Positions 1 to 64,000 of a stretch of 64,000 nucleotides of DNA are shown one piece after another. Source of the DNA: an uncultured virus (IMG/VR IMGVR_UViG_3300029787_000004) (taxonomy: Duplodnaviria; Heunggongvirae; Uroviricota; Caudoviricetes); IMG/VR virus record IMGVR_UViG_3300029787_000004. The stretch is one strand, 5' to 3'. Position 1 is the stretch's first letter. Each line of letters opens with the position of its first letter. A program made the translations under genes and the position numbers. Below the pieces are notes generated by a model. The model did no database searches and was not told the DNA's origin. It saw nothing but the letters and a program-made list of their open reading frames with translations.

Positions 1-219
1 GCTGAGATCGATGACAACTCTATGACAATCTTCGATGGCGGTTGGCAGTCTACCACCACAAAATCACGCCTTAATGCACTTTGCGAAGAATTCTGCATCG
101 ATGGAGAGGGAGTTTTTCAGAAAAACTTCAAGTGGTTTGTCCGTAAGTTCGTAGGAATGGCAGGACAAAGCAAAGTTTACAACGTCGATGATTTCTCCAA
201 CGGTTACATCTTCGCCTGA
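1..219 (+). CDS. hypothetical phage protein, 5'-truncated by window edge
   Basis: Frame is open from base 1 (AEIDDNSMTIFDGGWQSTTTKSRLNAL...) to TGA at 217-219. Confidence 0.7.
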   Translation, partial: AEIDDNSMTIFDGGWQSTTTKSRLNALCEEFCIDGEGVFQKNFKWFVRKFVGMAGQSKVYNVDDFSNGYIFA

Positions 220-227
220 TTCTTACC

Positions 228-395
228 ATGCTTAAAAAGACTCTGATTCGTGTCGTTGGTGAGACTGCCAACGGCGTTGATTCTAAGATGACGCGATTAG
301 AAAAATTCGACGTTTTCTGCCGCGTTTGTGATAATCTACTAGAAGACGGTAGAATCACCACTGCCCAACATTCATCATGGACAAACATTTTCTAA
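228..395 (+). CDS. small hypothetical protein (55 aa, MLKKTLIRVV...DNLLEDGRITTAQHSSWTNIF), not in ORF track
   Basis: Manual translation; fills the gap between neighbours; TAATG coupling to next ORF; C-terminus resembles 1422..1604. Confidence 0.7.
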   Translation: MLKKTLIRVVGETANGVDSKMTRLEKFDVFCRVCDNLLEDGRITTAQHSSWTNIF

Positions 396-550
396 TGAAA
401 GATCCTTGCACTATGGCACTCGAAAGCGATCAAGAGCTAATGTCACTTTATGAGAAGTGGGATGAACAACAAGTTGAGGAATTCTTCAACGACGTTGATA
501 CTATGAACATCAAATGCGACGAATTCAGTCAGGAGCAATTTACAGTATGA
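395..550 (+). CDS. small acidic hypothetical protein (51 aa, MKDPCTMALESDQELM...)
   Basis: Manual translation; TAATG overlap upstream and ATGA overlap downstream. Confidence 0.6.
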   Translation: MKDPCTMALESDQELMSLYEKWDEQQVEEFFNDVDTMNIKCDEFSQEQFTV

Positions 551-696
551 TGGAAACTACTATCGAAGAAGATCTGCACTATCTAACATGGGTCATCGAA
601 GATCTATCAGAGGATCAGATCGATGAAATCATGACAAAAGCAGAGGAATTAAAGATCTCTGCCCGCTATTATGTCGAGGAGTTCACTACACTATGA
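547..696 (+). CDS. small acidic hypothetical protein (MMETTIEEDL...)
   Basis: ORF track 514..696; ATG at 547 gives ATGA coupling. Confidence 0.6.
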   Translation: MMETTIEEDLHYLTWVIEDLSEDQIDEIMTKAEELKISARYYVEEFTTL

Positions 697-944
697 AAGA
701 CAACATCGTTGATCGTGATGCACTACAAGAGCAACTAATCATGAATCAGATTGATGACATGGATCTCAAAACGATGAGATACGTGTTATTCAGTTACTTC
801 AATTCATTGTATGATGAGTATGATCTCGATCGATTGATTGAAGAAGCAGAGGGATACTATCCAGGCATATGTTTAAAAGAGAATGTAACATTGTTCTCTG
901 CATTGGAGTCTACCGCAGATGATCCCATGGGAATCGGTAAGTGA
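693..944 (+). CDS. hypothetical protein (83 aa)
   Basis: ORF track; ATGA overlap with previous ORF. Confidence 0.65.
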   Translation: MKDNIVDRDALQEQLIMNQIDDMDLKTMRYVLFSYFNSLYDEYDLDRLIEEAEGYYPGICLKENVTLFSALESTADDPMGIGK

Positions 945-1254
945 ACCAGTTGGGAGAGTGTCCACTATCGCTTGCAATTCTCCCTCAGATCTGCCATACT
1001 ATCAGTATGAACAAAACAAATTTCCGTCTCACCGATCCCGATTTCATCCAGNNNNNNNNNNCTCTGCATTGGAGTCTACCGCAGATGATCCCATGGGAAT
1101 CGGTAAGTGATCCACATCCAAGATCGTCACAAGCAACCTTAATGTTTTCTTCCTGAGTTTTGTATCCGCATGAACTACCGGATCCCACAGGATCTGCCAT
1201 ACTATCAGTATGAACAAAACAAATTTCCGTCTCACCGATCCCGATTTCATCCAG
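896..1254. repeat. A-X-B-[N gap]-A-Y-B duplication around a scaffold gap (A 49 bp: 896-944 = 1062-1110; B 64 bp: 988-1051 = 1191-1254)
   Basis: Exact repeats read directly from the sequence; 10 N at 1052-1061. Confidence 0.9.
972..1000 (+). promoter_or_regulatory. sigma70-type early promoter (allele X)
   Basis: TTGCAA-17 bp-CATACT with TGn extended -10; GGGAGA...TCTCCC stem encloses the -35. Confidence 0.55.
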
Positions 1255-1416
1255 GCACTGCGTGACCTGCCTGCCTTCCTACTCAGCACCGATGCTGACC
1301 TGGATATGGCATATGATTGGGTCTGCGAAATGTCTGCGCCGTTTGCAAACGATTTAGCAGCATTTGACCTCTTTTATGATGTTTACAACGAAACATTCGA
1401 TCAGGTAGGTAACTGA
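1210..1416 (+). CDS. hypothetical protein (68 aa)
   Basis: ORF track; starts just after the CATACT -10 element. Confidence 0.65.
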   Translation: MNKTNFRLTDPDFIQALRDLPAFLLSTDADLDMAYDWVCEMSAPFANDLAAFDLFYDVYNETFDQVGN

Positions 1417-1421
1417 AACTC

Positions 1422-1604
1422 ATGATTACTAAATCACAAGCTCTCTCACAATTCCGCTACAATTGGAAAGTCGCAATTCAGCAAAATCCAGAGGTAGATA
1501 ACATTCATGCAAAACGTGAGGCATGGGGAATCTTTACTGATGATCTTTGTCGTGAGGGTTATATCAGCATGAAGAAATATGAGTCATGGAGTGCCCCATT
1601 TTGA
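1422..1604 (+). CDS. small hypothetical protein (60 aa)
   Basis: ORF track; tight packing; DxLxxxGxI...SW..F C-terminus. Confidence 0.7.
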   Translation: MITKSQALSQFRYNWKVAIQQNPEVDNIHAKREAWGIFTDDLCREGYISMKKYESWSAPF

Positions 1605-1657
1605 ACGTTAAATCTGCCCTTTCTAAGTTGACATTACTGACCCCAATCAAACCAGAT

Positions 1658-1846
1658 ATGGATAGAGTCGAGATCAATAAGTCTATCATGGAGTTGAACT
1701 TCAAGAAAGAAGAGTTACAGAAGGAGATTGATAGTATGAACGCATCAATTCAGTTTCTCGTGAAGCAACGTGATATGATAGATGATGCTGATGATGATCT
1801 TTTTTATAAGATGTTTCCACCTGATGAGTCTACCGGATGGAACTAG
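1658..1846 (+). CDS. small coiled-coil hypothetical protein (MDRVEINKSIMEL...)
   Basis: ORF track 1586..1846; ATG at 1658 avoids overlap with upstream gene; heptad pattern. Confidence 0.6.
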   Translation: MDRVEINKSIMELNFKKEELQKEIDSMNASIQFLVKQRDMIDDADDDLFYKMFPPDESTGWN

Positions 1847-2130
1847 AATTACCACCTGATTTCCATCACATTGCACCCAAAGGTTTCTCTTATGAAGTTA
1901 AACAATTCAAGTCTAATCTTTCTAGTATCTGGTTGCTTAATCATGCTTTCTTTTCTTATACCAGTGAAGTTCCAAGGACAATCTGGGGGTTCTATGATAG
2001 AAAAAAGAAATGCTATTACGCGCCTATCAATGCCACCAAGCAAGGAAATAAGGTAGACATAAAGGATACTAGATGCTATACTTCTATGAGATTAAATCTT
2101 AATCCATTAGAACGATTGTTGTATGAGTAA
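1837..2130 (+). CDS. conserved cyanophage-type hypothetical protein (97 aa)
   Basis: ORF track; operon-like overlaps. Confidence 0.7.
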   Translation: MELELPPDFHHIAPKGFSYEVKQFKSNLSSIWLLNHAFFSYTSEVPRTIWGFYDRKKKCYYAPINATKQGNKVDIKDTRCYTSMRLNLNPLERLLYE

Positions 2131-2395
2131 GTATCAACCCCAGGTCAATGATTATGTTAGATGGAAAGAGTTTCAGGGATGGGTATATTTCGTTGATAGC
2201 AATTACATAACGATTGAACTATATGTAAAACCCAAACCAAAGTGTACCTATACGAAGAACGAACGTCACAAGAATATTCATTGTTTACTACTCTGTTATC
2301 CTCATCAATGGTCTGAACTCACTTATGTCAAGTCTCGCAAATCCGTCCATGACACAGACACCGAATCGCTATACAATCGTCTGGAAGAAGAATAA
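2123..2395 (+). CDS. hypothetical protein (90 aa)
   Basis: ORF track; overlap with upstream gene. Confidence 0.7.
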   Translation: MSKYQPQVNDYVRWKEFQGWVYFVDSNYITIELYVKPKPKCTYTKNERHKNIHCLLLCYPHQWSELTYVKSRKSVHDTDTESLYNRLEEE

Positions 2396-2513
2396 GAAAC
2401 GTGGTTGTATTTCCCGTCAAGAGGTGACAGTTATTGGGGAAGATGCTGCACTACATGTTATCAAGACTATGGTGCCAGATAAGGACAATTATGACGTATA
2501 TTTGGCGTTTTAG
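2349..2513 (+). CDS. small hypothetical protein (MTQTPNRYTIVWKK...)
   Basis: ORF track 2325..2513; ATG at 2349; overlaps previous gene by 47 bp. Confidence 0.5.
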   Translation: MTQTPNRYTIVWKKNKKRGCISRQEVTVIGEDAALHVIKTMVPDKDNYDVYLAF

Positions 2514-2549
2514 TGCTGTTTTCCCTTAAAATAACGTTTTAAATGGTAT

Positions 2550-2557
2550 TATAAATA
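2550..2557 (+). promoter_or_regulatory. T4-type late promoter TATAAATA
   Basis: Exact gp55 consensus, but lies in an AT-rich intergenic tract where chance matches are plausible. Confidence 0.45.
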
Positions 2558-2576
2558 TATGTCACTGTTTTATAAG

Positions 2577-2620
2577 TTATCCACAATCGTTGTGGAAAAG
2601 TGTTATTAACCTGTGGAAAC
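2577..2620. other. cluster of three DnaA-box-like 9-mers (putative replication origin element)
   Basis: TTATCCACA 2577-2585; TGTGGAAAA 2591-2599 (= TTTTCCACA); TGTGGAAAC 2612-2620; AT-rich 2521-2576 alongside. Confidence 0.6.
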
Positions 2621-2678
2621 GTGCTGTAATTGTTGTTATTATTGTTGTGAAATGTGTTGAGGTGTTGTGATCTAAGCG

Positions 2679-2707
2679 AGCGTATCATGAGACGAGAGTT
2701 TTGTCAA
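2679..2707 (-). promoter_or_regulatory. minus-strand sigma70-type promoter facing the DnaA-box cluster
   Basis: Reverse strand TTGACA (2707-2702)-17 bp-TACGCT (2684-2679). Confidence 0.5.
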
Positions 2708-2725
2708 CCCCACCGCCGATTTTTC

Positions 2726-2775
2726 TCTGAGACCCACACAAACCACTTGACAGTCTCAGAAATTTATTATATAAT
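2726..2775 (+). promoter_or_regulatory. perfect sigma70 consensus early promoter with a stem-loop around the -35
   Basis: TTGACA 2747-2752, 17 bp, TATAAT 2770-2775; inverted repeat TCTGAGAC (2726-2733)/GTCTCAGA (2753-2760). Confidence 0.85.
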
Positions 2776-2799
2776 AAGAGGAACATCACCACCAGACTG

Positions 2800-2988
2800 A
2801 TGAACACTAGCCACGCAGAAAAGCAGCAGATTCGTGTGACACTAGACTTTGAAGTCTTTGCGGACTTTGATGTTCATCAGATAGACTTTGACAAGGTTTT
2901 TGATATTGGCGGCGGAGAGAACTTGACAGTCACTGTCGAAGATTTGTCAGAAAATGTAGAAGAACTCTGGGAAGCAGCATATCACTAA
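2800..2988 (+). CDS. small acidic hypothetical protein (62 aa)
   Basis: ORF track; directly downstream of a consensus promoter. Confidence 0.7.
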   Translation: MNTSHAEKQQIRVTLDFEVFADFDVHQIDFDKVFDIGGGENLTVTVEDLSENVEELWEAAYH

Positions 2989-2992
2989 GGGA

Positions 2993-3021
2993 TTGACAGT
3001 TTCTCTGAAAAGTGTTATAAT
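2993..3021 (+). promoter_or_regulatory. perfect sigma70 consensus promoter with extended -10
   Basis: TTGACA 2993-2998, 17 bp, TG-n-TATAAT 3013-3021. Confidence 0.85.
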
Positions 3022-3025
3022 CCAC

Positions 3026-3185
3026 AGTGTCACTCATTGACACTTAGAGACAGCAGTTAGGGCGCGGTTGATGATATCGTGCCGTGGCGCGTAGGGGCGT
3101 ATATAAAAACGCTAACTACCCTAACCTACAACGAACCCAAAACGCGAACTAAATATACTTCATCTCAAAAAAATTCTGAGATTTA
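3026..3185 (+). ncRNA. candidate structured ncRNA / long leader
   Basis: Non-coding, GC-rich, starts at the expected TSS of the 2993 promoter; several complementary blocks (see findings). Confidence 0.4.
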
Positions 3186-3208
3186 GAAAGGTCCTATTAG
3201 GTTCAGAG

Positions 3209-3562
3209 ATGGAAAAAAATTTCCCAGAAAAATTTGAACGCCCATGGGGTTATTACGAGAATCTCCTAGAAACTAAACTGTATAAGGTTAAGAGACTTGT
3301 AGTATATCCGGATCAACAGTTATCATTACAATACCATTTTCATCGTGCAGAGTATTGGACGGTAGTAAAGGGTAGTGGTTATGTTACTATTGGGGAAGGG
3401 TGTTATCATGCCACAGCTCACAGTCAATACAAAATAGATGCTAAACAGCATCATCGGTTGAAGGGCGGTGAACACGGCATAACTATTATAGAGGTTCAGT
3501 TAGGATCTCAATGTAATGAAGAGGACATTGTAAGATTAAAAGATGATTACAAACGAGTATAG
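3209..3562 (+). CDS. cupin, mannose-6-phosphate isomerase type II (ManC C-terminal-like)
   Basis: RPWGYY, LSLQYHFHRAEYWTVVKG, HHRL, IIEVQLG...EEDIVRLKDDYKR motifs. Confidence 0.85.
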   Translation: MEKNFPEKFERPWGYYENLLETKLYKVKRLVVYPDQQLSLQYHFHRAEYWTVVKGSGYVTIGEGCYHATAHSQYKIDAKQHHRLKGGEHGITIIEVQLGSQCNEEDIVRLKDDYKRV

Positions 3563-3740
3563 ATTTCACATTTACGCTAAGGATAAATGTCTTTATTCGA
3601 GTCTAACAAATGAAGAGTTTAGAGAGACCTGGGAAACGCTGAAAGGCATGGTGGGTCTCATGAAAACAGACTATAAAGAGTCTGATTTGAACTATGAGAA
3701 AGTCAAGTTAGTGAAGAGTTCGGAAGAGTCTTCTTATTGA
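3543..3740 (+). CDS. conserved hypothetical protein (65 aa)
   Basis: ORF track; fills the gap up to the next promoter. Confidence 0.65.
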   Translation: MITNEYRFHIYAKDKCLYSSLTNEEFRETWETLKGMVGLMKTDYKESDLNYEKVKLVKSSEESSY

Positions 3741-3765
3741 CATATCATAGATACACTGGTAGAAT
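3737..3765 (+). promoter_or_regulatory. sigma70-type promoter
   Basis: TTGACA 3737-3742, 17 bp, TG-n-TAGAAT 3757-3765. Confidence 0.75.
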
Positions 3766-3788
3766 TGAAATGTAGGTTATTCAAACTT

Positions 3789-4565
3789 ATGGCAAAAGGA
3801 TTTACAGTTAAAGCAAAGACCCCTCCGGTACAAAAGAAGGAGGAGTTTGACATTGATGGAATTAAAGCTCGGATGAAAGGCAAGAGCATTGTGTTCTGTC
3901 TTCCAGGTCGCGGCGTCTCATATATCTTCTTGAAGAACTTCGTGCAACTGTGCTTCGACATGGTTCAGAATGGAATGAGTATTCAGATTAGTCAGGATTA
4001 CTCTTCCATGGTGAACTTTGCACGATGCAAGTGTCTCGGGGCAAATGTGTTGCGTGGACCAAACCAGATTCCCTGGGATGGTAAGTTGCAGTATGACTAT
4101 CAGTTGTGGATTGATAGTGACATTGTATTTGACACGACGAAGTTCTGGCAATTGTGCGATATGGCGATTGCTGAGGATGGCACAGAGAAAGAGATTGTTT
4201 CTGGTTGGTATTGCACAGAAGATGGGAAGACCACTTCCTGTGCTCACTGGTTGGAGGAAGAGGACTTCCGTAAGAGTGGTGGTGTCATGAACCATGAAAC
4301 TCTGGAATCCATCTCAAAGCGCCGCAAACCGTTCACAGTTGACTACATTGGTTTCGGTTGGTGTATGATCAAGAAGGGTGTGTTTGAGCACGGAGAGATG
4401 AAGTATCCATGGTTTGCACCAAAGATGCAAGAGTTTGAATCTGGTGAGGTTCAGGACATGTGTGGAGAGGATGTATCATTCTGTCTCGATGCAATTGCAG
4501 CAGGTTTTGATATCTGGGTGGATCCAAGGATTCGCGTTGGTCATGAAAAGACACGGGTGATTTGA
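3789..4565 (+). CDS. GT-A fold glycosyltransferase-like protein
   Basis: ARCKCL...LWIDSD (DxD), GFGWCMIKKGVFE, GEDVSFC, RVGHEK motifs; start moved to ATG 3789 downstream of the promoter. Confidence 0.75.
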   Translation: MAKGFTVKAKTPPVQKKEEFDIDGIKARMKGKSIVFCLPGRGVSYIFLKNFVQLCFDMVQNGMSIQISQDYSSMVNFARCKCLGANVLRGPNQIPWDGKLQYDYQLWIDSDIVFDTTKFWQLCDMAIAEDGTEKEIVSGWYCTEDGKTTSCAHWLEEEDFRKSGGVMNHETLESISKRRKPFTVDYIGFGWCMIKKGVFEHGEMKYPWFAPKMQEFESGEVQDMCGEDVSFCLDAIAAGFDIWVDPRIRVGHEKTRVI

Positions 4566-4566
4566 T

Positions 4567-4713
4567 ATGGCAAAGATGAAGCAGTCCCTTACGGGGACTA
4601 ATATGATTGAGTCAAGTCCGAAGAAAACTCGTCAGGGAACTGGGAAGCATACTAAGTATGCCGCGAGCTCGCGTAACTCGGCTCGTAAACGTTACAGAGG
4701 GCAAGGAAGATAA
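4567..4713 (+). CDS. small very basic protein (48 aa, MAKMKQSL...KKTRQGTGKHTKYAASSRNSARKRYRGQGR), not in ORF track
   Basis: Manual translation; exactly fills the gap; TAATG coupling with next gene. Confidence 0.75.
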   Translation: MAKMKQSLTGTNMIESSPKKTRQGTGKHTKYAASSRNSARKRYRGQGR

Positions 4714-5390
4714 TGAGTCAACTCGTCATCAATCTCCCTGCACAGAAAGTGTGGGTTCGAAAGGAATATCTAAGGGATTTGAAGGACGGGTATGGTGAGT
4801 TTGTAGAGGGCGTTTGGGTGACTGCTAAAAGCATCCCCGGACGCGCTTTTTATTTTGAGACTTACCTACCCGAATATGGTGCAATGTTTGATAAGTTGCC
4901 CATCAGTGCCTTTGTATCAGAACCAAAGACACCAGACCCTGATTTAGATCTACCAAATTTACAATTTTGGAATTGTATGGACTATGGAGTCCGCTGTATC
5001 GAGAAACAATTCATCGGATCTATGGACTTCGAAGTCCGTACACGACACTTTGGTAACCTAAAAGGTGAGTATTTGTTTACTTTGGACAACTACCACCCTG
5101 ATCACGATATCATTGACTGTAATGTGAGTGAGATTCCACAAGAACACAAGTCACATAACTGCATTGAACTAGAAAATGGGCAGTATGCGCTATATCCAAA
5201 CAATAGAACACGAATTTATGACCTATCAATCACCCCGGAAACGCCACTTACACCCGATTTCAAGGTCTCCACGGAATATTATCAAGTTGAAAATGGAATC
5301 CGATGGGGTAGACTCGGGGATACCGATGAGTATTTTTGGGAAACTCCTTCTGAATCACGAAATATCTCGGTTGGAAGCACCAATATTTGA
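4713..5390 (+). CDS. conserved hypothetical phage protein (225 aa)
   Basis: Long ORF; YLFTLD, QEHKSHN, GQYALYPNNR motifs of a marine phage family. Confidence 0.8.
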   Translation: MSQLVINLPAQKVWVRKEYLRDLKDGYGEFVEGVWVTAKSIPGRAFYFETYLPEYGAMFDKLPISAFVSEPKTPDPDLDLPNLQFWNCMDYGVRCIEKQFIGSMDFEVRTRHFGNLKGEYLFTLDNYHPDHDIIDCNVSEIPQEHKSHNCIELENGQYALYPNNRTRIYDLSITPETPLTPDFKVSTEYYQVENGIRWGRLGDTDEYFWETPSESRNISVGSTNI

Positions 5391-5451
5391 GTGTGGACCA
5401 GGGCATTTGACCCAAGGATATGGTTTCTTTGGTAATGTTGGAAATTCGGCT

Positions 5452-5458
5452 CTAAATA
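5452..5458 (+). promoter_or_regulatory. late promoter (CTAAATA) at start of baseplate operon
   Basis: TAAATA core 25-30 bp upstream of gp25; the same motif recurs before many structural genes. Confidence 0.65.
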
Positions 5459-5482
5459 AGACAGAAGTCTTATCGATAACAG

Positions 5483-5881
5483 GTGCCACAACCAGTCTCA
5501 CGGGCATTTAAAGACATTTCTTTGTCTTTCATGAAGCACCCGATCACTCGGGATCTAATTGCGCTGTCAAATGAGCGTGCTATTTCTCGTTCTATAAGGA
5601 ATCTGGTGCTTACTGCCCTAGGAGAGCGTCCTTTTCAACCAAGATTAGGATCTCAAATTTCTAGAAGTCTTTTTGAACTGTTAGATTATGGTACAGCGTC
5701 CGTAATTCAAAAAGATATTGAAGTTACAATTAAAAATTTTGAACCAAGAGTGGAAATTAACACTATTGAAGTGAAACCTGAGTACGATCAAAACGGATAT
5801 AACGTATTGGTCTCATATTTTATCGTTGGGCAACCTAGAACCCCGGTACAATTAGAGTTTATCCTTCAAGTAACAAGATAA
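5483..5881 (+). CDS. gp25: baseplate wedge subunit gp25
   Basis: FKDISLSF, AISRSIRNLVLT..GERPFQPRLGS, FEPRV motifs; precedes gp6. Confidence 0.92.
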   Translation: MPQPVSRAFKDISLSFMKHPITRDLIALSNERAISRSIRNLVLTALGERPFQPRLGSQISRSLFELLDYGTASVIQKDIEVTIKNFEPRVEINTIEVKPEYDQNGYNVLVSYFIVGQPRTPVQLEFILQVTR

Positions 5882-7779
5882 TGCCACTCACAAAATTCTC
5901 AGATCTAGATTTTGATCAAATTAAGGTACAAATAAAGAATTATTTGCGCTCAAATTCTAATTTTACCGACTTTGACTTCGAAGGATCCAACTTTTCGGTC
6001 CTAATTGACACGTTAGCATATAATACTTACATTTCTTCGTATAACGCCAACATGGTGGCAAACGAAGTTTTCATTGATAGTGCCACATTGAGAGAAAATG
6101 TGGTCTCTCTCGCAAGAAACATTGGATATTTACCATCTTCTAAGAAGGCATCAAAAGCGACTGTAAGCTTCTTTGTTGATACAAGCACTCTGACTACCAA
6201 TCCTACGACAATGACCCTTAGAGCGGGTCTGGTGGCAGTCTCAGATAGTTTTGGTGGGTCTAATTTTACTTTCTGCATACCCGAATCAATTACTGTTCCA
6301 GTAAATGAGGATCTTGCCTTTTTTAATGAAATTGAAATCTTTGAAGGAACGTTTATATCGAAAGAATATACAGTAGACGACTCAAATATTGATCAAAAAT
6401 TTGTAATTCCCAATTCAAATGCAGATACTTCAACTTTATCTGTGCAAGTCAAGGAAAGTTCCTTTGATCTTGCCTCAGTTAAGTACGAGTTAGCACAAAG
6501 TGTCATTGATATATCAAATACATCTAAAATTTTCTTACTTCAAGAGATTGCTGATGAGAAATATGAACTTCTTTTTGGTGATAACGTATTTGGTAAACGT
6601 CTAGAAGACGGAAATGTGATCACAATGAACTATGTAATCACTAATGGTGATATTGCCAATGGTGTATCCAACTTTACCTTCTCTGGAAGGTTATTTGACA
6701 ATAATGAACGAGTAGTAACGACTGGTGTTTCCGCAATTTCGGTAAATAATGCTTCTGTTGGTGGTGGAGACATTGAAACTGTCTCTTCTATTCGTAAATA
6801 TGCGCCTTTGAAGTATGCTGCACAAAATAGAGCAGTTACAACCCAAGATTATGAGGTCATGACCAAGCAAGTGTTCCCAGATACCGAATCTGTGTCTGCT
6901 TTTGGCGGGGAAGATCTTGATCCCCCTCAATATGGCAAAGTTTTTATTGCAATTAAACCAACAGGTGGTAGTTATCTTTCAAATTTCGTAAAATCTTCAA
7001 TTGTTTCAGATTTAAAGAAATTTACTGTCGCTGGTATCGTACCACAGATTGTTGACCTTAAATATTTGTATATTGAGGTTGATACAAATGTATATTATAA
7101 CACAAATCTCTTCCCATCTGCATCAGGATTAAAAACAAACGTTATCGAATCGTTAGAAGCATATTCTAAGACATCGGAATTGAATTCTTATGGTGCTAGA
7201 TTGAAATATAGTAAACTTTTAAGAACAATTGACGATACTAACTCTGCAATCACTTCAAACATCAGTACGATTCGTATGAGAAGGGACATGAGACCATCTC
7301 TTAACGAATTTGCAGAATATGAGGTTTGTTTTGGAAATAGATTCTATGTTTCGGGCGATTCAAACATTAAAACAAGTGGATTTTTAGTTGAAGGTTACTC
7401 TGGACAAGTGTTCTTATCAGATGTTCCATATTCTGATGAAAAAACTGGTACTATTGATTTAATTCGATTAATTTCTCAATCTGAAAAACAAGTTCTTAGA
7501 AAAAATGTTGGAACTGTCGATTATATCAAAGGTGAGATTCTTTTAAACCCAATTAAGATTATTAACACTACAAAAGTCGAATCTGAGTTCCCAATTATTG
7601 AAATTGAAGCAAATCCGTATTCAAATGACGTTATCGGATTACAGGATCAATTTTTGCAACTAGATATAAGTAAGAGTAACGTTACTGTAATCTCCGATAC
7701 CATGTCTAATGGTGCCGATATCTCAGGATCAAGATATACAGTGTCTTCCAGTTTTACCAACGATAACATCACGCGATAA
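5881..7779 (+). CDS. gp6: baseplate wedge subunit gp6
   Basis: LDFDQIK...FTDFDFEGSN, AQNRAVTTQDY, PPQYGKVFIAIKP. Confidence 0.95.
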   Translation: MPLTKFSDLDFDQIKVQIKNYLRSNSNFTDFDFEGSNFSVLIDTLAYNTYISSYNANMVANEVFIDSATLRENVVSLARNIGYLPSSKKASKATVSFFVDTSTLTTNPTTMTLRAGLVAVSDSFGGSNFTFCIPESITVPVNEDLAFFNEIEIFEGTFISKEYTVDDSNIDQKFVIPNSNADTSTLSVQVKESSFDLASVKYELAQSVIDISNTSKIFLLQEIADEKYELLFGDNVFGKRLEDGNVITMNYVITNGDIANGVSNFTFSGRLFDNNERVVTTGVSAISVNNASVGGGDIETVSSIRKYAPLKYAAQNRAVTTQDYEVMTKQVFPDTESVSAFGGEDLDPPQYGKVFIAIKPTGGSYLSNFVKSSIVSDLKKFTVAGIVPQIVDLKYLYIEVDTNVYYNTNLFPSASGLKTNVIESLEAYSKTSELNSYGARLKYSKLLRTIDDTNSAITSNISTIRMRRDMRPSLNEFAEYEVCFGNRFYVSGDSNIKTSGFLVEGYSGQVFLSDVPYSDEKTGTIDLIRLISQSEKQVLRKNVGTVDYIKGEILLNPIKIINTTKVESEFPIIEIEANPYSNDVIGLQDQFLQLDISKSNVTVISDTMSNGADISGSRYTVSSSFTNDNITR

Positions 7780-10700
7780 TGTTAGAAAAAAGAGTAAAAA
7801 TCCAGTCCGTAGTTGAAAATCAACTACCTATTTTTCTTGGTGCTGAACTGGAAGGTGCTAGTGATTTTTTAAAGACTTATTATAAATCGGTAGAATATCA
7901 AGGAGGTCCAATAGATATTCTTGAAAATATTGATCAATATAGAAAAGTTGGAACTTATACTTCTATTGTTGGATTTACAACTGTAACTTCTAACATTAAT
8001 ATTGAAGATTCTACAATTAATGTAGGCAATACTTCTGGATGGCCAGAAAAATATGGATTATTAAAGATTAATGACGAAATTATTTCATATACAGGAAAAA
8101 CAAACACAACTTTTACGGGTTGTATCAGAGGTTTCAGTGGTATTACCAGTTATCGTGGAAATAGTGGTCCAGATGAACTGATTTTTCAAGATAGTGAGGC
8201 AGACGAGCATGTAAGTGCTGATCAAGTCGAAAATATTTCATCTCTTTTCTTAAAAGAGTTTTACAAAAAATTAAAAACTCAATATTTACCTGGTTTAAGT
8301 AATACTCAGTTACATGATGAATTAAATGTATCAAACTATCTTATTCAAGGTAGTGACTTTTATAGATCAAAAGGAACTTCTGATGCATTTGAAATTCTGT
8401 TCAAAGCTTTATATAATGAAGATGTAAATGTATTAAAACCACAGGATGACCTGTTTGCGCCATCGGATGCACAATACAGCAAAATTATTAGATTAAATGT
8501 AGAACCGACAGATCAATCAATTGATACTACGGAAGCATATTTGACAGGATTCATTACTAAGAACATTTATCAAGAAAATTCTGATGGTGAGGTCATTGCT
8601 TCTGGATCTGTTGTTAAATCAGAAAGATTTCGTGTAGATGGTAAAGATTTTTTCCAAATTGATTTAGATTACTCAGAACCAAAAGATATTAATGTTGTAG
8701 GATCAATTTATGGTAATTTCAAAATTACTCCTCAAACAAAGGTAGTTGGTAACGTTTCTGTTGCATCTACATTTATTGATGTTGAATCCACCATTGGTTT
8801 TCCCTCTAAGGGAGAACTTCAAGTCCTATTTTCAAATGATGATATTGGCATTGTTTCATATACCTCAAAAAATGTAACTCAATTCTTAAATCTTGATGGA
8901 GTAGTTAATGGTGTCTTAGATAAGCAAGAGATTTTTCAAAATATTAAATCATATGGAATCTTATCTGATGGTAGTGAATTTGAATTTAGGATTAAAGGGT
9001 CTCTTGGTGCTCTTAACATTAAGGCACCAGACCTAGCAACTCCTTATTTTGTAGAAGGAGATGTAATTAAAAATCAATCTTTGGGATATTCAAAGAGTAA
9101 TATTGTAACGGATTCATTGTTATCAAATGAAACGTCCAGATTTGATATCAAACATGCAAAAATTCTTAACCAAAACCAATTAGGTCAAAACCCAAATATT
9201 ATTTCTCTGTATCAGATTGAAACCAAACAACAACATGACCTGAGTATTGGAGACTCTGTTCAAGTTATTACTACTACTGGATTGGAAACAAGTGGTGTGG
9301 TCAATAATATTATCACAGAATTCACTTTTGATGTTTCTGGATTGTCTGGATTTGATCCTGATAGAGGTGGGGAAGTTAGAAGATTGATCACAAAGGTCAA
9401 TTCCCAAAATAATGTTGTTAATAATTTACCTGCCAATGTTGTAAAATCCTTTTACGATTCTAATGAATCGGTTTATATCGCAGCACACTCATTACCAAAA
9501 TATGGTGATCCAATTGATCCCAAAACAGGTAATGTTGTATTATCTGATAATGGTAGGAGCTCAACTGCTCCTCTTATCCTAAGTGGAGATACAATTGATT
9601 ATACCGGACATGGATTTTTTAGTGGAGATGAGGTATATTATCGTCCAGATAAATTTGTAGAACGTTTAAGTGGTTATGGAGAACCGATTGCAATTACTAC
9701 TGAAAGAACTCTTGGTAATTTGTCGGAAGGAAAATATTTTGTTAAGAGAATTGATGCCGACAGTTTTAAATTGTCAGAATCCAAAGCAAATATTATTACT
9801 AACAAATTTGTTGATGTTACTGGAATTGCTAGCAACCAAGTTATCTTCCCCATCAGATCTTATGACAATCAATTAGACAGTTCCTATGGAATTACCAAAG
9901 TTCCTAGGTTTATTGAAGTCCCTGATAAAAAAGTTGATATCATTCCTGGTAAAATTGGAGTTTTAATCAATGGTGTAGATGCACATTCATATAAGTCAGA
10001 AGATTATTGTTTTTATGGTAATTTAACTGGTATTAACGTTTTAGCGGGTGGATCTAATTATGATGTTATTAATCCACCAAATTTAATCATCTCTGACAAT
10101 ATTGGAACTGGTGCAACAGCAACAACCACAGTTGTTGGTGTTTTGGAAGAGATTGAAGTAGATGATAGTGGTTATGATTTTTTAGATGAACCAGTTGTTG
10201 ATATTTCTGGTGGTAATGGAAGAGGAGCAAAAGCAAAGGCAAATCTTAGATCGGAAAAAACAGTTGCTTTTACTGATGTAAGTGCTGGTGGTGGAAATGT
10301 CTCATTAACCGATAATACAATTGGATTCACTACATACCATCGTTTTAGAAATGCAGATGCTGTCGTTTATAATGCCAATTCATTAACTCCTCTTGGAAAC
10401 TTAGTCAATAATTCAATCTACTATGTAAATGTTAGATCCCTCAATGAGGTGACCCTACATGGTCATAGAAGCACTGCTCTTGCTGGTGTTGGTACAATTA
10501 GTATCACCAGTTTTGGACAAGGCAACCAATACTTTACTACGGTAAGTGAGAAAAAAATCTTATCATCAGTTACGATAGAGTCTGGTGGTGAAGGATACAG
10601 TAGCAATGTAATTAAAGTATCATCAACTGGAATTAACACCAGTACAGATCAAATTTCTTTCATTAATCATGGATTCAATACCGGCGAAACAGTTCAATAT

Positions 10701-13700
10701 AGATTTGAAGGATCATCTATTTCTGGATTGACCACAGATCAGCAATATTTGGTTACACGTGTAGATGATAATCTGTTCAAATTATCATCAGCTGGCATTG
10801 GAACTCAATTCTCATCTTACAATTTCGATAACAAAATATTTGCTGACTTAACATCTGTTGGATCTGCTAGCACTTATATTTTCAACTATCCTGATATTAA
10901 TGTTACTATCACAGGCAACATTGGTATTACAACAACAAATAGTCTTACCTTCAAATCAAAGTTAAAACCAAAATTTAGAGGATCAATCACTAAAATTAAT
11001 TTAGAACGTGGCGGTGTTGCATATGGATCTTCTGAGGTCTTAAATTTTGAACGTCAACCATTAATTACTTTTGAGAATGGTAGTGGAGCTCAACTAAAAG
11101 CAGTTGTTGAAGGATCAACAATTAAAGATGTTTTTGTGCTTAATGGAGGAAAGGGATATAATTCTTCTCCTGAGTTGGTCGTATCTGGTTTAGGAAGAGA
11201 TGCTAAATTGACTCCAATTTTAACAGGAGGAAGAATTATTTCTGTTAAAATTAATGATGGTGGATCTGGTTTTAGCACCAACACAACTTTTGTTGATGTT
11301 ATTGCAAATGGACAAGGTGCTAAGGCATCAACAAAAATTAAATCTTGGAATGTTAACCAATTTGAACAGAAAAAGAATCTGCTTAGTGTAGATGATTCTC
11401 TAATTGCTGCTAGTGGTAATGAACACTCAAAAGGAACTTATGTTTCAATTTCTGCTCCCAGAGCATTAAGAGAAATTATCTATGCAAAGAATGAAGATGG
11501 AACAGATGCATTTGGTGCAAACACTTTTGATTTGCTCAAACAGAATGGACTTGAAATTCCATCTTTGAATCACTCTCCAATTATTGGATGGGCAAACGAT
11601 GGACATCCAATTTATGGTCCATATGCATATAGTAATATTGACGGTGGAGCTATTATAGCAATTAAATCTGGATATGAACTTAATCCCAGTATTGAAAGAC
11701 CAGGTTCATTCCCTGTTGGATTCTTTGTAGAAGACTATTCTTTCCAAAACAGTGGGAACTTAGATGAGCACAATGGAAGATTCTGCAAAACTCCTGATTT
11801 CCCCAATGGAGTCTATGCATATTTTGCGACAATAAACAGTGGCAAACCTAATGGAGATGGTCCGTTTAAAAACTATAAAGAACCTGTATTCCCATATTTG
11901 CTTGGTGATTCATATAATTCAGTACCATCTGAATTTAATTTTGATAGAAAAAATAATCAAATTGACTTTGAATATGTTGATTTGTTTAGAAATACTAAAC
12001 CATCAAAAAGCAGTGGACTTTATGGATACAATGAGTATTTGAATGATAGTACAAGAGACGCTAAACAAGAGTCTATCATTGAATCCACTAGGAAAGGTAG
12101 AATCACTGATTATACTATTGTTTCTGCTGGAACCAGTTACAGAAGTGGTGATACCATTAATTTATCAAAACAACCTCTTTATGGTAGAGGTGCAAGAATA
12201 AGTGTTGGTAGAATCGTTGGTAAAGATATTGTATCAATTGGTTCTTCGACTATTACTTCCGAAAACTTTGAATTGTTTGTTGGTGGAGGATTAGCAATTG
12301 GATATTGCACTGCACCTCATAATTTTGAGAATAAGAACCGTGCAGTTATTTCTGGATTATCAACTCATTCTTATGCAGATCTGAATGGCACTCAAAATAT
12401 TACCAACACCCAAAGAATTTGGATTCTAAATGAATTCCTTGATTCCCCTACCAATACTGGTTTAACCACTAACATCCACCTTAACGGACCGTATGACCCC
12501 CTCTACGTTAGGGAAAACTCAATCATTGGTATTGGACAGTCGGTTGAAAATCTTGAACAATTAAAAGTTCTTAATGTTGATCCACTAAACTCTGTAATGA
12601 GAGTTCAAAGAAATTATAATGGAACAGTTGGATATGCATATTCTTCTGGAACGATTGCTCTCGATATTCGTAACAAGTTTGCATTTGATGTTGGGTTTAC
12701 CACGTTTACGAGCAATCCCCCAACATTCCAGAGATATTTTGATCCATCACAAGTAGTTGGTCTTGGAACAACAGCTTCTGTTGTTGGTGTTGGAACAACA
12801 ATTGCATATCAGACACATAATAATATTGCACCCCCTCATTTACCAGAAAATACTGATTATCAACCAGGAACTGCTTATACAAGTAGAATTATTCCTATCA
12901 AGACTGTTTTCATCCCCAATCACTCATTCAATACTGGCGATACGTTAACTTATTCTAATGGTGGTGGAACTTCTGTCGAAGTTTCTGATGGCATCGGCAC
13001 ATTTGTTCTTGCAGATCAATCCACCGTATATGCAATCAAAGAGTCTAGTAATTTACTTGGAATTTCAACCACAAAGGTTGGATTGGGTTCTACTGGATCT
13101 TTTGTTGGTCTTGGATCAACTGCGATTCAATTAGCATTTACAGTTTCTGGTGTCGGAGTAACTCATAGTTTCAAAGCAGAAACTAATCCTATTACAGGAA
13201 ATGCCAATATCTATGAAGCTGTCTTAACAACAAAAGAAGCACATGGATTAACGTTCAACGATAATATTCGAGTTGTCTCTATACCAGATATACAGAAAAA
13301 TATATTTGTTCAGTATAACGATTATAATCGCAGAATAGTATTTGATAGAAAGAAATTTGAACCATCTGGCATCACTTCTTTCACTAATACAATTAATGTT
13401 CCAAGTCATGATTTGAATAGTGGTGATAAAGTAATCTACACGACCACTGGAAACGCACCTGTCGGACTTTCCGATCAAAGCATGTATTATGTTATTGCAA
13501 TTGACTCAAATAATTTAAAATTAGCACAAAATAAAGTTGATGCGGTGGGTTTAAACCCAACACCAGTTTCCTTAGGTAGCACTGGTTCAGGAGAGCACTT
13601 TGTATCTTCAATTAACCCCAAAGTTAATGTTACACGTGGTAATCTCGTATCGTTTGCCACAACAGATTCTTCATTAGCAATTAATGTTTCTGGAAGTAAG

Positions 13701-16700
13701 TTATCTGCCTTTGATCTTGGTTTCTACAAAGATCCCGAATACAGAGATCAATTCATCAGCACAAAAGAATCAAAATCTTTTGAAGTTCAAGGAATTGGAA
13801 CTATTGGAGTAACAAATCCATCTGCTGTAAATTTAAAAGCAAGCGCATCTATTCCAGAAGTATTATATTACAAATTTACTCCAATTAATATTAATCTTTC
13901 TCCAACATCAAAAACTGAAATATTTGAGGATACTGAGCAAAGTTTTTCCAACGTTATTAATGTTGTTAATAGTGTATATCAGGTTGATGAGTATCCGACT
14001 GGTATTACCACAACCGAATTTAAATTCAATCTAAATTCAGAACCAGAAACATCTTCTTATACTTCAATAACTGATGGTAGTTTCTATTATACCCATAAAT
14101 CACCTGACGCAACAGGAGCAATTGATACCCTTAACATTAAAACTAATAGTGTAAACTATACGGAGTTGCCAGGAATAACCTCAATCGGATCTACTACTGG
14201 TTCTGGTGGATTGGTTAGACTTAATGGTGATATGGGGTCTATTCTCAAAACTCGTAAGAAGAGTGTTGGTTACAACTATCCATCAGATCCAACTCTTAAA
14301 GTAGTTACTAATGTTCCAGAAATTCTTAGAATTGAAGAATTAAATTCTTTTGATAGTGTTGGAATTTCTTCTGGTGGTAATGGATATAATATTGAACCTG
14401 GTTTAGTTGTTATTGATGCACTTACTAACAAAAAAGTTGAAAATGTAGTTCTTCAAGCAGAAGTTAAAAACGGTTCTGTTTCCAAGATCAATATCAAGGA
14501 AAATGCTAAGAATCTTTCTGATGTTGCTCCTAACATCATTACTGTCAATAACCCCAATGGTGTTGGTATTAATACTGTTGGATTCAATACAGTCACCAAA
14601 GAAGTTACTATTCAGTTAACTACTGGATTCTCAACATCTACATCTTTCCCATTCGTAGTTGGTAAAAAAGTATTCATTGAAGGTATTGGTATTTCATCAG
14701 AGGGAACTGGTTATAACTCCCCAGATTATAACTTCAAGTTCTTTGAAATTACTGATGTCGATCCGAATATTGGTGGTATTGGATCTGTAACTTATCAGTT
14801 AGATTCTACTGTAACCAATCCCGGAACATATGTAACTACAAAATCTTCTGGAAGAATTATTCCCTTTGAAGATTTCCCAATTTTTACCCCAAATCTCAAA
14901 AGGAACAATTTCTCCATCAACGAAGATGTTGTAATCACAAATGTCTTAGATACAAAAAATGGAAAAGTTTCATCTTGGGATAATTCCAATAAAATTCTAA
15001 AAGTCAATTCTACCAAAGAAGTTAATATTGGTGATACTGTAAAGGGTCTTGGTTCCGGAACAATAGGTAAAGTATCTGAAAAGATCAACGTTGATTCTTT
15101 TTATGATATTGTTGGTGTCGAAGAAATTCGTTTGGGGTGGCAGAAAGATACTGGCAAACCAAGTGTAAATGCTCAAAGAATAATTGATAGTGATTATTAT
15201 CAATATTTCTCATATTCTCTAAAATCACAAATTGCATATGATACTTGGAATGATATTGTTTCTTCCATGAATCATACCAGCGGATTTAAGAAATTTGCTG
15301 ATTTGCAAATTGAATCTAGGGATGAAAATTTCAATAAGGCATCGGTAGCTAGTAATGATGTTGAGTTATTTGTAGACCTAGTTTCTCAATTGGAAACCTA
15401 TTGTAGATATGATTTTGATTTTGTTTCTGAGACTTCAAAACTTATTTCCGGATCTTTCCTCTCTGATGAAATTTTAACAAGAAATATTCCAATTGCAGAT
15501 TTTGAAGAATCTGTTGGTAATAGAGTATTGAGCATTGACAATATCTCCAATCAATTTAATAATGTGCCGAGATCAACTAGATTTGAAATTGTTGATACTT
15601 TTGGAATTTCAGGAACTCGTTTTAGAAAATATTTTATCTTAACCAACGATAAACAATTTATCGACACTAGAAGAATGGAAATCGTCGAACTTATGATCGA
15701 CGATGCTGGTAATGGATATATTCAAGAGTATGCTATTACAGATGGTGCAACGGAATTAAATGGATATTTTGATTTTATTATCAAAGGTAGTGAAGGTCAA
15801 TTATTGTTCTATCCAAATGATTATGACACAAATGATTTTGAACTTCGTGGACTAGTCTACAATGTAGACAGAGACGTTCATCATGCCGTTGGTATTGCCA
15901 CGTTAGTTGGTATTCACACTGTTGGTGATATTGTTGAGGTAGTTTCAAAAGGAAGTAAGATTAACCCTGGTGTTACGACAGCAGTTAATATTCTTTCTAT
16001 TCCTGTATCACAATATGATGCTGGTCATAAGTTCCAAGTGCAGATGAGTGCAGGATCCAATTATGAAGTTGTAAATATCAACTCAATTCATAATAATAAT
16101 TTAACATATGGCGTTGAGTATGCCAATATGTCAAATCTGGATAGAGATACTACAACAGCAGTTGCTGGTGGTATTGCAACGTTTAGTTCTTACGTTTCTG
16201 GTGGTGTTTATTATCTCAATGCAACTCCCCAGGCAGGCGTTGTTGGAACTGGTATTAGTTTTAATATCTTTGCTCAACAATTCTTAGGTGGCGTATCTAG
16301 TCTTGGCATTGGTACAATCCAATTAACCACTGGTGATCTTCAAGCACAATATTCTGATATTCCAGCACTAGGATCTCCTGGTATTACTACTATTGCCACT
16401 TTTGGTAATGGTACTGATAAATCAGAAGCTGCTCATATTTTAGTTAACATTCATGATGTTACGAACGATCGATATGAGTTACTTGAAGGCATCTACATGA
16501 TTGATAGTTCTAAGATAATTTATCAATCACAGTATGGTAATGTGGATGATGATTATAATCAGGAAAATCCAGGTATTGGTACTATTACTGGTATTGTTGA
16601 TGGAAATAATTACAATGTAATCTATGTTGCTCCACCTCTTGCAAATGTGAGAGTCAAAACTCTTATTACTTCTGCTTCTGAAACCAAAGGTGGTGTTGAT

Positions 16701-19700
16701 GAACTTTTCCAATTGAATCTTTTTGACACCAAGGTTGAAAATTTCAGAGGATCTTATACAAATACACAAGCAGATGTTAAGAGAGCATTTGAGTTAACTC
16801 ATGGTGGATTTGATATCTTTGGTAAGGACTTTGATCCTAGTGATCCTTTGGTTGTTGATCTTGATGAAGATTCAATTTTACTACCTAATCACTTCTTCAC
16901 ATCTGGTGAAAGATTGCAGTATAACCCAACTGGTTCTGGAACAACATCATCTATTGGAATCGGAACTACAACAATTGCTGGATATGGAACCACTGATAAA
17001 CTTCCTGAGTATGTGTATGCCATTAAAGTTGATGACAAGTTAATTCGTCTTGCTGAAACACCATCAAAAGCACTTTCGTCTAAGGTTGGGGATTATTTAA
17101 ATCTAACATCTTCTGGTATTGGAACTATACACCAATTCCTATCACAAGATCAAAACACTAAGTGTATTGTTGCTCTTGACAATAATATTCAAGATCCAGT
17201 CATTCCTGGTAACGTTGAGCACTCTTTGGTTGAGCAAATGTCTTTTGGTGGAGAATTCATGAGACTTTCTGGTATAACTTCATTCTTTGGTGGAGATTTA
17301 CTGAAAGTTGATAAAGAATTCATGAAGATTAAACAAGTTGGATTTGGAAGCACCAACGTTATTGCCGTTCAGAGAGGATGGATGGGAACTGGGTTTGGTA
17401 CTCACTCTCTTGGTGCCAAAGTTGAAAAATATGAAGGTGGTTACAATATTGTTGGAAATACTATCAATTTCTACACTGCTCCTGGTGGATTAGTTCCAAG
17501 AGAAACTACTGACCCAGATGATCTAGATTATACTGGAATTCAAACCACATCAGTATTCCAAGGAAGAGCTTTCCTAAGAAATGGTTTAGTCGGAACTTCT
17601 ACACACACTTATGCAACCAATTACTTATTTGATTCCGTATCAACAGAATTAACCGGTGTTGGTAAAACCTTCACCATCAAACAAGATGGAATTAACGTTG
17701 AAGCGTTTAGTACCACTCATGGTTTGATCTTAATTAATGATATTGCACAGATTCCATCTCAGGGTTCTAGAATTAATGATTTCGAGTTTATTGAAAACGC
17801 AGGTATCACATCTGTTGTATTCAGTGGATTCGCAGCATCTGTTACAAGTGATGTAAACACAGGTAGTATTCCTGTTGGTGGTATCATTGTTTCAGTTGGT
17901 TCTAGTCAAGGTTATGGTTATCAACCATTAGTGGCTGCTGGCGGAACTGCTAATGTCAATGGATTTGGAACTGTAACCTCTATTAGTATTGGTAACAGTG
18001 GTTCTGGATATAGATCGGGAATTGCAACTCTTGATGGAGTTGTTCGTGAATTGTCTTATAATGTTGGTCTTAGAATTAGTGATATTGATACTGTTAATGT
18101 AGCATCTATTGGTACGGCAATTGTATCAAATGGTAATATCACTAGTGTTAGTATTACAAATCCTGGCACTGGATATACATTTAGTAATCCTCCAATTGTT
18201 GTCTTTGACGAACCAATTCCATATACACGCATTCCGTTAGTTTATCATCCAGATTCACCTGGATCTAAAATTGGAACAAATGCATATATTGATATCAAAG
18301 TATCACAAAACTCTAATGTATCCAGTTTTAATATTATTAATAGTGGATATGGGTTTAAAGTTGGAGAAATTCTAACAGTTCCAAAAGGTGGAGTTACTGG
18401 TATCCCAACTTATAGTATTTCTACTACTCCTATTGGATTTGGTACTAATAGATATAAAGTTGAGTTTGCAGAATACGATGCTGTTTCTGGTATTATTACT
18501 GCAACTATTGGTATCCACACTATTGTTACAACTGATCAAATTACTTTGGTTGATGAGTCGTTGATCTTCTCTTGTGATAGTGATCAATTCAAACAAAAGA
18601 TTGGTTATCCAAGACCAACTGATCCTGCATCAGGAACTGGTCGCACAGTTACTGCGATTTCTTCCGATTCAATTACATTCGATGTTGGTCCTGCTCAATC
18701 AGGTTCCTCATATATCCATAGATTTGTTGGTGCAGGAGTAAGTGATGTTAGAATTAATGTTAATAGAATTTCTTCCGATAAATTTACAGGATGGAGATTT
18801 GGTGATTTAGACGTATTTGATAAACTGGATTCCTTCTTTGATGGAAATAAACAGGTCTTCACCATGAGAAAAGAAGGATCACCAACTTCTATTAGAGCAC
18901 AAAAAGGGTCTTTAATTGACGTTGAACAAACTATTCTCGTGTTCTTGAATAACATTTTACAACAACCAGGAGTTGCATATCGATTCAATGGTGGTTCAAA
19001 CATTACATTTGTAGAAGCACCAAAAGTTGGTGACACATGTTCAATTATGTTCTATCGCGGAACTGGTGACGTTGATGTTCTCAGCAGAGATATCATTGAA
19101 ACGATTAAAACCGGGGATACAGTTAAAATTAAGTCAGGTGACAATCAAAATTCTTTCGTATTTAATCAGGATACAAGATTTGTAGCTGGTATTACAACTG
19201 CTGATACTTTCGCCACATCTCCATATCAAGGTCCCGGTTTAAGAACTGATGTAACAGTTGAAAGACCAATGACGTGGTGTAGGCAACAGGAAGATTTATT
19301 CTTAGATGGAAATCCTGTAACAAAAGATAGAGACCTTTACACTGCGAGAATTTTCCCAGAAGCACATATTATTAAACCAGTTGGTTTAGGTTCCACTGAA
19401 ATCTGGGTGGATAGTGTTGCCTCATTTGACACTTATCCAGAATCTCTAAGAAGTAACTTGCAAACAGTACAAGTTATGAATCAAGATCTTAAAATCGGAG
19501 CAGCTGCTACCGCTATTGTGTCTGGTTTTGGCACTGTCTCTTCAATCAGTATCACAAACTCTGGTCTTGGATATACGATGACACCATTAGTTTCTATTGC
19601 TAATAGTGTTGGTCTTGGTTCTGCAACCAGAGCAACTGCTACCGCATCCATGACTGGAACAGCAATTACTTCAATTACTATAAGTAATGCTGGTGCTGGA

Positions 19701-20312
19701 TATACATTTAGTAATCCACCTGTCGTTCTTCTTACTCCTCCAAACTTTGAAGTAGAGGAAATTAAGAATGTAAACTACGCGGGTGATTATGGAGTTATTA
19801 GTGGAGTTGCCACGGCATCTTCTACAAAACTAGTATTTGATCTTCTTATCCCATCAGATTCTATTTTGAGGAGCACCGCATTCATGGGTCCTGGTGCTGC
19901 AAGAACAATTCCGAATATTGGAAGTGGATACCCATTTGTTGTATTTGATTCCAACATCGGTCAAGGAGTCACATCACTTGATCTTGGTGGTTCTGTTCTT
20001 GGAATTGGAACAACTTGTTTAGATAATGTATATGAAGCAGCATCTGTCTCTATTGCAACAACGGAAGCAGTTGGAATCGGAACAACTTATGTTGTCAAGG
20101 TCACAGTAAATGTTGATAGTCTCAATGGCATAACAGGAATTGGTTATAGTCAATTCTTTGGTAGATATAGTTGGGGTCAACTAAAAACGTTTAGTAGATC
20201 TGGTATTGCAAAAACATTTACACCTGCACTAAATAATGGATTTACCGGAATATCAACCGGACCATTGATTCTGAGGAGTTTACCCTTGAAATCAGTTGGT
20301 TATCTAACATAA
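7779..20312 (+). CDS. gp7: giant baseplate wedge initiator gp7-like protein (4177 aa)
   Basis: Position between gp6 and gp8; FYRSKGT...ILFKALY and HTSGFKKFADL motifs; many GxGY beta repeats. Confidence 0.85.
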   Translation: MLEKRVKIQSVVENQLPIFLGAELEGASDFLKTYYKSVEYQGGPIDILENIDQYRKVGTYTSIVGFTTVTSNINIEDSTINVGNTSGWPEKYGLLKINDEIISYTGKTNTTFTGCIRGFSGITSYRGNSGPDELIFQDSEADEHVSADQVENISSLFLKEFYKKLKTQYLPGLSNTQLHDELNVSNYLIQGSDFYRSKGTSDAFEILFKALYNEDVNVLKPQDDLFAPSDAQYSKIIRLNVEPTDQSIDTTEAYLTGFITKNIYQENSDGEVIASGSVVKSERFRVDGKDFFQIDLDYSEPKDINVVGSIYGNFKITPQTKVVGNVSVASTFIDVESTIGFPSKGELQVLFSNDDIGIVSYTSKNVTQFLNLDGVVNGVLDKQEIFQNIKSYGILSDGSEFEFRIKGSLGALNIKAPDLATPYFVEGDVIKNQSLGYSKSNIVTDSLLSNETSRFDIKHAKILNQNQLGQNPNIISLYQIETKQQHDLSIGDSVQVITTTGLETSGVVNNIITEFTFDVSGLSGFDPDRGGEVRRLITKVNSQNNVVNNLPANVVKSFYDSNESVYIAAHSLPKYGDPIDPKTGNVVLSDNGRSSTAPLILSGDTIDYTGHGFFSGDEVYYRPDKFVERLSGYGEPIAITTERTLGNLSEGKYFVKRIDADSFKLSESKANIITNKFVDVTGIASNQVIFPIRSYDNQLDSSYGITKVPRFIEVPDKKVDIIPGKIGVLINGVDAHSYKSEDYCFYGNLTGINVLAGGSNYDVINPPNLIISDNIGTGATATTTVVGVLEEIEVDDSGYDFLDEPVVDISGGNGRGAKAKANLRSEKTVAFTDVSAGGGNVSLTDNTIGFTTYHRFRNADAVVYNANSLTPLGNLVNNSIYYVNVRSLNEVTLHGHRSTALAGVGTISITSFGQGNQYFTTVSEKKILSSVTIESGGEGYSSNVIKVSSTGINTSTDQISFINHGFNTGETVQYRFEGSSISGLTTDQQYLVTRVDDNLFKLSSAGIGTQFSSYNFDNKIFADLTSVGSASTYIFNYPDINVTITGNIGITTTNSLTFKSKLKPKFRGSITKINLERGGVAYGSSEVLNFERQPLITFENGSGAQLKAVVEGSTIKDVFVLNGGKGYNSSPELVVSGLGRDAKLTPILTGGRIISVKINDGGSGFSTNTTFVDVIANGQGAKASTKIKSWNVNQFEQKKNLLSVDDSLIAASGNEHSKGTYVSISAPRALREIIYAKNEDGTDAFGANTFDLLKQNGLEIPSLNHSPIIGWANDGHPIYGPYAYSNIDGGAIIAIKSGYELNPSIERPGSFPVGFFVEDYSFQNSGNLDEHNGRFCKTPDFPNGVYAYFATINSGKPNGDGPFKNYKEPVFPYLLGDSYNSVPSEFNFDRKNNQIDFEYVDLFRNTKPSKSSGLYGYNEYLNDSTRDAKQESIIESTRKGRITDYTIVSAGTSYRSGDTINLSKQPLYGRGARISVGRIVGKDIVSIGSSTITSENFELFVGGGLAIGYCTAPHNFENKNRAVISGLSTHSYADLNGTQNITNTQRIWILNEFLDSPTNTGLTTNIHLNGPYDPLYVRENSIIGIGQSVENLEQLKVLNVDPLNSVMRVQRNYNGTVGYAYSSGTIALDIRNKFAFDVGFTTFTSNPPTFQRYFDPSQVVGLGTTASVVGVGTTIAYQTHNNIAPPHLPENTDYQPGTAYTSRIIPIKTVFIPNHSFNTGDTLTYSNGGGTSVEVSDGIGTFVLADQSTVYAIKESSNLLGISTTKVGLGSTGSFVGLGSTAIQLAFTVSGVGVTHSFKAETNPITGNANIYEAVLTTKEAHGLTFNDNIRVVSIPDIQKNIFVQYNDYNRRIVFDRKKFEPSGITSFTNTINVPSHDLNSGDKVIYTTTGNAPVGLSDQSMYYVIAIDSNNLKLAQNKVDAVGLNPTPVSLGSTGSGEHFVSSINPKVNVTRGNLVSFATTDSSLAINVSGSKLSAFDLGFYKDPEYRDQFISTKESKSFEVQGIGTIGVTNPSAVNLKASASIPEVLYYKFTPININLSPTSKTEIFEDTEQSFSNVINVVNSVYQVDEYPTGITTTEFKFNLNSEPETSSYTSITDGSFYYTHKSPDATGAIDTLNIKTNSVNYTELPGITSIGSTTGSGGLVRLNGDMGSILKTRKKSVGYNYPSDPTLKVVTNVPEILRIEELNSFDSVGISSGGNGYNIEPGLVVIDALTNKKVENVVLQAEVKNGSVSKINIKENAKNLSDVAPNIITVNNPNGVGINTVGFNTVTKEVTIQLTTGFSTSTSFPFVVGKKVFIEGIGISSEGTGYNSPDYNFKFFEITDVDPNIGGIGSVTYQLDSTVTNPGTYVTTKSSGRIIPFEDFPIFTPNLKRNNFSINEDVVITNVLDTKNGKVSSWDNSNKILKVNSTKEVNIGDTVKGLGSGTIGKVSEKINVDSFYDIVGVEEIRLGWQKDTGKPSVNAQRIIDSDYYQYFSYSLKSQIAYDTWNDIVSSMNHTSGFKKFADLQIESRDENFNKASVASNDVELFVDLVSQLETYCRYDFDFVSETSKLISGSFLSDEILTRNIPIADFEESVGNRVLSIDNISNQFNNVPRSTRFEIVDTFGISGTRFRKYFILTNDKQFIDTRRMEIVELMIDDAGNGYIQEYAITDGATELNGYFDFIIKGSEGQLLFYPNDYDTNDFELRGLVYNVDRDVHHAVGIATLVGIHTVGDIVEVVSKGSKINPGVTTAVNILSIPVSQYDAGHKFQVQMSAGSNYEVVNINSIHNNNLTYGVEYANMSNLDRDTTTAVAGGIATFSSYVSGGVYYLNATPQAGVVGTGISFNIFAQQFLGGVSSLGIGTIQLTTGDLQAQYSDIPALGSPGITTIATFGNGTDKSEAAHILVNIHDVTNDRYELLEGIYMIDSSKIIYQSQYGNVDDDYNQENPGIGTITGIVDGNNYNVIYVAPPLANVRVKTLITSASETKGGVDELFQLNLFDTKVENFRGSYTNTQADVKRAFELTHGGFDIFGKDFDPSDPLVVDLDEDSILLPNHFFTSGERLQYNPTGSGTTSSIGIGTTTIAGYGTTDKLPEYVYAIKVDDKLIRLAETPSKALSSKVGDYLNLTSSGIGTIHQFLSQDQNTKCIVALDNNIQDPVIPGNVEHSLVEQMSFGGEFMRLSGITSFFGGDLLKVDKEFMKIKQVGFGSTNVIAVQRGWMGTGFGTHSLGAKVEKYEGGYNIVGNTINFYTAPGGLVPRETTDPDDLDYTGIQTTSVFQGRAFLRNGLVGTSTHTYATNYLFDSVSTELTGVGKTFTIKQDGINVEAFSTTHGLILINDIAQIPSQGSRINDFEFIENAGITSVVFSGFAASVTSDVNTGSIPVGGIIVSVGSSQGYGYQPLVAAGGTANVNGFGTVTSISIGNSGSGYRSGIATLDGVVRELSYNVGLRISDIDTVNVASIGTAIVSNGNITSVSITNPGTGYTFSNPPIVVFDEPIPYTRIPLVYHPDSPGSKIGTNAYIDIKVSQNSNVSSFNIINSGYGFKVGEILTVPKGGVTGIPTYSISTTPIGFGTNRYKVEFAEYDAVSGIITATIGIHTIVTTDQITLVDESLIFSCDSDQFKQKIGYPRPTDPASGTGRTVTAISSDSITFDVGPAQSGSSYIHRFVGAGVSDVRINVNRISSDKFTGWRFGDLDVFDKLDSFFDGNKQVFTMRKEGSPTSIRAQKGSLIDVEQTILVFLNNILQQPGVAYRFNGGSNITFVEAPKVGDTCSIMFYRGTGDVDVLSRDIIETIKTGDTVKIKSGDNQNSFVFNQDTRFVAGITTADTFATSPYQGPGLRTDVTVERPMTWCRQQEDLFLDGNPVTKDRDLYTARIFPEAHIIKPVGLGSTEIWVDSVASFDTYPESLRSNLQTVQVMNQDLKIGAAATAIVSGFGTVSSISITNSGLGYTMTPLVSIANSVGLGSATRATATASMTGTAITSITISNAGAGYTFSNPPVVLLTPPNFEVEEIKNVNYAGDYGVISGVATASSTKLVFDLLIPSDSILRSTAFMGPGAARTIPNIGSGYPFVVFDSNIGQGVTSLDLGGSVLGIGTTCLDNVYEAASVSIATTEAVGIGTTYVVKVTVNVDSLNGITGIGYSQFFGRYSWGQLKTFSRSGIAKTFTPALNNGFTGISTGPLILRSLPLKSVGYLT

Positions 20313-20332
20313 ATAACTAGAAAAAAGTTAAA

Positions 20333-21880
20333 ATGGCTGCGATTATAACTGAACAGTTTCGTGTCCTCAGTGCGGATAATTTCGTTTCTGGGATATCATC
20401 AACTGGTAGTTCATACTATACATGGGTCGGGTTACCAAATGCTGTCAATCTTGACGCAAATTGGAACACCAGCCCTCCATCACCGATAGATTCTATTGAC
20501 GAAGAGAATCGTTATTGGGATACGATGCTAGCTATGAAGAAGATTAATTCTTCTGATGTGAAAAGAGTTGTAGAAAAATATTCATGGGCATCTGGTGAAA
20601 AGTATGATATGTATAGGAATGATTATAGTAGAAATAATCTTGCCCCAGTTTCAAAATCAACGACGCTCTATAATTCAAAATATTATGTAATCAATAAAGA
20701 TTACAGAGTTTATATTTGTTTGCATAATGGTATTTCTCCTGAAAACCCGTCTGGAAAACCATCTCTCGATCAACCACTGTTTACTGATTTAGAACCAAGA
20801 TCAGCTGGTAGTAGTGGAGATGACTATGTTTGGAAGTATCTTTATACTTTAACACCGTCAGATATCCTTAGATTTGATTCTTCTAATTTTATTCCTGTTC
20901 CAAATGATTGGAAATCAAATTCTGATAACATAGCAGTTAAGGATAATGCTTCTACCAGTGGTCAAATCAAAATTGTAACAGTTTCTGATAGGGGTGCTGG
21001 TTATGGAACTGCATTAACTTATAGCAATGTAGATATTTTTGGTGATGGCGAAGGGGCAAAAGCAAGTGTAACTGTTAACGCTGACGGTAAAATTCAAACG
21101 GTTGACGTTTCTACCGGTGGATCAGGATACTCATTCGGAACTCTTGACTTGGATGGTGCAGGTATTGTCAATACCGCATCTAGTGTGGATGCAGTTACTA
21201 ATGTAATTATTCCACCAGCTGGTGGTCATGGCGCTGATATTTACAATGAACTTGGTGCTCGTAAAGTCATGATCTATTCAAGACTTGAAAATGATGCCAC
21301 TAACCCTGATTTTATTACTGGAAACGAATTTGCCAGAATTGGTGTTGTTAAAGATCCTCTTGTTTATGGATCAACTAGTAGAGTATCATCAGAAAAAGCA
21401 AGTGCTGTTTATGCAGTAAAAGTTACTTCTGGTCAATTAAGTCAAGTCTCATTTGTTGAGGATGATGTAATCACACAAAATATTGGAGTTGGATCAACTG
21501 CAATTGGTAGAGTTGTTTCTTTTGATAATAATACTGGTGTTTTAAAATATTGGCAAGATAGTCAAGTAGCAACATCGTCTACCGCTGGGGTCAATCCACT
21601 TTATGGATATAAACAACTAAGATTCCAAAATTCACTTACAAACGGTGGTTCTTTTAATATTAATGGTGGTAATGCCACTGTTGCTATTGACACATCTTTC
21701 TCGGGTATCTCTACCGTTCTAAATAATAGGACCTACTTCCTAGGCCAGACGTTTGACAAAGGAACTGCAAATCCTGAGGTTAATCCCCAGAGTGGACAGA
21801 TAATCTACGTTGATAACAGACCATCTGTTTTGAGATCGTCAAACCAAAAAGAAGATATCAAAATCGTTTTAGAATTCTAA
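20333..21880 (+). CDS. gp8: baseplate wedge subunit gp8
   Basis: MAAIITEQFR, YRVYICLHN, YVWKYLYT, IIYVDNR...QKEDIKIVLEF. Confidence 0.92.
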   Translation: MAAIITEQFRVLSADNFVSGISSTGSSYYTWVGLPNAVNLDANWNTSPPSPIDSIDEENRYWDTMLAMKKINSSDVKRVVEKYSWASGEKYDMYRNDYSRNNLAPVSKSTTLYNSKYYVINKDYRVYICLHNGISPENPSGKPSLDQPLFTDLEPRSAGSSGDDYVWKYLYTLTPSDILRFDSSNFIPVPNDWKSNSDNIAVKDNASTSGQIKIVTVSDRGAGYGTALTYSNVDIFGDGEGAKASVTVNADGKIQTVDVSTGGSGYSFGTLDLDGAGIVNTASSVDAVTNVIIPPAGGHGADIYNELGARKVMIYSRLENDATNPDFITGNEFARIGVVKDPLVYGSTSRVSSEKASAVYAVKVTSGQLSQVSFVEDDVITQNIGVGSTAIGRVVSFDNNTGVLKYWQDSQVATSSTAGVNPLYGYKQLRFQNSLTNGGSFNINGGNATVAIDTSFSGISTVLNNRTYFLGQTFDKGTANPEVNPQSGQIIYVDNRPSVLRSSNQKEDIKIVLEF

Positions 21881-21884
21881 GAAA

Positions 21885-24800
21885 ATGCCCCAGGAAACTA
21901 ATCTAAACATCACCCCATATTATGATGATTTTGATGCTGCGAATAATTTTCACAGAGTTCTATTTAAACCAGGAACTCCGGTTCAGGCTAGGGAATTAAC
22001 TGGTTTACAGTCTATTCTTCAAGATCAAATTGAAAAATTTGGAACACACTTCTTTAAAGAAGGTTCCAAAGTAATTCCTGGACAACTTTCTTATCAAGAT
22101 GTCTTCACTGGTGTATGCGTAGATCCGGATTTTTCTGGTATTCCGATTAGTTTATATGTAGAACAACTTGTTGGCAAGAAATTTAGAGGTGAAGAATCTG
22201 GAATTGAAGCAAGAATTGATTTTGTTTTAGACGCATCTAATTCTGAATTAAGTTTAGACACCTTATATTTTACAATTATTAAGAGTGGATCAAACTTTGA
22301 GAATGGTAATTTTATAGAAGGAGAAAATTTAGTTCTCCTAGAAACTATTTCCTATGGAAATACTGTAATTTCTACTAATCAAGGATTTGCCAGAGCTGTT
22401 TCAGTTGAAGCAAATATTACTGGATCTGCTGCAAATATTCAAGAAGGGGTATATTTTTTAAGAGGAAATTTTGTAACCGTCAGTCCCCAGACAATTCTTC
22501 TCCAACAGTATGATTCTATGCCAACCTTGAAGGTTGGTTTGACTGTTGTTGAGGAAATTATTAATGCTGATGAAGATCCGTCTCTTAATGATAATGCACA
22601 GGGTTTTAGTAACTATTCGGCACCAGGTGCAGACAGATTAAAAATCTCAGCCGTATTGTCTTCAAAGTTAATCATCGATAATGATGATCCAACTTTTGTT
22701 GAATTAATGAGAATTCAAAATGGAGAAATTGAAACTTTTGTTAGAAATAGCGAATATAATTACGTTAAAGCAGAATTTGCTAGAAGAACTCATGACGAGT
22801 CTGGTAATTATTATATCAAACCTTTTGAACTTTCAATTAAAAATACTTTAAACAACTATCTTGGAAATGATGGATTATATAACGCTGATGAATTAACATA
22901 TCAAGCAAATACTCCTTCTGATTCTCTGATGGAGTATGTGTTCTCCTCAGGTAAGGCATATGTAAGTGGATTTGAGATTGATAAGCAAACTGATACAATT
23001 ATTGATGTTGAAAAACCTAGATCTACTAGAAGAATATTTCAAGAAGCTGTACCTATTTCAATCGGTCCAAAAATTGCAATTAACAATGTTCATGGTTCAC
23101 CTGTTGTTGGTTTTGGAACTACTATTGCAGCAACTCTCAGAGATTCAAGAGTTGGCGTAGGTTCTACTTTACCAGCAGGTCAAGCAATTGGTGAATGTAG
23201 GATTTATGATTATAATTTAGAATCACAAGTTTTTGAGGGTCCTCAATCAGAGTATACGCTGAGACTATTTGATATTTCTCCGTATACAAAATTAGAGATC
23301 ACACAACCTTTCACTTCTTTACGTTCTGGTGCTTTCCTGTCTGGACAAAATAGCGGTGCATCTGGATTTGTTGTTGATAATGCTTCTGGAATTTCCACTC
23401 TTAGTCTTAGACAGGTAAAGGGTACGTTTCATAAGGGAGAAAAAATTTCTGTTGATGGCGTAGATTTTACCACTACTGTCGCTATTACCACAAATTATGA
23501 TATTTCAAAAGTAAAATCAGTATATCAAGGAACATCAGTAGGAATTCAGACATTTAATGCTGATTTAAAACTTTCAACAAAGAGAAAGTTTGGAACTTCT
23601 TTCACTATTACGGGTAGAGGTGGTAGCAATGCAGCTGCTACTCCTGCTGGTTTTAGTACAATTACTGCTGAAAGAGGCACGTTTGTTGGTATCGTTACTA
23701 CAAACGATCTTGTTAAATTTATTTCAACTGACAATACTGTTTCTGATCCAGTTTTACTTAGAGTTCATAGTATTAACAACACAGCGTCTGAGATGACCTT
23801 AGCAGGCATTCAGACCGTCTCTAATCTGTTTGATGGTGCTCCGCCTGCCAATGTACAACAAATCACTGATTTAGAGGTTGTGAGTGGTGATTTAATTAAT
23901 GTAGATGACAACACATTATATACGCAATTAGGTGCGACTAACATTGATAATGTTGATCTTGGAACTGCACAGATTGTAATCAAGAAAGTCTTTACTAACG
24001 TTTCATCTGCTTCTAGTACGCTTACATTACCAACAGCTGTTGATAATGAATTCTATCTCCCGTTTGATGAGGAGAGATATCATGTTGCTTATAGAGATGG
24101 CACAATCCAACCTTTAACAGAGGATATGGTCGTACCATCTAGTAATTCAAAAACAGTTACTATTGGTGGATTGTCAAGAGAATCAGAAACAGATATTAGA
24201 GTTGCTGCAACTCTCAATAAGAATAAAGTTGTTCAGAAACAAAAATTCCTTAATAACGTCTCCTCTGTTTTAATTACTAGATCTAGTGATACAGCTTCTG
24301 GAATTGGTTCAACCACTCTCAATGATGGATTAACGTATAGTAATGTATATGGAACCAGGGTACAAGACAAAGAAATTTCTTTAAACAAACCAGATGTTCT
24401 TAGAGTTCTTGGTATATTTGAATCTGATGATCAAAATGATCCAAATCTGCCTACTGCAACTATAACATCTATTAGTGGTCCTAATCAATCTGCATCTGAT
24501 TTTATTGTTGGGGAACAACTTATTGGTGAGGATACGAAAGCAGTTGCTAGAATTGTTTCAGCAGTTTCTGGAACAGTTATAGAACTTGTTTACTTAAATG
24601 AAAAAACATTTTCCTTTGATGAAAGAATCATCGGGCAAACATCTCAGATTGCTGCAACAGTTACAAAATTAGGTCAAGCAGATAAAAATGTTACTGGTGA
24701 TTACCTTGTTGACAATGGTCAAAGAAATTCTTTCTATGATTACGGAAGAATTAAGAGAAGAAAGGATAGAGAAAGTGCAGGGAGAAAACTAAGAATTATC

Positions 24801-27800
24801 TTCCAAAATTTTGTTGTCGGTTCAGGTGATAGTGGCGATGTATTTACATCAGAAAGTTATGAAAATGAACTATATTCAAATGATATTCCATCCTTCAATG
24901 GTATAAGAAATACTGATATAATTGATATCAGACCAAGGGTTGGGGATTATGATTCAACCTCCACATTATCTCCATTTGATTTCGCAACTAGAAACTTTAC
25001 CCAAAGCGGACAGTCAACCTCAAATATCTTAGTATCAGATGAAAATTTGGTCCTTAATTATGAATATTATCTTGGCAGAATTGATAGAGTATTCTTAGAT
25101 TCTTCTGGTAATTTTAATATTGTTAATGGCGTTCCTTCTGAAAATCCAGAACTGCCTGCTGCATTAACTGATAGTTTGGAAGTTGCAACAATCAATCTTC
25201 CTCCATACCTGTTCTCTCTTGATGGAGCATCTATTCAAAGAATAGATCACAAGAGATATACTATGAAAGATATTGGAGATCTTGATAGTAGAATCACTAA
25301 TCTGGAATACTATACAGCACTTTCTTTATTAGAGAAAGAAACTGAGGCGCTCACAATTCAAGATGCTAAGGGTCTTGATAGGTTTAAGAGTGGTTTCTTT
25401 GTTGATAATTTCAAAACTCATCAGATTCAAGATCAGAGTAACGAAGATTTTAGTTGTTCTATTGATACCTATAATGGTGAACTGAGACCAGCTCACTTCA
25501 CCACGTCAATTGACATGGTGCTCGCAACTGCTGCAATTACTGGTATTGGTGCGTCAGTACCATCTACACTTGATCAACGTTTTAATAATCAACTTACAGA
25601 TCCGAATATCAGAAAGACTGGTGATTTAGTTACTCTCAACTATGCAGATCTAGTTGTAATGCAAAATATTTTTGCATCACGTGTTGAGTCTGTAAACCCA
25701 TTCTTAGTCACTAATTGGACAGGAACACTACATCTTTATCCATCTTCTGATATTTGGGTTGATCAAAAAGTAATCAAGACATTTGAATTTGATACCACTG
25801 GTCCTGATTTTGTAGCATCAACGCAAACAATTGGAATTGATGAAGCAAAAGGATTTGCTGAGATTGAGTGGGGATCTTGGGTAGACACAGTTGTTGGTAG
25901 AGAAACAAGAACATCTGACGATACAGTTGTGTCCTCTACAACAAAACAACTTAATGCGACAGATGATATTAAAACAACTACAACCAAGGTTGTAAGAACA
26001 ACATCTGATGTTCAACTTCTTAATAAAACAAGAGATGGTGTTGCAATTAGAAAATCACCTCATACTAGAAAACAAATTGTTGGTAGTAGAGTTCTGAATA
26101 GATCCAATATTCTCTATATGAGATCTCGTAATATTGAATTTACAGGAACTAGATTAAGACCTAGAACTCAGGTATATCCAATCCTGGACAACCAGAATAT
26201 GGTTGATTATATGGCACCTAAGTTATTGGAAATTTCCATGACTGCTGGTACATTTACTTCTGGTGAGACTGTAATTGGATCGATGGCGCAGAGTAATACT
26301 CAGATCAATCCACTTCCAAATGAAGCAACTGGAACTTTTAAATTTAGAGTTGCAACCGCAAATCATAAAGGTGGCGCTTATGATGATCCTAGCGTTACAT
26401 TTACGTTAAACCCATACAATAACGATGAAACTTTACCAGATGACTACTCATCTGTTTCATCAGTATTGAACATTGATACTACTTCTTTGGCAGCACAAAC
26501 TAGTGGAGATTTCTTTGGGTATCCTCGTAGAGGAATGATTCTCAAAGGGTTGACAAGTGGAGCACAAGCAACAGTTTCTGATATTAGATTGGTAACTGAT
26601 GAAGTAGGTGGTGTTGTTGGTTGTATTTACATCCCAGATCCATCCAAACCAAGTAATCCTCAGTTTATTGCTGGAACTAAGGTTGTCAAACTAACTTCTA
26701 TTCCTCAAACAACATTTATTTCTTCACTGAATCAAACATCTGCGGAAACAACTTTCCAAGCAAATGGTTTATTAGAATTTACAGAAGAAAGTGTTGCATC
26801 TGTAAGATCAACTGCATTGCATAAATCAGTGTTCCAAGAGAACACCACTGCTGAAAATATTCTTGGCAAAACTAGCAATGTTCTTAGTGAAAATTCTGCG
26901 GATACTATCCTAAGAAACGTAAGACAAAATCCAGCAGCTAACTGTGATGCTCGTTATGTTGCATACACGACTGCTATCAATAACGGTTATAGTTCTTACA
27001 CTGCATATGCACGTGCGAAAGGGCATTATGAGCAAAATAGAATTTATGATACGGCATTCCTTCTGACTCAACCAGGTGCTCCTAGTTCTTGTGGTGGATC
27101 TGCTCCAAGAAGCGGTGGAAGAAGACCGGCACGAAGATCACCTCAAAGAAGAAGAGGAGGATCTCGTCCTCGTCCAACCACCAGGAACACCCCAAGGATC
27201 GCTTCTCCTATCGCAAGACGTGGACGTAGTGGTGGAAGAACTTACCACTTCGATAAGAATGGTGGATTGATTACAACAAGAGCTCTCAGTGGTGGTAGAA
27301 GAGCAACTTACACTTCCAATAGAAATGCCGGAACAGCGAATAGATCATATACCGGTAGAAATCTCAACTACAAAGCTCCAAGTCGTAGCAACCGTGGAGG
27401 CGGAGGCGGTCGTAGCAACCGTGGAGGCGGCGGTGGTGGTCGTTCCGGTGGAGGCGGCGGAGGAAGAACCTACAACTTTGATAATAGAGGTAATCTAATT
27501 TCGACCGCGAATCTTGGTAGCACAAGAACAGCTTCTACGAAAAAGTGTAAGAGTGGAAGAGATCCTTTGGCTCAGTCGTTCTTTGTTAACTCCTCTGATG
27601 GCATGTTTGTTACTGCTATTGAGTGTTACTTCCAAGTTAAGGATGGAACACTACCAGTGACGATGCAGATTAGAACAATGAGAGATGGCACTCCAACCAC
27701 AACCATTGTTCCATTCGGTGAGGTAGATCTTTTACCATCACAGGTGAATATTAGTGATGATGCATCAGTTGCAACTAAGTTTACTTTCCCATCACCAGTA

Positions 27801-30023
27801 TACCTCAAAGGTGGTCAGGAGTATGCATTTGTTCTTTTATCAGATACTCCTGAGTATGGTGCTTGGATTTCTAGAATGGGTGAAGTAGATGTCACTAATT
27901 CTCTAACCTTAGATGATGCCGCAAGACCTGTTATTTCCCAACAACCTTTACTTGGTTCACTATTCAAGTCACAGAACGGTTCTACTTGGGATGCAAGTCA
28001 GTTTGAAGACATTAAGTTCACTATGTTCAGAGCACAGTTTACTACTGGCGAAAGTGGTAATGTATCGTTCTATAACCCAGATATGGGTGTTTCTAATGGT
28101 GGTATTACTAAACTTGGCGCAAACCCGGTTCAGACTATTTCCAAAAAATCTACTGTTGGGTTAGGATCTACACTTGCTGCTTCTCAGGAAACCGTAATTA
28201 TTCCTGGTGTCAATATTTCCCAAGTTAATAATCCAACAGCAACTGGTGTGATAGTCAACACTCTTGGTTCTATCGGGATCGGGGCATCTGTTGATATTAT
28301 TAACTCTGGTATTGGATATACTCCCTCTGCTGGGTTTGGAACTTATACTGCTAATCTAAGCACTCTATCTGGTTCTGGATCTGGTGCAGTTGCAAGAGTG
28401 ACTGTTAATGCAGGTTCTATTTCATCTTGTTTCATTACAAATGGTGGTATTGGATATGGTGTTGGTGATGAACTTGGAATCACAACTCTTGGAAGTACCA
28501 CATTAGGGAGGAATGCAAGATTTAGCGTTGGAATTATCTCTGCAATCAACTCGGTCGTTCTTGATAGTGTTCAAGGTCAATTTATCACTGGTGTTGCCGG
28601 GACAATGACATATGTTGTTCAGGGAACTGGTGCTGTTGGTGTATTAACAGGAATTAATGCTGACTCTGTGACTAATGATTCCAATTTTGATGGATTGCAC
28701 CTCAATGTAAGACATAGAAATCATGCAATGAACTCTGGAACTAACACTGTTTCTATTAACAATGTTAAACCAGATATGCGTCCTACTTCCCTAAGCGCGG
28801 ATATCAATGCTACTTCATCTGGAAATATTGGACTTGCAGATACTTCTAAGTTTGATACATTTGAAAACGTTGGAGTTGGAACAACTAATCCTGGATATGC
28901 GATTATTGGAAATGAACTGATTTCTTATACTGGATTGAATGGAAGCACTCTTACTGGCATCACTAGAAATATCGATGCAAAAGGAACCTTTGCACACAAT
29001 ACTAGTGACTTAATTGCCAAGTATGAACTCAATGGTGTTTCTTTAAGAAGAATCAACCGCGATCATGTACTCAGTGATGCTTCCACTACTAGACCAAGAT
29101 CTCTTGATTCTTATGCGGTTAAGATTGATATGTCGTCAAATGGCATTGATAGATCTGCTAACACTTCGTTCCCCAAACTTGGATTCAATTCCACCAAGAA
29201 AGTTGGTGGTGATACAGTAAGTGGTGGCAACAACATTCAATTTGAGACTATCACACCGAATGTTCAGACAATGGTTCTGCCAGGAACTACTTTGAATTCA
29301 AGTATTAGAACAGTTACAGGCACCAGTATTGATGGTGATGAAATTTCATTCCTTGATCAGGGATATGAATCGATTACTATTGGATCACCAAATAACTTAG
29401 AGACTCCAAGAATTTTAGCTTCTGCTACAAATGAGGGCACCTTACTATCAGATCTCCCTGGTAATAAGTCACTGACTCTTGATATGGAATTCTCTTCTAC
29501 AAATTCCTTCTTATCACCAGTGGTTGACCTAGATAGAGTGAATATGGTTCTCACTTCCAATAGATTAAATAATGTAATTACTGATTTTGCCACTGATAAG
29601 AGAGTTAGTGTAACTGGTGAAGATCCAAACGCTGCTATCTACATTACCAAGAAAGTTGATTTATCAAATCCTGCCAACTCAATTAGAGTTCTTCTTGAAG
29701 GTTATAGAGATCAAAGTGCTGAGATCAGAGTTCTTTACAAGATCTTTACTGATGATTCGGATATTGATTCAACTCCATATAACTTATTCCCAGGGTATGA
29801 AAACATCGATGATTTAGGTAACATTATTGATGTTGCCAACAACAATGGTAGACCAAATGTATTTGTTCCTGCGAGTGCAAGAAGAGGTCAATTTAAAGAT
29901 TATGAATTCTCTGTTGATGATCTTCCTGATTTTGTTGGATTCCAATTGAAGATTGTACTGTCAGGTACAAACCAAGCAAAACCACCCATTGTTAAAAACC
30001 TTCGTGCTATTGCAGTAAAATAA
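21885..30023 (+). CDS. large virion structural protein, VrlC-like (2712 aa)
   Basis: MPQETNLNITPYYDDF...VQARELT, APGADRLKI, DRFKSGFFVDNF, DPLAQSF motifs; follows gp8. Confidence 0.85.
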   Translation: MPQETNLNITPYYDDFDAANNFHRVLFKPGTPVQARELTGLQSILQDQIEKFGTHFFKEGSKVIPGQLSYQDVFTGVCVDPDFSGIPISLYVEQLVGKKFRGEESGIEARIDFVLDASNSELSLDTLYFTIIKSGSNFENGNFIEGENLVLLETISYGNTVISTNQGFARAVSVEANITGSAANIQEGVYFLRGNFVTVSPQTILLQQYDSMPTLKVGLTVVEEIINADEDPSLNDNAQGFSNYSAPGADRLKISAVLSSKLIIDNDDPTFVELMRIQNGEIETFVRNSEYNYVKAEFARRTHDESGNYYIKPFELSIKNTLNNYLGNDGLYNADELTYQANTPSDSLMEYVFSSGKAYVSGFEIDKQTDTIIDVEKPRSTRRIFQEAVPISIGPKIAINNVHGSPVVGFGTTIAATLRDSRVGVGSTLPAGQAIGECRIYDYNLESQVFEGPQSEYTLRLFDISPYTKLEITQPFTSLRSGAFLSGQNSGASGFVVDNASGISTLSLRQVKGTFHKGEKISVDGVDFTTTVAITTNYDISKVKSVYQGTSVGIQTFNADLKLSTKRKFGTSFTITGRGGSNAAATPAGFSTITAERGTFVGIVTTNDLVKFISTDNTVSDPVLLRVHSINNTASEMTLAGIQTVSNLFDGAPPANVQQITDLEVVSGDLINVDDNTLYTQLGATNIDNVDLGTAQIVIKKVFTNVSSASSTLTLPTAVDNEFYLPFDEERYHVAYRDGTIQPLTEDMVVPSSNSKTVTIGGLSRESETDIRVAATLNKNKVVQKQKFLNNVSSVLITRSSDTASGIGSTTLNDGLTYSNVYGTRVQDKEISLNKPDVLRVLGIFESDDQNDPNLPTATITSISGPNQSASDFIVGEQLIGEDTKAVARIVSAVSGTVIELVYLNEKTFSFDERIIGQTSQIAATVTKLGQADKNVTGDYLVDNGQRNSFYDYGRIKRRKDRESAGRKLRIIFQNFVVGSGDSGDVFTSESYENELYSNDIPSFNGIRNTDIIDIRPRVGDYDSTSTLSPFDFATRNFTQSGQSTSNILVSDENLVLNYEYYLGRIDRVFLDSSGNFNIVNGVPSENPELPAALTDSLEVATINLPPYLFSLDGASIQRIDHKRYTMKDIGDLDSRITNLEYYTALSLLEKETEALTIQDAKGLDRFKSGFFVDNFKTHQIQDQSNEDFSCSIDTYNGELRPAHFTTSIDMVLATAAITGIGASVPSTLDQRFNNQLTDPNIRKTGDLVTLNYADLVVMQNIFASRVESVNPFLVTNWTGTLHLYPSSDIWVDQKVIKTFEFDTTGPDFVASTQTIGIDEAKGFAEIEWGSWVDTVVGRETRTSDDTVVSSTTKQLNATDDIKTTTTKVVRTTSDVQLLNKTRDGVAIRKSPHTRKQIVGSRVLNRSNILYMRSRNIEFTGTRLRPRTQVYPILDNQNMVDYMAPKLLEISMTAGTFTSGETVIGSMAQSNTQINPLPNEATGTFKFRVATANHKGGAYDDPSVTFTLNPYNNDETLPDDYSSVSSVLNIDTTSLAAQTSGDFFGYPRRGMILKGLTSGAQATVSDIRLVTDEVGGVVGCIYIPDPSKPSNPQFIAGTKVVKLTSIPQTTFISSLNQTSAETTFQANGLLEFTEESVASVRSTALHKSVFQENTTAENILGKTSNVLSENSADTILRNVRQNPAANCDARYVAYTTAINNGYSSYTAYARAKGHYEQNRIYDTAFLLTQPGAPSSCGGSAPRSGGRRPARRSPQRRRGGSRPRPTTRNTPRIASPIARRGRSGGRTYHFDKNGGLITTRALSGGRRATYTSNRNAGTANRSYTGRNLNYKAPSRSNRGGGGGRSNRGGGGGGRSGGGGGGRTYNFDNRGNLISTANLGSTRTASTKKCKSGRDPLAQSFFVNSSDGMFVTAIECYFQVKDGTLPVTMQIRTMRDGTPTTTIVPFGEVDLLPSQVNISDDASVATKFTFPSPVYLKGGQEYAFVLLSDTPEYGAWISRMGEVDVTNSLTLDDAARPVISQQPLLGSLFKSQNGSTWDASQFEDIKFTMFRAQFTTGESGNVSFYNPDMGVSNGGITKLGANPVQTISKKSTVGLGSTLAASQETVIIPGVNISQVNNPTATGVIVNTLGSIGIGASVDIINSGIGYTPSAGFGTYTANLSTLSGSGSGAVARVTVNAGSISSCFITNGGIGYGVGDELGITTLGSTTLGRNARFSVGIISAINSVVLDSVQGQFITGVAGTMTYVVQGTGAVGVLTGINADSVTNDSNFDGLHLNVRHRNHAMNSGTNTVSINNVKPDMRPTSLSADINATSSGNIGLADTSKFDTFENVGVGTTNPGYAIIGNELISYTGLNGSTLTGITRNIDAKGTFAHNTSDLIAKYELNGVSLRRINRDHVLSDASTTRPRSLDSYAVKIDMSSNGIDRSANTSFPKLGFNSTKKVGGDTVSGGNNIQFETITPNVQTMVLPGTTLNSSIRTVTGTSIDGDEISFLDQGYESITIGSPNNLETPRILASATNEGTLLSDLPGNKSLTLDMEFSSTNSFLSPVVDLDRVNMVLTSNRLNNVITDFATDKRVSVTGEDPNAAIYITKKVDLSNPANSIRVLLEGYRDQSAEIRVLYKIFTDDSDIDSTPYNLFPGYENIDDLGNIIDVANNNGRPNVFVPASARRGQFKDYEFSVDDLPDFVGFQLKIVLSGTNQAKPPIVKNLRAIAVK
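27382..27464 (+). repeat. 27-bp-period tandem repeat encoding (S/G)RSNRGGGG
   Basis: GTCGTAGCAACCGTGGAGGCGG at 27382-27403 and 27409-27430, plus a degenerate third unit. Confidence 0.85.
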
Positions 30024-30024
30024 T

Positions 30025-30237
30025 ATGAAAGTTGAAGGGCACCCCAATCTTCGTAGAGATAATAATACAGGCGCTGTGGTTAACACTAATCACAACGCCT
30101 ATCAAAATTATCTTTATCTTAGAAATAAAAACTCAAAAGAGAGTGAAGAGTTTGATACCATGAAAAATGATATCAATTCATTGAAAGAAGATATATCATC
30201 GATCAAAGAACTTTTACTTAAACTTGCAGAAAAATAA
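30025..30237 (+). CDS. small conserved protein with C-terminal coiled coil
   Basis: KVEGHPNLRRD..TGAVVN; usual position after the VrlC-like gene. Confidence 0.8.
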   Translation: MKVEGHPNLRRDNNTGAVVNTNHNAYQNYLYLRNKNSKESEEFDTMKNDINSLKEDISSIKELLLKLAEK

Positions 30238-30617
30238 TGGACGCTAGTTTTACTTTTGACCCATCCTCAGGGGTCGCACAAGCAGTCAATCAAACAATCT
30301 CCACTGGCGCTAATTTTGCAGCAGCTTACTCTGTAACAACTATTGGAGGAACTGCTTTTAACCTGAATGGTTATAGTGGTGCAGCTAGTCTTACTAAATC
30401 AGTTAGTATTGGTTCATCTTTACATGCATTGAGAACGTTTGCTGTTGGAATCAATACTCTGACAGGAGTAATCAATCTTAGTCTGGCGGCAAATTCAACT
30501 AAGGGTCTTAAAGAGGGTAGATATAAATACGATGTTTTGGTAAGTAGTGGAACCACTGTGTATAGAATTGTAGAGGGAGACGTAATGGTCCGAGCAGGAG
30601 TTACATCCTCTGTCTAA
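30237..30617 (+). CDS. hypothetical virion-associated protein (126 aa)
   Basis: TAATG coupling; GRYKYDVLV...RIVEG motif. Confidence 0.75.
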   Translation: MDASFTFDPSSGVAQAVNQTISTGANFAAAYSVTTIGGTAFNLNGYSGAASLTKSVSIGSSLHALRTFAVGINTLTGVINLSLAANSTKGLKEGRYKYDVLVSSGTTVYRIVEGDVMVRAGVTSSV

Positions 30618-30639
30618 ATAACATAGGAGGATTCCTAAT

Positions 30640-31479
30640 ATGTCTAAACCGTCTAATCGCCAAGGTCTAATCGAATATTGCCTCAGGCAACTTGGTGCTC
30701 CTGTATTAGAAATTAATATTGCTGATGAACAGATCGATGATCTGGTTGATGATGCTATTCAATATTTTCAAGAGAGACACTATGATGGTGTCATACAAGT
30801 GCCTCTGAAATATCAGATGCAAGCTGATGATCTTGCCAGGGGTAAGGCACCAGAAGGTGGATCTTCTGGTATTACAACAACTACTGTATCAAAAACTGTT
30901 GGAGCCACTAGTTCATTTAAATACCTAGAAAATAGTAACTATATTCCTTTACCTGACTCTATCATTGGGGTCAATAAAATTTACAGAGTCCATGGTTCTC
31001 AAACAATGGGAGCTGGGATGTTTAATATCAAATACCAATTGATGTTGAACGATCTTTACAATTACAGTTCATTAGAACTATTGACTTACTCCATGGTAAA
31101 AAGTAAGTTAGAGACTATTGATTTCTTATTAAATCCACTGAAACAAATTAGATATAATATTAGAGATGGAAAATTATATCTAGATTGTGATTGGAATGAT
31201 TTTACGGAAGGTGATTATATTATTATTGATTGTTGGAGAGCCCTTGATCCAAATGACACCACCAAAGTATATAATGATAGGTTTATCAAAAAATACTTAA
31301 CTGCCACTATGAAGAAGCAGTGGGGTATGAATTTGATTAAGTTCCAAGGAGTCAAACTTCCAGGTGGAATTGAACTCAATGGAAGACAAATCTATGATGA
31401 TGCGTTACAAGAGTTAAAAGATATTAATGATCAGATGCTGTCTACATACGAAACTCCACCTCTTGATCTTATCGGATAA
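30640..31479 (+). CDS. gp13: neck protein gp13
   Basis: YCLRQLGAPVLEINI, KQWGMNLIKFQGVKLPGGIELNG. Confidence 0.95.
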   Translation: MSKPSNRQGLIEYCLRQLGAPVLEINIADEQIDDLVDDAIQYFQERHYDGVIQVPLKYQMQADDLARGKAPEGGSSGITTTTVSKTVGATSSFKYLENSNYIPLPDSIIGVNKIYRVHGSQTMGAGMFNIKYQLMLNDLYNYSSLELLTYSMVKSKLETIDFLLNPLKQIRYNIRDGKLYLDCDWNDFTEGDYIIIDCWRALDPNDTTKVYNDRFIKKYLTATMKKQWGMNLIKFQGVKLPGGIELNGRQIYDDALQELKDINDQMLSTYETPPLDLIG

Positions 31480-33992
31480 TGGCACTTAATCCATATTTTA
31501 CTCAGGGAACACGTGGTGAGCAGAGTCTTGTACAAGATCTGATCAACGAACAACTTCGTACATATGGAGTTGATGTTCATTATATTCCTAGGAAGTATCT
31601 CACATCAAATACTGTAATTAAAGAAGTAATTCAATCCAAATTTGATGATGCTTATCCTATCGAGGCATATGTAAAATCGGATTCATATGAGGGTGCTGGT
31701 ATCCTCATGTCAAAATTTGGTGTACAACAGCAAGATGATGTCACATTAATTATTTCAAGGGAGAGGTGGGAAACATATATTCAACCTTTAATTCAGAACG
31801 AACAAGATATTAAATTATCATCCAGACCAAAAGGTGGAGATTTAATCTATTTTCCTCTTGATGATAGATTGTATGAGATTAAGTTTGTAGAATACGCTGA
31901 TCCTTTCTATCAGTTACAAGACCTTTACACATATGAACTACGATGTGAAGTATTCCGTTATGAAGACGAAGTAATTGATACTGGAATTGAAGATATTGAT
32001 GACAGTATGGAGGATGCTGGATATGCAGAGACTCTGAAACTGATTGGAATTGGACAGACTGCAACTGTGTCCACATCAGTTGTTGATGGTGCATTAAAGT
32101 TTATCAGTCTAACAAATCAAGGACAGGGTTATACATCAACACCCACGGTAGCAATTTCTTCTGCACCTTCTGGCGGTATTCAAGCAACTGCGGTTGCAAT
32201 CATGACATCCAGAACAGGATTTGCAACTGCATCATCTATCGATAGAGTATTGATGATTAATCCTGGTGCTGGATATACAGTGCCACCGACTGTTGTTTTC
32301 GTCGGTGGTGGGGGATCTGGTGCAATTGCCACTGTTGGTTTAGCAACAACAGGTGCAGTTGGAATTATCACAGTTTCTAATGGTGGTAGTGGATACTCGA
32401 CACCGCCAACTGTAACCATTGATACTCCAACTCATGTAGGAGCATCTGCTACGGCAGTCATTGATCATCCAATTGGTGCTGGTGTTAGTGTTCTTTCTGC
32501 CAATATAGGTATTGGCGCTGCGAACTTCTTATTCCCAGGTGGAACTACTGGTGGTAGATTTTATTCTAGAACACCACAGGTTACCTTTGCACTTCCAACT
32601 GGCGGTTCAAATACTGCCACTGCTACTGCAACAATGGGAGATTTTGATTCAACGGGTGGCACAGTTGCAAGTATTGCAGTTAATGGAGAGGGTAAATTCT
32701 ATGATCAAGCAAATCCCCCAACGGTATCAATAAGTGCTCCTGGTTCTAGTAGAGCAACAGCTACAATTGGTCTCTCTGGAACTTCTATCAATCCAAACTC
32801 AGTTGCATTTACAACAACGGGTAGGGCATACTCTTCTACTCCAACGGTATCTATTGGTCTTGGAACTGGTCTTAGCACTGGTCAGACAGCAATTGGTATT
32901 GCAACGATCAATATCGCTGGTGTGGTTACTGCGGTATCGTTTAATGAATCTGATCCATGGGCAGTTGGTACGGGAGCAACAATCGGATTTGGATACACTG
33001 TCACTCCAACAATTACATTTAGTTCTCCAAGTCCAGTAAACGCAACAGCAACACCAACTGTTTCTGTCGCAGGAACAATTACTTCTATTAGTATTGGAAA
33101 TAGTGGATTTGGTTATGCCCCAGGAACGACAGCCACAGTTAGCATTTCTAGTCCTGGTGGTGCCAATGAAGCATTTAGAGCACTTGGCGTTGCAACGATG
33201 AGATTTGATTCTGTAAAGACAGAAGGAACCATCGGTATTGGATCTACGTTTATTACAGGAATCACTACAACAGGTATTCTTCTTGGAGATAGAGTCAGAT
33301 TACAATATGACTATGATAATACGCTTACTAACTATATTCCAGATGGAACTCATGTAACACAGATTGATCCTAATATTGTTTACATGTCTGCTGCTGCAAC
33401 TAATACTGGCATCGGTACAACATCAATTGAATTTGGAATTAATGGATGTGGTATTGTGACTGGTATTGCAGTTACGTTTGGTGGAGGTGGATATATTGAA
33501 CCTCCGGTAATTTCTATTGCAAACAGTGCTGCCGATAAAAATTATTCAAGTCTTGAAGTTGGTGTAAATACTGCAACAGCGGAGGCAATTCTAAATTCTT
33601 CGGGTGAAATATCTGCTATTAGAATAAGCGACTCTGGTGCTAAGTATACTCTTGGTACAAATAATCTGCCACCTCAGATATCATTCTCCTCACCTTCGCT
33701 AGTTGGTAGCGGAGACTACACTTATAACGAAATCGTTACTGGTGGAACAACTGGAACTAAGGCAAGAGTCAAGAAGTGGATCTCTTCTACCGGAGAACTT
33801 AGAGTATCCATCGCCAATGGGACATTCACTTCCGGTGAAACAATTACAGGTCAAGACTCTGGCGCTGTTTATACATTATCCACTGTTGACACTGATGATC
33901 TTATCGATGCATATGCAGATAATGACAATATTCAAACAGAAGCTGATGGTATTTTAGACTTTACTCAAAGGAATCCATTCGGAGAAGTCTAA
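31479..33992 (+). CDS. gp14: neck protein gp14 with large internal repeat insertion (837 aa)
   Basis: MALNPYF...EQSLVQDLINEQLR, GDLIYFPL, C-terminal ILDFTQRNPFGE. Confidence 0.9.
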   Translation: MALNPYFTQGTRGEQSLVQDLINEQLRTYGVDVHYIPRKYLTSNTVIKEVIQSKFDDAYPIEAYVKSDSYEGAGILMSKFGVQQQDDVTLIISRERWETYIQPLIQNEQDIKLSSRPKGGDLIYFPLDDRLYEIKFVEYADPFYQLQDLYTYELRCEVFRYEDEVIDTGIEDIDDSMEDAGYAETLKLIGIGQTATVSTSVVDGALKFISLTNQGQGYTSTPTVAISSAPSGGIQATAVAIMTSRTGFATASSIDRVLMINPGAGYTVPPTVVFVGGGGSGAIATVGLATTGAVGIITVSNGGSGYSTPPTVTIDTPTHVGASATAVIDHPIGAGVSVLSANIGIGAANFLFPGGTTGGRFYSRTPQVTFALPTGGSNTATATATMGDFDSTGGTVASIAVNGEGKFYDQANPPTVSISAPGSSRATATIGLSGTSINPNSVAFTTTGRAYSSTPTVSIGLGTGLSTGQTAIGIATINIAGVVTAVSFNESDPWAVGTGATIGFGYTVTPTITFSSPSPVNATATPTVSVAGTITSISIGNSGFGYAPGTTATVSISSPGGANEAFRALGVATMRFDSVKTEGTIGIGSTFITGITTTGILLGDRVRLQYDYDNTLTNYIPDGTHVTQIDPNIVYMSAAATNTGIGTTSIEFGINGCGIVTGIAVTFGGGGYIEPPVISIANSAADKNYSSLEVGVNTATAEAILNSSGEISAIRISDSGAKYTLGTNNLPPQISFSSPSLVGSGDYTYNEIVTGGTTGTKARVKKWISSTGELRVSIANGTFTSGETITGQDSGAVYTLSTVDTDDLIDAYADNDNIQTEADGILDFTQRNPFGEV

Positions 33993-34017
33993 ATAACTAT
34001 AACAATGGACTATAAAG

Positions 34018-35046
34018 ATGTTTGAATATTTTTACAATGAGGTGTTGAGAAGGACTGTTATTGGATTCGGCACCCTATTCAATGACATCACCATCAAACA
34101 TTCTGATAGTGGATCCACTGTAAGTGTGATGAAGGTTCCTTTGGCATATGGACCAACACAAAAGTTCTTAGCAAGAATTGATCAGACACCTCAACTCAAT
34201 AAACCAACATCTATCACTTTACCGAGGATGTCATTTGAGTTTACTGGATTGACTTATGATCCTAGTAGAAAAGTTTCTCAAACTCAAACATTCTTATCCA
34301 AAAAAGTCGATTCAACTTCGACTATTAAAAAAGCATACATGCCAGTTCCTTATAATATGGCATTTGAATTGAGCATTATGACTAAGTTAAATGATGATGC
34401 TCTTCAAATCGTTGAACAAATTTTACCATATTTTCAACCGGCATATAATATTACCATTCAGATGGTTGGTGAAATTAACGAGAAAAGAGATATTCCAATT
34501 ATTCTTGATTCAGTAAACTTTACCGATGACTATGAAGGTGACTTTGCTACTAGGAGAGCACTGATCTACACTTTGAGATTTACTGCAAAGACTTATCTGT
34601 TCGGTCCTACACCAGATCAGACCACTGGTATTATCAAGAAGGCTACTCTCAATTATATGACGAACACAGATGTGAAGAATCCCAGAAGGGAACTTCGTTA
34701 CACTGTTACACCGAGAGCAACCAAAAATTATGTTGGAGATGCAGCTGCATACTTAGACGAGGACATCGAATCCACCGAGACTATTCTCACTCTCACTACA
34801 ACAACACCGTTTAGTGAAGAAACCTATGTAACCATCAATAGTGAAGAACTTTATATTGAATCTATCACTGGCAATAATCTGAAAGTAAGAAGAGGTCAAG
34901 ATGGAACAATCGCTGTGGATCATGTTCAAGGTTCTGGTGTTAATATCTTGAATACTGCTGATGATGCTCTTATTGAAGTCGGAGACGACTTTGGTTTCAA
35001 TGAGACAACCTCATTCTATCAAGATTTTAGCACGGACATGTCATGA
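34018..35046 (+). CDS. gp15: tail sheath stabilizer / completion protein gp15
   Basis: FGTLFNDI, VPLAYGP, LPRMSFE, QILPYFQP, DDYEGDF. Confidence 0.95.
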   Translation: MFEYFYNEVLRRTVIGFGTLFNDITIKHSDSGSTVSVMKVPLAYGPTQKFLARIDQTPQLNKPTSITLPRMSFEFTGLTYDPSRKVSQTQTFLSKKVDSTSTIKKAYMPVPYNMAFELSIMTKLNDDALQIVEQILPYFQPAYNITIQMVGEINEKRDIPIILDSVNFTDDYEGDFATRRALIYTLRFTAKTYLFGPTPDQTTGIIKKATLNYMTNTDVKNPRRELRYTVTPRATKNYVGDAAAYLDEDIESTETILTLTTTTPFSEETYVTINSEELYIESITGNNLKVRRGQDGTIAVDHVQGSGVNILNTADDALIEVGDDFGFNETTSFYQDFSTDMS

Positions 35047-35459
35047 AATTTGACCAATTAGAAGATACATTTGATGTTGCAAGCGATATTGTCGAAGCAA
35101 CAAAAGAAGTAAAGGTAGTTAAGCCACCTCTTGACAGAGAAAAGACAGATGTCAAAAAAGATTATGAGTATACAAGAGGTAATCTTTATAGTATAATTGA
35201 GAAAGGTCAAGAAGCAATTAATGGCATTCTTGAATTGGCTCAGGAAAGTGAAATGCCACGTGCATATGAAGTTGCTGGTCAATTAATCAAAAGTGTCTCC
35301 GATGCAACTGACAAGTTAATGGACTTGCAGAAGAAATTAAAAGATGTTGAAGAGGACACACAAAAAGGTCCTACCAATGTCACCAATGCTCTTTTTGTTG
35401 GGTCAACTGCTGATTTAACTAAGATGCTAAAAGATGCCCAAAAGTCCCAAAATAAATAG
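35043..35459 (+). CDS. gp16: terminase small subunit gp16
   Basis: DYEYTRGNL, PRAYEVAGQL, NALFVGSTADL. Confidence 0.93.
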   Translation: MKFDQLEDTFDVASDIVEATKEVKVVKPPLDREKTDVKKDYEYTRGNLYSIIEKGQEAINGILELAQESEMPRAYEVAGQLIKSVSDATDKLMDLQKKLKDVEEDTQKGPTNVTNALFVGSTADLTKMLKDAQKSQNK

Positions 35460-35470
35460 GTAAAAAAGTT

Positions 35471-38452
35471 GTGACTGAAATGCCCGAAGAGCATAATAAC
35501 GAGTTACCATCCATTGAGGATATCGTAGGGCAGGGTGATTTTCCTTCTGTTGAGGATTTTATTGAGCCAGAAGAAGTAGAAGAAGAAACACAGATAATTG
35601 ATGATGCTGATGGAAATGCAAAGATTGAAGTAACTGATGTTGTTCAGGCACCTGAATGGGGAGAACTTCTCCGCCTAATTAATGATGTCAGAGAAAGCAT
35701 TCCAGAAGTTCCAGAAGTTAAATCATATGATAAAGAACTAGAAGCACTCTGTGAAATTATTGATGATGTAAGAGAATCCATCCCTGTTGTTCCAGAGGTA
35801 AGATATTACGAAGAAGAACTAGAAACAATTAAGGAATCAGTTCAGTCTTTAAAGGAATCCATTCCAGAACTTCCTGTTTGGATTGAAAAGGTAACAGAAA
35901 TACCTGACTTTGAATGGATTGCTTCAACATTCAGTTCGGTTGATGAAAGATTCAAAACTGTAAAGGATTGGATTGAAAATGTAACTACTCAGGCAGAAAC
36001 TGAATTAAATCGACTGCAAGAAGAAAAAGACACTCTTGGTTTTGAAACAAAAGTTGATTTTAAAAACGTACATGATAGAGTAAATGAACTCAAAGATCAG
36101 ATCTATGGTCAGTTAAAGGAACAATCTGATATTGTTTGGAAACTCCAAAAGAAACTTAAAGAGAATCAAAAAGAGTTTGAGATTTCATTCTCAGATCAAG
36201 TAGATAATAAAGTAGATCATTTACAAGAAGTTACTGAGGAAACTGCAAAACGTATTCAGACTTCATTGAATGAAAAGTTTGAGTTTGTTGGAAATAAATT
36301 AGATGAAGAAGTAGAATCATTAAGAACAAAACTTAGTGGTTTACCTAAACCAAAATACTACGAAGAAGAACTCAAAAAAATCAGAAAGGAACTCAAAAAC
36401 TTTGAGAGTCTAAGAGAGATTGTTGAGCAGATTCAAGTAAGACAAGAAAAGGTAGAGGACTTACAGGAAAATTATCTTCTTACTGAACCTCCTGATGAAG
36501 CAGAAAATATTGGTTCTGGACAAGATCCACTTACACCATTAGATCAAAAGTTTGCAACTCTAAAAGATCTAGCAGAACATTATAGAATCTTTATCAATAG
36601 AATCCAAACCCAGATGTCCACAATGGGTGGCGGTGGTGCCGGATTTATTAAAGATCTAGATGATGTTGATATCACTGGTCTTGATGATGAATATATTTTA
36701 CAATATGATTCTGCAAGTTCAAAGTGGAAGACTGTTGCTAATAGTGGAAGTTTTGCAGCAATTGGTGGAACATTTGCAACTGACTCTGTTGGTATTCATA
36801 CCCTCAAAGCAGTTGGTATTGCAACAACAAGTGCAAGAGCAGGAGTATCATTATTTGTTGAAGGAAATATTGAAGCAACTGGTAATATTACTGTTGGTGG
36901 AACAATCACCTATGATGATGTAACTAATATCGATTCTATTGGTCTTGTTACAGCAAGAGATGGACTTCAAGTTCTCTCAGGAATTGTAACAATTGGAAGT
37001 AATATTTCAATTCCAACAAGTTCAAGTGGTATCAACACTGCTACTAATGTTCTATATGTTTCTAAGGATGGAAATGATTCTAATAACGGAACATCTATTG
37101 ATAATGCATTCTTAACAATTAAAGCTGCCTGTGGAGTGGCAACAACGAAGACTACTATTAGAGTTCTTGCTGGTAATTATAGTGAAAATAATCCAATTCA
37201 GGTTCCGGCATTCTGTGCTATCACTGGCGATGATCAAAGAACTGTCACTGTCATTCCCAATAATGCAACTAGTGATCTCTTCCATGTAAGAAAGGCATCC
37301 AAACTAGCAAACATGACGTTTACTGGACATCGAGCACCTGCTGCTGCTGTGTCATTTCCAACTGCTGATGCTGCCGTAAACCAGGGTGGTGGTAAGTGGA
37401 AAGGTCCATATGTTCAGAACTGTACTAGCGATACTACAACAGGCACTGGTGCAAGAATTGATGGTAATCAAGCACCATTGTTGAAGTCTATGAACTTCGA
37501 CTCATTCACTCAATATAATCAAGGTGGTGTAGGTATTGCCGTAACCAATGAAGGATATGCTCAGTTGGTTTCCATCTTTACTATTTGTTGCAATGAAGCA
37601 ATCTCATGTGATGCTGGTGGACAAGCAGACGTTGCAAACAGTAATTGTAGTTTTGGCACATTTGGTCTTGTTTCCAGAGGCGTTGGATCTAGACAATTTA
37701 GTAGTTCAGTTGCAGCAGCAGCAACCGTTGCTGATCAAGATGAAATTGTAATTTCTGGACTTGGAACTGGTAGACCGTATGATGGACAAGGTGTATATTT
37801 TGATATTCTTTATAATAGAGTTGAGGCAGTTACTGTTGTAAATCCTGGTGCAGGATATACAACAACCCCAAATGTTATTATTGCTACACCCACAGGACCT
37901 AGTGGAACAGCAGCAACTGCATTTGCCAATATGAATGGTGATAAAGTTGAATCAGTTACTCTCATCACTGGGGGTGATCAATATGCATCTGCTCCATCAA
38001 TTACAATTGATGCACCCACATCTGGAACTCAGGCAACAGCATCTGTTTCACTAGAACCGATTTACTATACAGTTGCTTCTTCAACACCAACAATTAGTGG
38101 GATCTCAACTATCACATTAGAAGAGAATCTAAATAACAACATAGGTTCTGGTACGACTACATACTTCCATCAACTGAGTAGAGTTGTCGCTAGTTCTCAT
38201 ACATTTGAATATATTGGTTCTGGAAATACAATTCAATCTGCCACTCCAAAAAGAGGTGGTGTGACAATCCAGGCAAATGAGGTCCTCACCGATAATGGTG
38301 GGCGAGTTGTTTATACCAGCACAGACCAGGCAGGTAATTTCCGAATCGGAGACAACTTACAGATCAATCAAAGCACTGGTACAATTAGTGGAAGAGCTTT
38401 CACTAAGAGTTTGTTCTCAGAAATGACTCCGTTTATCTTAGCACTCAGTTAG
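35471..38452 (+). CDS. virion/fibre protein: acidic coiled-coil N-half, fibre and beta-helix-like C-half (993 aa)
   Basis: E/K-rich heptads then DPLTPLDQKF; YVSKDGNDSNNG...AFLTIKAA and GPYVQNCT motifs; late promoter ATAAATA at 35452. Confidence 0.7.
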   Translation: MTEMPEEHNNELPSIEDIVGQGDFPSVEDFIEPEEVEEETQIIDDADGNAKIEVTDVVQAPEWGELLRLINDVRESIPEVPEVKSYDKELEALCEIIDDVRESIPVVPEVRYYEEELETIKESVQSLKESIPELPVWIEKVTEIPDFEWIASTFSSVDERFKTVKDWIENVTTQAETELNRLQEEKDTLGFETKVDFKNVHDRVNELKDQIYGQLKEQSDIVWKLQKKLKENQKEFEISFSDQVDNKVDHLQEVTEETAKRIQTSLNEKFEFVGNKLDEEVESLRTKLSGLPKPKYYEEELKKIRKELKNFESLREIVEQIQVRQEKVEDLQENYLLTEPPDEAENIGSGQDPLTPLDQKFATLKDLAEHYRIFINRIQTQMSTMGGGGAGFIKDLDDVDITGLDDEYILQYDSASSKWKTVANSGSFAAIGGTFATDSVGIHTLKAVGIATTSARAGVSLFVEGNIEATGNITVGGTITYDDVTNIDSIGLVTARDGLQVLSGIVTIGSNISIPTSSSGINTATNVLYVSKDGNDSNNGTSIDNAFLTIKAACGVATTKTTIRVLAGNYSENNPIQVPAFCAITGDDQRTVTVIPNNATSDLFHVRKASKLANMTFTGHRAPAAAVSFPTADAAVNQGGGKWKGPYVQNCTSDTTTGTGARIDGNQAPLLKSMNFDSFTQYNQGGVGIAVTNEGYAQLVSIFTICCNEAISCDAGGQADVANSNCSFGTFGLVSRGVGSRQFSSSVAAAATVADQDEIVISGLGTGRPYDGQGVYFDILYNRVEAVTVVNPGAGYTTTPNVIIATPTGPSGTAATAFANMNGDKVESVTLITGGDQYASAPSITIDAPTSGTQATASVSLEPIYYTVASSTPTISGISTITLEENLNNNIGSGTTTYFHQLSRVVASSHTFEYIGSGNTIQSATPKRGGVTIQANEVLTDNGGRVVYTSTDQAGNFRIGDNLQINQSTGTISGRAFTKSLFSEMTPFILALS

Positions 38453-38453
38453 A

Positions 38454-38786
38454 ATGGCACAACTTGCTCTCAATAGATTTAAAACAAAGACAGTAGTTAT
38501 TACAACTTCTGAGCAGACTGCTTATACAGCACCTGCTGGTTACACTGCCATTGTTTTGTATGCACATGTCACTAACTATGGGTCGGCAGATGCTACCGTA
38601 ACAATGTCGCATGTAAGATCTTCAACAACAACGGAAATTATTAAGCAAGGAGCTGTTCCTCAGAATGATGCTTTTGTTCCTATGGATGGTAAATTGGTAT
38701 TAGAGACAACTGATTCTATTAAGGTTTCTGCTAGTGCGAATACAACTTTAAAACTTATATTAAGTATTTTGGAGACTGCTAACTAA
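38454..38786 (+). CDS. small beta-rich putative fibre adaptor protein (110 aa)
   Basis: YTAPAGYTAIV...VP...LVLETTDSIKVSAS; similar to 39609..39968. Confidence 0.65.
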   Translation: MAQLALNRFKTKTVVITTSEQTAYTAPAGYTAIVLYAHVTNYGSADATVTMSHVRSSTTTEIIKQGAVPQNDAFVPMDGKLVLETTDSIKVSASANTTLKLILSILETAN

Positions 38787-39586
38787 TGCCAAGACTCCTA
38801 AGTAGAAAGAATTTAAGATATCCAAGACAGGATGGACAAGTTCTATCCAGTAGTTCAAAGGGGGTTCAGTCTTGGGTTGATAACAAGTCCGTTGGAATTT
38901 CTACCTTAGGAGCAGCGGTAGGAACTGCCAATACGATTAAATTTGCAAGTGGTGTAGATGTCAGTATTGTTGCTGGTGTTGCATCTGTAACTGTTGAGAA
39001 AGCAAGTAAGACTGTAACCAAGTACACAGCAACTGCCAATCAAACAACATTCGCCGCAACGTATGCTCTTGGTTACGTCGATGTATTCCTTAATGGTGTC
39101 AAACTTTCAGAGGATCAATATACTGCAACAAACACCACTTCTATTGTTTTAGATGAAGGTGCAACAGTTGATGATATTATTGAAATTGTTGCTTTTAATT
39201 TTGCTACCGGTGGTAGTAGTGGTGGAGGGGGAGATTCAAATTTTTCAATTAAATCGGGAATTGCAACTGAGGCAATCAGTGCAGGTATTGCCACCTTCGC
39301 TACAACAGCAGGAGTTTCTACACAAGTATCTGGATACCTTGGTGTTGGAGTAACAGGAACTAATTTAAATCTTACTGGTATCATCACTGCATCTGGTGTT
39401 GATGGAATTGGAATTCACTCTGGCGGAACTCTGATTCACAGTGGGATTGTTACAGCATTAAATTTTGTGGGAAGCGGTAATACTTTTGCTGTTCGCAATA
39501 ATCAGATTGATATTAGTATCTCCGCTAGTGGAGGAGGTGGTGGTTCGTCGGGTCCAGATGCAGTAATCATGGGAATGATATTCTAA
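38786..39586 (+). CDS. tail-fibre-like segment (266 aa)
   Basis: YTATANQTTF...VDVFLNGVKL domain; GIAT repeats; Gly linkers. Confidence 0.7.
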   Translation: MPRLLSRKNLRYPRQDGQVLSSSSKGVQSWVDNKSVGISTLGAAVGTANTIKFASGVDVSIVAGVASVTVEKASKTVTKYTATANQTTFAATYALGYVDVFLNGVKLSEDQYTATNTTSIVLDEGATVDDIIEIVAFNFATGGSSGGGGDSNFSIKSGIATEAISAGIATFATTAGVSTQVSGYLGVGVTGTNLNLTGIITASGVDGIGIHSGGTLIHSGIVTALNFVGSGNTFAVRNNQIDISISASGGGGGSSGPDAVIMGMIF

Positions 39587-39608
39587 ATATAACTAAGGAG
39601 ATAAAAAC

Positions 39609-39968
39609 ATGGCCGCACCAAATTTAAAAAGTCCAACAACAATTACTGGAAAGACTGCAAGATATGCTGTGACTGCATCTATTGCTGCTGCATTGAGCAA
39701 TGCTTCTTCTAGTGGTAAGGTATTAAAAATTAATAGTATTCTTTGTGCAAATGTTGATGGCACAAATGCTGCTGATATTAGTGTCAGTATTTACGATGGT
39801 TCAACAGATAGATATATTGCGAAGGTAATTTCTGTTCCAGCAAAAGCAACTCAAATTTTGTGTGCAAAGGATACATATTTTTACTTAGAAGAAGGCGACT
39901 CTATTCGTGCAGTTGCATCAGTAGCAAGTGATCTCGAACTTGTTATTGGATATGAGGATATTTCATAA
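39609..39968 (+). CDS. small beta-rich putative fibre adaptor protein (119 aa)
   Basis: MAAPNL...KINSILCANVDG...VP...YLEEGDSIRAVAS; late promoter CTAAATA at 39583. Confidence 0.65.
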   Translation: MAAPNLKSPTTITGKTARYAVTASIAAALSNASSSGKVLKINSILCANVDGTNAADISVSIYDGSTDRYIAKVISVPAKATQILCAKDTYFYLEEGDSIRAVASVASDLELVIGYEDIS

Positions 39969-41737
39969 TGTCAAAGGCAAGAGGTCTTATTACAGGAGGT
40001 AATTTTGAATCAAGATCTTCTGGAATGTATGACAGTGTTGATAATGTAAGAATTGCTGCTATATCCCAAGCGGGATTAAAGAAAGTGGGAATGGAGCAAA
40101 AAAACTTATACACCACTGGAATGACTTATCCATATGCATTTGCTTGGTCACCAGATGGACTTCATTTGTATCTCACATATAGTGGTGATTATATTAGACA
40201 TATTGAGTGTACCTCTCCTTTTAATACATCAGGATCAAGTACGCAGGCCACCTTTACCTGTTCAACTTACGATAGCACTACCTTTGCATTAGAAGTATCC
40301 CCAAATGGAAGATATCTTTATTTTGGTGGATCTTCATATGATACTATAACCCAGTTCACAATGGGAACTCCGTGGATGATAACAACCACTGCAAACGATA
40401 ATCTGGCGAATCGGTTTACTCCTGGATATGAACAAATAGATAAAAGATTAAATAATATTTTCAGTATAGGTAGTGCGGATGCAAGTGTAAGAGGATTTGA
40501 ATTTAATAATGATGGCACGAAGTTTTATTTGATTGGATTTGGTGATGACACTATCCAACAATTTGACTTATCAACTGCATATGATGTTGGAACTCTTAAT
40601 GGGTATAATGGTGCGTATAGTCTTGGTGGAGATGGTCTCACAACTCCATATAGTATAAGGTGGAATAATGATGGAACTAAATTTTTTGTAGTCAACTATG
40701 GTACAGATACAGTTGTTGAGTATAGTGTATCAAATGCATATGATGTTACAAGTGGAACAATAACTGAGGGAACAAATTTCGCTACTACATCATATGAGAG
40801 CAATCCCTTTGATGTAGCATTTAATGCTGATGGAACACAAATGTTTGTTATTGGCAATGGTAGTGACAAAATTCATGAATGGACTTTAAGCACTGGATTT
40901 GATCTATCGTCAACAGTAACCTATGTTTCAGGAACAGCATTAGGAACAACCAATCCAGCACACTTTGATTTCAATCCCACAGGAACAAAGTTGGTAGTTA
41001 TTGATTATAATACAGATCAAGTCAGAGAATATGACCTAAGCACAGGATTTGATTCATCAACAGCTACACTCTACACAACACTTGATTTATCACCAACCCA
41101 GTGGGCCCCTGCTCCCAGTGGATCCTCTTATTTAACAAATTATTTTGCTACTCCAAGTGGTTGTAGATTTAATGGTGATGGAACTACAATTACATTTCTG
41201 GATAGATATTCTTCCTCATATGATAAAGCAGTATCAATTCCGTTAACAACTGCATACGAGTTATCAAGTTTTTCTGATGGTTGTATAGATTTGGTGACTC
41301 GCGGCAGTGATCTTCCGTCATCATTTAGGTTTAATCCTGATGGAACAAAGTGTTATGTTTTGGATGGAACTGATGATAAGATATATCAGTGGAGTCTTGC
41401 CGTACCATATGTTTTAGGTAGAGGTTTAACTGCAATGGTTTATGATGGGGCATCATCATCTCTTACTTCATCAGACGCATCATTAAGAGGTTTTGACTTT
41501 ACTCCTGATGGAAAAGGTATATTTACTTGTGGAAATACTACTGATACAATTGCACACTTTACACTCTCAGTTCCCTTTGATGTTACTAGCACACTAACGT
41601 ACATGGCATCAGTAGACACAACATCATTTGAAGCAGATCCACAAGATGTTCGTGTTGTTAATACACCCAATGGATATAAACTTCATTTCTTAGGAGTAGG
41701 ATCTGATAAAATTTTTGAAATGGATATTAATTTCTAA
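39968..41737 (+). CDS. beta-propeller-type repeat protein, putative receptor-binding tip (589 aa)
   Basis: About 10 repeats of (F/W)(N/S/T)xDG(T/K)...(Q/E)(F/Y/W)xLSTx(Y/F)D. Confidence 0.75.
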   Translation: MSKARGLITGGNFESRSSGMYDSVDNVRIAAISQAGLKKVGMEQKNLYTTGMTYPYAFAWSPDGLHLYLTYSGDYIRHIECTSPFNTSGSSTQATFTCSTYDSTTFALEVSPNGRYLYFGGSSYDTITQFTMGTPWMITTTANDNLANRFTPGYEQIDKRLNNIFSIGSADASVRGFEFNNDGTKFYLIGFGDDTIQQFDLSTAYDVGTLNGYNGAYSLGGDGLTTPYSIRWNNDGTKFFVVNYGTDTVVEYSVSNAYDVTSGTITEGTNFATTSYESNPFDVAFNADGTQMFVIGNGSDKIHEWTLSTGFDLSSTVTYVSGTALGTTNPAHFDFNPTGTKLVVIDYNTDQVREYDLSTGFDSSTATLYTTLDLSPTQWAPAPSGSSYLTNYFATPSGCRFNGDGTTITFLDRYSSSYDKAVSIPLTTAYELSSFSDGCIDLVTRGSDLPSSFRFNPDGTKCYVLDGTDDKIYQWSLAVPYVLGRGLTAMVYDGASSSLTSSDASLRGFDFTPDGKGIFTCGNTTDTIAHFTLSVPFDVTSTLTYMASVDTTSFEADPQDVRVVNTPNGYKLHFLGVGSDKIFEMDINF

Positions 41738-41760
41738 ATAGTTAAAAGCAAGTATGTATT

Positions 41761-41961
41761 ATGGCTGACAAGACAAGACAATCTGCAAATCTTGTTTCAG
41801 CAGGCGGACTCGCTTCTACTGAGGGAAAGGTTGGAATAGGCACTGATGATCCGACTACTAAACTTACCGTAGTAGGAATTGTAAGCGCAACTTCATTTGC
41901 AACTCCTGATGGTCCCATTGGCGCTGGTAGTTTAAACGTATATAACATAATTGGACTATAA
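41761..41961 (+). CDS. mini fibre-shaft-like protein (66 aa)
   Basis: GKVGIGTDDPTTKLTVVG fibre motif; own late promoter CTAAATA at 41734. Confidence 0.6.
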   Translation: MADKTRQSANLVSAGGLASTEGKVGIGTDDPTTKLTVVGIVSATSFATPDGPIGAGSLNVYNIIGL

Positions 41962-41964
41962 ATA
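41957..41964 (+). promoter_or_regulatory. late promoter TATAAATA
   Basis: Exact T4 late consensus 24 bp before ATG 41988. Confidence 0.8.
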
Positions 41965-41987
41965 AGAAGAGGCCACTCTCATAATTG

Positions 41988-43394
41988 ATGAAAAACGGCA
42001 AGTGTCCAGCAGGTCAATACTATTGTTACACTGATAAAAAGTGTAAATCCATCCCTAAGGGATTTAAAGTTGTAGGAGCTGCTGGAATGTTACGCAAAGA
42101 AAATGGGCATAGTGTAGATGATGAGACTAAGAATGGGAATGGAAATGGGAATGGGGGCTCTAATGGTGGGGTTAGCGAAGGTTCCCTCAACAAGTGGTTT
42201 AAAGGATCCAAGTCAAAGGATGGTAAAGGTGGTTGGGTCAACGTTGTCACAGGTGGGACTTGCGCCAGTGATGAACCAGGGGAAGGTACACCCAAATGTG
42301 TCTCATCATCCAAACGAGCAAGCATGAGCAAGTCTGAAAGACTCTCTGCATCTCGTCGCAAAAAGAAAGCAGATCCAGGACAACAATCAAAATCTGGTGC
42401 TGCCAAACCAACTTACGTTTCTACTGATAAAAAGAAAATGAAAGAAGAAGTATTTTCAGAAGCAGATAAGAAAGGTAAGGGTAGTGGGACAAAAGATGCC
42501 TGCTATCATAAAGTAAAATCTCGTTACTCTGTATGGCCTTCTGCATATGCTTCTGGTGCCCTTGTAAAGTGCCGTAAGAAGGGTGCTGCTAATTGGGGTA
42601 ACAGCACTAAGAAAGAAGGATTCTCACCTTCTCAAATTGCTGCTCTTGAAGCAAATGGTTTTGTCGAGACAAACAAACTTGGTGAAGCATGTTGGAAAGG
42701 ATATGAAAAGAAAGGTATGAAGACCATGTTTGGAAAAAGATATCCAAACTGTGTCAAGAAGACAAAGAAAGAGGAATTTGAAGTACAAGAAGCAGCTACC
42801 ATTCCTCGTCAGAATGGTCAAGTCATGAGAATTTTCCTTACCTTCCGAGGTAAGTTTTATATGACTCAATTGTTCTTCCCGTCTCTGAGAGTTCCTAGTA
42901 AGGCGGAGATCACAGACGCTGTTCAAAAAGTATACCCGGATGCTCGCGTTACTCAGTATTCCCCATCCAGTCCTGATCCTACTCAACCATTGATCAGAGT
43001 TGCTGAGGAGCAGAATGATGGAAAGAATGATTCGCTAGATCGTAGAGATCAAATGATTCAGCGTAGACAACTTGTTCTTAATCGTCAGAAACTTCAACTT
43101 CAACAAAAAGCATTGAAGTCAAAGAAAAAGACTGACATGAACGTTCAGACAGAAGCGAAGAGTGCTGCTTGGCAACGTAAAGAGGGTAAGAACAAAAAAG
43201 GCGGTCTCAATGAAAAGGGTCGTAAGTCTTATGAGCGCGAGAATCCTGGTTCCGATTTGAAGGCACCTCAACCTGAGGGTGGTCCTAGAAAAAGATCTTT
43301 CTGCGCTCGCATGGGTGGAATGAAGGGACCAATGAAGGATGAGAAGGGTCGTCCAACCCGCAAAGCACTTGCATTAAGAAAGTGGAAATGCTGA
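41988..43394 (+). CDS. multi-module basic protein, putative internal head polyprotein (468 aa)
   Basis: Chain of short K/C-rich modules (SLNKWF, DACYHKVK...WPSAYASG, CWKGY...PNCV, GGLNEKGR...SFCARM...ALRKWKC). Confidence 0.75.
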   Translation: MKNGKCPAGQYYCYTDKKCKSIPKGFKVVGAAGMLRKENGHSVDDETKNGNGNGNGGSNGGVSEGSLNKWFKGSKSKDGKGGWVNVVTGGTCASDEPGEGTPKCVSSSKRASMSKSERLSASRRKKKADPGQQSKSGAAKPTYVSTDKKKMKEEVFSEADKKGKGSGTKDACYHKVKSRYSVWPSAYASGALVKCRKKGAANWGNSTKKEGFSPSQIAALEANGFVETNKLGEACWKGYEKKGMKTMFGKRYPNCVKKTKKEEFEVQEAATIPRQNGQVMRIFLTFRGKFYMTQLFFPSLRVPSKAEITDAVQKVYPDARVTQYSPSSPDPTQPLIRVAEEQNDGKNDSLDRRDQMIQRRQLVLNRQKLQLQQKALKSKKKTDMNVQTEAKSAAWQRKEGKNKKGGLNEKGRKSYERENPGSDLKAPQPEGGPRKRSFCARMGGMKGPMKDEKGRPTRKALALRKWKC

Positions 43395-43458
43395 TATTGT
43401 ATCGTTCTGATACAGACGAATAAATAAATAGGAATTATACTAAAATTTTATAGTTTGT

Positions 43459-43698
43459 ATGGACACGAAATCCTGCCCCAAATGTGGGGCAACATGGGTA
43501 GATGGTCAACACTATTGGCACACTGGTAAAATTGGCAGCGAAGTTGATTTAGCTGGATTAGTGTGCAATAATCTTGGCGATGAAACATGCGTCAATCCGA
43601 TGGTTGGATCAGAAATCGGAGACACTTGGGAAAAACGATTAGTTAGTTTGAGAAAGTATGGAAAAGATGACTCCTCAGGAGAGATTGAAAATCTGTGA
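43459..43698 (+). CDS. small Cys-rich hypothetical protein (79 aa)
   Basis: CPKCGATW, DLAGLVCN...CVNP; ATAAATA at 43420. Confidence 0.75.
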   Translation: MDTKSCPKCGATWVDGQHYWHTGKIGSEVDLAGLVCNNLGDETCVNPMVGSEIGDTWEKRLVSLRKYGKDDSSGEIENL

Positions 43699-43816
43699 AT
43701 CCTGTGAATACTTAAAGGGTAAATATAAGAGGTGCTCTATTTGCAATTGTTTTATGGAAGTTAAGACAAGACTTCCGTTTGCAAGGTGCCCACATAATCC
43801 CCCTAAGTGGACTTGA
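43658..43816 (+). CDS. small Cys-rich protein (52 aa, MEKMTPQERLKICESCEYL...RCSICNCFMEVKTRLPFARCP...KW), DUF6171-like; not in ORF track
   Basis: Manual translation; RLxICxxC...CxxCxCF..K.....CP...W pattern; stop 1 bp before gp17 ATG. Confidence 0.75.
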   Translation: MEKMTPQERLKICESCEYLKGKYKRCSICNCFMEVKTRLPFARCPHNPPKWT

Positions 43817-43817
43817 T

Positions 43818-45482
43818 ATGGATAATGGAATCTATCTTGGTAATCCCAATCTAAAAAAAGCAAATACTCAGATTGAGTATACTGAGGATCAAGTCCAGGA
43901 GATGATCAAGTGTCAAAGTGATCCTGTTTACTTTGCAAAGACATATGTAAAAATTGTCAACGTTGATGAAGGTCTTGTGCCTTTTGAAATGTGGCCTTTT
44001 CAAGAGAAACTTATCAATCGATTTCATGAAAATCGATTCAATATCTGCATGATGCCAAGACAGACTGGTAAGTCTACAACGTCTGTATCATACTTATTAC
44101 ATTATGCAGTTTTTAATAACAATGTAAATATTGGTATTCTTGCAAACAAAGCATCTACGGCAAGAGACCTTCTAGGTAGATTGCAGACAGCATATGAGAA
44201 TCTACCCAAGTGGATGCAACAGGGTATTCTTGCATGGAACAAAGGTAGTCTTGAATTAGAAAACGGTAGTAAGATTCTTGCGGCATCTACATCTGCTGCT
44301 GCCGTTCGTGGTATGTCATTTAATATTATCTTCTTGGACGAATTTGCGTTTGTTCCAAACCATATTGCTGACGACTTTTTTAGTTCAGTTTATCCTACGA
44401 TTTCATCTGGTAAGTCTACCAAGATTATTATCGTATCTACCCCCAAGGGTATGAACCACTTCTACCGCATGTGGCATGATGCGGAAAGAGAGCAGAATGA
44501 ATATGTTCCCACTCAGGTTCACTGGTCAGAAGTACCAGGTAGAGATGCCAAGTGGCGTGAGCAAACAATTAAGAACACATCAGAACAACAGTTCAAGGTT
44601 GAGTTTGAGTGTGAGTTCCTAGGATCTGTTGACACATTAATTGATCCAGCAAAATTAAGAAGTTTGGCGTATGAGGCTCCTAAGACTTCAAATAATAGTT
44701 TGGATGTATATGCTGATCCAGAAAAAGATCATGACTATGTTTGTACGGTTGACGTAGCAAGAGGTGTTGGAGAAGACTACTCTGCCTTCATCATTGTAGA
44801 TATTACATCTTTCCCACACAAAATTGTGGCAAAGTATAGAGACAATCATATCAAACCAATGTTGTTTCCTAATATTATCTACTCAACAGCTAAGGCATAT
44901 AATGAAGCGTTTATTCTTACTGAGGTAAATGACATTGGAGATCAGGTAGCAAGTATTTTGCAATATGATCTGGAATATCAAAATTTACTGATGTGTTCTA
45001 TGAGAGGTAGAGCTGGTCAGGTTGTTGGACAAGGATTTTCTGGAAGCAAGACTCAGTTAGGAGTCAAGATGTCCAAGACTGTTAAGAAGATTGGGTCTCT
45101 TAATTTGAAGACCATGATTGAAGCAGATAAAATTCTTTTTAAAGATTATAACGTTATTAGTGAACTAACTACCTTTATCTCAAAGAGTAATTCTTTTGAG
45201 GCAGAAGATGGATGTAATGATGACCTTGCTATGTGCTTGGTTATCTACGCTTGGTTAGTAGCACAGGATTATTTTAAAGAACTAACTGACCAAGATGTTC
45301 GCAAAAGACTCTACGAGGAACAGAAGAATCAAATTGAACAAGACATGGCACCATTTGGATTCTTAGATGACGGTATAAATGATGAATCCAGTTTTGTTGA
45401 TAGTGATGGTGATAGATGGCATCTTGACGGCACCTATGGTGATGCACAAGGTGGTGCTGATTATATGTGGAACTATCTGTAA
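43818..45482 (+). CDS. gp17: terminase large subunit gp17
   Basis: YLGNPNLKK, PRQTGKS (Walker A), IFLDEFAF (Walker B), DVARG, DDLAM; start set at ATG 43818. Confidence 0.97.
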   Translation: MDNGIYLGNPNLKKANTQIEYTEDQVQEMIKCQSDPVYFAKTYVKIVNVDEGLVPFEMWPFQEKLINRFHENRFNICMMPRQTGKSTTSVSYLLHYAVFNNNVNIGILANKASTARDLLGRLQTAYENLPKWMQQGILAWNKGSLELENGSKILAASTSAAAVRGMSFNIIFLDEFAFVPNHIADDFFSSVYPTISSGKSTKIIIVSTPKGMNHFYRMWHDAEREQNEYVPTQVHWSEVPGRDAKWREQTIKNTSEQQFKVEFECEFLGSVDTLIDPAKLRSLAYEAPKTSNNSLDVYADPEKDHDYVCTVDVARGVGEDYSAFIIVDITSFPHKIVAKYRDNHIKPMLFPNIIYSTAKAYNEAFILTEVNDIGDQVASILQYDLEYQNLLMCSMRGRAGQVVGQGFSGSKTQLGVKMSKTVKKIGSLNLKTMIEADKILFKDYNVISELTTFISKSNSFEAEDGCNDDLAMCLVIYAWLVAQDYFKELTDQDVRKRLYEEQKNQIEQDMAPFGFLDDGINDESSFVDSDGDRWHLDGTYGDAQGGADYMWNYL

Positions 45483-45712
45483 TGGACTTAGACGATCAAA
45501 TTAGTCTTGGACACTTTCTCCTCAATGATAGAACTTGCAAAATTTGCGGAGAAACGAAAAATTTAGTTGAGGGATTTTACAGAACTAGAAAGGATAAAGG
45601 TCCGGTTCCATCATCATATGCATATGAATGCAAGGAGTGTACAAAAAAGAGAATCTTGAAACACAGGAAGGCACACAACTACTTCAAAGAGTGGAAATAT
45701 CCTGATTGGTAG
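45482..45712 (+). CDS. small zinc-finger protein (CxxC...CxxC)
   Basis: CKICGETKNL..FY...ECKEC; TAATG coupling to gp17. Confidence 0.7.
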   Translation: MDLDDQISLGHFLLNDRTCKICGETKNLVEGFYRTRKDKGPVPSSYAYECKECTKKRILKHRKAHNYFKEWKYPDW

Positions 45713-45794
45713 GTATTCACGTCTCAGTTCCCCCTCTCAAAACATTCAAAACAATAAATATTCTTAGACAAATATGGACCTAACGGAGTAAACA

Positions 45795-48032
45795 ATGGCA
45801 GTAGCATTATTGTCTCCTGGTGTACTAATTAGAGAGGTTGACCTCACTGTTGGTAGAGCCGAGAACGTTTTAGATAATATTGGTGGCATTTGCGGACCTT
45901 TCCAAAAGGGTCCTGTTGATGAGTGCTATACTGTTGAGACAGAGCAAGAGTTAATCGAAGTATATGGTAAACCGATCAGCACTGATGCCCAATATGAATA
46001 TTGGATGAGTGCTAGTTCTTTCCTTACCTATGGCGGTGTTCTTAAAGTTGTAAGAACTGATGGCGCAACTCTTAATAACGCTAATGCCGGTAACGATGTA
46101 TATGCAGATACAAGTTTAAAAATTAAAAATTATGATGATTATAGCGAGAACTATCAGACAGATACTGGTTGGAACTACGCTGCTAAAACTCCCGGTAAAT
46201 GGGCAAACGGTCTGAAACTTTGTTTCATCGATGACTTTGCAGACCAAACTGTTGGTGTTACTACTAGCAGTCTTGCTGGCATGGGTATCACCGTTGGTTA
46301 TGGTGTTACCGTTGGTCTTACGAACTTGGTAGTTCCTAATTCCGCCACTGGTACACTTTCCACAGTCACAACCGGATATCTGAAAGGTATTGTTACTGGC
46401 GTTAAGACAGACTCCACTGGTAGCAATTCATCTTTCGATGTTAAGTGGACAGATAGAATTAACGCTGTTGGTGTTGGATCTACTGCAACTAAGATTTCAT
46501 ACGCTAAGAACGATCCAGCAGCATCTCTTTCTGTTGGTAGCACCGTTCAATCTGACGATAACCTCTTCTTCAATCAAGCAAGTGGTGCTGTTGCAAACTC
46601 TACGATCTATGCTACTGGTATTGATGCAGTCACAGCAGTTGACTGGTATGATCAGCAACAACTCCCAATCGACAATGGAACTGTATTCTGGAAATCGATT
46701 GCTCCACGTCCTGTAACCAATAACTACGTTTCTGAGCGTCAAGGTTACAACGATGGCATGAACATCTGTATCGTTGATGATGACGGTGCTGTAACTGGTA
46801 TTCAAGGCAACATTGTTGAGAAATTCTCTTCACTGTCCAAAGCACTTGATACTGTTTCCTCTGTAAATGCCCCTCAGAAAATCTGGTATAAGGACTTCCT
46901 TGCTGATTTCTCTGGATATGCATACGCTGGTTACAACCCATCCAGTGACGAAGATTCTTTCTGGGGCACTGTTCCCAGAGCAACTGGTTTCGCTACACAC
47001 TTCACGCCTCTTTCGACTGGCGAAGGTCTCTGGGGTCAGAACGCTCAGGGCATTACTTACGCTGCTTTGGGTAACGTTGGTTACGCATTCAGTGGCGGTG
47101 TTGATTACAGCGCAACTGGTGGACACAAAGCAACGTTAGGTGATCTAATTACTTCATACAACCTCTTCAAGAATAAGGAAGAGTTGGAAGTTGATTACCT
47201 GATCATGGGTCCATCAATCAACGGCGTTGAAGAGTCCCAAGCTAAGGCAAACCGACTCATCTCTATTGCCGAAGCAAGACAAGACTGCGTTGCAGTTGTT
47301 TCTCCCCACAGATCTGGTGTTGTTGGTGTTATCGATGATGACACTCAAACTTCAAACATCTTGAAGTTTGCTAACGGAGTTAAGTCTTCCTCCTACGGCA
47401 TCATTGATTCTGGTTATAAGTACACTTATGACCGCTTTAATAACACCTTCCGTTATATCCCAACGAATGGTGACGTTGCTGGTCTCATGACCCGTACTAA
47501 TATTAGAGCATTCCCTTGGTTCTCACCTGCTGGGCAGCAGCGTGGCGTACTAAACAATGCTGTTAAACTGGCATTCAATCCCAATCAAAATCAGAGAGAC
47601 GAACTTTATCAGGCACGTGTGAACCCGATTTCATTCCAACCTGGTATTGGTATTCTTCTCTTTGGTGATAAGACTGCCCTTGGTTATGCCTCCGCGTTCG
47701 ATAGAATCAACGTTAGGCGTCTGTTCCTTACTGTGGAGCAAGCCTTAGAGGGAGCTGCGAAAGCTCAACTATTTGAACTCAACGATGAAATTACGAGAGC
47801 AAACTTCGTAAACATTGTCGAACCTTATCTACGTGACGTTCAGGCGAAGAGAGGAATCTATGACTTCCTCGTTATTTGTGACGAAACGAATAACACTCCT
47901 GACATCATTGACAACAACGAGTTCAGAGCGGACATCTTCCTGAAACCCGCCAAGTCTATCAACTACGTCTCCCTCACATTTGTTGCCACCAGAACTGGTG
48001 TTAGCTTCGAGGAAGTCGCTGGTAGAGTCTGA
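45795..48032 (+). CDS. gp18: tail sheath protein gp18
   Basis: LSPGVLIREVDLT, PWFSPAG, FDRINVRRLF, KPAKSINY; ATAAATA at 45754. Confidence 0.97.
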   Translation: MAVALLSPGVLIREVDLTVGRAENVLDNIGGICGPFQKGPVDECYTVETEQELIEVYGKPISTDAQYEYWMSASSFLTYGGVLKVVRTDGATLNNANAGNDVYADTSLKIKNYDDYSENYQTDTGWNYAAKTPGKWANGLKLCFIDDFADQTVGVTTSSLAGMGITVGYGVTVGLTNLVVPNSATGTLSTVTTGYLKGIVTGVKTDSTGSNSSFDVKWTDRINAVGVGSTATKISYAKNDPAASLSVGSTVQSDDNLFFNQASGAVANSTIYATGIDAVTAVDWYDQQQLPIDNGTVFWKSIAPRPVTNNYVSERQGYNDGMNICIVDDDGAVTGIQGNIVEKFSSLSKALDTVSSVNAPQKIWYKDFLADFSGYAYAGYNPSSDEDSFWGTVPRATGFATHFTPLSTGEGLWGQNAQGITYAALGNVGYAFSGGVDYSATGGHKATLGDLITSYNLFKNKEELEVDYLIMGPSINGVEESQAKANRLISIAEARQDCVAVVSPHRSGVVGVIDDDTQTSNILKFANGVKSSSYGIIDSGYKYTYDRFNNTFRYIPTNGDVAGLMTRTNIRAFPWFSPAGQQRGVLNNAVKLAFNPNQNQRDELYQARVNPISFQPGIGILLFGDKTALGYASAFDRINVRRLFLTVEQALEGAAKAQLFELNDEITRANFVNIVEPYLRDVQAKRGIYDFLVICDETNNTPDIIDNNEFRADIFLKPAKSINYVSLTFVATRTGVSFEEVAGRV

Positions 48033-48076
48033 TCTTAAATCCCTCACTTAACGAAGATTTCTAGGAGCATAACAAA

Positions 48077-48709
48077 ATGGCCGAAGCACCGCAAATTAAG
48101 ACTCTATCAAATTTTAAGTCTACTCTCAAAGGGGGCGGCGCACGCCCCAATCTGTTTGAGGTAACTATTCCCGAGTTTCCCTCATATGTCACCAAAGATG
48201 GTGAGATGTTGAAAGACCTTTCCTTCATGTGTAAGGCAGCAAACCTTCCTGCATCTAACGTTGCATCTATCGATGTTCCTTTCAGAGGTCGCACTCTGAA
48301 AGTTGCTGGCGATAGAACGTTCGATCCTTGGACCCTCACCATCATCAATGATGAGGACTTCAAGATTCGCCACGCAATGGAAATGTGGATGAATGGTATT
48401 AGTAAGTTGTCGAATAATACCGGCGCTTCTAATCCAAACTCTTACATGACTGATGCTTATGTTTATCAGTTAGGTAGAGGTTCGTCTGGTCAGATTGAAA
48501 CCACGACTGCTGTTCCTGATGCAGGTCAGGGAAGAATCCAAACCACCAAAGCAAACGTTCTGAGATCATATCGTTTCTACGATATCTTCCCAACTGCTGT
48601 ATCTGAGATTGCTCTTGGATATGACACTGAGAACACGATTGAAGAGTTCACTGTTGAATTCCAAGTTCAATACTTCGAAGTTGCTGGTGGTCCTGGCGCA
48701 CTTAACTAA
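48077..48709 (+). CDS. gp19: tail tube protein gp19
   Basis: GGGARPNLFEV, FRGRTLKVAGDRTF, IEEFTVEFQVQY. Confidence 0.96.
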   Translation: MAEAPQIKTLSNFKSTLKGGGARPNLFEVTIPEFPSYVTKDGEMLKDLSFMCKAANLPASNVASIDVPFRGRTLKVAGDRTFDPWTLTIINDEDFKIRHAMEMWMNGISKLSNNTGASNPNSYMTDAYVYQLGRGSSGQIETTTAVPDAGQGRIQTTKANVLRSYRFYDIFPTAVSEIALGYDTENTIEEFTVEFQVQYFEVAGGPGALN

Positions 48710-48739
48710 ATAACTATATACTAGTCAACGAATATTATA

Positions 48740-50416
48740 ATGGCAAAACTGTTTGGTTTTTCTATTGAAGATTCCGAAGAGGAATCTAAATCAGTGGTCA
48801 GTCCCGTTCCTCCCGCACAGGAGGATGGGAATGACCACTATGTCACGTCTGGATTTTTTGGTTCTTACGTTGATATCGAAGGAACATTTAAAACTGAGAT
48901 TGATTTAATTCGTCGTTATAGAGAGATGGCTCTCCACCCAGAAGTGGATAGTGCGATTGAAGATATTGTAAACGAAGCTGTTGTAAGCGACCTTAATGAT
49001 AGTCCCGTTGAAATTGAACTATCAAACCTCAATGCTTCGGACGGAATTAAGAAAACTATTAGACAAGAATTTAAAAATATTAAAGATCTTTTAGATTTTG
49101 ATAAAAAATCTCACGAGATTTATCGTAACTGGTATATTGACGGTAGATTATATTACCATAAAGTTATTGACTTAAAGGCACCAAACGAAGGAATCAAAGA
49201 ACTTCGTTATATTGACGCAGCAAAGATGAAATTTGTTCGTCATGCAAAGCAACAGAATAAAGAACTAGGTGTCAGGAAGCAGGAACTGTCTTCTCTTGAT
49301 ATGGCATTTCCAGAATTGGAAGAATACTTTGTTTATACACCAAAACTAAATCAACCCATGTCTAACATGGGAGCATCTAGTGATCAAAAGGGTGTAAAAT
49401 TTTCAAAAGATTCTATCACCTATTGCACCTCAGGATTAGTTGATAGAAATAAAGGATCAACCCTATCATATCTCCACAAGTCAATTAAAGCTCTCAATCA
49501 ACTTAGAATGATTGAGGATTCTCTTGTGATCTATCGTTTATCAAGAGCACCTGAGCGTCGTATTTTCTATATTGATGTTGGTAATCTTCCCAAGGTAAAG
49601 GCAGAACAGTATCTGCGTGATGTGATGTCACGTTATCGTAACAAGTTAGTGTACAATGCTAACACTGGTGAGATTCGTGATGATAAAAAAATGATGTCGA
49701 TGATGGAGGACTTCTGGTTACCTCGTCGTGAAGGTGGTCGTGGTACTGAGATCACAACTCTTCCAGGTGGTCAAAACCTAGGAGAGATTACTGATATTGA
49801 ATATTTCAAGAAGAAACTTTATAAGGCACTTAACGTTCCTATCTCTCGTATTGAGGGTGATGGTGGATTTAACCTTGGTCGTTCTTCTGAAATTTTAAGA
49901 GACGAACTCAAATTTAGTAAGTTTGTTGGTCGTTTGAGAAAGAGATTCTCAGCAATGTTCTTGGACATGTTGAAAACTCAACTGTTGCTCAAAAACGTTG
50001 TCACTCCCGAAGATTGGGAAGTGATGAGTGAGCACATTCAATTTGATTTCCTCTATGATAACCACTTCTCTGAACTCAAAGAAGCAGAACTCATGGAGAA
50101 TAGAATTAATTTGGCAACTTTGGCAGAACCTTATATTGGCAAATACTATTCACAAGATTATGTACGACGTAAGATCATTCGTCAAACTGATGCTGACATT
50201 CTCGAAGAGGATGCAAAGATCGATCAGGAAATCAAAGACGGTATTATTGTTGACCCATTAGAGGCAGCAATGGCCGTTGATGGTTTTGAACCTGGTCAAC
50301 AACAACCACAGGAAGGCGCTGTTTCTAGTAGTCCGGCACTTGGTGCAACACCCAAAGAACCAGATTTAGAGAAGCAAGGTAAGAAGACCGAAGCACCCGA
50401 AGGTGGAGAAATATAA
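48740..50416 (+). CDS. gp20: portal vertex protein gp20
   Basis: RAPERRIFYIDVGNLPK, EDFWLPRREGGRGTEITTLPGG. Confidence 0.98.
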   Translation: MAKLFGFSIEDSEEESKSVVSPVPPAQEDGNDHYVTSGFFGSYVDIEGTFKTEIDLIRRYREMALHPEVDSAIEDIVNEAVVSDLNDSPVEIELSNLNASDGIKKTIRQEFKNIKDLLDFDKKSHEIYRNWYIDGRLYYHKVIDLKAPNEGIKELRYIDAAKMKFVRHAKQQNKELGVRKQELSSLDMAFPELEEYFVYTPKLNQPMSNMGASSDQKGVKFSKDSITYCTSGLVDRNKGSTLSYLHKSIKALNQLRMIEDSLVIYRLSRAPERRIFYIDVGNLPKVKAEQYLRDVMSRYRNKLVYNANTGEIRDDKKMMSMMEDFWLPRREGGRGTEITTLPGGQNLGEITDIEYFKKKLYKALNVPISRIEGDGGFNLGRSSEILRDELKFSKFVGRLRKRFSAMFLDMLKTQLLLKNVVTPEDWEVMSEHIQFDFLYDNHFSELKEAELMENRINLATLAEPYIGKYYSQDYVRRKIIRQTDADILEEDAKIDQEIKDGIIVDPLEAAMAVDGFEPGQQQPQEGAVSSSPALGATPKEPDLEKQGKKTEAPEGGEI

Positions 50417-50447
50417 ATAACTTATAGTCTTAGTATATTACTAAACA

Positions 50448-50636
50448 ATGGAAGAATTAATGGATCTTATGGTGACTGGTGAATCTGGTTCTGAGGTTTC
50501 AGATAAAATCAAAGAAATTCTGTATGCAAAAGCAGCAGAACGAGTTGAAAATCTTAAACCTAATGCATCGGCAGGTCTCTTCGATAACGAAGAAGGTGAA
50601 GACAACATTGAAACGGAAACAGAGGAAGAGGAGTAA
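50448..50636 (+). CDS. small acidic prohead-core-type protein (gp67-like position)
   Basis: Between gp20 and gp21; TATAAATA at 50412. Confidence 0.65.
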   Translation: MEELMDLMVTGESGSEVSDKIKEILYAKAAERVENLKPNASAGLFDNEEGEDNIETETEEEE

Positions 50637-51214
50637 TGGCTCACAATCCAATCGCAGATAGTGGAACTACATTAGCAAGTGCCAGTGGTGCATCGTCACA
50701 ATCTAGTGCGATGGCAGTTAAAACTGATTCTTTGAGAATCACTAATAACGGCACTAGAAATGTCAACGTTGCTATTGGAACAAATCCAACAGCGACTACA
50801 AATGATTACAGTGTTTCTAAACAGGAAACAGAGATTTTGAGTCTTACTCCCAAATCTCAACCAGTTATTGGCATCACTACCGGAACATCAACCACCCTTC
50901 ATTTTCCAGAAGGAACTGGTTGTGCTTTTAATGTTGGTGACACTGTTTCTGTTACTGGACTTACTCCTTCCTCTTTAAATTTCTCGCATAAACCAGTTCA
51001 GAGTGTATTAGTTAACGCTTCCTCTCAACCTGGATACTTCTCTACTCGTGCTGTTATCACTCATGATAGTAGTGCATCTACTGTTGGTGGTGCTAGCACT
51101 GCGACATTTAATGGTGGTATGGTTAGAAATTCTATAAAAGCCAGCATCTTCTCTGATGGTACTGGTTCTACTGTTAACTTTATTCAAATTCAAGCAGCCG
51201 GAGGCGGATCCTAA
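50636..51214 (+). CDS. hypothetical virion-associated protein (192 aa)
   Basis: TAATG coupling on both sides; Ser/Thr/Gly-rich beta character. Confidence 0.75.
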   Translation: MAHNPIADSGTTLASASGASSQSSAMAVKTDSLRITNNGTRNVNVAIGTNPTATTNDYSVSKQETEILSLTPKSQPVIGITTGTSTTLHFPEGTGCAFNVGDTVSVTGLTPSSLNFSHKPVQSVLVNASSQPGYFSTRAVITHDSSASTVGGASTATFNGGMVRNSIKASIFSDGTGSTVNFIQIQAAGGGS

Positions 51215-51864
51215 TGAAACTCATCACAGAAGAGATTGAATCAGTTGAGTTTCTTGTTGAATCGAGAGGTGGCAAGAAGTCGATGTATATCGAGGGAGTA
51301 TTCCTCCAAGGAAACATCAAGAACCGTAATGGTCGTATGTATCCTATGGAGACACTTCGTCGTGAAGTTGGTAGATATAATGAGAATCATGTTGCCAAAG
51401 GTAGAGCCCTTGGTGAACTTGGTCACCCCGAAGGTCCTACTGTAAACCTTGATAGAGTTTCTCATAAGATTGTATCTCTTAGAGAAAATGGTTCCAACTT
51501 TATTGGTAAGGCAAAAATCCTTAACACCCCAATGGGTAAGATTGCTGCCTCTCTGGTAGAAGAAGGTGTCAAACTCGGTGTCTCTTCCCGTGGAATTGGT
51601 TCTTTGAAAATGACACGTGAAGGTGTCAATGTTGTTGGTGATGATTTTATGTTGGCAACTGCTGCTGACATCGTTGCAGATCCTTCTGCTCCTGATGCTT
51701 TTGTTGAAGGTATTATGGAAGGAAAAGATTGGGTATGGGATGGTAGTATTCTTCGTGAGAAGTATGCTCAAAAAACATATGCAACGATTAACACCCTAGT
51801 TGATCAGAAAAAACTCGATGAAAATAAATTAAATTTATTTAACGAGTTCTTGAAAAATATTTAA
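51214..51864 (+). CDS. gp21: prohead core protease gp21
   Basis: MKLITE, NRNGRMY, GELGHP, GVSSRG, DIVADPSAPDAFV. Confidence 0.97.
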   Translation: MKLITEEIESVEFLVESRGGKKSMYIEGVFLQGNIKNRNGRMYPMETLRREVGRYNENHVAKGRALGELGHPEGPTVNLDRVSHKIVSLRENGSNFIGKAKILNTPMGKIAASLVEEGVKLGVSSRGIGSLKMTREGVNVVGDDFMLATAADIVADPSAPDAFVEGIMEGKDWVWDGSILREKYAQKTYATINTLVDQKKLDENKLNLFNEFLKNI

Positions 51865-51927
51865 ATACATTTAAATATAAATAAATAAAGATAATACCAA
51901 TACAGGTTTATTACGGAGTAGCTACAA

Positions 51928-53025
51928 ATGTCACGTGGAAAATCACTACAAGAAATGGAAGTAAAGACACAGCAATCCCGCACCGCTGTTAATTCAGGCG
52001 CAAAAGCGGGTGATCCTATGCCAACAATGGCGGATCCTGGAACTCAATTAGGTTCTGTTGAAGATCTCGGAGGTCCAACCCCTGAGAACTACAAACCCGA
52101 TGATGATTCAGCGAAGCTGAAAACTCCCGGTGGCAGCTTAAAGCAAGTATCCGATGTTGTAAACAAAGGTGCTGGTAAAGCAGACTCTACTCCTACAATG
52201 AAAAAAGAAGAAGAAGAACTCGATACCGAAGCAACTATTGAAGAAGACCAAGAAGTCTCTGATGAAGTTGTTGCTGAGGAAGAGATGGCAGAAGATACCA
52301 TTGACGTTGAAGAAGACGTTAATGCTCTCCTCGGTGGTGAAGAACTTTCCGAGGAATTCAGAGAAAAGGCAAAGACCATCTTTGAAGCTGCACTGAAATC
52401 CAAGATTTCTGATATCAAAGAGCAATTAGAAGCACAGTATTCTGTTGCACTTGGCGAAGAAGTCGAAGAAATGAAGGTTGAACTTCAAGAGCGTGTTGAT
52501 TCATACTTGGAATATGTCGCTGATGAGTGGCTCCAAGAGAATGAACTGGCTGTTGAACGTGGCCTTAAAACTGAAATGACTGAATCCTTCATGGAAGGTA
52601 TGAAGTCACTATTTGAAGAACATTATGTATCAATCCCTGAGGAAAAATATGATGTCTTGTCTGCAATGACGGACAAGTTAGATGACATGGAGACTAAACT
52701 CAACGAGCAAATCGAAAAGAACATTGGTTTAAACAAGAGACTCGGTGAGTCTGTTGCAACCAGTATCCTTAGCGATGTATCCGAAGGTCTTGCACAGACC
52801 CAGAAAGAAAAGCTTGCCTCGCTTGCCGAAGGTGTAGAGTTTGAAAGTGAAGAATCGTTCAAAGAGAAACTGACCACCCTGAGAGAATCTTATTTCTCTG
52901 AAACTAAGGCAGTACCTCAATCATCCGCTGATACAATTTCTGAGGGTGTAGACGCCATTGATGCACCAGCACCAGGTGGCATGACATCTTACTTGGATAT
53001 TCTCAGCAAGATGAATACTAAGTGA
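51928..53025 (+). CDS. gp22: prohead scaffold protein gp22
   Basis: Acidic coiled coil; FREKAKTIFEAA, VDSYLEYV; TATAAATA at 51876. Confidence 0.93.
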   Translation: MSRGKSLQEMEVKTQQSRTAVNSGAKAGDPMPTMADPGTQLGSVEDLGGPTPENYKPDDDSAKLKTPGGSLKQVSDVVNKGAGKADSTPTMKKEEEELDTEATIEEDQEVSDEVVAEEEMAEDTIDVEEDVNALLGGEELSEEFREKAKTIFEAALKSKISDIKEQLEAQYSVALGEEVEEMKVELQERVDSYLEYVADEWLQENELAVERGLKTEMTESFMEGMKSLFEEHYVSIPEEKYDVLSAMTDKLDDMETKLNEQIEKNIGLNKRLGESVATSILSDVSEGLAQTQKEKLASLAEGVEFESEESFKEKLTTLRESYFSETKAVPQSSADTISEGVDAIDAPAPGGMTSYLDILSKMNTK

Positions 53026-53066
53026 ATTTAACATTAATTAAAACTTTTAACTTTTAGGTAAATCCA

Positions 53067-54485
53067 ATGTTCCAATCTGAGCATCTGGTAGAAAAGTGGA
53101 AGCCCCTTCTGGATCATGACGGTGGTATCACCGACAATCACAGAAGATCTGTAACCGCAGTTCTGCTCGAAAACCAAGAAAAATTCCTCAAAGAGGAAGC
53201 AGCGTTCTCATCGGGCCAGTCCCTGATGGAAACCCCATCAATCAACACCAACAGCAGCACCTCAGCTGCCGGTTTTAGCGCAGACGCTACCGCCGCTGGT
53301 CCTGTTGCTGGTTTCGACCCCGTTCTGATCTCCTTGATCAGACGCGCAATGCCTAACTTGGTCGCATATGACCTTGCTGGCGTTCAACCGATGAACGGTC
53401 CTACTGGACTGATCTTCGCAATGCGCTCCCGCTATGCCGCTCCTGGTACACCAGGCATGGATGGCGCTGAGGCATTCTACAACGAAGCTGATACCGCATT
53501 CTCCGGTCAGAATCATGGCTTCGGCAATGCTGACTACTTCTCTGATGTAGCCGCCGGTTTCGGTACTACTTCACAGTCTGGCACCAACCCTTCTGCTCTC
53601 AACCCTGTATCCGCTGGTTCTTCCGCTGGTTACAACGTTGGTCAGGGCATGGGCACCGCCGATGCAGAAGCACTTAACACCAAGGCTGGTGCTGAGGCTT
53701 TCAACGAAATGGCATTCTCGATCGAGAAAGTCACCGTAACCGCCAAGTCACGTGCTCTGAAAGCAGAGTATTCCTTGGAACTGGCACAAGACCTTAAAGC
53801 AATTCATGGTCTTAACGCCGAGGCTGAACTCGCCAACATTCTCTCCACTGAGATTCTTGCTGAGATCAACCGTGAAGTCATCCGCTCGATCTATAAGGTC
53901 GCAGAAGTGGGTGCAACCGTCAACACCGCAACCGCTGGTGAGTTCAACCTTGACGTTGACTCCAATGGTCGTTGGTCTGTTGAGAAGTTCAAGGGTCTTC
54001 TCTTCCAAATCGAGCGTGATGCTAACGCAATCGCACAAAGAACTCGTCGCGGAAAGGGCAACATCATCATGACCAGTGCCGACGTTGCGTCTGCTCTGAC
54101 CATGGCTGGTGTGCTTGATTACACCCCTGCGCTCAACGCAAACCTCAACGTTGATGACACCGGCAACACCTTTGCTGGCACCATCAATGGCAAGTATAGA
54201 GTCTACATTGACCCTTATGCTGCTAACGTTGCTGCTAACCAGTATTACGTCGTAGGTTACAAGGGTTCTTCCCCTTATGACGCTGGTCTGTTCTACTGTC
54301 CTTACGTTCCTCTCCAAATGGTTCGCGCCGTTGGTGAGAACTCCTTCCAGCCCAAAATTGGCTTCAAGACCCGCTATGGTCTCGTTGCTAACCCATTCGC
54401 TGAGGGAACAAACCAGGGTCTCGGTAACCTTAATCCTTCTGCTAACCGCTACTATCGTCGCGTCAAGGTCACGAACCTGATGTGA
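53067..54485 (+). CDS. gp23: major capsid protein gp23
   Basis: LIRRAMPNL, VQPMNGPTGLIFAMR, SRALKAEYSLELAQDLKAIHG, FQPKIGFKTRYG. Confidence 0.99.
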   Translation: MFQSEHLVEKWKPLLDHDGGITDNHRRSVTAVLLENQEKFLKEEAAFSSGQSLMETPSINTNSSTSAAGFSADATAAGPVAGFDPVLISLIRRAMPNLVAYDLAGVQPMNGPTGLIFAMRSRYAAPGTPGMDGAEAFYNEADTAFSGQNHGFGNADYFSDVAAGFGTTSQSGTNPSALNPVSAGSSAGYNVGQGMGTADAEALNTKAGAEAFNEMAFSIEKVTVTAKSRALKAEYSLELAQDLKAIHGLNAEAELANILSTEILAEINREVIRSIYKVAEVGATVNTATAGEFNLDVDSNGRWSVEKFKGLLFQIERDANAIAQRTRRGKGNIIMTSADVASALTMAGVLDYTPALNANLNVDDTGNTFAGTINGKYRVYIDPYAANVAANQYYVVGYKGSSPYDAGLFYCPYVPLQMVRAVGENSFQPKIGFKTRYGLVANPFAEGTNQGLGNLNPSANRYYRRVKVTNLM

Positions 54486-54511
54486 TATATACTTCTGTGT
54501 GAAGGAAGTGC

Positions 54512-54538
54512 AAGGGGGTCTTCGGACCCCCTTTTTTT
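54512..54538 (+). terminator. Rho-independent terminator after gp23
   Basis: AAGGGGGTC-TTCG-GACCCCCTT stem with C(UUCG)G loop followed by a T run. Confidence 0.93.
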
Positions 54539-54566
54539 GTCTAAATAAGTTGTATGAATAAATGAT

Positions 54567-54881
54567 ATGCTATCGACTGCTTATCGCCTTCGGCTAGAAT
54601 CAATCTGTGAAAAAATTATCAATGATGAAGAGGTTAATTTAGATGATATGATTTGGGCAAATAAACTTGCTAAGGCAAATACATCTGCTAATGAGATGTT
54701 AAAGATGGCAAGACGCCAACACTCTCAGAATATTGAAGAGGGTAGTACAGATGATTTTCTGAATAGGATGGGATTAGGAGATCCCGACCCATCCAATCAC
54801 AAAACGGGATTTACAAGTGCTGATGATATAGCTGATTGGTTTACACACGAAAAAACAGATGATTGGAGACAAAGAGATTAA
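54567..54881 (+). CDS. conserved hypothetical protein (104 aa)
   Basis: ORF track; CTAAATA at 54541; TAATG coupling to gp3. Confidence 0.75.
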   Translation: MLSTAYRLRLESICEKIINDEEVNLDDMIWANKLAKANTSANEMLKMARRQHSQNIEEGSTDDFLNRMGLGDPDPSNHKTGFTSADDIADWFTHEKTDDWRQRD

Positions 54882-55444
54882 TGGCACGTTCCATCTATGA
54901 TAAACAGATTGAGAATAGAAATTACTTAGCACCAACTGGATTTAATTTTACAATCCAACGTTGTCCAAAGGTAAGTTTCTTTTCTAACTCTGCACAAATT
55001 CCAGGCATTGATCTGGGTGTTGCAGTGCAACCCAATTACCTAAACGATATTCCTAGACCAGGAGATAAATTAAACTTTTCAGATTTTACTCTTCGATTCT
55101 TAATTGATGAAGATTTAAAGAATTACATGCAGATTCAAAACTGGATGAGAGGTCTTGGATTTCCAGAGAGTTTGCAACAAATTTATAATGAGCAAGCAAA
55201 ATCAAAAGGATTATATAAAGGAGAGTTTAGCGGAGAAGAACTTTTATACTCTGATGCAACATTAGAGGTTCTCAACAGCACATTAAATCCTCAGTTTTTA
55301 GTTAAGTTTAGTGGAATGTTTCCAACATCCTTGACAACTATTGACTTTGATGCTACCCCGACTGACGTTGACTACTTTACAGCAGAGGTCACTTTCAAGT
55401 ATACTGTCTATAATATTACTGACTTAGCTGGCAATCCTTTATGA
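54881..55444 (+). CDS. gp3: tail completion / tube terminator gp3
   Basis: NRNYLAPTGF, FLIDEDLKNY, SDATL, FPTSL; start at ATG 54881. Confidence 0.88.
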   Translation: MARSIYDKQIENRNYLAPTGFNFTIQRCPKVSFFSNSAQIPGIDLGVAVQPNYLNDIPRPGDKLNFSDFTLRFLIDEDLKNYMQIQNWMRGLGFPESLQQIYNEQAKSKGLYKGEFSGEELLYSDATLEVLNSTLNPQFLVKFSGMFPTSLTTIDFDATPTDVDYFTAEVTFKYTVYNITDLAGNPL

Positions 55445-55872
55445 ATCTAGAAACTATACAATGCATGTGGGAGAAAGACTCACAACTTGATAAAGATAAC
55501 TTACATGATGAATCTTTGAAAATTCCTTCTCTTCATGCGAAGTATCATGAGTTGTTTAACAACACTCTGTTGTTGATGAAGAAGGCAGAGCAACAGAGAA
55601 AAAATATTCGTCACGAACGGTATGAATACTTTTCTGGAAAGTCAGACCCTGAGGTCTATGTAGAGAATCCTTTCCCGAAAAAGATACGTGACAAAGATAC
55701 GATGCAAAAATATATGGATGCTGATGAAAAATTAAGTCAGATTAGTCTTAAAATTGACTACTATGAAACTCAACTAAATTATATTGAGAGCATTCTTAAA
55801 CAGATAAACAATAGAACGTACCAAATTAAGAATGCGATTGAATGGCACAAATTCATCGCTGGTTATGGTTGA
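55441..55872 (+). CDS. uvsY: recombination mediator UvsY
   Basis: SLKIPSLHAKY, RTYQIKNAIEW; precedes uvsW. Confidence 0.9.
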   Translation: MNLETIQCMWEKDSQLDKDNLHDESLKIPSLHAKYHELFNNTLLLMKKAEQQRKNIRHERYEYFSGKSDPEVYVENPFPKKIRDKDTMQKYMDADEKLSQISLKIDYYETQLNYIESILKQINNRTYQIKNAIEWHKFIAGYG

Positions 55873-57328
55873 ACTTAGTATTGAGAAAAAGAACGAAGTA
55901 TATCTTAGAGTAAGTGCAGAACCGCACGTCTATCAGGAACTTTCAGAAGAGTTTACGTTTGAAGTTCCTGGTGCAAAGTTTATGCCTCAGTATAGAAACA
56001 AATACTGGGATGGAAAGATTCGCCTATTCTCTACGGCAACAGGTGAAATCTATGTTGGTCTGTTAGACAAACTAATATCGTTTTGTAAGCGATACGATTA
56101 TGATTATAAGTTTGTAGATAATAAATTTTTTGGAACACCCTTTGAAGTAAATGAGGATATCTCATATGAAGGTGTAAAGGATTATATCAAGTCGATTGCG
56201 GTCTACGAGCCACGACCACACCAAGTCGAGGGAGTATACGATGCTCTAAGACACAACCGAAGACTATTAATATCTCCCACTGCATCAGGCAAATCTCTGA
56301 TGATTTATTCTCTTTGTAGGTATTATGTAGAGCACAACAAAAATATCCTGGTAGTTGTTCCCACGACCAGTCTGGTAGAGCAGATGTATAAGGACTTTGA
56401 GGAGTATGGGTGGGAGGCAGAGGATTATTGTCACCGCATCTACTCTGGGCGCGAAAAGACGGATAGTCGGCCAATTGTTATTACCACGTGGCAATCTATT
56501 TATAAATTAGACCGCAAATGGTTTGAAAGATTTGAAGTTGTAATCGGTGATGAAGCACACTTATTCAAATCAAAATCATTGGTTCAGATCATGACCAAGA
56601 TGCATACTGCCAAACATAGATTTGGATTCACTGGAACACTTGATGGCACACAGACGCACAAGTGGGTGTTAGAGGGATTGTTTGGACCTTCATATAAGAT
56701 CATCAGAACAGAAGAATTAATGGAGAAGGGTTATCTTTCTAAATTAGATATTAATTGTGTTCTTCTAAAACATCCTCCACAAAAATTTGAAACGTTTGAA
56801 GATGAAGTTCAATATATTATTACACATGAACAAAGAAATAACTTCGTTACTAATCTTGCTTTGGATTTAAAGGGAAATACTCTTATCTTATATTCAAGAG
56901 TTGAATCTCACGGAGCAGTCCTTTACGATAAAATAAATAATAAAAAAACAAGTGAAAACAGAAAGGTATTCTTTGTCCATGGCGGAGTAAATGCCTCTGA
57001 GCGTGAACTAGTTAGGGAAATTACAGAACAAGAAAACAACGCTATCATCGTTGCATCCTATGGAACTTTTTCTACTGGTATCAACATTAAAAATCTCCAT
57101 AATGTTATCTTCGCCTCTCCAAGTAAGTCTAGGATCAGAAACTTACAAAGCATTGGACGAGTTCTTAGAAAGGGGAATAACAAAGTGAAAGCAGTTCTTT
57201 TTGATATTGCTGATGACTGCACTTACAGATCACAAAAAAACTATACTCTAAATCATCTAATTGAAAGAATTAAAATCTATAACGAAGAAAATTTTAATTA
57301 TGAAATTATCACAGTTAACTTAAAATAA
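55865..57328 (+). CDS. uvsW: SF2 DNA helicase UvsW
   Basis: WDGKIRLF, SPTASGKS, DEAH, GFTGT, QSIGRVLR; start at ATG 55865. Confidence 0.96.
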   Translation: MVELSIEKKNEVYLRVSAEPHVYQELSEEFTFEVPGAKFMPQYRNKYWDGKIRLFSTATGEIYVGLLDKLISFCKRYDYDYKFVDNKFFGTPFEVNEDISYEGVKDYIKSIAVYEPRPHQVEGVYDALRHNRRLLISPTASGKSLMIYSLCRYYVEHNKNILVVVPTTSLVEQMYKDFEEYGWEAEDYCHRIYSGREKTDSRPIVITTWQSIYKLDRKWFERFEVVIGDEAHLFKSKSLVQIMTKMHTAKHRFGFTGTLDGTQTHKWVLEGLFGPSYKIIRTEELMEKGYLSKLDINCVLLKHPPQKFETFEDEVQYIITHEQRNNFVTNLALDLKGNTLILYSRVESHGAVLYDKINNKKTSENRKVFFVHGGVNASERELVREITEQENNAIIVASYGTFSTGINIKNLHNVIFASPSKSRIRNLQSIGRVLRKGNNKVKAVLFDIADDCTYRSQKNYTLNHLIERIKIYNEENFNYEIITVNLK

Positions 57329-57330
57329 TT

Positions 57331-57723
57331 ATGGAAGACGACTTTTTTGCATCAGTAAAATTAATTTCAGGAGAAGAAATATTCTCTAAGGTTTCCGTCT
57401 GTGAAGAAGATGATAGAACTCTATTGGTGTTATCGAATCCAGTTACACTTGAAGAAGTTAAATTAAAAAAATGGGGAACTGTTGGATATAAAGTAGAACC
57501 ATGGTTAAAAACATCTTCTGATGATATGTTCGTAATTAATTTTGATAGAGTTCTTACAATTAGTGAAAGTGATAATCTAGAAGTTATTAATGTTTATCTA
57601 CAATATATTAGAGATAGTGTTTTTGATCCATCTAGCAGCAGAGAGTCTCTAAACAGAGAAATGGGCTATATATCTAGTGTGTTAGATGCCAAAGAGGTAC
57701 TAGAAAAACTCTATAAGCTATGA
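57331..57723 (+). CDS. conserved hypothetical protein (Sm-like pattern KLISGEEI)
   Basis: ORF track; usual position between uvsW and gp55. Confidence 0.75.
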   Translation: MEDDFFASVKLISGEEIFSKVSVCEEDDRTLLVLSNPVTLEEVKLKKWGTVGYKVEPWLKTSSDDMFVINFDRVLTISESDNLEVINVYLQYIRDSVFDPSSSRESLNREMGYISSVLDAKEVLEKLYKL

Positions 57724-57747
57724 GTTCTCTTCAACCCTAACAAAGGT

Positions 57748-57797
57748 ATTCTACACATATTTCAGAGTCTTGTCAAGCCCTGAAAGTATGCTATAAT
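57748..57797. promoter_or_regulatory. bidirectional sigma70-type promoter pair upstream of gp55
   Basis: Plus strand: TTGTCA 57770-57775, 16 bp, TG-n-TATAAT 57789-57797. Minus strand: TTGACA 57776-57771, 17 bp, TAGAAT 57753-57748. Confidence 0.7.
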
Positions 57798-57822
57798 ATT
57801 ATTAATTGTTATGGTATGAACC

Positions 57823-58320
57823 ATGCTTATAACTAATATGCCCAAGACACGTAAAAGATCTGAGCACTACGTTAATAATAAAGAGTTTCTCGCAGCAATC
57901 ATTGATTACAAAGATCAGATTGTTATAGCAGAAAATAAAGGTCAACCAAAACCACGTATTCCAAATTATATTGGTGAGTGCTTTTTAAAGATTGCAACTC
58001 ATCTATCATACAAACCAAACTTCGTCAACTACATGTTCAAAGATGACATGGTTTGTGACGGTATTGAAAATTGTATCCAATATATTAATAATTTTAATCC
58101 AGAAAAGTCACAGAATCCTTTTGCGTACTTTACTCAGATCATCCACTACGCTTTTCTGAGACGGATTCAGAGAGAGAAGAAACAGATGGAGATCAAGAAC
58201 AAGATTCTCGAACGCTCTGGGTTTGATGAGGTGTTTGTTGATAACAACACCCTTGACGGAAACAACTATTCCAACTATAATAGCATCAAGGATAACGTAC
58301 ACATTAAACTTCGTTCGTGA
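57823..58320 (+). CDS. gp55: late-transcription sigma factor gp55
   Basis: HYVNNKEF, YIGECFLKIA, NPFAYFTQI..AFLRRIQREKKQ. Confidence 0.96.
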   Translation: MLITNMPKTRKRSEHYVNNKEFLAAIIDYKDQIVIAENKGQPKPRIPNYIGECFLKIATHLSYKPNFVNYMFKDDMVCDGIENCIQYINNFNPEKSQNPFAYFTQIIHYAFLRRIQREKKQMEIKNKILERSGFDEVFVDNNTLDGNNYSNYNSIKDNVHIKLRS

Positions 58321-59357
58321 CTGTTGCTATTATCACTGATCAGCACTTTGGTGCTCGTAAGAATTCAAAACTTTTTCACGATTACTTTTTAAAATTTTAT
58401 AATGAGGTCTTCTTTCCGAAGTTAGTTCGGGAGAAGATCAAAATTGTAATTGATATGGGAGATACGTTTGATAATAGGACGGGTATTAATTATTCTGCCT
58501 TAGCATGGGCCAAGGATAATTACTATGATCGTCTCAAAGATATGGGTATTAAAGTATATACAATCGTTGGGAATCATACTGCTTATTACAAAAATACTAA
58601 TAGTATCAACGCGGTAGATCTTCTTCTACGTGAGTATGATAATGTTGAAGTTGTATCAGAATACAGAGAGATCGATATTGAAGGTCTTAAAATAGCTTTT
58701 GTTCCTTGGATTAACTCTGAAAATCAAGAGTCAACGTATTCCTCACTTAAAAAATCAAAGTGTCCTATTGTAATGGGTCACCTTGAACTTCAAGGATTCT
58801 ATGCTAATAAGATGCACTTGATGGAGCATGGTCACGATAGACATCCATATAAAAAATTTGAGAAAGTTTACTCAGGGCATTATCACCATAGAAGTGAAGA
58901 AGATAACATTCACTATCTAGGGAATCCATATGAAATTTACTGGAATGATCTAGAAGATGTCCGTGGATTTCACCTCTTTGATACTAAAACAAAAGAGCAC
59001 ACCCCAGTAGATAATCCATTTAAGATGTTTTATCGACTATATTATGATGATAATCCAGCAGCTCTGTTAGATTCTAGTGAGTATAAAGATAAGATTGTAA
59101 AACTTATTGTACGCAAAAAGACAAAACCAAAAGAGTTTGAAAAGTATATTGACAAACTCATGGACTCTGGTGTCTTTGATTTAAAGGTTGTTGAAAACTT
59201 TGCCTTTAATGAAAGTGAAGACTTTAATATTGAGCAATCAGAAGATACTCTTTCTATTCTTAGTAGATACCTTGATGAGTCTGAGACTGATATAGATAAA
59301 GTAGCAGTCAAAAAAATTATCAAAAACATCTATCAAGAAGCATGTGAGGTAGTGTAG
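58317..59357 (+). CDS. gp47: recombination endonuclease subunit gp47 (Mre11/SbcD-like)
   Basis: ITDQHFG, MGDTFD, VGNH, GHLE, SGHYH phosphoesterase motifs. Confidence 0.95.
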   Translation: MTVAIITDQHFGARKNSKLFHDYFLKFYNEVFFPKLVREKIKIVIDMGDTFDNRTGINYSALAWAKDNYYDRLKDMGIKVYTIVGNHTAYYKNTNSINAVDLLLREYDNVEVVSEYREIDIEGLKIAFVPWINSENQESTYSSLKKSKCPIVMGHLELQGFYANKMHLMEHGHDRHPYKKFEKVYSGHYHHRSEEDNIHYLGNPYEIYWNDLEDVRGFHLFDTKTKEHTPVDNPFKMFYRLYYDDNPAALLDSSEYKDKIVKLIVRKKTKPKEFEKYIDKLMDSGVFDLKVVENFAFNESEDFNIEQSEDTLSILSRYLDESETDIDKVAVKKIIKNIYQEACEVV

Positions 59358-59632
59358 TGTTTGTCCTCACCGTCTATGGAAAAGAAGATGAAGGCGCGTA
59401 CTCCGTAGCAAATGAAGATGGAGATCGCGTAATATATCTCTTTGACGAGGAGGATGATGCCACAAGGTATGCTATGATGTTAGAGGTGGAGGATTCCCCA
59501 TCAATGAAAGTTGTAGAAATAGACCCAGATATGATGGTAAAGGCTTGTGAATTTTCTTCTACTCGCTATGCAATCATTGGCAAAAATGACATTGTAATTC
59601 CGCCACAAACTCCATTTCATGATAACGTTTAA
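59357..59632 (+). CDS. conserved hypothetical protein (91 aa)
   Basis: Between gp47 and gp46; EGAYSV...LFDEEDDATRY. Confidence 0.75.
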   Translation: MFVLTVYGKEDEGAYSVANEDGDRVIYLFDEEDDATRYAMMLEVEDSPSMKVVEIDPDMMVKACEFSSTRYAIIGKNDIVIPPQTPFHDNV

Positions 59633-61325
59633 GACTATTAGATGGAAGAACTTCCTATCCACAGGTAACCAATGGACAGAAGTTCAGTTGAATGAGAATA
59701 AAAATACTATGATTATCGGAACGAATGGTTCTGGTAAATCTACAATTCTTGATGCATTGACATTTTCTCTATTCAATAAACCATTTCGTAAAATTAATAA
59801 ACCACAACTTATCAATACTGTCAACGAGAAAGATTGTGCTGTTGAAGTAGAATTTAGTATCAAAGGTAAAGAGTATAAAATTGTACGTGGGTTGAAACCT
59901 GCAAAATTTGAAGTGTGGGTAGATGGTGAAGTGCAAGATCAAGATGCATCAGCAAACGATCAGCAGAAAAAACTAGAACAAAATATTCTTAAATTAAACT
60001 TTAAGTCTTTCACACAGATTGTGATTCTGGGTAGTTCTACTTTTGTTCCTTTCATGCAACTTCCCTCAGCACATCGTAGAGAAGTTATTGAAGATTTGCT
60101 AGACATTAAAATCTTTTCTTCTATGAATAGTTTGATCAAAGATAAGATTAGATCTATTAGAGATGATGTTAGAACTCTTGAATTAAAGAGAGATTCTGTT
60201 AAAGATAAACTGAAAATGCAAAAGGAATTTATTGAGCAAATTGAGAGATCTAGTAAAAATGATATCGCAGAAAAGAAAGATCAAATAAAAACAATTGCAT
60301 CAGAAGCAAATTTATATCTTTGTGACAACACAAAATTGGTTGAAGAGATTGACGACATAGAAAGAGTCAACATCAAATGGGAACCGACTACAAAGAATAA
60401 ACTCAATAATCTTCGTGTAAAAATTAACAATAAGAAAGAAAATACTAACAGAGAAATTTCATTCTTTGAAAAAAATACGGTATGCCCCACATGCACTCAG
60501 GATATTGAGGAGGAGTTTAGATTAAATAGAATTGAGAATCTTAATTCTTCAATAGAGGAGTTAGATGGTGGTTTGAGTGATTTAGACTCAAAAATTAATA
60601 ATGAAAATCTTAAAGAATCTCAATACAACAAACTCTCTCAGGAGGTATCTACCCTAAACAATGAAGTTTCTAAAAACACTATTCGGGTTTCAGGATTACA
60701 ACGTCAGTGCCGAGACTTGGAATCGGAAATTCAAAGAATTACCGATCAATTGGCGAACAGAAATTCTGAGCACGAAAAGTTAAATGAGTTTAATGAAACT
60801 TTACAGGGGACGTATGAAGATCTAGCAACTAAAACTGAATCAATAAAGAATCACGATTTTGCTTACTCCTTATTGAAGGATGGGGGAGTTAAAACTAAAA
60901 TTATTAAACAGTACCTCCCCCTAATCAACAAACAAGTTAATCGCTATCTTCAAATGATGGATTTCTTTATCAACTTTACGCTTGATGAAGAATTTAACGA
61001 GACAGTTCAATCACCAATACATGATAATTTCTCATACGCCTCTTTTAGTGAAGGAGAAAAAATGAGAATTGACTTAGCACTACTCTTTACTTGGCGTGAA
61101 GTTGCTGCATTTAAAAATTCTATTAGCACAAACCTCTTGATCATGGATGAGGTATTCGACAGTTCTCTTGATGGTCTTGGAACCGAAGAGTTTTTGAAGA
61201 TCATCCGGTACGTCATTAAAGGTGCTAATGTCTTTATCATATCCCATAAAGAATCTTTGTTTGATAAGTTTGAAAACGTGCTAAGATTCGAGAAAGTCAA
61301 AGGTTTTTCCCGCAAAGCACCATGA
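59619..61325 (+). CDS. gp46: recombination endonuclease subunit gp46 (Rad50/SbcC-like)
   Basis: GTNGSGKS, CPTC zinc hook, FSEGEKMRIDLAL, LIMDEVFD. Confidence 0.96.
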   Translation: MITFKTIRWKNFLSTGNQWTEVQLNENKNTMIIGTNGSGKSTILDALTFSLFNKPFRKINKPQLINTVNEKDCAVEVEFSIKGKEYKIVRGLKPAKFEVWVDGEVQDQDASANDQQKKLEQNILKLNFKSFTQIVILGSSTFVPFMQLPSAHRREVIEDLLDIKIFSSMNSLIKDKIRSIRDDVRTLELKRDSVKDKLKMQKEFIEQIERSSKNDIAEKKDQIKTIASEANLYLCDNTKLVEEIDDIERVNIKWEPTTKNKLNNLRVKINNKKENTNREISFFEKNTVCPTCTQDIEEEFRLNRIENLNSSIEELDGGLSDLDSKINNENLKESQYNKLSQEVSTLNNEVSKNTIRVSGLQRQCRDLESEIQRITDQLANRNSEHEKLNEFNETLQGTYEDLATKTESIKNHDFAYSLLKDGGVKTKIIKQYLPLINKQVNRYLQMMDFFINFTLDEEFNETVQSPIHDNFSYASFSEGEKMRIDLALLFTWREVAAFKNSISTNLLIMDEVFDSSLDGLGTEEFLKIIRYVIKGANVFIISHKESLFDKFENVLRFEKVKGFSRKAP

Positions 61326-61501
61326 GAGAACAGATCCGCCGTCCAGTTGACATCTCCAAAGAATTCAAACAAAATGGTATGACGTTAATCACCGACCCTG
61401 CATCTGACAGGTATCTCAATGCATACTCCAAACTGGCAACATCACAGCAAAAAGGAACAGAAGAGAAAACTCAAACCACAAGCGATGAGGGCACGACGTG
61501 A
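61322..61501 (+). CDS. small hypothetical protein (59 aa, MREQIRRPVDISKEFKQNGMTLITDPASDRYL...), not in ORF track
   Basis: Manual translation; ATGA coupling to gp46 stop. Confidence 0.55.
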   Translation: MREQIRRPVDISKEFKQNGMTLITDPASDRYLNAYSKLATSQQKGTEEKTQTTSDEGTT

Positions 61502-61604
61502 AGCACTGAGCCACTTTAAGAAGCGGTACACCAACCTCCCCAAGCGGGAGGTTTCGTCGTATTATGGGTACATACCTGAGAGAACTGTATGTCTGTCAAC
61601 CTAG
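61419..61604 (+). CDS. small basic hypothetical protein (MHTPNWQHHSKKEQKRKLKPQAMR...)
   Basis: ORF track; resembles a small ORF family I recall from cyanomyoviruses. Confidence 0.55.
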   Translation: MHTPNWQHHSKKEQKRKLKPQAMRARREALSHFKKRYTNLPKREVSSYYGYIPERTVCLST

Positions 61605-63688
61605 AAGTCAAGGGTACGGTCGCCAAACTTTTGGCACAAGAGAATTTGATTGTCGAACACAAAAACGTTCAGACAGCTCAGTTCAACGTTGATACCCGTG
61701 TTCTTACTCTCCCTGTATGGGAGCGTGCAAGCGAAGAGATCTTTGATCTTCTAGTTGCTCATGAGGTTGGACATGCTCTCTACACTCCCAATGTAGATCC
61801 TCCTAAGAATGTTCCACATGCTTTTATTAATGTGGTGGAGGATGTTCGGATTGAAAAACTTATCAAACGTAGATTTGGTGGTCTTTCTAAAACTTTCTAT
61901 AAAGGATATCAAGAGTTTCATGATATGGATTTCTTCTCCACTAAGGGAGAAGATTTTACCAAGATGTCTCTTGCAGATCGTGTGAATCTACACTTCAAGG
62001 TTGGTCCTTTCCTTGGTATCAAGTTCGCTCTTGAAGAGCAACCAATCGTTCAATCTATTCAAAACTCTGAAACTTGGGAAGATGTCCTCACTGCCGCTAA
62101 ACTTCTCTACCTATTCGACAAAGAGAAAGCTCAACAACCAAAGAAAGAAAATGACTCGGAGAGTGAGGAAATTACTTCGGGATCGCAGGTGGGGAACAGC
62201 ACTGATGGTGACGATAGGGGTGATAGCGATGATAACTCTGAGTCCGATCCTATTGATAGTTGGGATGATCCTGATCAAAGCGATATGGATCCTGACGATT
62301 CTGATACTCGCCAGAATCCTTCTGAGCCTTCTGTAAATACTGCTGAATCTGAAAGTGGAGCAATCAAAAATTTAGCAAGTTTTGGTGGTAGGGAATCTCG
62401 CTATGTTCAAATCCCTGATATTCCTATTGAAAAGGTAGTCATTCCTAACAAAGAGATTGATAAAAGACTTACTTTATTTTGGGACATCATGTATAGAGAT
62501 ATTGATGATCGTTGTAATCCAATAACTTATCTTAAAAATGAATATGTAAAGTATAAAAAGTCTGTGCAGAAAGAAGTAAATTATATGGTCAAAGAGTTTG
62601 AGTGTCGCAAATCAGCTGATGCTTACTCACGTGCTTCAACCAGTAGAACTGGTGTGCTGGATTGTGGTAAACTTCACACTTACAAATTCAATGAGGATCT
62701 ATTCAAAAAAGTAACTACGATTCCTGATGGAAAAAATCATGGACTAATTTTCATTCTCGATTGGTCTGGGTCTATGGGAGCATGTCTTGAAGAGACTGCC
62801 AAGCAATTGTTCAACCTTGCTTGGTTCTGTCGTAAAGTTAATATTCCCTTTCGAGTCTACGCATTCACAAACTGTTGGCATGAAGAAGTAGATGAAAGTA
62901 ATCATGTCAGCAGTTTGATTGATGATCCCAAACCTAATGAGTTGTGGATTGAGAAAACTTTTCGTCTTCTTGAATTCATCAACAGTGATTGCAACGCTAT
63001 GGAATTTGAAAAGCAATGCCTTAACTTTTGGAATTTGTCCGCAGGATATCAGAGAGTTCATCTCCCTATGGGATTTCGTCTTAGCGGAACTCCTCTTAAT
63101 GAAGTGATTATGTGTCTTCATAATATTATTCCTGAGTTTAAATCTCAGAAGCGACTTCAAAAAGTTCATACTGTTATCCTAACTGACGGAGAATCTCAGT
63201 TTCTTACTTTTGGAAGAATGCGTACTACCTATCAAGGAGATGAGGTATGTGTTCCATCATCACTTAATTTCAATACTAATGTTTATCTTCGCGACCCCGT
63301 TCTTCGAACAACTTACAAACTGGACAAGTGGGATAGTGTAGATGATTTGATCAAAAACTTTACTGATAGAAATCCTGATGTAAATGTTATTGGTATAAGG
63401 TTATCTAGCACTAGTGAACTCAATAAGTTTCTAAAATGTAAAATTAATAACCCAGATGTTATATCAAAATATGTAAAAACATTTGTGAAACAAAAATCCG
63501 TTTCCGTTGATGTTCCTGCTTATTCCAAGATGTTTGTGATGAATCAAACAAACATGCATAACACTGTCGATTTTGACGTTGCTGAGGGTGCGAACAAGTC
63601 AACTATCCGTGCTGCGTTCAAAAAATCATTGACAAAATCCAAGTTTAATCGTAAAATTCTATCAGAGTTCGTGGAGTTGGTTGCGTGA
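61589..63688 (+). CDS. HExxH metallopeptidase-like + vWA (CobT-like) protein (699 aa)
   Basis: AHEVGHALYT, NVVEDVRIE, acidic linker, DWSGS MIDAS, SGTPL, ILTDGE. Confidence 0.88.
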   Translation: MSVNLEVKGTVAKLLAQENLIVEHKNVQTAQFNVDTRVLTLPVWERASEEIFDLLVAHEVGHALYTPNVDPPKNVPHAFINVVEDVRIEKLIKRRFGGLSKTFYKGYQEFHDMDFFSTKGEDFTKMSLADRVNLHFKVGPFLGIKFALEEQPIVQSIQNSETWEDVLTAAKLLYLFDKEKAQQPKKENDSESEEITSGSQVGNSTDGDDRGDSDDNSESDPIDSWDDPDQSDMDPDDSDTRQNPSEPSVNTAESESGAIKNLASFGGRESRYVQIPDIPIEKVVIPNKEIDKRLTLFWDIMYRDIDDRCNPITYLKNEYVKYKKSVQKEVNYMVKEFECRKSADAYSRASTSRTGVLDCGKLHTYKFNEDLFKKVTTIPDGKNHGLIFILDWSGSMGACLEETAKQLFNLAWFCRKVNIPFRVYAFTNCWHEEVDESNHVSSLIDDPKPNELWIEKTFRLLEFINSDCNAMEFEKQCLNFWNLSAGYQRVHLPMGFRLSGTPLNEVIMCLHNIIPEFKSQKRLQKVHTVILTDGESQFLTFGRMRTTYQGDEVCVPSSLNFNTNVYLRDPVLRTTYKLDKWDSVDDLIKNFTDRNPDVNVIGIRLSSTSELNKFLKCKINNPDVISKYVKTFVKQKSVSVDVPAYSKMFVMNQTNMHNTVDFDVAEGANKSTIRAAFKKSLTKSKFNRKILSEFVELVA

Positions 63689-64000
63689 ACATTTTTGTGA
63701 CTGACCCTAGTCCCTGGCAATCTGCCATGGTTCTACCTGACAAACACATTGTCAAGATGCCATTAGAGACTTGTCAGATGCTTGCCATTGTATGTTCTGA
63801 TAAATGGGGTCATGGGTTTGGTAGTCTCCCCAGAGCAGACGGTACTCCCTATGCTACTGAGAAGGGTGCTTTTCGTAATCATCCCTGCACTATCTGGGCA
63901 AATGAGTTTGTGACCAATTGGCAGTGGTTGCTTGCTCATGGACTTGCTATGTGTGATGAGTATACTGCTCGCTATGGTAAGGTCCATACTTGCCAGAAGA
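63685..64000 (+). CDS. pyrimidine-dimer DNA glycosylase-like (DenV family), 3'-truncated; not in ORF track
   Basis: GTG start; MNIFVTDPSP...PDKHIVKMPLETCQML...NHPCTIW...EYTARYGKVH. Confidence 0.8.
   Translation, partial: MNIFVTDPSPWQSAMVLPDKHIVKMPLETCQMLAIVCSDKWGHGFGSLPRADGTPYATEKGAFRNHPCTIWANEFVTNWQWLLAHGLAMCDEYTARYGKVHTCQK

Follow-up and report, generated by a model that had tools for sequence, protein, structure and literature searches.

A candidate single-copy cis-element of T4-like cyanomyoviruses, defined by primary sequence and fixed spacing in non-coding DNA

Introduction

In the ocean, T4-like cyanomyoviruses rank with the most abundant viruses; to our knowledge, neither their replication origins nor the bulk of their non-coding control elements have been charted. 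Bacteriophage T4 itself has at least five origins. As described in the accessible parts of a review of the T4 system, an origin spans ~100 bp and combines a promoter with an A+T-rich unwinding element, with R-loop RNA priming the leading strand; oriE needs a promoter of the early mode, most early DNA synthesis starts in late-gene regions, no sequence motif is common to the origins, and the unwinding element of oriF is replaceable (Kreuzer and Brister 2010).

Other non-coding elements have been described in T4-type phages and their marine relatives. PeSLs consist of a near-perfect sigma-70 promoter and a stem-loop and lie at the borders of variable cassettes in the hyperplastic region of T4-type phages; they occur in many copies per genome, and cyanophages go unmentioned in the portion of that report available to us (Comeau et al. 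2014). The CfrI antisense RNA and the motifs manA, wcaG and glnA are listed, in the accessible part of a review, as non-coding elements of T4-like cyanophages. Predicted NtcA sites number 1-16 per cyanophage in the part of the genome comparison open to us (Sullivan et al. 2010).

Here we analyze a locus in a 64,000-nt stretch (the window) from an uncultured virus, IMG/VR record IMGVR_UViG_3300029787_000004, and compare it with its counterparts across the cyanophages and with the systems above.

Results

Judged by its sequence, the phage of the window is a T4-like cyanomyovirus. A first-pass annotation had pointed to a strong promoter that drives a GC-rich, ORF-free and highly foldable segment ahead of a cupin gene (Table 1). 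The gap is indeed free of ORFs, with 0 of at least 40 aa on either strand at 2989-3208, and the GC enrichment holds but is modest (0.51 at 3040-3119 versus ~0.39). The sequence features that had been reported are present where they were placed, but the fold and the hairpins do not stand as features, as detailed below. The window contains no tRNA or tmRNA.

A blastn search with 2700-3600 (901 nt) returns matches only to Synechococcus phages and marine-virus records. Other isolate phage genomes match 3094-3189 only, and the match of one marine-virus record, H4, falls within the cupin gene instead. On these alignments, 3094-3189 is kept at the DNA level across cyanophages whereas the flanking genes are not. 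We take this to be the main signal of the locus, one that the first-pass annotation overlooked.

Table 1. Features of the element and its surroundings in the window. Positions with a sign are counted from the first C of the 12-mer.
Feature	Coordinates	Strand	Remarks
Promoter TTGACA/TATAAT	2993-2998 and 3016-3021	+	17-nt spacer; 12/12 match; TG before the -10 box
5' hairpin AGTGTCA/TGACACT	3026-3044	+	outside the element
CAGT motif	3054-3057	+	~65 nt upstream of core; left edge of element
G/T-rich, then GC-rich spacer	3058-3098	+	sequence variable, composition conserved; GC clamp abuts A-tract
Central hairpin GCGT/ACGC	3097-3112
A-tract box (TATAAAAA)	3102-3109	+	fixed distance to core
Universal C/A-rich core ACTA CCCTAACCTACA	3115-3130	+	single copy; conserved in all three lineage types
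Lineage-specific 9-mer	3131-3139	+	type A: ACGAACC + 2 nt
CG/GAG block, here CGCGAA	3143-3148	+	CG at +24..+25 in 82% of 216 loci
CTAAATA late-promoter word	3149-3155	+	on the family 'ATA' box, +34..+36
A-run/T-run module with ATCTCA/TGAGAT flanks	3162-3182	+	opens ~40-bp A/T-rich block
Cupin gene	3209-3562	+	Pfam PF01050 MannoseP_isomer, E 1.8e-27; variable cassette, outside the element
Second A-run/TTTCCCAG module copy	3212-3228	+	inside start of cupin ORF; first copy 3164-3180
gp25	5483-5881		downstream of cupin gene
gp6	5881-7779		downstream of gp25; very large structural ORFs then follow

A 53-nt query (3098-3150) retrieves 134 phage records with 135 matching places (Synechococcus 105 records, Cyanophage 17, Prochlorococcus 10, Marine 2), and no annotated feature lies beneath the match in 56 of the 60 matches listed. 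In S-SSM7 and Sf-FS3 the match falls in unannotated intergenic DNA, and in S-SCSM2R it lies beneath a 72-aa 'hypothetical' call. The exact 19-mer CCCTAACCTACAACGAACC (3119-3137) is found in at least 120 IMG/VR contigs, and a sister pattern with another 3' half in at least 120 further ones (together at least 240). Once oriented and freed of duplicates, the collection comprises 233 distinct loci; one, L029, was dropped as a chance match in coding sequence. The 12-mer CCCTAACCTACA at the center of the match is single-copy in the window and occurs once each in Syn9, P-SSM4 and S-SSM7. P-SSM2 likewise holds one exact copy, S-RSM4 and S-PRM1 carry variants that differ by one or two letters, and S-PM2 and P-HM2 have no match at up to one mismatch. 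By eye, the intergenic region upstream of gp25 in the latter two genomes is collinear but diverged. Identity across genera reaches at least 90% over ~32 nt. The stretch 3054-3182 is the local copy of a ~130-bp single-copy non-coding, probably cis-acting element common to T4-like cyanomyoviruses.

The element is syntenic: P-SSM4, Bellamy, Syn9 and the window all carry it a few kb upstream of gp25/gp6, where the hypervariable early-gene region has its downstream edge. The genes that flank it on either side vary from phage to phage. The downstream gene, for example, varies among S-SSM7, S-SCSM2R, Sf-FS3, P-SSM4, Bellamy, S-PRM1 and Syn9, and a relative's contig fuses 3147 to 3787, so that the cupin cassette is missing. 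Among the listed 19-mer matches, 33 contigs exceed 15 kb, and the upstream end of 23 of them, by hand count, lies no more than 4 kb from the element; assemblies evidently break up in the hypervariable early region, which the element closes.

Such surroundings raise the question of whether the conserved block is a module for cassette shuffling or recombination, a patch of homology that serves to swap gene cassettes and persists for that reason, like the PeSLs. The differing genes on both sides, the junction that omits the cupin cassette, the concentration of contig ends just upstream and the duplication of the A-run/TTTCCCAG module in the window and in relatives would all fit. The window also reproduces the PeSL layout, with its promoter beside the 5' hairpin at the border of a variable cassette; by eye, no such stem-loop accompanies the two other strong promoters of the first 9 kb. 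However, PeSLs as described in the available text are repeated, dispersed and defined by promoter plus stem-loop, whereas the element has a unique C/A-rich core and no conserved stem, and homology alone would not keep a 12-21-nt core invariant amid drifting neighbors. We therefore consider a shuffling module quite unlikely.

The internal anatomy of the element was derived from 216 distinct loci, of which 105 belong to lineage type A, 82 to type B and 29 to type C, the 12-mer's first C (window 3119) serving as the reference for positions. From -20 to +60 the loci align ungapped across lineages. Further upstream, CAGT is present at -100..-40 in 176 of 199 loci, as against 9-62 for nine control tetramers, with a peak at -65..-61; since the -10 box lies at varying distances from it, the motif goes with the core and not with the promoter. 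The spacer between CAGT and the A-tract is conserved in composition (G 0.30, T 0.32, C 0.20 and A 0.18 at -80..-20, hence G+T 0.62) and ends in a GC clamp with an AT fraction of 0.25 at -30..-21. The AT fraction is 0.90 at -20..-11, where AAAA occupies -14..-11 in 95% of the 216 loci; this A-tract box is without the T of the late-promoter word.

Downstream of the A-tract, the core region has an A+C fraction of 0.75 and runs into a 9-mer that is fixed within each lineage. The other lineages have GAGGTGACA or AAGGTTCCC in its place, equal in length, and further variants are found in P-SSM2 and S-RSM4. ATA occupies +34..+36 in 80% of the 216 loci, TAAATA in only 19%, and AAA occupies +49..+51 in 72%, within an A/T-rich block whose AT fraction is 0.69-0.80 over +30..+69. 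In relatives the A-run/TTTCCCAG module often bears the next gene's Shine-Dalgarno site and can also be present in tandem; within the window it is confined to this locus.

We then asked how far RNA structure accounts for this conservation, as the segment had been proposed to be a structured small RNA or a riboswitch-like leader for the sugar-nucleotide (cupin) genes. The window sequence does fold into the hairpins described, but the overall fold is marginal: its minimum free energy (MFE) is -43.1 kcal/mol, at a z score of -1.83, and 7 of 200 shuffles fold as well. The 5' hairpin, though present, is absent from most homologues and local to the window's phage and its near-identical relatives. The central hairpin is not conserved either: at least 3 pairs form in 14% of 194 homologous loci, and permuted partners give 14% (sd 2%). 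The 3' ATCTCA/TGAGAT words are there, but the hairpin they would form is not conserved (mean z -0.20 in 111 loci), and the G-rich and C-rich words, whose mutually exclusive pairing had been suggested, pair no better than shuffled controls (mean z -0.15 for the upstream G-rich part against the C-rich core in 158 loci).

Comparative folding gives the same picture. RNAalifold predicts 0 pairs on 42 diverse homologues; when each type is folded separately, an invariant AACCU/AGGUU mini-hairpin appears in types B and C only and is absent in type A, S-RSM4 and P-SSM2. Against 15 mononucleotide shuffles each, 45 of the 111 diverse loci have a family mean MFE z score of -0.31 (plus strand) and -0.35 (minus strand), and within the ungapped block mutual information between column pairs reveals no Watson-Crick covariation. 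A search for conservation and covariation, which the first-pass annotation had recommended, thus finds the sequence strongly conserved and the structure neither conserved nor covarying. The Rfam search that it had likewise recommended (Rfam 15) identifies no family: the window has 0 matches at the gathering score, 2400-3800 yields only snoRNA and miRNA noise at E up to 10, and the loci of 15 relatives (39,882 bases) give nothing at the element. In addition, most relatives have no cupin gene downstream. A structured RNA or riboswitch-like leader is therefore highly improbable. Since structure is neither conserved nor covarying, the constraint falls on the linear sequence and its fixed spacing, and it is these that define the element; RNA folding does not. 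The element resembles CfrI, manA, wcaG and glnA in being non-coding and carried by T4-like cyanophages, but these, as far as the accessible descriptions go, are defined by structure or antisense position, and none of them matches in the window or in the 15 relatives.

The suggested tie of the locus to a neighboring DnaA box also finds no support. Of the 233 loci, only the window's own has a strict box nearby, ~550 nt upstream, and relaxed boxes show no positional peak. What survives of the first-pass interpretation is the promoter, the late-promoter word, a strong conservation that concerns the sequence though not the fold, and its third proposal, a primer or R-loop RNA at an origin, which in tentative form becomes our leading reading (Discussion).

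The promoter upstream of the element is one of only two 12/12 matches in the first 9 kb of the window; promoter-like sites as a class are not enriched there (28 versus a shuffle mean of 28.6). Scanning 193 loci for sigma-70-type promoters of at least 11/12 on the plus strand within 230 nt upstream, we find one in 93 loci, compared with 16 of 193 downstream and 1 of 193 in antisense orientation, so that an early promoter reading in is common, not universal. The distance from promoter to core ranges from 38 to 224 nt. In Syn9 the promoter is followed directly by a GC hairpin and then by the element, and copies of the S-SSM7 type start directly after a stop codon, behind a terminator-like hairpin. 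The window has no terminator-like site 3' of the element. Contigs of relatives span the core in two public libraries, one of them only guessed to be RNA; such contigs tell nothing of strand, transcript ends or expression level and may stem from carried-over DNA.

CTAAATA, previously proposed as the cupin gene's own late promoter, is the late-promoter word of this phage: all 11 of its 11 copies in the window lie on the plus strand, most of them 15-30 nt before the start codons of late genes, while the copy in the element has a longer than usual 54 nt to the cupin ATG. The presence of TAAATA in so few loci means that the late promoter holds for the window's phage, not for the family. The sequences upstream of the window's other late promoters have nothing in common.

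These data bear on a composite promoter/operator, in which the core would be a double-stranded protein site centered ~40 bp upstream of the start point that the ATA box sets, the A-tract an upstream bend, and the whole a switch for the first transcription unit beyond the early region. The indel-free block places its sub-blocks at promoter-like distances, the CTAAATA of this phage is a true late-promoter word, and a -35 or activator contact would be expected where the lineage-specific 9-mer lies. The core also reads CTA-N8-TAC, one letter off the GTA-N8-TAC recognized by NtcA in the available text of Sullivan et al. 2010, and ~22-24 nt separate it from a TA-rich box, as in the NtcA class II layout outlined there of a 14-bp site, ~22-24 bp and a TA-rich box. 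Unlike NtcA sites, in which N8 varies, the element has an invariant N8 and invariant flanks, lacks the critical G and is single-copy. A repeated promoter layout was also rejected, since the window has no second copy of it. Late promoters elsewhere in the window bring along no shared upstream sequence, the late word is rare in the family, and conservation is far tighter than at usual factor sites. On this evidence a promoter/operator complex seems unlikely.

A host origin of the sequence, including an attachment site, was discarded, as the 19-mer is absent in 185,579 prokaryote species (one genome each). Neither the 12-mer nor its complement occurs in 5 complete Prochlorococcus and Synechococcus genomes. 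Among 201 host-family genomes the 12-mer is found in 1, inside a ribosomal-protein gene, which marks it as chance, and reverse matches number 0; near-matches and complements in phage genomes are at control level. A trans-acting small RNA with a conserved 12-nt target finds no support in the same counts, the hosts offering no exact 12-nt complement and the phages no excess over control. A small ORF was likewise rejected: none reaches 40 aa, no start codon lies in the block, and a reading of the three frames by hand shows one to hold an invariant TAA and the remaining two to be interrupted in type B or C. Possible resemblances to the antitermination boxA, Pho boxes, HLR1/RpaB sites, ECF-sigma -35 words and primase start triplets were set aside.

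An RNA without fold could still account for part of the pattern. The C/A-rich core would then be single-stranded in an early leader or processed non-coding RNA and, by binding a phage or host RNA-binding protein or by pairing of a short seed, set stability, processing or translation early in infection. The enrichment of a dedicated early promoter upstream, the strand asymmetry between the A+C-rich core region and the G+T-rich spacer, the prediction that the core is mostly unpaired (probability 0.5-0.75 in 45 loci) and an identity across genera that goes beyond that of usual transcription-factor sites all agree with it. Against it stand the lack of a terminator or defined 3' end, the missing 12-nt complements in the hosts searched, the matches in phages that do not rise above control, the S-SSM7-type copies without a promoter of their own, and the ungapped spacing over 80 nt, which is unexpected for unfolded RNA; the differing downstream genes argue in particular against a cis leader for one gene family. 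We regard an unstructured RNA site as a serious possibility that is on balance doubtful.

Discussion

Several features speak for a cis-acting site that proteins would read on DNA, either double-stranded or unwound, more than for a folded RNA. Its single copy, its synteny, a conservation above that of the neighboring genes and a rigid 80-bp spacing point this way, as do the want of a fold, ORF or terminator, the strong promoter reading in and the succession of a G/T-rich non-template strand and A/T-rich DNA.

As a tentative leading reading, itself short of probable, we propose by analogy with T4 that the element is a replication start site dependent on an early transcript, of the kind of oriE and oriF. 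Host RNA polymerase would fire at the early promoter and traverse the G/T-rich non-template stretch and the GC clamp, and the transcript would remain hybridized to the template. The hybrid could then be processed to a primer at the A-tract, core and A/T-rich block, where the phage replisome would be loaded, or where a sequence-specific protein would read the C/A-rich core on the displaced strand.

Several observations argue for such a start site. The element is unique and syntenic, always intergenic upstream of gp25/gp6; it is spread over 134 phage records, all of cyanophages or marine viruses; its conservation outlasts the flanking genes; and an early promoter reading in is enriched. The G/T-rich non-template strand, the GC clamp, the stretch with an AT fraction of 0.90 and the ~40 bp at 0.7-0.8 fit a promoter-driven hybrid and an unwinding zone, although a GC-rich spacer separates the promoter from the A/T-rich blocks at -20..-11 and +30..+69. 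The ungapped block, free of terminator, ORF and conserved fold, suits an assembly at the DNA level. The late structural module next door also speaks for a start site, as early synthesis in T4, in the account cited above, mostly starts in such regions.

Other observations argue against it. The distance between promoter and core is variable, 100 of 193 loci have no promoter of at least 11/12, the S-SSM7-type copies follow a stop codon behind a terminator-like hairpin, and the A/T-rich block is at once the next gene's ribosome-binding region. Cumulative GC and AT skews of Syn9, P-SSM4 and S-SSM7 show no origin-like switch at the element. The R-loop of T4 oriF, in the passages of the review at hand, needs no specific sequence, so that an invariant core is without precedent there.

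The comparison with T4 thus cuts both ways. Like oriE, oriF and oriG in the accessible accounts, the element measures ~100-130 bp and takes a host-polymerase promoter into a non-coding stretch that ends A/T-rich, with late structural genes adjoining. Unlike the T4 origins, which are several and share no motif, it is single-copy and has an invariant 12-21-nt core across genera. It could conceivably, though we would not count on it, be the first sequence-defined replication start or initiator-recognition site of marine T4-like cyanophages, a single origin driven by an early promoter, with its core read on the displaced strand, common to the phages of Prochlorococcus and Synechococcus. On that reading, the lineage-specific 9-mer may co-vary with its reader protein.

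We rate the element as akin to the cis-acting control and initiation regions of phages and not as categorically new. No description of it was found in the searchable literature, where the letter string of the 12-mer, in the text open to search, turns up in unrelated papers only, and Rfam 15 holds no model of it, but the supplements of the Syn9 start-site map (Doron et al. 2016) may list a transcript here; neither that map nor the supplements of Thompson et al. 2016 formed part of the searchable literature. Should the Syn9 map already contain such a transcript, the novelty would be lower, and the family-wide conservation and the absence of structure would still be new.

For the cyanophages themselves, the element is better conserved than its neighboring genes and lies where the hypervariable early region gives way to the structural module. 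It can also serve as a landmark to align and orient fragmented contigs of cyanophages, of which many end just upstream, and its core offers a concrete, mutable target of 12-21 nt for work on early replication or gene control in these phages.

Upstream flank and neighbouring genes

In 23 of the 33 metagenome contigs longer than 15 kb (IMG/VR loci L004-L083, among the matches listed; counted by hand), the upstream contig end lies 0.1-4 kb from the element, the ~130-bp non-coding sequence common to T4-like cyanophages, and the early-gene region ahead of it evidently breaks assemblies. A 238,937-bp contig is one of the metagenome contigs in this group.

In the window, the intergenic gap 2514-2799 contains one perfect DnaA-box word, TTATCCACA, together with two copies of TGTGGAAA; behind them comes a G/T-rich run similar to what some relatives carry as the upstream portion of their element. 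Of the 233 loci, only the window's own has such a DnaA box near the element, and other phages have not retained it. The GC clamp, located at approximately –30 to –20 relative to the C/A-rich 12-mer core, is often a homopolymer run 7-11 nt long, made of C in some phages and of G in others. Such homopolymer clamps were noted at loci L146, L169, L173, L187, L193 and L240, among others; which strand carries the run is not conserved.

Downstream of gp6 lie two giant ORFs, presumably encoding baseplate or fibre proteins. In the cyanophage P-HM2, a 'toxin' and a PAAR-motif protein are annotated in the record upstream of gp25 (L358, 3469-4267), located between the diverged element and gp25.

Coordinates of features flanking the element
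Feature	Window position	Remark
TTATCCACA (DnaA box) and both TGTGGAAA words	2571-2626	within intergenic gap 2514-2799
A-run/TTTCCCAG-like module, first copy	3164-3180	
A-run/TTTCCCAG-like module, second copy	3212-3228	
Giant ORF, 4177 aa	7779-20312	downstream of gp6
Giant ORF, 2712 aa	21885-30023	downstream of gp6

A cassette border at the late-promoter box

All 11 CTAAATA sites in the window (3149 to 54541) lie on the + strand, most of them 15-30 nt upstream of late-gene start codons; other late genes of the window use ATAAATA and AATAAATA variants. In a contig from a public sequencing run (X1), window position 3147 is fused directly to 3787, and the contig therefore represents one relative without the cupin gene and the next 65-aa ORF. 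The cassette is bordered by the ATA/late-promoter box of the element on one side and by the next early promoter (3737-3765) on the other.

The second copy of the A-run/TTTCCCAG-like module lies within the opening codons of the cupin ORF, and relatives carry two or three such copies in tandem. These repeated modules may be scars of cassette exchange.
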